This document shows, piece by piece, positions 1 to 33,556 of a stretch of 33,556 bases of DNA. The DNA lies in contig CAXHJY010001091.1 in NCBI GenBank assembly GCA_964016885.1, positions 1 to 33,556 of the forward strand, in the 5' to 3' direction. Numbering within the stretch: the stretch's first letter is position 1; each line of letters begins with the position of its first letter. The notes under the pieces are model-generated. The model made no database searches. It was not told the origin of the DNA and saw nothing but the letters and a program-made list of their open reading frames with translations. A program made the translations under genes and the position numbers. This stretch comes from Eledone cirrhosa. Its lineage: Eukaryota.

Positions 1-2717
<2,717 letters not shown>

Positions 2718-3328
2718 GTCAGGTCACCAGGTGGTGCTACTGGTATCATGTATCCCAGTGCAACCTGTGTCATGGTCGGGTCGTTGGCGACTAAACTGGC
2801 AACCCCACCAAGGTTTCTTGGTGAGGAGGGTGACTTTGGACATCCTGCGGGACTAAAAACAAAACCTGTCAAAGGGCAAAGGAGCTCTTAAGAGTCAATG
2901 GCCATCCAAAACCACCGGGAGAGATGACCCCTTAGCCTTTGTCAAGGCAGAATTCTAGGAGAAGGAAAACTCTGATATAACACCTGCAACCCTGATGGTA
3001 TCCAATGATGTTGACTTGTTCTTCTTTTTGGTAAATATCCTCTTGATTAAGAGAGTGGGACTGGCTTTGTGCAATGCCTTTGCTCACTATAAAAGCTTCA
3101 CGGCACAGGCATTGCTTTATATCTGGAGCTCTCTCTGCACTTGTCGACATATGGTACCATGGGCCCAGCACTATGTGTCAATAATTGTCACAAGTGTAGT
3201 GTTTGTACCAGAGTTTTCAAGTCGCTGGCTGGACTAAAGAGTCACACTCGTTCAGCACATCGGTAGGAGTTCTCCTACATGGATATAAAGTAGTGGCCGT
3301 ACTCGAAAAACGAGTTGGCAGCCGCCAT
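2718..3328 (+). mobile_element. Non-autonomous RTE-derived retroelement, full-length copy 1 (~610 bp)
   Basis: Repeated at 3794, 10555, 13777, 25601 and 26109. Has the RTE 5'UTR-like motif CTAGGAGAAGGAAAACTCTGA, an RTE-type C-terminal zinc finger [26 protein letters not shown] (3186-3266), a 3' stem-loop CTCG-AAAA(A)-CGAG and a (TA/TATG)n tail. No RT. Confidence 0.85.
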
Positions 3329-3745
3329 GTATGTATATATATATGTATGTATGTATATATATATGTATGTATATATATATGTATGTATATATATATGTAT
3401 GTATATATATATGTATGTATGTATGTATATATATATGTATATATATATGTATGTATGTATATATATATGTATGTATGTATATATATATGTATATATATAT
3501 GTATGTATGTATATATATATGTATGTATATATATATGTATATATATATGTATGTATGTATATATATATGTATGTATATATATATGTATATATATATGTAT
3601 GTATGTATATATATATGTATGTATATATATATGTATGTATATATATATGTATGTATATATATATGTATGTATGTATGTATATATATATATATATGTATGT
3701 ATATGTATATATGTATGTATGTATGGATGTATGTATATATATATG

Positions 3746-3777
<32 letters not shown>

Positions 3778-3793
3778 TGTATGTATATATATA
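3329..3793. repeat. (TATG/TA)n microsatellite spacer
   Basis: Direct sequence. Confidence 0.97.
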
Positions 3794-4403
3794 GTCAGGT
3801 CACCACTTGGTGCTACTGGTAACATGTATCCCAGTACAAGCTGTCTCATGGTCGGGTAGTTGGCGACTAAACTGGCAACCCCACCAAGGTTTCTTGGTGA
3901 GGAGGGTGACTTTGGACATCCTGCAGGAATAAAAACAAAACCTGTCAAAGGGAAAAGGAGCTCTTAAGAGTCAATGGCCATCCAAAATCACCGGGAGAGA
4001 TGACCCCTTAGCCTTTGTCAAGGCAGAATTCTAGGAGAAGGAAAACTCTGATATAACACCTGCAACTCTGATGGTATCCAATGATGTTGACTTGTTCTTC
4101 TTTTTGGTAAATATCATCTTGGTTAAGAGAGTGGGACTGGCTTTGTGCAGTGCCTTTGCTCACTATAAAAGCTTCACAGCACAGGCATTGCTTTATATCT
4201 GGAGATCTCTCTGCACTTGTCATCACATGTTACCATGGGCCCAACACTATGTGTCAATAATTGTCACAAGTGTAGTGTTTGTACCAGAGTTTTCAAGTCG
4301 CCCGCTGGACTAAAAAGCCACACGCGTTCAGCGCATCGGTAGGGGTTCTCCTACATGGATATAAAGTAGTGGCCTTCCTCGAAAACGAGTTGGCAGCCAC
4401 CAT
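3794..4403 (+). mobile_element. Non-autonomous RTE-derived retroelement, full-length copy 2
   Basis: Colinear with 2718-3328 with scattered substitutions; same GTCAGGTCAC start and GGCAGCC(A/G)CCAT end. Confidence 0.85.
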
Positions 4404-6021
<1,618 letters not shown>

Positions 6022-6026
<5 letters not shown>

Positions 6027-6380
6027 CGTTTGTATATGTACACTAAAGCCAAAACAATGCAGGTATGGACATAGAATAAAGAATGCAAATGCAAAAGATA
6101 TTGTTGACAATTAGTCTTTTACCTTAGATTTATTTAAATGTCCTTAATTTTCGAGATAATATCCCTTCTTCGGGGGGAAGTAAAGCGAAGAAGAGATATT
6201 ATCTCGAAAATTAAGGACATTTAAATAAATCTAAGGTAAAAGACTAATTGTCAACAATATCTTTTGCATTTGCATTCTTTATTCTATGTTCATACCTGCA
6301 TTGTTTTGGCGCTTTTTTATACATATACAAACGTTTATACCTCATTACACAATGCTTCAAGTGAACTATAACTTCATCCT
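6022..6380 (+). mobile_element. Fold-back insert (PLE pLTR-like) with degenerate minimal hammerhead at the fold
   Basis: Inverted arms 6022-6172 and 6186-6338 with a 13-nt spacer. Each arm begins CGAAGA-A-G(A/G)GATA-T-TATCTC-GAAA-ATTA-AGG. The right arm has a ~40-nt extra tail. (TA)n on both sides. Confidence 0.65.
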
Positions 6381-7740
<1,360 letters not shown>

Positions 7741-8188
7741 GTATTTATATATGTACTAGTGAAAGTAAATGATCGACCGCGACCACGGCGGTATCGACTA
7801 ATTATAGTTTGTTAATAACTTGAATTTATAATTTTCATTCTTTTTTTTACCTCATTTTTTATTTTTAACCGTGGAATTTTATTCTAAACTGTCTATGGCT
7901 GAAACTGATATTATACTGTCTTCAGCATACTAATGACGAACTGGATGGATTCGAAATTCCATACTTATGCTTTAATGGTATACTAAATAATTAATCAGCT
8001 CCCATCCCCACCCTTGAAAAAATGGAATGGAAATGTGTTTTTTCTATTAGATGGATACATTAAATGATTCGAAAGATTAATACTATTACACACGTACACA
8101 CATACACACACACGCGTATGTATGTATATAGTCACATATATGTCTGAATTATTGTTGGCATTTTGCTTACATTAATTTCTCTATTTTC

Positions 8189-8225
<37 letters not shown>

Positions 8226-8234
8226 AGTATATAA

Positions 8235-8269
<35 letters not shown>

Positions 8270-8780
8270 AGTATATAAGTATATACAGGTAAGCGTGTAT
8301 GCGTGTTTATATTTATAAAAATAATTTTTTACGAATACATACATGCATATAGATATAGATGTACTTACTCGCAAACAATATTCTCTTTTAATGAATTACG
8401 GTTTTAGAATTTGAACATGCTGTGATAATATAATCTATTAATTAATTGTCTTTTTCGACAACACTTCTATCAAAATAACGGGCTATTCTACTGCTACGTA
8501 TTTATACTTTGAAAGGTTATACATTACAGTCATTTATATAGACTTAACGGAATCTTGGCCAGAAATACCGTAACAAGTTTGGGCCCATTTCGTTTTCGGT
8601 ATAATCCTTCCAGTAAGCTTTTCTTTCCAGATATGTATTGAAAACATGACTGTGCTCTACTTCAAGTTCAATTCTTTTAGTATAAGTTCCTTATGATGTA
8701 TAAATTTAATTGTAAAAAAATTGATAGGGTGATTAATCGGAAAGTTTTCCTTTTGATTTTCCGGGTGAAAATTTTGTATA

Positions 8781-9250
8781 ACAATAATAAGGGTTTCTTC
8801 ATTAGCCACACAGATCTCACATTAAGAAAGCAATAAAGACTACAGGACGTTATAGTGTCTGTGTGTGTGTTGGGGGGGGGGGGGGGGGGGGGTTAAATAA
8901 GGTTTACAACAGACTAAGAAAATAAACATTAAGAGGAGGATAAAGACGGCAGAGGACGATAGAGTGTGAGGGGTTTGTGTGAAAAAGAAAAATGTTTACA
9001 ACAACGACTAAAAAAAATAAACTTTAAAAAAATAAAATGTAAGAAAATCCTGAAAGGTAGGGAGGGATAGCTTTAAGGGTCACTCGTGTAGAAAGCCCGC
9101 AAAAGGTCATGATAATCTTGACCGCTTGGGCAACTTGACTCTTTCAGTTGCCCTCCTCCAATTTTCAAGCGCATAATGCTAACTAGCATAGACACAAGTT
9201 GAGATATTTTGATACTGAAAGTCATTTTCTCCGTCCAGCAAACACTATTG
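8781..9250 (-). mobile_element. Probable 3' end of L1/Tx1-like LINE (decayed)
   Basis: Shares the terminal TTTCTT(C/T)ATT(A/G)G(C/T)CACA and internal GGGTCAC(T/C)CGTG motifs with 24950-25325; (ATT)n-like tail. Confidence 0.4.
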
Positions 9251-9259
9251 CTATTTCTT

Positions 9260-9415
9260 CTAATAAAAATAGTAATGGTGCCTACTATAGCCACAAGTCC
9301 AGTAATTTGAAGGGAGGGTAAAGTCGATAAATTGACCCCTGTGAATTATTGGTACTTTATTTTATCGCCCCGTAAGGATGAAAGGCAAATCTAACCTTGG
9401 CGGGTTTTGAACTCA
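9260..9415 (-). mobile_element. 5'-truncated tRNA-derived SINE (Nin/Deu-type domain)
   Basis: Minus strand reads GAGTTCAAAACCCGCC (B-box-like) then TTTGCCTTTCATCCTTACGGGGCGATAAAATAAAGTACC; homologous to 15255 and 24755. Confidence 0.8.
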
Positions 9416-9907
9416 TCTAATAAAAATAATAATAAAAGGCAGACAAGAACGAAAATATAAAGTAATAACAATGTGTGTAACCATAATAAGAAACAATTAA
9501 AATTAATAATGATCTATTTAATTAATAACCATAATAAAATTAACAATAATAATGATTATTATCTTTATTATTATTCTAATTTGTAATCTAGCAACAATTC
9601 AACTAACAACAACACTGGCTTGCTTATATAAGGTTTGCATGCATTTAAATATATAAGGAGACTATTATATTTGTTGTATACAGTCAAACAATACAAAATG
9701 TTTTTTCTATGAAATCTCTCAAGCATTTTGTAATTTAATTTTCTTTCTTTTCTAATTCTTTGTTGTTATTGTCACATTTTTGTTAGAGTTTCATAACATT
9801 TACGTAGTTGTTGAATTTTTTTCTTGTTATTGTAGGTGAATAGAAATAACAGAGTCATTAGTACTTTACGTTGCATTATTAACCGATATATATATATGCA
9901 GATTATA

Positions 9908-10007
9908 CAAGGTGTGTCAGAAAAGTTCCCGGACTGATGTCCCAAAAGATTTATTTCAAACCCCAACTTCACACTAAGAGTTTTCTCCTTCAAAGTAATC
10001 CCCCTCG
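9908..10007. mobile_element. 100-bp mariner-derived mini element
   Basis: Matches the first ~98 nt of the mariner at 11182, ends CCCCTCG, and is flanked by TA on both sides. Confidence 0.7.
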
Positions 10008-10135
10008 TATACATGCATATATACATATTTATACTCACGCACATAATTATATGTATGTATGTATATATGTAAATAATATATACACATCTATATATGTATG
10101 TGTATATGATTGTATATATACATACGTATATTTGA

Positions 10136-10173
<38 letters not shown>

Positions 10174-10554
10174 GTGTGTGTGGGTGTATGTGTATATGAT
10201 TGTATGAATGTGTGTATATATATATATATATATGTGTGTGTGCGTATATATGCACATACAAGGGATTGTTTCAGGGGGGTACCAGGGAACAAGTCCCCTC
10301 GCCCACTTTTTCAAATGTCTATGTTTTATTTTTTGTTTATTTGATATAATAAATTCTTTTAAAGCTTAATTTTTATAACTGAACTTCATTTGAATATATA
10401 AAATTTAATTAGCGTAAAATTTTACCTATGTCCGGGAAAGGCACCATAAGCAATTTATGCTCCTTTAAGAATGAACAAATGTTGGTTTGTCCCCCTCACA
10501 TTTTTAAGGCAAACGAGGGTCCTGTGCGTATATATATGTATATATGTCTATATA

Positions 10555-11012
10555 TCAAAAGGCAAAGGGGCTCTTAAGAGTCAATAGCCATCCAAAATCA
10601 CCGGGGAGATGACCCCTTAGCCTTTGTCAAGGCAGAATTCTAGGAGAAGGAAAACTCTGATATAACACCTGCAACCCTGATGGTATCCAATGATGTTGAA
10701 TTGTTCTTCTTTTTGGTAAATATCATCTTGGTTAAGAGAGTGGGACTGGCTTTGTGCAGTGCCTTTGCTCACTATAAAAGCTTCACAGCACAGGCATTGC
10801 TTTATATCTGGAGATCTCTCTGCACTTGTCGTCACATGGTACCATGGGCCCAGCACTATGTGTCAATAATTGTCACAAGTGTAGTGTTTGTACCAGAGTT
10901 CTCAAGTCGCTGGCTGGACTAAAAAGTCACACTCGTTCAGCGCATTGGTAGGGGTTCTCCTACATGGATATAAAGTAGTGGCCGTACTCGAAAACGAGTT
11001 GGCAGCCACCAT
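10555..11012 (+). mobile_element. Non-autonomous RTE-derived element, 5'-truncated copy 3
   Basis: Colinear with 2869-3328. Confidence 0.85.
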
Positions 11013-11017
11013 ATGTC

Positions 11018-11052
<35 letters not shown>

Positions 11053-11181
11053 AGGTTTGTATGCATATTTATAGATATATATACATATACATACATATAT
11101 ATAAATAAAAATATGTGTGTGTATGTATATATATATTTATTTATATATATATTCGTATATATATATATATATATATATATA

Positions 11182-11780
11182 CGAAGTGGGTCAGAAAAGT
11201 TCCAGGACTGATGTCACAAAAGATTTATTTCAAACCCAAATTTCACACTAAGAGTTTTCTCCTTCAAAGTAATCCCCCTGGAGTCTAATGCACTTTTCCA
11301 TCCTTTTCGGCCACACTTGCATGCACTCCTGGAAGGATTCTTCCGGGATCCTCCGCAGTTCCATCGTCACGGCCTTTTTGATGTCGTCCACGTCTTCAAA
11401 ATGGGTCACCTTGATGACCCCTTGAGCATCCATGACTCATCACCGGTGATGACTGTCCCTAGCAAGTCTGGTTCGGTTTCAAGACACTCGAGGATGTCCT
11501 GGCACACTTGCATGCGTCGACCCTTCTGGTCATCGTTCAGCAGTTTTGGCACCATCTTCGCGCAGACTTTCCGCATGTCCAAATCTTCAGTAAGAATCTT
11601 CCAGACTCTGTCCCGATTCATGCCGAGCTCATTTGCTATCAGTCGAACAGTCAGCCGACGATCGCTACGCACCAACTGCTTGACGCGCTCAACGTTGACC
11701 TCAGTCCTGGTTGTTGAGGGCCTTCCGCTCCTGGGGTCATCTTCCATGTCCTCGCGTCATTCTTTAAACCTCTTGCACCA
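11182..11780 (-). mobile_element. Tc1/mariner transposon relic with internally deleted transposase
   Basis: Minus ORFs [11 protein letters not shown]...KMVPKLL...VITGDESW (HTH plus first catalytic D) joined to C-terminal HFEDVDDIKKAV...W.KRMEKCIRLQGDYFEG. The middle of the catalytic domain is missing. End: TA|CGAAGTGGGTCAGAAAAGTTCC. Confidence 0.92.
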
Positions 11781-11789
11781 CACAAAAAC

Positions 11790-11819
11790 ATATATATTTA
11801 TATATTTGTAAATATATAT

Positions 11820-11899
<80 letters not shown>

Positions 11900-11938
11900 T
11901 ATATATAATTATATACTTATATATATTATATATACATA

Positions 11939-11987
<49 letters not shown>

Positions 11988-12062
11988 TTATATATAGATA
12001 TATATAGATATATATTTAGATATATTTAGATATATATATTTATATATATCTATATATATATT

Positions 12063-12093
<31 letters not shown>

Positions 12094-12175
12094 ATTTATA
12101 TATATATATATATTTCGTTTCTGACCCTCCCAAAGTATAACAATATATATATATATTTTTATATATATATATATT

Positions 12176-12204
<29 letters not shown>
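11790..12204. repeat. (TA)n microsatellite
   Basis: Direct sequence. Confidence 0.95.
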
Positions 12205-12207
<3 letters not shown>

Positions 12208-12402
12208 GATAAATCTACCAAGAGTTTACGGTAGTGTCCAATCCGTATGGAGAACTCAATGTAGTCCGGATATCATGGAAAGAAGAGATGCAATGAAAAA
12301 TCACTTTCGGTGAAAGATAAACGAAATACAGAGTCAAGATAAAATATTAAAAAAATAATGAATAAAACAATGAAACAGTTCCTTATATTAAACAAAAAAA
12401 GT

Positions 12403-12555
12403 TCATTATTTAACGATCGTTTCTAGGATATATATGTGTTAGAATTGGCATGCATATTCAACAGATCTATGTACAAAATTATACAAAATTATACAAACTA
12501 TCAAGATTAAATATACATACCAAACACACATATATGCCGTCTTCAGAAATAATGA
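12403..12555 (-). ncRNA. Type I hammerhead ribozyme with very long stem II (minus copy)
   Basis: Stem I TCATTATTT/AAATAATGA (9 bp), core CTGAAGA, ~116-nt stem II domain, GAAA, palindromic stem III ACGATCGT, GUU triplet. The base of stem II is imperfect. Confidence 0.75.
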
Positions 12556-12703
12556 TTATTTCTGAAGACGGCATATATGTGTGTTTGGTATGTATATTTA
12601 ATCTTGATAGTTTGTATAATTTTGTATAATTTTGTACATAGATCTGTTGAATATGCATGCCAATTCTAACACATATATATCCTAGAAACGATCGTTAAAT
12701 AAT
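12555..12703 (+). ncRNA. Type I hammerhead ribozyme with very long stem II (plus copy)
   Basis: Stem I ATTATTT/AAATAAT, CTGAAGA at 12562-12568, GAAACGATCGTT at 12685-12696; predicted cut after 12696. Confidence 0.72.
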
Positions 12704-12885
12704 GAACTTTTTTTGTTTAATATAAGGAACTGTTTCATTGTTTTATTCATTATTTTTTTAATATTTTATATATATATATATATATATACATATTTATTTA
12801 TATATTTACATATATTTATATATTTATATATATTCATATATATATGTGTATATATTTATATATATATATATATATATTTATATTG

Positions 12886-12919
<34 letters not shown>

Positions 12920-12971
12920 ATATTTATATTGATATATACATATATATATTTATATATACATATATATATTT

Positions 12972-13297
12972 ATAACAGGTAGACATCATAAAAAGGTAAT
13001 TTATTCCGTGTACTTACAAGTGTTTCCACGGTGGTACTGCAGCCTAGTTCCGCTACGTAGCGGAACTAGGCTGCAGTACCACCGTGGAAACACTTGTAAG
13101 CACACGGAATAAATTACCTTTTTATGATGTCTACCTGTTATTATTCATTCTTTATATACACTCCGGAATACTGAAGGATCAGGAACTAAGTTTCTTGAAC
13201 AATTCTTCCATAACTCGTAGAGTAACCTCTTACCGTACGTCAACCATATCCAGTGTAGTAATTAACCATCACTACATCTTGGATAATCCTATACCTA
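12972..13297 (+). mobile_element. Fold-back insert with spacer-less 85-bp-arm palindrome carrying the 3' half of a hammerhead
   Basis: Palindrome 12972-13141, centre CTAC|GTAG, one mismatch. GAAAC-ACTT-GTA at 13087-13098 with GCGG/CCGT stem II. The CUGANGA box is absent. ~155-nt tail, then (TA)n. Confidence 0.6.
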
Positions 13298-13776
<479 letters not shown>

Positions 13777-13784
<8 letters not shown>

Positions 13785-14314
13785 TGCAACTCGCTCTCGC
13801 TTCATACTTAAGCATGTGCATCACTGATGTGGTATTTTAGTCCAGCTAGGGACTTGCCTATGACCAGCAATACCATGCATCGCAACAAATGTCACACATC
13901 AAGTGATGCCTGTGCTTGAAGCTTTTGTAAGTGAGGAAGGGCTTTGCATTGGGCAATTCCACTCTCTGAACATCAAATGCATTTACCCAAAAAGAAGAAA
14001 TGATCTTCATCATTGGATGCAAATGAAGTCGCAGGTTTTATACCAGAGTGACCTTCTTCCAGAGAGATGTCTTAATGATGACTAGAAATCTCTCGCTCCA
14101 CAAAAAAAAAGAGAAAAGTTTTATTGGATGCCCGTTGACTCTCCTGAGTTCCTCCGCCCTTTGACGGGTTTTGCTTTTCGTCCCACTGGGTATCCAAAAT
14201 CACCTTGCTCACCAAACAAGCTTGGTGGGGCTGTCGGTTTATTCGCCGACGACCCGACCAAGCACATGTTGTACTGGGTTACACGTTACCAGTAGCGCTG
14301 AAGATTGACCTGAC
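13777..14314 (-). mobile_element. Diverged relative of the non-autonomous RTE-derived element
   Basis: Minus strand starts GTCAGGTCA...GCTACTGGTAACGTGTAACCCAGTAC, has GGAAGAAGGTCACTCTG and GCTGGACTAAAATACCAC, and ends CGAGTTGCAGCCATCAT-(AT)n. Confidence 0.8.
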
Positions 14315-14479
14315 CCCCCCCCCTCCCCAAACCACACATATGAAAACACATCGCATGAATGTCCGAAAATCCTAACAAAAGCAGTAAGCTTAAGGGTATT
14401 AAATCAAAGATTTAATGAAGCACAAGCGCCAGTAAAGTGCAACCACTCTAAATTATTATTCTAATAAATTAAGTACTTA

Positions 14480-15255
14480 GTCCTAGATCAACAGCGATAT
14501 CAGTGTGAGATCCCTTGATGGCCAACAAATCTTTACGGATGTCATATCCATACAGAAACTTTGAGTGCAGCAGTACTCTGATCTGCTTAATCAGCTACCA
14601 AATATGAATAGATGACATTACTGCAACTGTGAAGAAGTTAAATAACAATAAATCTCTCAATATCGATGGTATCAGTTCAGAAATATTGAAAGTTGGTGTA
14701 CAAAAGATGATTGAAAAGCTTCATTCATTACTTTTGCATTGTTGGAGAGAGCAACAATTAGCAGAGGACTGGGCCGATGCTATTTTCATATCACTTTCCT
14801 TAAGCTTTATGTGGTAACTTTCGTGGCATATCTTTGTTATCCGTTGCTGGAAAAGTAATCTCGTGTAATCTTTCAGAGCGTTTTCACAAATTCACCGGGA
14901 GAGTTGACATGATTTTCACTATCAGCCAACTACAAAAAGCCTGGAATTATATGACGCTTTGTTGACCTTAACAAAGCGTTCGACACTGTTAACAGGACAG
15001 CATTGTGATTGCTATTGAAATCATTTTGCTACCCTGATAAGTTTGTGAATCTGATGAAGGCCCTCCATAAGGATGTGAAGCCCCTCTTTGATCCGTAACC
15101 TTCTATATGCAAATGATTGTGACGTTATAAGTCACACCGAGGAGGCCTTGCAAAACCTACTCAGTGATTTTGACGTTGCTTGGGATATATGTCACGTTTT
15201 GTAATTAATCTGTAATGCATCAATCTGCTCCTCGGGACTGAATTCTTTTGAATAC
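14480..15255 (+). pseudogene. Decayed RTE/BovB-type reverse transcriptase fragment
   Basis: VKKLNNNKS..IDGISSEILK; CW....EDWADA; CGNFRGISLLSVAGKV; FVDLTKAFDTVNR; YPDKFVNLMKALH; LYANDC; stops and frameshifts. Confidence 0.88.
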
Positions 15256-15440
15256 CTTGGATTGGCAGTATCGGTAGAGAGTCGGATGCCATGCTTTGCA
15301 GCAAAGAGTTACGGCCCTTTATGGTCTGAGTTCAAATCCCGCCGAGGTTAACTTTGCTTTTCATCCTTACGGGCTCGATAAAATAAAGTACTAGTGGTAC
15401 ACTGGGATAATTGCTGGCCTTGTGCCAAAAGTAGGAACAT
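15255..15440 (+). mobile_element. tRNA-derived SINE (Nin/Deu-type domain)
   Basis: A-box-like TGGCAGTATCGG, B-box-like GAGTTCAAATCCC, and TTTCATCCTTACGGGCTCGATAAAATAAAGTAC. Confidence 0.82.
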
Positions 15441-15877
15441 GTATGTTACAAGGTAATGGCAAATCGGACAAAAGGCAGCAAAATACTTTGGTTGACTAGA
15501 AATTAAAGTCTGATCACAACGTCAAATTAAATTGGCGACTAATATTTCTGTATAAGTCTCGTTTGTAATCTCCGTACTATAGTATTCATCCAAGACATGG
15601 ACGTTGTATACAGGGTATGTTAAAATGTTAGAGTAGTTACACGAAAAATGCCTCCGACGTATACTTCAATTAAGAAAGAACACATTCGTTTGCGACACTG
15701 AGATTCTGGCTAGGGAAAAAATTACACCTACTCAAGCTATACTTATTAAGAATTAGTTATGATGGACAGGTTACATGATTCGTATGGGTAACGGACGAAT
15801 CCCCAAGAAAATATTTTATGGCAAACATAGATGCAAAAACGCAGTCTTATGAGTTTTACGCTTGCGAATGAAGATAG

Positions 15878-16170
15878 TGGAGGGATGTGACCTAGTGGTA
15901 AGTGTGTAGGACTTATGATCATAATGTCGTGGGTTCGATTCCTGGAAAGGATTGTGTGTTTTGCTATTGAGCAAAACACTTCGTTTCATGTTGCTCCAAT
16001 ATACCCAGCAGAAAATGAGTAGCGGCAATAGCGGTGGGTTTAACCCTGCGATGGACTGGTATCCTGACCAAGGGAAAGTCCTGTTCTCTCAATTGCTTCA
16101 CGCCACGAAACCGGGATAAGCACCGGCCTGACGAGACTCCAAGCTTGAGATAGACTTTAGACTTAGACTG
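15878..16170 (+). mobile_element. tRNA-derived SINE, second family (V-/Meta-SINE-like central domain)
   Basis: A box TGACCTAGTGG, B box GGTTCGATTCC, then AACCCTGCGATGGACTGG...GCTTCACGCCACGAAACCGGGATAAGC; TAGACTT(T) tandem tail. Superfamily name uncertain. Confidence 0.75.
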
Positions 16171-16351
16171 AAGATAAAAGAAAACGAAAAATAAATTAAA
16201 TATATCTTTCAACACATCGAACAATGTGTCCTTCTTCAAGCAATAGCAAAGTTCGGGGAGTGAAAAAGACGTTTGAAACAACGTATCAGTTAGGATTTTT
16301 TAATTTGTTCATGTACTTCTATGTGCGTGTGTTCACGGTTGTGATATGTAT

Positions 16352-16553
16352 ATAGGAAAATAGTCAGTACACCGACGTCTGAGCTCCGGCCGTTTCGACA
16401 GATAGGTCTTAACTGTTCAGACTTAGCTGTCGAAACGGCCGGAGCTCAGCCGACGCAGTCCTGACTCTTTTCCTATTACCCACTCTACTACCCTAAATAT
16501 CGAGTGTTCTGGTGCGTTATGGTCCACCTGGTTCCTTACCACACTTCCTTCGT
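16352..16553 (+). mobile_element. Older fold-back insert with decayed hammerhead at the fold
   Basis: Imperfect palindrome 16352-16476 centred on 16414. CTGTTCA-GAC-TTAGCT-GTC-GAAAC-GGCC-GGA deviates from consensus in the core and triplet. ~75-nt tail to (TA)n. Confidence 0.5.
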
Positions 16554-16588
<35 letters not shown>

Positions 16589-16828
16589 TTGTAATTATTT
16601 ATTAAAAGGCTAGGTGTTTTTTGACTTGTACATACGCATAACGACTCATCAAATTACGCCAGAGGTAATGGTAACAGACACTTAGATACATACACAGACA
16701 CATGCATCTGTACATAAATATATATGTCTGTGTGTGTGAAAAGTCAACAAAGAAAACACAATACTGGATACTAATACCTTGCAATGACAATATATACTAG
16801 TTTAACGTGTGATACAGTCAGGAAAGCG

Positions 16829-16864
16829 TCTTAATGTTTCGGACATTAGTCCTTCAACGGAAGA
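16829..16864 (-). ncRNA. Degenerate minimal type I hammerhead
   Basis: Minus strand: TCTT-CCGTTGA-A-GGAC-TAAT-GTCC-GAAAC-ATT-AAGA. Stem I TCTT/AAGA and stem II GGAC/GTCC; two core changes, so probably inactive. Confidence 0.55.
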
Positions 16865-18122
16865 TAGATAGATAGATACATAAATCTATATAAAGTGGAC
16901 TTCTGCATAACTCCACGTACAAACTGTCACAGGGCACTCATCGAACCCTAGCGAAAATAGAAATCATATGCTCACTATGTCGCAGAGTTTGGTGGAATCT
17001 GAAAGCATTCTGCAGGAAAGTGAACTTCTGAATCAGACAGCTATGCCTCCGTCTATGATTCGTTTTATTCTTTTCATTCATTTACTGATGTCACTCACAT
17101 GATTCTAGCCATGCTGGATATAGTCGAACGTATCGACATCCTCTAACTAATATATCAATATGGAAATCATTAAAGAAAAAGTCGGCATAAACGGTGTTTG
17201 ATTGGGAACGTAAAAGAATGTAAACAAATATCATATGTACCTATTCTGTTCTATTGTTTGCCATGTCAAAAAGTTCGTTAAGAAAAAATAAGAAGGCATG
17301 GTTGTTAAGGATAGGCAGGTTTTCTTAATTATCTTTAGATTTTGTACTTTAACAAATAAAATAAAATCTGTTAGACACGCAGTGACTAACAACAGAATGT
17401 TTTAAGACTGCGTGTCTGACATATATGCGTAGCTTTTGAATAAAAAAAATTCAAGGGGTTTCGCTGGCCGTGGTGATCCCTGCCAAACATCTTTTGTAAT
17501 GTATCATCTCATTGGCTAATTTCATCGTCTTATTGGCTAATCAACCGATGAGAGTAATTGTTGCTCAAAAGCATCCGCCACTTTGTTTGCACATTTATTT
17601 ATCTTTTCGCTTTCGAATCTTCCTCCTGTATTTCGTCTTTTATCATCAAAATGTTTTTTCTCGTTTTGGTAAGTTATATTGTTAATTTATATATCATTTT
17701 TTAAATTTATATTAACTATATTTTCTTTCAGTTCGTTATAACATGCTTATATTATTGGTTGTATCATATTTACTTGTATATTTGTCCATATTATTGTTCG
17801 TTTTATGTTAGATTATTTTATAATTATTATGTTAGATTATTTTTTTTATTATTATGTTAGACTATTTGTATGTAATATTTAATTTTTATTAATTCAACTA
17901 TAACAATTATTATGTAAAATATATTTATTTAATATTGATTGTTTTTTGTAGTTGTTTATATTAAAAGTCTGAAAATATTTTTATGCATCTTACAATAATA
18001 TTTATAAGATCATTTATAAAATAACAATTATATAATCTAATTACATTACAACGATAATTTATTATTAATATATATCATGTTTAACTAGAGTTATTACAGG
18101 CATTGCCTTAAAAAAATATTAA

Positions 18123-18568
18123 ACTAGACCTGAAAAATGCGCAAGCTCAAAAGAGCCACAGAATGTTATAATAAACCTTCAAAGGTGTGGGATTAGAGTT
18201 GTTGCTCAAAAATATTGTAATCATTATCTATCGTACACTCTGCGGCATCCTTTTATAAAAAAGAGACTCATAACGGACTCAAGACGACACGATAATTATT
18301 TAAGTGAATTTATAATATAGAATTCGGTTTAAGTGCATTTCGTATTAATCATTACTAAACATCTAATACGAGATATTGAACATTAGCTTAAATAATTATC
18401 GTGTCGTCTTGAGTTCGTTATGAGACTCTTTTTTATAGAAGGATACCACAGAGTGTACGATAGATAATGATTACAATATTTTTGAGTAACAACTCTAGTC
18501 CCACGCTTTTGAAGGTTTATTATAACATTCTGTGGCTCTTTTGAGCTTGCGTATTTTTCAGGTCTAGT
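18123..18568. repeat. Long inverted repeat, 182-bp arms, 82-bp spacer
   Basis: Arms 18123-18304 and 18387-18568, about 10 mismatches; ends ACTAG...CTAGT; no hammerhead motif seen. Confidence 0.92.
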
Positions 18569-19650
18569 AAGAAATGTTCGTCCTAGAAAAGAAACCAGTA
18601 TGCTGCATACAACTTTATCAAGGATACACAACTAAGTTTGAAGAATTCCGGATTCTGTACTGTTGCGAGGAAAATTTAGATGAAACCTGTACCATTCAGT
18701 AGAAAAGAAATTAAGAGATAAATACCATATGAAATATTAAATAGAATAAAAACCGTGCCTCTTATCATAACATAAGTCTTTAAATATAACTTACTATTAT
18801 ACAATGTATTGTACAGTTCAAATATTTTGCGATGATTTAGCAGAATATCAGCCCAGATTGAGAATATTGTCTATCAAGGAGATCCTAGTTGTAATCATCG
18901 ATTTTTTTTCTCCAGCTTTCACTCTAGGCAGTGGATCAAAGGTTTGATTATCTAAAGTGTCCTTCTCATGAAGAAGACCACACAGAATGATTTATGTAAC
19001 ATATGGCTGTTATTTTAAACCTATCTATAGACATGTTCCCTCTAGTCTGTATTGCCGATATATATATAGTTGAATCGCAGTAAACTGGAGCAGAAACAAG
19101 GTTCAAAATAAATTAAGCAAATTATAATTGTATGATATTCACTTACACTGTAAAAATATTCCGCTTCAATATCAAAGCAGATATGTTACAAGCAGAAAAG
19201 AAGAATACAATAAAAAAGGTTATAACAATATCTGCAGAAAATATTAAGTAGCAGTTGTAATTAAGTAGTACAGAATTATAATAAGTACGTGCGTACACGA
19301 GAAGGAAAACGTCCATATAGATATGTGTATATATAGTCCACTGTTCTTTGACTTATTTCAGTTATTACCATGGTAGGGAACACATATATTCATGTGTGTG
19401 TGTGTGTATAAACGCATATATTATATATTTAATGTAAAAAGTGAAAGGGAAAAAACACAGAGTATAATTGGAGAGTATATTTTTTTCTTTAAACAGAGAG
19501 AATAAATAATTTATAATTGTACTTCAATATATTCAGTGTAACAGTCATAAAAATATCCTTTCTGGCGTATTAAAGAAATCATAATGATTAAATATATCTT
19601 GGTGATTTTCCACTTTTAATTTATGCCTATAATGTTTGATTTGTATGGAA

Positions 19651-19684
19651 CTTTACATCCCTTTACATCCCTTTACATCCCTTT
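19651..19684. repeat. Tandem 10-mer CTTTACATCC x3
   Basis: Direct sequence. Confidence 0.9.
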
Positions 19685-19688
19685 TCAA

Positions 19689-19720
<32 letters not shown>

Positions 19721-19781
19721 TTATTAAATAACAGATTAAAGTTTAAGCAAAGAATCGCTGCTTTCACCCTTAACGGGATCT

Positions 19782-19816
<35 letters not shown>

Positions 19817-19847
19817 ATAAATATATGTGTGTATGCATATAAATAGA

Positions 19848-19878
<31 letters not shown>

Positions 19879-19882
19879 TAAT

Positions 19883-20172
19883 ATAAAATGATACATGACA
19901 TACCCTGAGATGTTAGATGGTTAAATCTTAACCATCTAACATCTCAGGGTATGTCATGTATCATTTTATTTTATCTGATGAGGACGTACTGTTGAACTTG
20001 ATTCAGTACCTCTGAAATATGTATAATGAAATTTAATTGATCACAAGAATATCTATTTTGTTAATATTTGAATTAATATTAATAACTCTGGAAAATATTT
20101 ACTGTAGAGTGCTTCCAATCTACTGTAAAACTCATTCTTTGATGTACTCATGGAATTTTGTTTAACTCTTTA
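19883..20172 (+). mobile_element. Fold-back insert (PLE pLTR-like): 42-bp hairpin, hammerhead and tail
   Basis: Perfect inverted repeat 19883-19969 (3-nt loop), directly followed by an HHR and a ~140-nt tail; (TA)n flanks. Confidence 0.78.
19968..20032 (+). ncRNA. Type I hammerhead ribozyme, intact core
   Basis: Stem I ATTTTAT/ATGAAAT; CTGATGA at 19975-19981; stem II GGA-C-GTACTG/CAGTAC-C-TCT; GAAA; stem III ATA-TG-TAT; AUA triplet with predicted cut after 20025. Confidence 0.8.
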
Positions 20173-20217
20173 ATATATATATATATATATATACCTATAA
20201 ATTTATGTATATATAAG

Positions 20218-20266
<49 letters not shown>

Positions 20267-20327
20267 ATATAATGTAACATATATATATATCTGTATGTGT
20301 GTGTATATATATATATATATATGTGTG

Positions 20328-20414
<87 letters not shown>

Positions 20415-20440
20415 ATATAATGTAACATATATATATATCT

Positions 20441-20516
<76 letters not shown>

Positions 20517-20633
20517 GTAATCTGAATTTTTCGAATATTAATAATAATATTCGATTCGTTTGCAATTATGCAAACAAGCCTCATTTTTAAATCCAGTCAG
20601 TAGAATGAACCCTTCTCTTGCTCATGTGTTTTT

Positions 20634-20664
<31 letters not shown>

Positions 20665-20958
20665 AATGCATGCAGATGGGTATGCATCTCTGCCATGGAC
20701 CCCTAACAGAGCCATAACAGTGCCATCATGTTAAACATACAGATTAGATCATTTAAATCTGACGGCGTTTATCTCTCGCCATATCAGAACGTAGTCAAAT
20801 ACTTCCGGCGAAAGCGACGAAGAAAGAGAAAGTGAATAACTGATATAGAAAAAGAATGCACTCCGGTACTCTGTTTATGGACCCCGAAAAGAAGAATTGT
20901 TAATTTGAAGTCGATTGTATATGAGGACTTCTCCAAAATGTGACCAATTTGCCATATA

Positions 20959-21037
<79 letters not shown>

Positions 21038-21189
21038 ATTGGTGCTCTAAAATAGCGATGTATACATGAATGTATATATAGTATATTTGGTAATATACTG
21101 TATGTTTAATTAAAAACATTTTGAAGACCTTGCGCTATTACTTTAAAGTAGTGACTATGTCACTTCTTTTTTCAGCAAAGGAAGGGAGA

Positions 21190-21229
21190 TAAGCTGACAG
21201 ATCTGTTTCACACTGTTGGTGTTCATCAG
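21190..21229 (-). ncRNA. Hammerhead, perfect core but 5' strand of stem I lost
   Basis: Minus strand: CTGATGA-ACAC-CAACA-GTGT-GAAAC-AGATCT-GTC-AGCTTA. Confidence 0.75.
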
Positions 21230-21241
21230 GTCGGTGAGTAC

Positions 21242-21287
21242 TAGGCTCTGATGCACACCAAGAGTGTGAAACAGATCTGTCAGCTTA
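21242..21287 (+). ncRNA. Hammerhead, stem I intact but A9C core change
   Basis: TAGGCT-CTGATGC-ACAC-CAAGA-GTGT-GAAAC-AGATCT-GTC-AGCTTA. Confidence 0.75.
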
Positions 21288-21410
21288 TCTCCCTTCCTTT
21301 GCTGAAAAAAGAAGTAAGTGACATAGTCACTACTTTAAAATAATAGCGCAAGGTCTTCAAAATGGTTTTAATTAAACATACAGTATATCAACAAGTATAC
21401 TATACATACA

Positions 21411-21485
<75 letters not shown>

Positions 21486-21559
21486 GCTGTGCTGTGTCCG
21501 GGGCGAAATCCACGCTGTTCATCGGCTAACTTTAGCCCGACAATCACCTAGTCACCTTA

Positions 21560-22700
21560 TATCTCTTTGCCCGTCACTTAACATAGAATTTACCAGGAGG
21601 CTTCTATAAGTGGGACAATCGTTCGTCACCTTGTTTTAAAGATTGGATTATCACTTCTGATTGCCATTGCTTAAGTGTCTTTCCAGAGATCCGGGACACA
21701 CGACACACACGAGTCAACCACAGAATACCATCACTTTTAAAAGCTCGGCCTTGTCACATTTAAGCTCTTTAATGGCCCTTGTCACCTTAGCCTCTGAGAA
21801 ATTAGTCATTGTTCCCAGAGGTTCCTCGTGTATATCAGAAAATGCTGTTGTTATCAAGTTTAGGAGATCACCTAAGTATTCTCCCCACCTTGTGAGAGTG
21901 CACCACTCTGAAGAGAGGAGAATCTCAGACACGTTCCTGATAGCAGATGTGGAGGAGGGCTTCTTATTACGAAGTCAGCCAATTGTCTGCCAGAACACTC
22001 TATTTGCTGATCTGAAGTGGGATTCCAGCTTAACCCCAATGTTCTCTCATGTCTTAACTTTGGATACCTTCAATGTCACTGGGCCGACCTTTTACACCTG
22101 TTTGTACACAAGTGCAAGAAAGAGGACTTATTTCCATGCGAAGATTTGTAGGCTTCATTCTTTGCTCGGATGGTATACTTGACCTCAATATTGAACCAAT
22201 GGGTCCTCCTATCATCCGGCGTCACACCAAAGCCGCTATCGTTCGCAGCATTTAGCAGGTGAATCAGAAACTGCTGAGCTGAACAGTATCCGCATATATG
22301 GTCCTGACTTCCTTACCCACAAACACTTCCCACCATTTCCTATGTAGCCGAATCTGCTAGTTTTGGGGTCTTCCTTGGCTATAGGTAGGCTCAAGCTGCA
22401 GATAACTAGATAGCAGTTGGCAGTTCAGCCTCTCTCTTAACATGAATGTCCAGCACAAAATCAGAGAAAATAACAAAGTCAATATTGATCTCTGTCCCTG
22501 ATTCTCCTATTACCAGATATATTAACGAATCCCTCTGTGCTGGAAGGTATTCATTATACAGGGACACTTGCTAGAACAGAAGTCTAATAAGGCCTTTCCA
22601 TTTGCATTTAAATCGAGATCGCCATTCCTTCCCATGTCAGGTGGTTAGTACTGATATGTGAATTGAAGTCTCCCATAAGGATATATGACTCAGTCATAAC
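21560..22700 (-). pseudogene. Decayed RTE LINE: AP endonuclease C-terminal part to start of RT
   Basis: Minus-strand motifs MGDFNSHI, LLDFC, IMNTFQH, VTRAIKELKCDKA and PIFK; many frameshifts. Confidence 0.78.
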
Positions 22701-22719
22701 GATATCTACACTGCTGTAA

Positions 22720-22957
22720 TTGTGGAAGTACTGCAAAAATATGTAAAAGGGGTATGATTGTGTTCAACGAGAACTGCTATGGAAGATTCTGCAGGAGTAT
22801 GGGATCGATGGCAAGCTTCTCGTCGCCCTGGTGTCTTTATCCGAATTCCCGTGTATTCCTGTCTTCGAATAAATAGTGTGAAATTAAAACCATTCAATGT
22901 CGGAATCGGAGTCCGCCAAAAGTTCGTATTGTTCCATCTCCTGTTCATTATCTTCAT
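22720..22957 (+). pseudogene. RTE RT central fragment in opposite orientation
   Basis: LWKILQEYGIDGKLLVALVSL and SCLRINSVKLKPFNVGIGVRQ..VLFHLLFIIF (GVRQGCVLSPLLF-like). Confidence 0.8.
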
Positions 22958-22980
22958 ATATATATATATATATATATATA

Positions 22981-23346
22981 CAAAATAAAATTAAATTAAG
23001 GGTGTCATGACAGAGAGACATGCGCCATATCCACTGTAGAATATGCTACAAGATTCTAATGCATAGATTCGAGCATTTTATATCAACTAGAAATTGATTG
23101 ACATATATATATATATCTAAAATAAACATATGAAACAATCACAGGGAATAATTTGTAAAAGTGTGTAAGCACACATAGCTATGTAGGTAACTAATTAAAG
23201 TTTAACTAGAACTTTAAAAATAGATACCTTATAAATGGTTTAATCTTCCTTGTATATATTTCATTAAAGAAATATATTTCACCATCAATTGTTCGGTAAA
23301 CCACAGTAGCCATATTTAATGACACCCTTAATTTAATTTAATTTTG
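22981..23346. repeat. ~28-bp inverted repeats bounding a ~365-bp segment
   Basis: CAAAATAAAATTAAATTAAGGGTGTCAT (22981-23008) versus ATGACACCCTTAATTTAATTTAATTTTG (23319-23346). Confidence 0.7.
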
Positions 23347-23963
23347 GATATATACGGCCCCTTAATTGTTGAGCTAACCCAGTTGAAACGACTCGACTGC
23401 TATTTCTAGTTGTCAATAACCCTATTCATGCCACTGGGATGTAGCTGGTATATATATATACACATACACATATGCAGTGTATGTGGTTCAGTGAATTACT
23501 GTGTGTGCGTGGCACGCGTGTGTATTATGCAAATATACGTAAATTAGTATATCTTAACATCGGTTCACAATATCATTTCCTTCCTGGAGGTCGTTCGTTA
23601 CCTGAAATGTTAGTAAAACGAAATTATATTTTCCATACTAAATGTTGAAAGAGATGAACAGTTATAGTCTGTGCGTGAAAAACATATAGATATCACCATA
23701 GTAACTCATTGCAGAGCAAGTGACGCTTTCCCGCTGATACTCCAAATCAACTGTTGCAGCCGGCTTGTTTGTTCGTTACTCGAGACTTCGTTTTTAAACC
23801 GAGAGTTAAAAATATTCGGAAAAATTGTTCGTGATACGAGGCATTAGTGAACGAAGATTTCATTGTATATTGGCATAAATACGTATAGATATATATGCTT
23901 ATACATGTACACATCTATATGAATACTATATATATTTATATTCATACCAATATATACACATGA

Positions 23964-24530
<567 letters not shown>

Positions 24531-24723
24531 GTGTTTGGCTTTAATAAATCCTTCTGATTATATACAAGTATTTCCTTGATTGTAAAATACAATATCACTG
24601 AAAGTATTTGGGGTTTAACAATGTCATTGTTTTAATATATAAATTTCAATTTAAATAATTTTCTGAACATGTAATTGTAAATTACAATAAATGACATATA
24701 TGAAAAATTGCTCATCCTCTGTG

Positions 24724-24754
<31 letters not shown>

Positions 24755-24948
24755 GATAATAATAATAATAATAATAATAACTGTTTCTACCTTTGGCACA
24801 AGGCCAGCAATTATTCAGTACATTACTTTATTTTATCGACCCCGTAAGGATGAAAGACAAAGTTAACCTCGGCGGGATTTGAACACAGATCGTAAAGGCT
24901 TGTAATTCTATGCTGCAAAGCATCGCGTCCGACACTCTACCGACACTG
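24755..24948 (-). mobile_element. tRNA-derived SINE (Nin/Deu-type) with (ATT)n tail
   Basis: Reverse-complement homolog of 15255-15440. Confidence 0.82.
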
Positions 24949-24949
24949 G

Positions 24950-25325
24950 TTTCTTTATTGGTCACAAGGGCTAACATTACAGACGGAACAGGATGATTCA
25001 AATTGGATTTTGGCTGTGTAAAAAGTTTATAACAAGAAGATAGAAATGTGTAAAAACAAATCAAAAACAATTCAAACAATAAAAATTCCACAAAAATGGG
25101 GAAACCTCCGAGGGTCACCCGTGGTGAAAACCACAGAAAATACCACGGTCACCCTACCACCAGGGCAAGCAACCACTCTCAGTTAACCCACTCCTCAGTC
25201 TACAGCGGCATACTCAGAACGGGCCCGTTCACTCGAACCAGAGTCACCACTTTCAACACCGTTCAACAAACTTAGTAGAAGATAGCACTTCCCTCTCCAA
25301 CCTGATTTTCCTCTTCAACTGAAAT
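24950..25325 (-). mobile_element. Probable L1/Tx1-like LINE 3' end
   Basis: Minus strand reads QLKRKIRLEREVLSSTKFVERC, then a T-rich 3'UTR ending AATAAAGAAA; related to 8781-9250. Confidence 0.5.
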
Positions 25326-25380
25326 TTAAAAATTAATAATACAATGACGAATGGTTACTCCTTCATTACGTATATTGGTT

Positions 25381-25465
25381 GGTGACGCGCGTTTCGCTAC
25401 TGATTAGCTGAAGGTTCTATCTGTATCGATCTAGCCCGACTCTGGAATCAAAAGCTCGTCGGACC
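25381..25465 (-). ncRNA. Type I hammerhead with U4C core variant and 60-nt stem II domain
   Basis: Minus strand: GGT-CCGACGA-GCT-TT-TGATT...AATCA-GT-AGC-GAAAC-GCGC-GTC-ACC. Stem I GGT/ACC, palindromic stem III ACGCGCGT, GUC triplet. Confidence 0.7.
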
Positions 25466-25505
25466 TCTGTAGTATCAATGACACTCCCTGGATATGTATA
25501 TATAT

Positions 25506-25580
<75 letters not shown>

Positions 25581-25600
25581 ATGTATGTATGTATGTATAT

Positions 25601-25701
25601 GTCAAAGGGCAAAGGAGCTCTTAAGAGTCAATGGCCACACAAAATCACCGGGAGAGATGATCCCTTTGCCTTTGTCAAGGCAGAATTCTAGGAGAAGGAA
25701 A
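25601..25701 (+). mobile_element. Internal fragment of the non-autonomous RTE-derived element
   Basis: Matches 2868-2967. Confidence 0.85.
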
Positions 25702-25711
25702 TATATATATG

Positions 25712-25758
<47 letters not shown>

Positions 25759-25807
25759 GTATGTATATATATATATGTGTATATGTATATGTATATCTGT
25801 ATATATG

Positions 25808-25861
<54 letters not shown>

Positions 25862-26108
25862 TATGTATATGTATATCTGTATATATGTATATATGTATAT
25901 ATGTATGTATATATATGTATATATGTATGTATATATATGTATATATGTATGTATATATATGTATATATGTATGTATATATATATATATGTATGTATATAT
26001 GTATGTATATATGTATATATATGTATGTATATATGTATATATATGTATGTATATATGTATATATATGTATGTATATATGTATGTATATATGTATATATAT
26101 ATATATAT

Positions 26109-30977
<4,869 letters not shown>

Positions 30978-31737
30978 TCAGAGACTTGGGAGTAACCGTG
31001 GACAGCAACATAAGCTGGACCACGCATATAAGCAGCAAAGTTGACATGGCCCGCAGAATGTGTTCCTGGATCCTCAGAACCTTCCAGTCGAGAGATTCCC
31101 GCACCATTATCCTTCTCTTCTCTACTTTCGCCCGACCACACCTTGAATACTGTTGTCCACTGTGGTCTCCCCACACGAAACAAAGTATCATGAAACTTGA
31201 AGCTCCTCAAAGGGCAATCACGAAAAAGATAGATGGCATGTCAGACCTTGACTACTGGGGTCGATTGGAAAACCTGAAACTTTACTCACTCCAACGTCGC
31301 CGTGAGCGTTATATTATCTGCATGATGTGGAAAATGTTCCATCATCACTGCCCAAATGATGTTGGCATCGCCTTCAAGATACACCCAAGGCTTGGGCCCC
31401 GTGCTATCCGTCCCATTCAAAAATCTAAATCGCAACTCATAACAACAATACGCACAATTATTTCACCTCAATCGGCCCTGCTCTCTTCAACATCACACCA
31501 GGACACGTCAAAACAGAAACTGACCACACAAAATTCAAGAAGTCTTTGGACAAATTCCTCCAAGTAATCCGGACAAACCACCCACACCCGGATATGTCTC
31601 CGCAAACAGTAATTCTCTTCTCGAATGGGCCATGGTGCCCAAATCCTGAATTGAAAGACTTCGCCAGGTGGTGCTATTAAGTTAGACATGGCCTGGGCCA
31701 ATACTGGCCAAAACATTTCAAAGTTATTCAAAGTTAT
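30978..31737 (+). mobile_element. 5'-truncated CR1-clade LINE (RT thumb/C-terminus plus 3'UTR)
   Basis: [17 protein letters not shown]...[14 protein letters not shown]...[10 protein letters not shown]...[17 protein letters not shown]; one apparent frameshift near 31453; TTCAAAGTTA x2 tail. Confidence 0.9.

Positions 31738-33556
<1,819 letters not shown>

What the first reader, a model, noticed from the sequence alone, without database searches (positions are those of the whole stretch)
12339..12769. Hammerhead with a ~116-nt, G-U-rich stem II, present on both strands
Between CTGAAGA (12562) and GAAACGATCGTT (12685) lie two stacked helices. These are GG(C)ATATATGTGTGTT/AACACATATATATCC and TGGTATGTATATTTAAT/GTTGAATATGCATGCCA (17 contiguous pairs, 4 of them G-U). 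Deviations are mostly wobble pairs, which fits selection on RNA rather than a DNA inverted repeat. Typical PLE HHR stem II helices are only a few bp, so length-limited searches could miss this one. Arms with no visible mismatch imply a young insertion. Caveat: the stem II base (C opposite TA) is imperfect.
Basis: partly seen in the sequence, partly recalled or inferred. Interest (0 to 1): 0.8.

Follow-up and report, generated by a model that had tools for sequence, protein, structure and literature searches.

The report
Long-armed hammerhead in Penelope retrotransposon
This is a mirror-image pair of short copies from a very abundant jumping gene whose predicted self-cutting RNA motif has an arm several times longer than in described relatives; the copies keep the motif uncut, so the folded, uncut RNA is likely the form that gets copied into the genome.

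Summary
12339-12769 is a perfect 215-bp inverted duplication of the terminal repeat of a young Hydra-clade Penelope-like retrotransposon (14,282 exact hits of a core motif in this genome). Each arm has a complete type I hammerhead motif with a 116-nt stem II insert; published Hydra hammerheads have 3-7 bp. 'Both strands' is only the duplication. Sister subfamilies show compensatory changes in 4 of 7 core-proximal stem II pairs, none in 11 distal pairs. The 'imperfect' base (C.A, C.C) is conserved, not decay. G-U counts alone do not show selection (7 vs 3, p=0.34). In this family 45 of 100 copies start at the ribozyme's 5' edge and 2 at the cut site, so uncut RNA is likely the template; a second family shows no such peak. 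One public run of unrecorded kind has editing-like A-to-G changes in stem II (a lead only). Cleavage is untested. This scan noted long-stem-II Hydra hammerheads and ADAR imprints before on other DNA. New variant of a known kind; moderate interest.

The parts
12555..12769 (+). Right arm: short pLTR copy, from the 5' edge of the hammerhead to the (TA)n target, no tail
12339..12553 (-). Left arm: identical pLTR copy in inverted orientation
12205..12338 (-). 134-nt 'tail' of the left arm; in full elements it runs on into the 5' leader of the ORF; ends in two small predicted hairpins
12554..12554 (.). Single base at the head-to-head junction (G on +, C on -; C is the base found here in longer copies)
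12555..12561 (+). Stem I 5' strand (7 nt); its first base is the commonest 5' end of genomic copies, inferred transcription start
12562..12568 (+). Hammerhead core C3-A9 (CUGAAGA)
12569..12684 (+). 116-nt stem II insert: C.A (12569/12684), two pairs, C.C (12572/12681), helix A, bulge, helix B (12586-12602/12646-12662), distal weaker helices
12685..12696 (+). G12-A14, A15.1, 2-bp stem III with palindromic CGAUCG, GUU cleavage triplet; predicted cut after 12696
12697..12703 (+). Stem I 3' strand
12405..12553 (-). Mirror copy of the whole hammerhead motif; predicted cut between 12412 and 12411
11790..12204 (.). (TA)n microsatellite, left target flank
12767..12974 (.). (TA)n microsatellite, right target flank

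Best explanation
The stretch is a head-to-head pair of short copies of the terminal repeat (pLTR) of a young Hydra-clade Penelope-like retrotransposon, inserted in a (TA)n microsatellite, and each copy carries a type I hammerhead motif, predicted to self-cleave slowly, whose stem II is extended to a 116-nt hairpin. Shown: the layout, the parent element (813-aa RT plus GIY-YIG ORF, 502 nt behind the first base of the hammerhead), conserved pairing of the core-proximal helix, and that genomic copies of this family mostly begin at the hammerhead's 5' edge and rarely at the cut site. Inferred: the element's RNA likely starts at that edge, so the hammerhead is the first 149 nt of the transcript; the element's enzyme likely primes internally at the tail and copies uncut RNA back to its 5' end, twice and in opposite directions, which gives this palindrome. 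The long arm and an alternative fold that buries the core would keep cleavage slow, so that uncut template is available; the proximal helix is likely kept by selection for the ribozyme fold, while the distal arm is likely a tolerated extension with looser constraint.
For: Parent element and Hydra motifs: against PMC8557442 section 11. Tandem unit 6,643 nt, core 494 nt before the ATG. Core intact in at least 128 of 132 insertions at each position from C3 to U16.1 (partly by construction, since copies were collected with core anchors). Proximal stem II: 4 of 7 pairs change on both sides, 99.4% of cells paired; cells with double change 34, reached by 0 of 500 shuffles; slid controls 0-11. Variant pair types shared by several insertions keep pairing 13 of 20 times, private ones 5 of 17 (Fisher p = 0.049). 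C.C at the fourth in-register position in 10 of 19 motifs of different sequence and length (several are kin). 5' ends: 45 of 100 copies at -150..-132 from the cut, 20 exactly at -142, 2 at the cut site; sister subfamily 13 of 25 (after removing 2 copies interrupted by another element). Predicted probability of an open core in the monomer 0.027. In the anole Poseidon element, reverse transcription starts internally at the tail, uncut RNA is the main substrate, and no reads end at the cut site (PMC11167929).
Against: No cleavage or expression data. 0 of 12 pLTRs in front of an ORF start begin at the ribozyme edge, which a simple start-site model would predict for full-length copies. The second long-stem family in this genome has only 3 of 30 copies at its ribozyme edge, so the peak is not general. 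No excess of a cap-like G before the edge in solo copies (G 6, C 21 of 51). The distal helix shows 0 of 11 compensatory pairs, the pair-count measure is not above shuffles (96 of 500), and the 22 aligned sequences were hand-picked and related. Many of the 45 edge copies are the two arms of one insertion, so they are not independent. A C.A mismatch at 10.1-11.1 departs from the conserved G-C pair (PMC4209133; PMC3088659). Two-strand folding paired two monomers through the distal arms, not through the stem III palindrome.
Confidence: 0.65

Rival explanations
1. The long arm is an ADAR substrate with a role: A-to-I editing in stem II and the core shifts the RNA between the buried-core fold and the active fold, and some edits become fixed on retrotransposition, which is why the stem is rich in G-U pairs.
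For: In run X4, 8 of the 23 listed difference rows are at 3-41% while under 0.05% in run X1, and all 8 are A-to-G on one strand; 6 are on the ribozyme strand, at 12601, 12663, 12675, 12677, 12684 and 12688. A-to-G at 12684 raises the predicted open-core share from 0.027 to 0.19. By my reading, 9 of the 10 stem II pairs that vary between Watson-Crick and G-U in several insertions are A/G variants. Earlier scan notes report ADAR imprints in other Penelope copies of this genome (unchecked here).
Against: The kind of run X4 is not on record and it is a different sample from X1; no splice joint proved it to be RNA. The change at A15.1 (12688) should harm the core. Thousands of inverted dimers form long double strands that would be edited regardless of function. 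No hyper-edited copy among 188 fetched copies of this family (at most 4 A-to-G). Selection for pairing in an A-U-rich helix also yields mostly A-to-G.
Confidence: 0.15
2. The extension beyond the first helix is neutral: simple-repeat slippage and fold-back copying by the reverse transcriptase lengthened and homogenised the arm, and the ribozyme tolerates it because stem II is open-ended.
For: The arm is built of (AU)n/(GU)n-like runs and holds a 10-nt tandem duplication. Insert length varies from 18 to 116 nt across families in this genome and from 97 to 116 nt within this one. Other Hydra families here spread with 26-27-nt inserts. No compensatory pair in the distal helix.
Against: Fold-back homogenisation should erase the C.C and C.A mismatches and the G-U pairs, which persist. 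The G+C-rich subfamily F1d recodes helix A without simple repeats yet keeps a 102-103-nt insert and the core of helix B. A second family with an unrelated sequence has an 85-nt insert.
Confidence: 0.3
3. The hammerhead sits at the head of the mRNA to start translation: cutting removes the cap-proximal hairpin and its upstream AUGs and licenses cap-independent translation of the ORF, while uncut RNA serves as template.
For: The 502-nt leader has 10 upstream AUGs, 4 before the cut. Type I hammerhead cleavage in viral 5' UTRs is needed for cap-independent translation (PMC13725137, passages).
Against: No data for this element; 6 upstream AUGs remain after the cut; an intron in the leader was not excluded (one search showed no informative joint).
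Confidence: 0.15
4. The motif is catalytically dead and persists as a promoter or enzyme-binding structure; the 5'-end peak comes from template switching at the A/T-rich stem I strand rather than from a transcription start.
For: Copies are almost never cut off at the cleavage site (2 of 100); the predicted ground state buries the core; some junctions show fold-back through stem I (L024).
Against: All catalytic positions, stem I (one compensatory pair) and the palindromic stem III are kept across subfamilies whose stem II is recoded; H17 varies only between U and A (98 and 34 insertions), both cleavable by the NUH rule (recalled). Template switching should favour the much stronger stem II or other A/T runs, yet 10 of 100 copies end there.
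Confidence: 0.12

Closest known systems
Hydra clade of C-terminal EN+ Penelope-like elements and their hammerheads (Craig et al. 2021, PMC8557442; section 11, passages, Files S1-S2 and part of the sequence files read)
   Same: RWx, DKT, CxCX5C linker, CxxC and CxH motifs, no GxKF/Y, (TA)n target, pLTR hammerhead, inverted 5'-truncated copies, tail; frequent mismatch at the stem II base (T.T in 14 of 26 File S2 Hydra/Repbase rows, counted by eye) and frequent U at H17 (10 of 26).
   Different: Published stem II is 3-7 bp with a 3-10-nt loop in all 26 rows; here the insert is 116 nt with about 35 pairs in two main helices. The unit is about 6.6 kb against under 3 kb typical; the tail is 134 nt against 30-40 nt given for PLEs in general.
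Minimal type I PLE hammerheads (Cervera and de la Pena 2014, PMC4209133; parts 1-2 of 4 read; Lunse et al. 2017 seen only through the review PMC6765202)
   Same: Type I topology in the pLTR, short stem III with a palindromic loop, expected low monomer activity, copies on opposite strands 100-700 bp apart.
   Different: There 'larger than usual' helix II means 7-8 bp with a conserved G10.1-C11.1 pair; here the base is C.A and the helix is several times longer.
Poseidon element of Anolis carolinensis (PMC11167929; passages read)
   Same: Hammerhead upstream of the tail; uncut RNA as template; internal start of reverse transcription explains tail-bearing and tail-less ends.
   Different: Other clade; its ORF starts inside stem II, whereas here the ATG is 494 nt downstream of the core.
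Animal non-LTR retrozymes (PMC7229834, section 15 and passages; bioRxiv 10.64898/2026.07.22.740005, parts 1-2 of 5)
   Same: Type I hammerhead with weak helix III; a U.U mismatch at the helix II base is compatible with cleavage in the axolotl motif.
   Different: Retrozymes are short non-coding tandem repeats processed into circles; this is the pLTR of a protein-coding element, and its short copies are inverted pairs, not head-to-tail arrays.

Membership tests
Hydra-clade Penelope-like element | Single ORF with RT and C-terminal GIY-YIG endonuclease | tested here: met
   813-aa ORF, YRDD at 346, SYIG at 706. Pfam gave no hit on two pieces of another copy, so domains are called from motifs.
Hydra-clade Penelope-like element | RWK-type motif, DKT instead of DKG, no GxKF/Y | tested here: met
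   RRVRWR at 34 (RWR; the neighbouring family has RWK), DKT at 115, no GxKF/Y (definitions)
Hydra-clade Penelope-like element | CxCX5C linker, CxxC and CxH in the endonuclease | tested here: met
   CNCRNKANC at 673, CRLC at 771, CNH at 799
Hydra-clade Penelope-like element | Insertion into (TA)n; pLTR with inverted truncated copies and tail | tested here: met
Hydra-clade Penelope-like element | Placement inside the clade on an RT tree | not tested
   Reference proteins could be read only in the paper's supplement; compared by eye with Hydra-1_Obim
Neptune-clade Penelope-like element | CX2-5CxxC linker | tested here: not met
   The linker is CxCX5C; my first label 'Neptune' was dropped
Type I hammerhead ribozyme | Core CUGANGA, GAAA and NUH | tested here: met
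Type I hammerhead ribozyme | Stems I, II and III around the core | tested here: met
   Stem I 7 bp with one compensatory pair, proximal stem II with four, stem III 2 bp invariant; the unconstrained minimum-energy fold buries the core
Type I hammerhead ribozyme | R10.1-Y11.1 (usually G-C) pair at the stem II base | tested here: not met
   C.A in register in 130 of 132 insertions; published Hydra motifs also often lack this pair; U.U there is compatible with activity
Type I hammerhead ribozyme | Match to an Rfam hammerhead model | tested here: not met
   0 at gathering score in the window; no hammerhead family among 143 matches at E up to 10 in 5 loci, including short-stem relatives
Type I hammerhead ribozyme | Site-specific self-cleavage | not testable with these tools
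   needs an in vitro assay
Non-LTR retrozyme | Non-coding head-to-tail repeat of 150-1000 nt with one hammerhead per unit | tested here: not met
   The tandem unit is 6,643 nt and codes for RT; short copies are inverted pairs

The most novel reading that the evidence does not exclude
The long stem II turns the hammerhead into an editing-controlled switch at the very 5' end of the retrotransposon RNA: unedited RNA folds with the core buried and serves as template, while ADAR editing at the conserved C.A site opens the core, allows cutting and commits the RNA to translation or decay, and edits that slip into the template are written back as the stem's G-U pairs.
Probability: 0.1. Interest if true: 0.8.

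Novelty: new variant of a known kind. Interest (0 to 1): 0.45.

Why it matters
What hammerheads do in Penelope-like elements is an open question (PMC8557442). This family offers a natural series for testing it: one genome holds Hydra-linked motifs with 26, 27, 60, 85 and 97-116-nt stem II inserts, thousands of near-identical copies and intact ORFs. The copy ends suggest that uncut RNA is the template in vivo, which matches the one in vitro study. Hammerheads of this size fall outside published short-spacer searches, so counts of genomic ribozymes may be too low. If editing acts on the arm, it would link host RNA editing to control of a ribozyme.

Tried and rejected
Rfam scans found no hammerhead. 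Pfam found nothing on two ORF pieces. The homolog search could not be made; the representative-protein search gave 13,850 hits at E up to 0.001, and the ten best carry no useful names. No RNA holder was listed among public runs; this says nothing on expression. The second read-laying did not show whether run X4 is RNA: A-to-G places 14 against 7 and T-to-C 11 against 10, rows cut, no splice joint. 'Neptune' was rejected for 'Hydra'. 5' ends at the cleavage site as a sign of in vivo cutting: 2 of 100, rejected. A cap-derived G at the junction: not seen. A general start-site peak: not seen in the second family. Hyper-edited genomic copies of this family: none in 188. Dimer activation through the stem III palindrome: two-strand folding gave no support and is uninformative. 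The idea that Naiads seem to lack hammerheads because of long stem II: one 'half-core' consensus read by eye (Naiad_Ovul) shows no type I long-stem motif; not pursued. A downstream-promoter-like AGACGT at +28 is present in subfamily F1d but not in the window's subfamily (by eye); not counted as evidence. Lunse et al. 2017 is not held. Literature searches that found no report of such a stem II; the library lacks most subscription papers, and supplements of PMC4209133 and the bioRxiv preprint were not seen and may list long-stem cases.

Full report
Observation. The stretch 12339-12769 is a perfect inverted repeat of 215 bp per arm about G12554. Each arm reads, 5' to 3': a 7-nt stem I strand, CUGAAGA, a 116-nt insert, GAAA, a 2-bp stem III with a palindromic loop, GUU and the second stem I strand. 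The motif folds at -43.9 kcal/mol (z = -5.49; 0 of 200 shuffles); the insert is far more stable on this strand than on its complement (-42.4 against -20.8). The 17-pair helix with 4 G-U is as described. A long-insert descriptor hits twice in the 18.8-kb non-microsatellite part of the window and in 0 of 100 resampled versions. The left arm runs on for 134 nt to 12205, and both ends abut (TA)n.

Identity. The arm is a high-copy repeat: 43 of 48 listed matches are identical over 211 nt (40 of 520 candidates scored), and a 19-nt motif from the 3' half of the core occurs 14,282 times, control 0. Longer copies lead to an ORF of 813 aa; an RT piece finds 139 scored matches at 99-100% identity, many in 830-aa open frames and some in arrays. 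In one array the unit is 6,643 nt and the core lies 494 nt before the ATG. The protein has RRVRWR, DKT, YRDD, CxCX5C, SYIG, CxxC and CxH and lacks GxKF/Y, the marks of the Hydra clade (PMC8557442 section 11); it resembles Hydra-1_Obim by eye. No tree was built. The host is likely a cephalopod (inferred from the repeat landscape and earlier scan notes; not tested). 'Both strands' is thus the inverted truncated copy typical of these elements.

How unusual is stem II? In File S2 of PMC8557442 all 26 Hydra and Repbase rows have 3-7 bp and a 3-10-nt loop. PMC4209133-8 bp larger than usual, and PMC13725137 bp long. One non-canonical plant case has about 54 nt. In this genome my descriptor found a graded series: 18, 26-27, 30-36, 49-55, 60-62, 79, 85 and 97-116 nt. 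Motifs tied to Hydra ORFs by position have 26, 26, 27, 60-61, 85 and 97-116 nt. The window's motif is the longest intact one seen. Seven searches found no paper on such a stem, within the library's limits. Rfam misses long and short relatives alike; the core search of PMC8557442 used 7-17-nt spacers and would miss it. This scan has noted long-stem-II Hydra hammerheads before, in this and another genome.

Is the pairing selected? A loose-end motif led to a sister subfamily with 2,736 exact hits, and an unbiased core search to a G+C-rich one, F1d. On 22 hand-picked sequences, 4 of 7 proximal stem II pairs and 1 of 7 stem I pairs change on both sides; 34 such cells are reached by 0 of 500 shuffles, slid controls give 0-11; the number of such pairs is not above shuffles (96 of 500); the distal helix has 0 of 11 and varies only by wobble or loss. 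Over 169 copies in 132 insertions (F1d left out), shared variant pair types keep pairing in 13 of 20 cases and private ones in 5 of 17 (p = 0.049), but G-U against A-C is only 7 to 3 (p = 0.34). The samples were collected with exact or near-exact anchors, which inflates conservation at those anchors. Read in register, the stem II base is C.A, a pair that occurs as G-U, A-U and G-C, a G-C pair, then C.C; C.C is kept in 132 of 132 insertions and appears at the same position in 10 of 19 motifs of different sequence (several are kin). Fold-back homogenisation would have erased it. So the proximal helix and its mismatches look constrained, the distal arm less clearly.

Where copies begin. Among the first 100 hits on contig C1 of a motif 3' of the cut (5,535 hits), 45 start at -150..-132 from the cut, 20 of them exactly at the first base of stem I; 2 start at the cut site, 10 inside stem II or the core, 9 at -259..-151, 31 extend 260 nt or more, 3 start after +4. 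Many are two arms of one insertion. The sister subfamily gives 13 of 25 (15 scored, 2 removed as interrupted by another element). The edge has a C/A step in an initiator-like context (consensus recalled), and C precedes the edge in 21 of 51 solo copies. Against generality: 0 of 12 pLTRs before an ORF start at the edge, and 3 of 30 in the second family. An internal pLTR promoter is shown for Drosophila Penelope (PMC2377424, passages).

Mechanism. Shown: layout, parent, conserved proximal pairing, copy ends. From the literature: PLE hammerheads cleave poorly and mainly as dimers; the anole element primes internally at the tail and uses uncut RNA. Inferred: transcription starts at the ribozyme's first base; the enzyme primes at the 5'-proximal tail or at the nearer site 134 nt upstream and copies uncut RNA to its end; two such products join head to head in a (TA)n target. 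The predicted ground state pairs C3-U4 and the stem I strand with the UAGAAA segment, leaving the core open in 2.7% of the ensemble, which would keep cleavage slow. I put 0.65 on this picture. Whether the distal arm has a role is open (neutral extension 0.3).

Editing lead. In run X4, 8 of 23 listed difference rows are at 3-41% but under 0.05% in run X1; all are A-to-G on one strand, six on the ribozyme strand (12601, 12663, 12675, 12677, 12684, 12688). This looks like A-to-I editing, but the run's kind is unrecorded, the sample differs, and one search did not settle it. The change at 12684 raises the predicted open-core share to 0.19; that at 12688 hits A15.1. No hyper-edited copy turned up among 188. 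Earlier notes describe ADAR imprints in other Penelope copies here; I did not check them. A translation role is a further possibility: the 502-nt leader has 10 upstream AUGs, and hammerhead cleavage drives cap-independent translation in fungal viruses.

Verdict. Real, and a new variant of a known kind: a Hydra-clade pLTR hammerhead motif with a much longer stem II than described, a conserved mismatch pattern at its base, and genomic evidence that uncut RNA is what gets inserted. Catalysis, start site and editing are untested. Interest 0.45.

Noticed in passing
window 12972-13300: Truncated, folded-back pLTR of a second Hydra family (centre 13056/13057); its full copies carry a hammerhead motif with an 85-nt stem II insert of unrelated sequence; 2,256 exact motif hits.
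   Followed up: partly
window 19968-20032 (+): Another type I hammerhead motif, 32-nt insert, with the same C.C at the fourth stem II position in its relatives.
   Followed up: partly
L313-L342: Subfamily F1d: G+C-rich recoded helix A, 102-103-nt insert, fetched loci mostly head-to-head pairs starting at the ribozyme edge, no ORF linked so far; AGACGT at +28 from the edge resembles a downstream promoter element.
   Followed up: partly
window 12205-12240 (-): The tail ends in two small predicted hairpins, the last one ending at the final base of the tail; earlier notes propose such hairpins mark the priming site.
   Followed up: partly
L113-L142: A very young Hydra family with 714-aa open frames whose hammerhead motif has G at position 17, outside the NUH rule, while older relatives have A.
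   Followed up: no
L032:5191-8750; L031:321-6155: The element's 3' region of about 3.6-3.7 kb is largely made of microsatellite-like sequence that is copied along with the element.
   Followed up: no
window 11406-11756 (-) and repeats near 2337-4176, 10555-10785, 26109-26336: Mariner-like transposase fragment and related repeat ends (label from recalled motifs).
   Followed up: no
window 30977-32284: 3' part of a LINE-type RT element, 88% like an intact copy in L031.
   Followed up: no
run X1 record 5: One low-depth contig with 28 differences in 210 nt that shares several of the A-to-G sites; possibly an edited copy fixed in DNA, sequence not visible.
   Followed up: no
G000 C1, one search list: Many core hits come as inverted pairs 270-310 bp apart; if transcribed through, each is a perfect hairpin of about 430 nt, a likely source of edited or small RNAs.
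   Followed up: no
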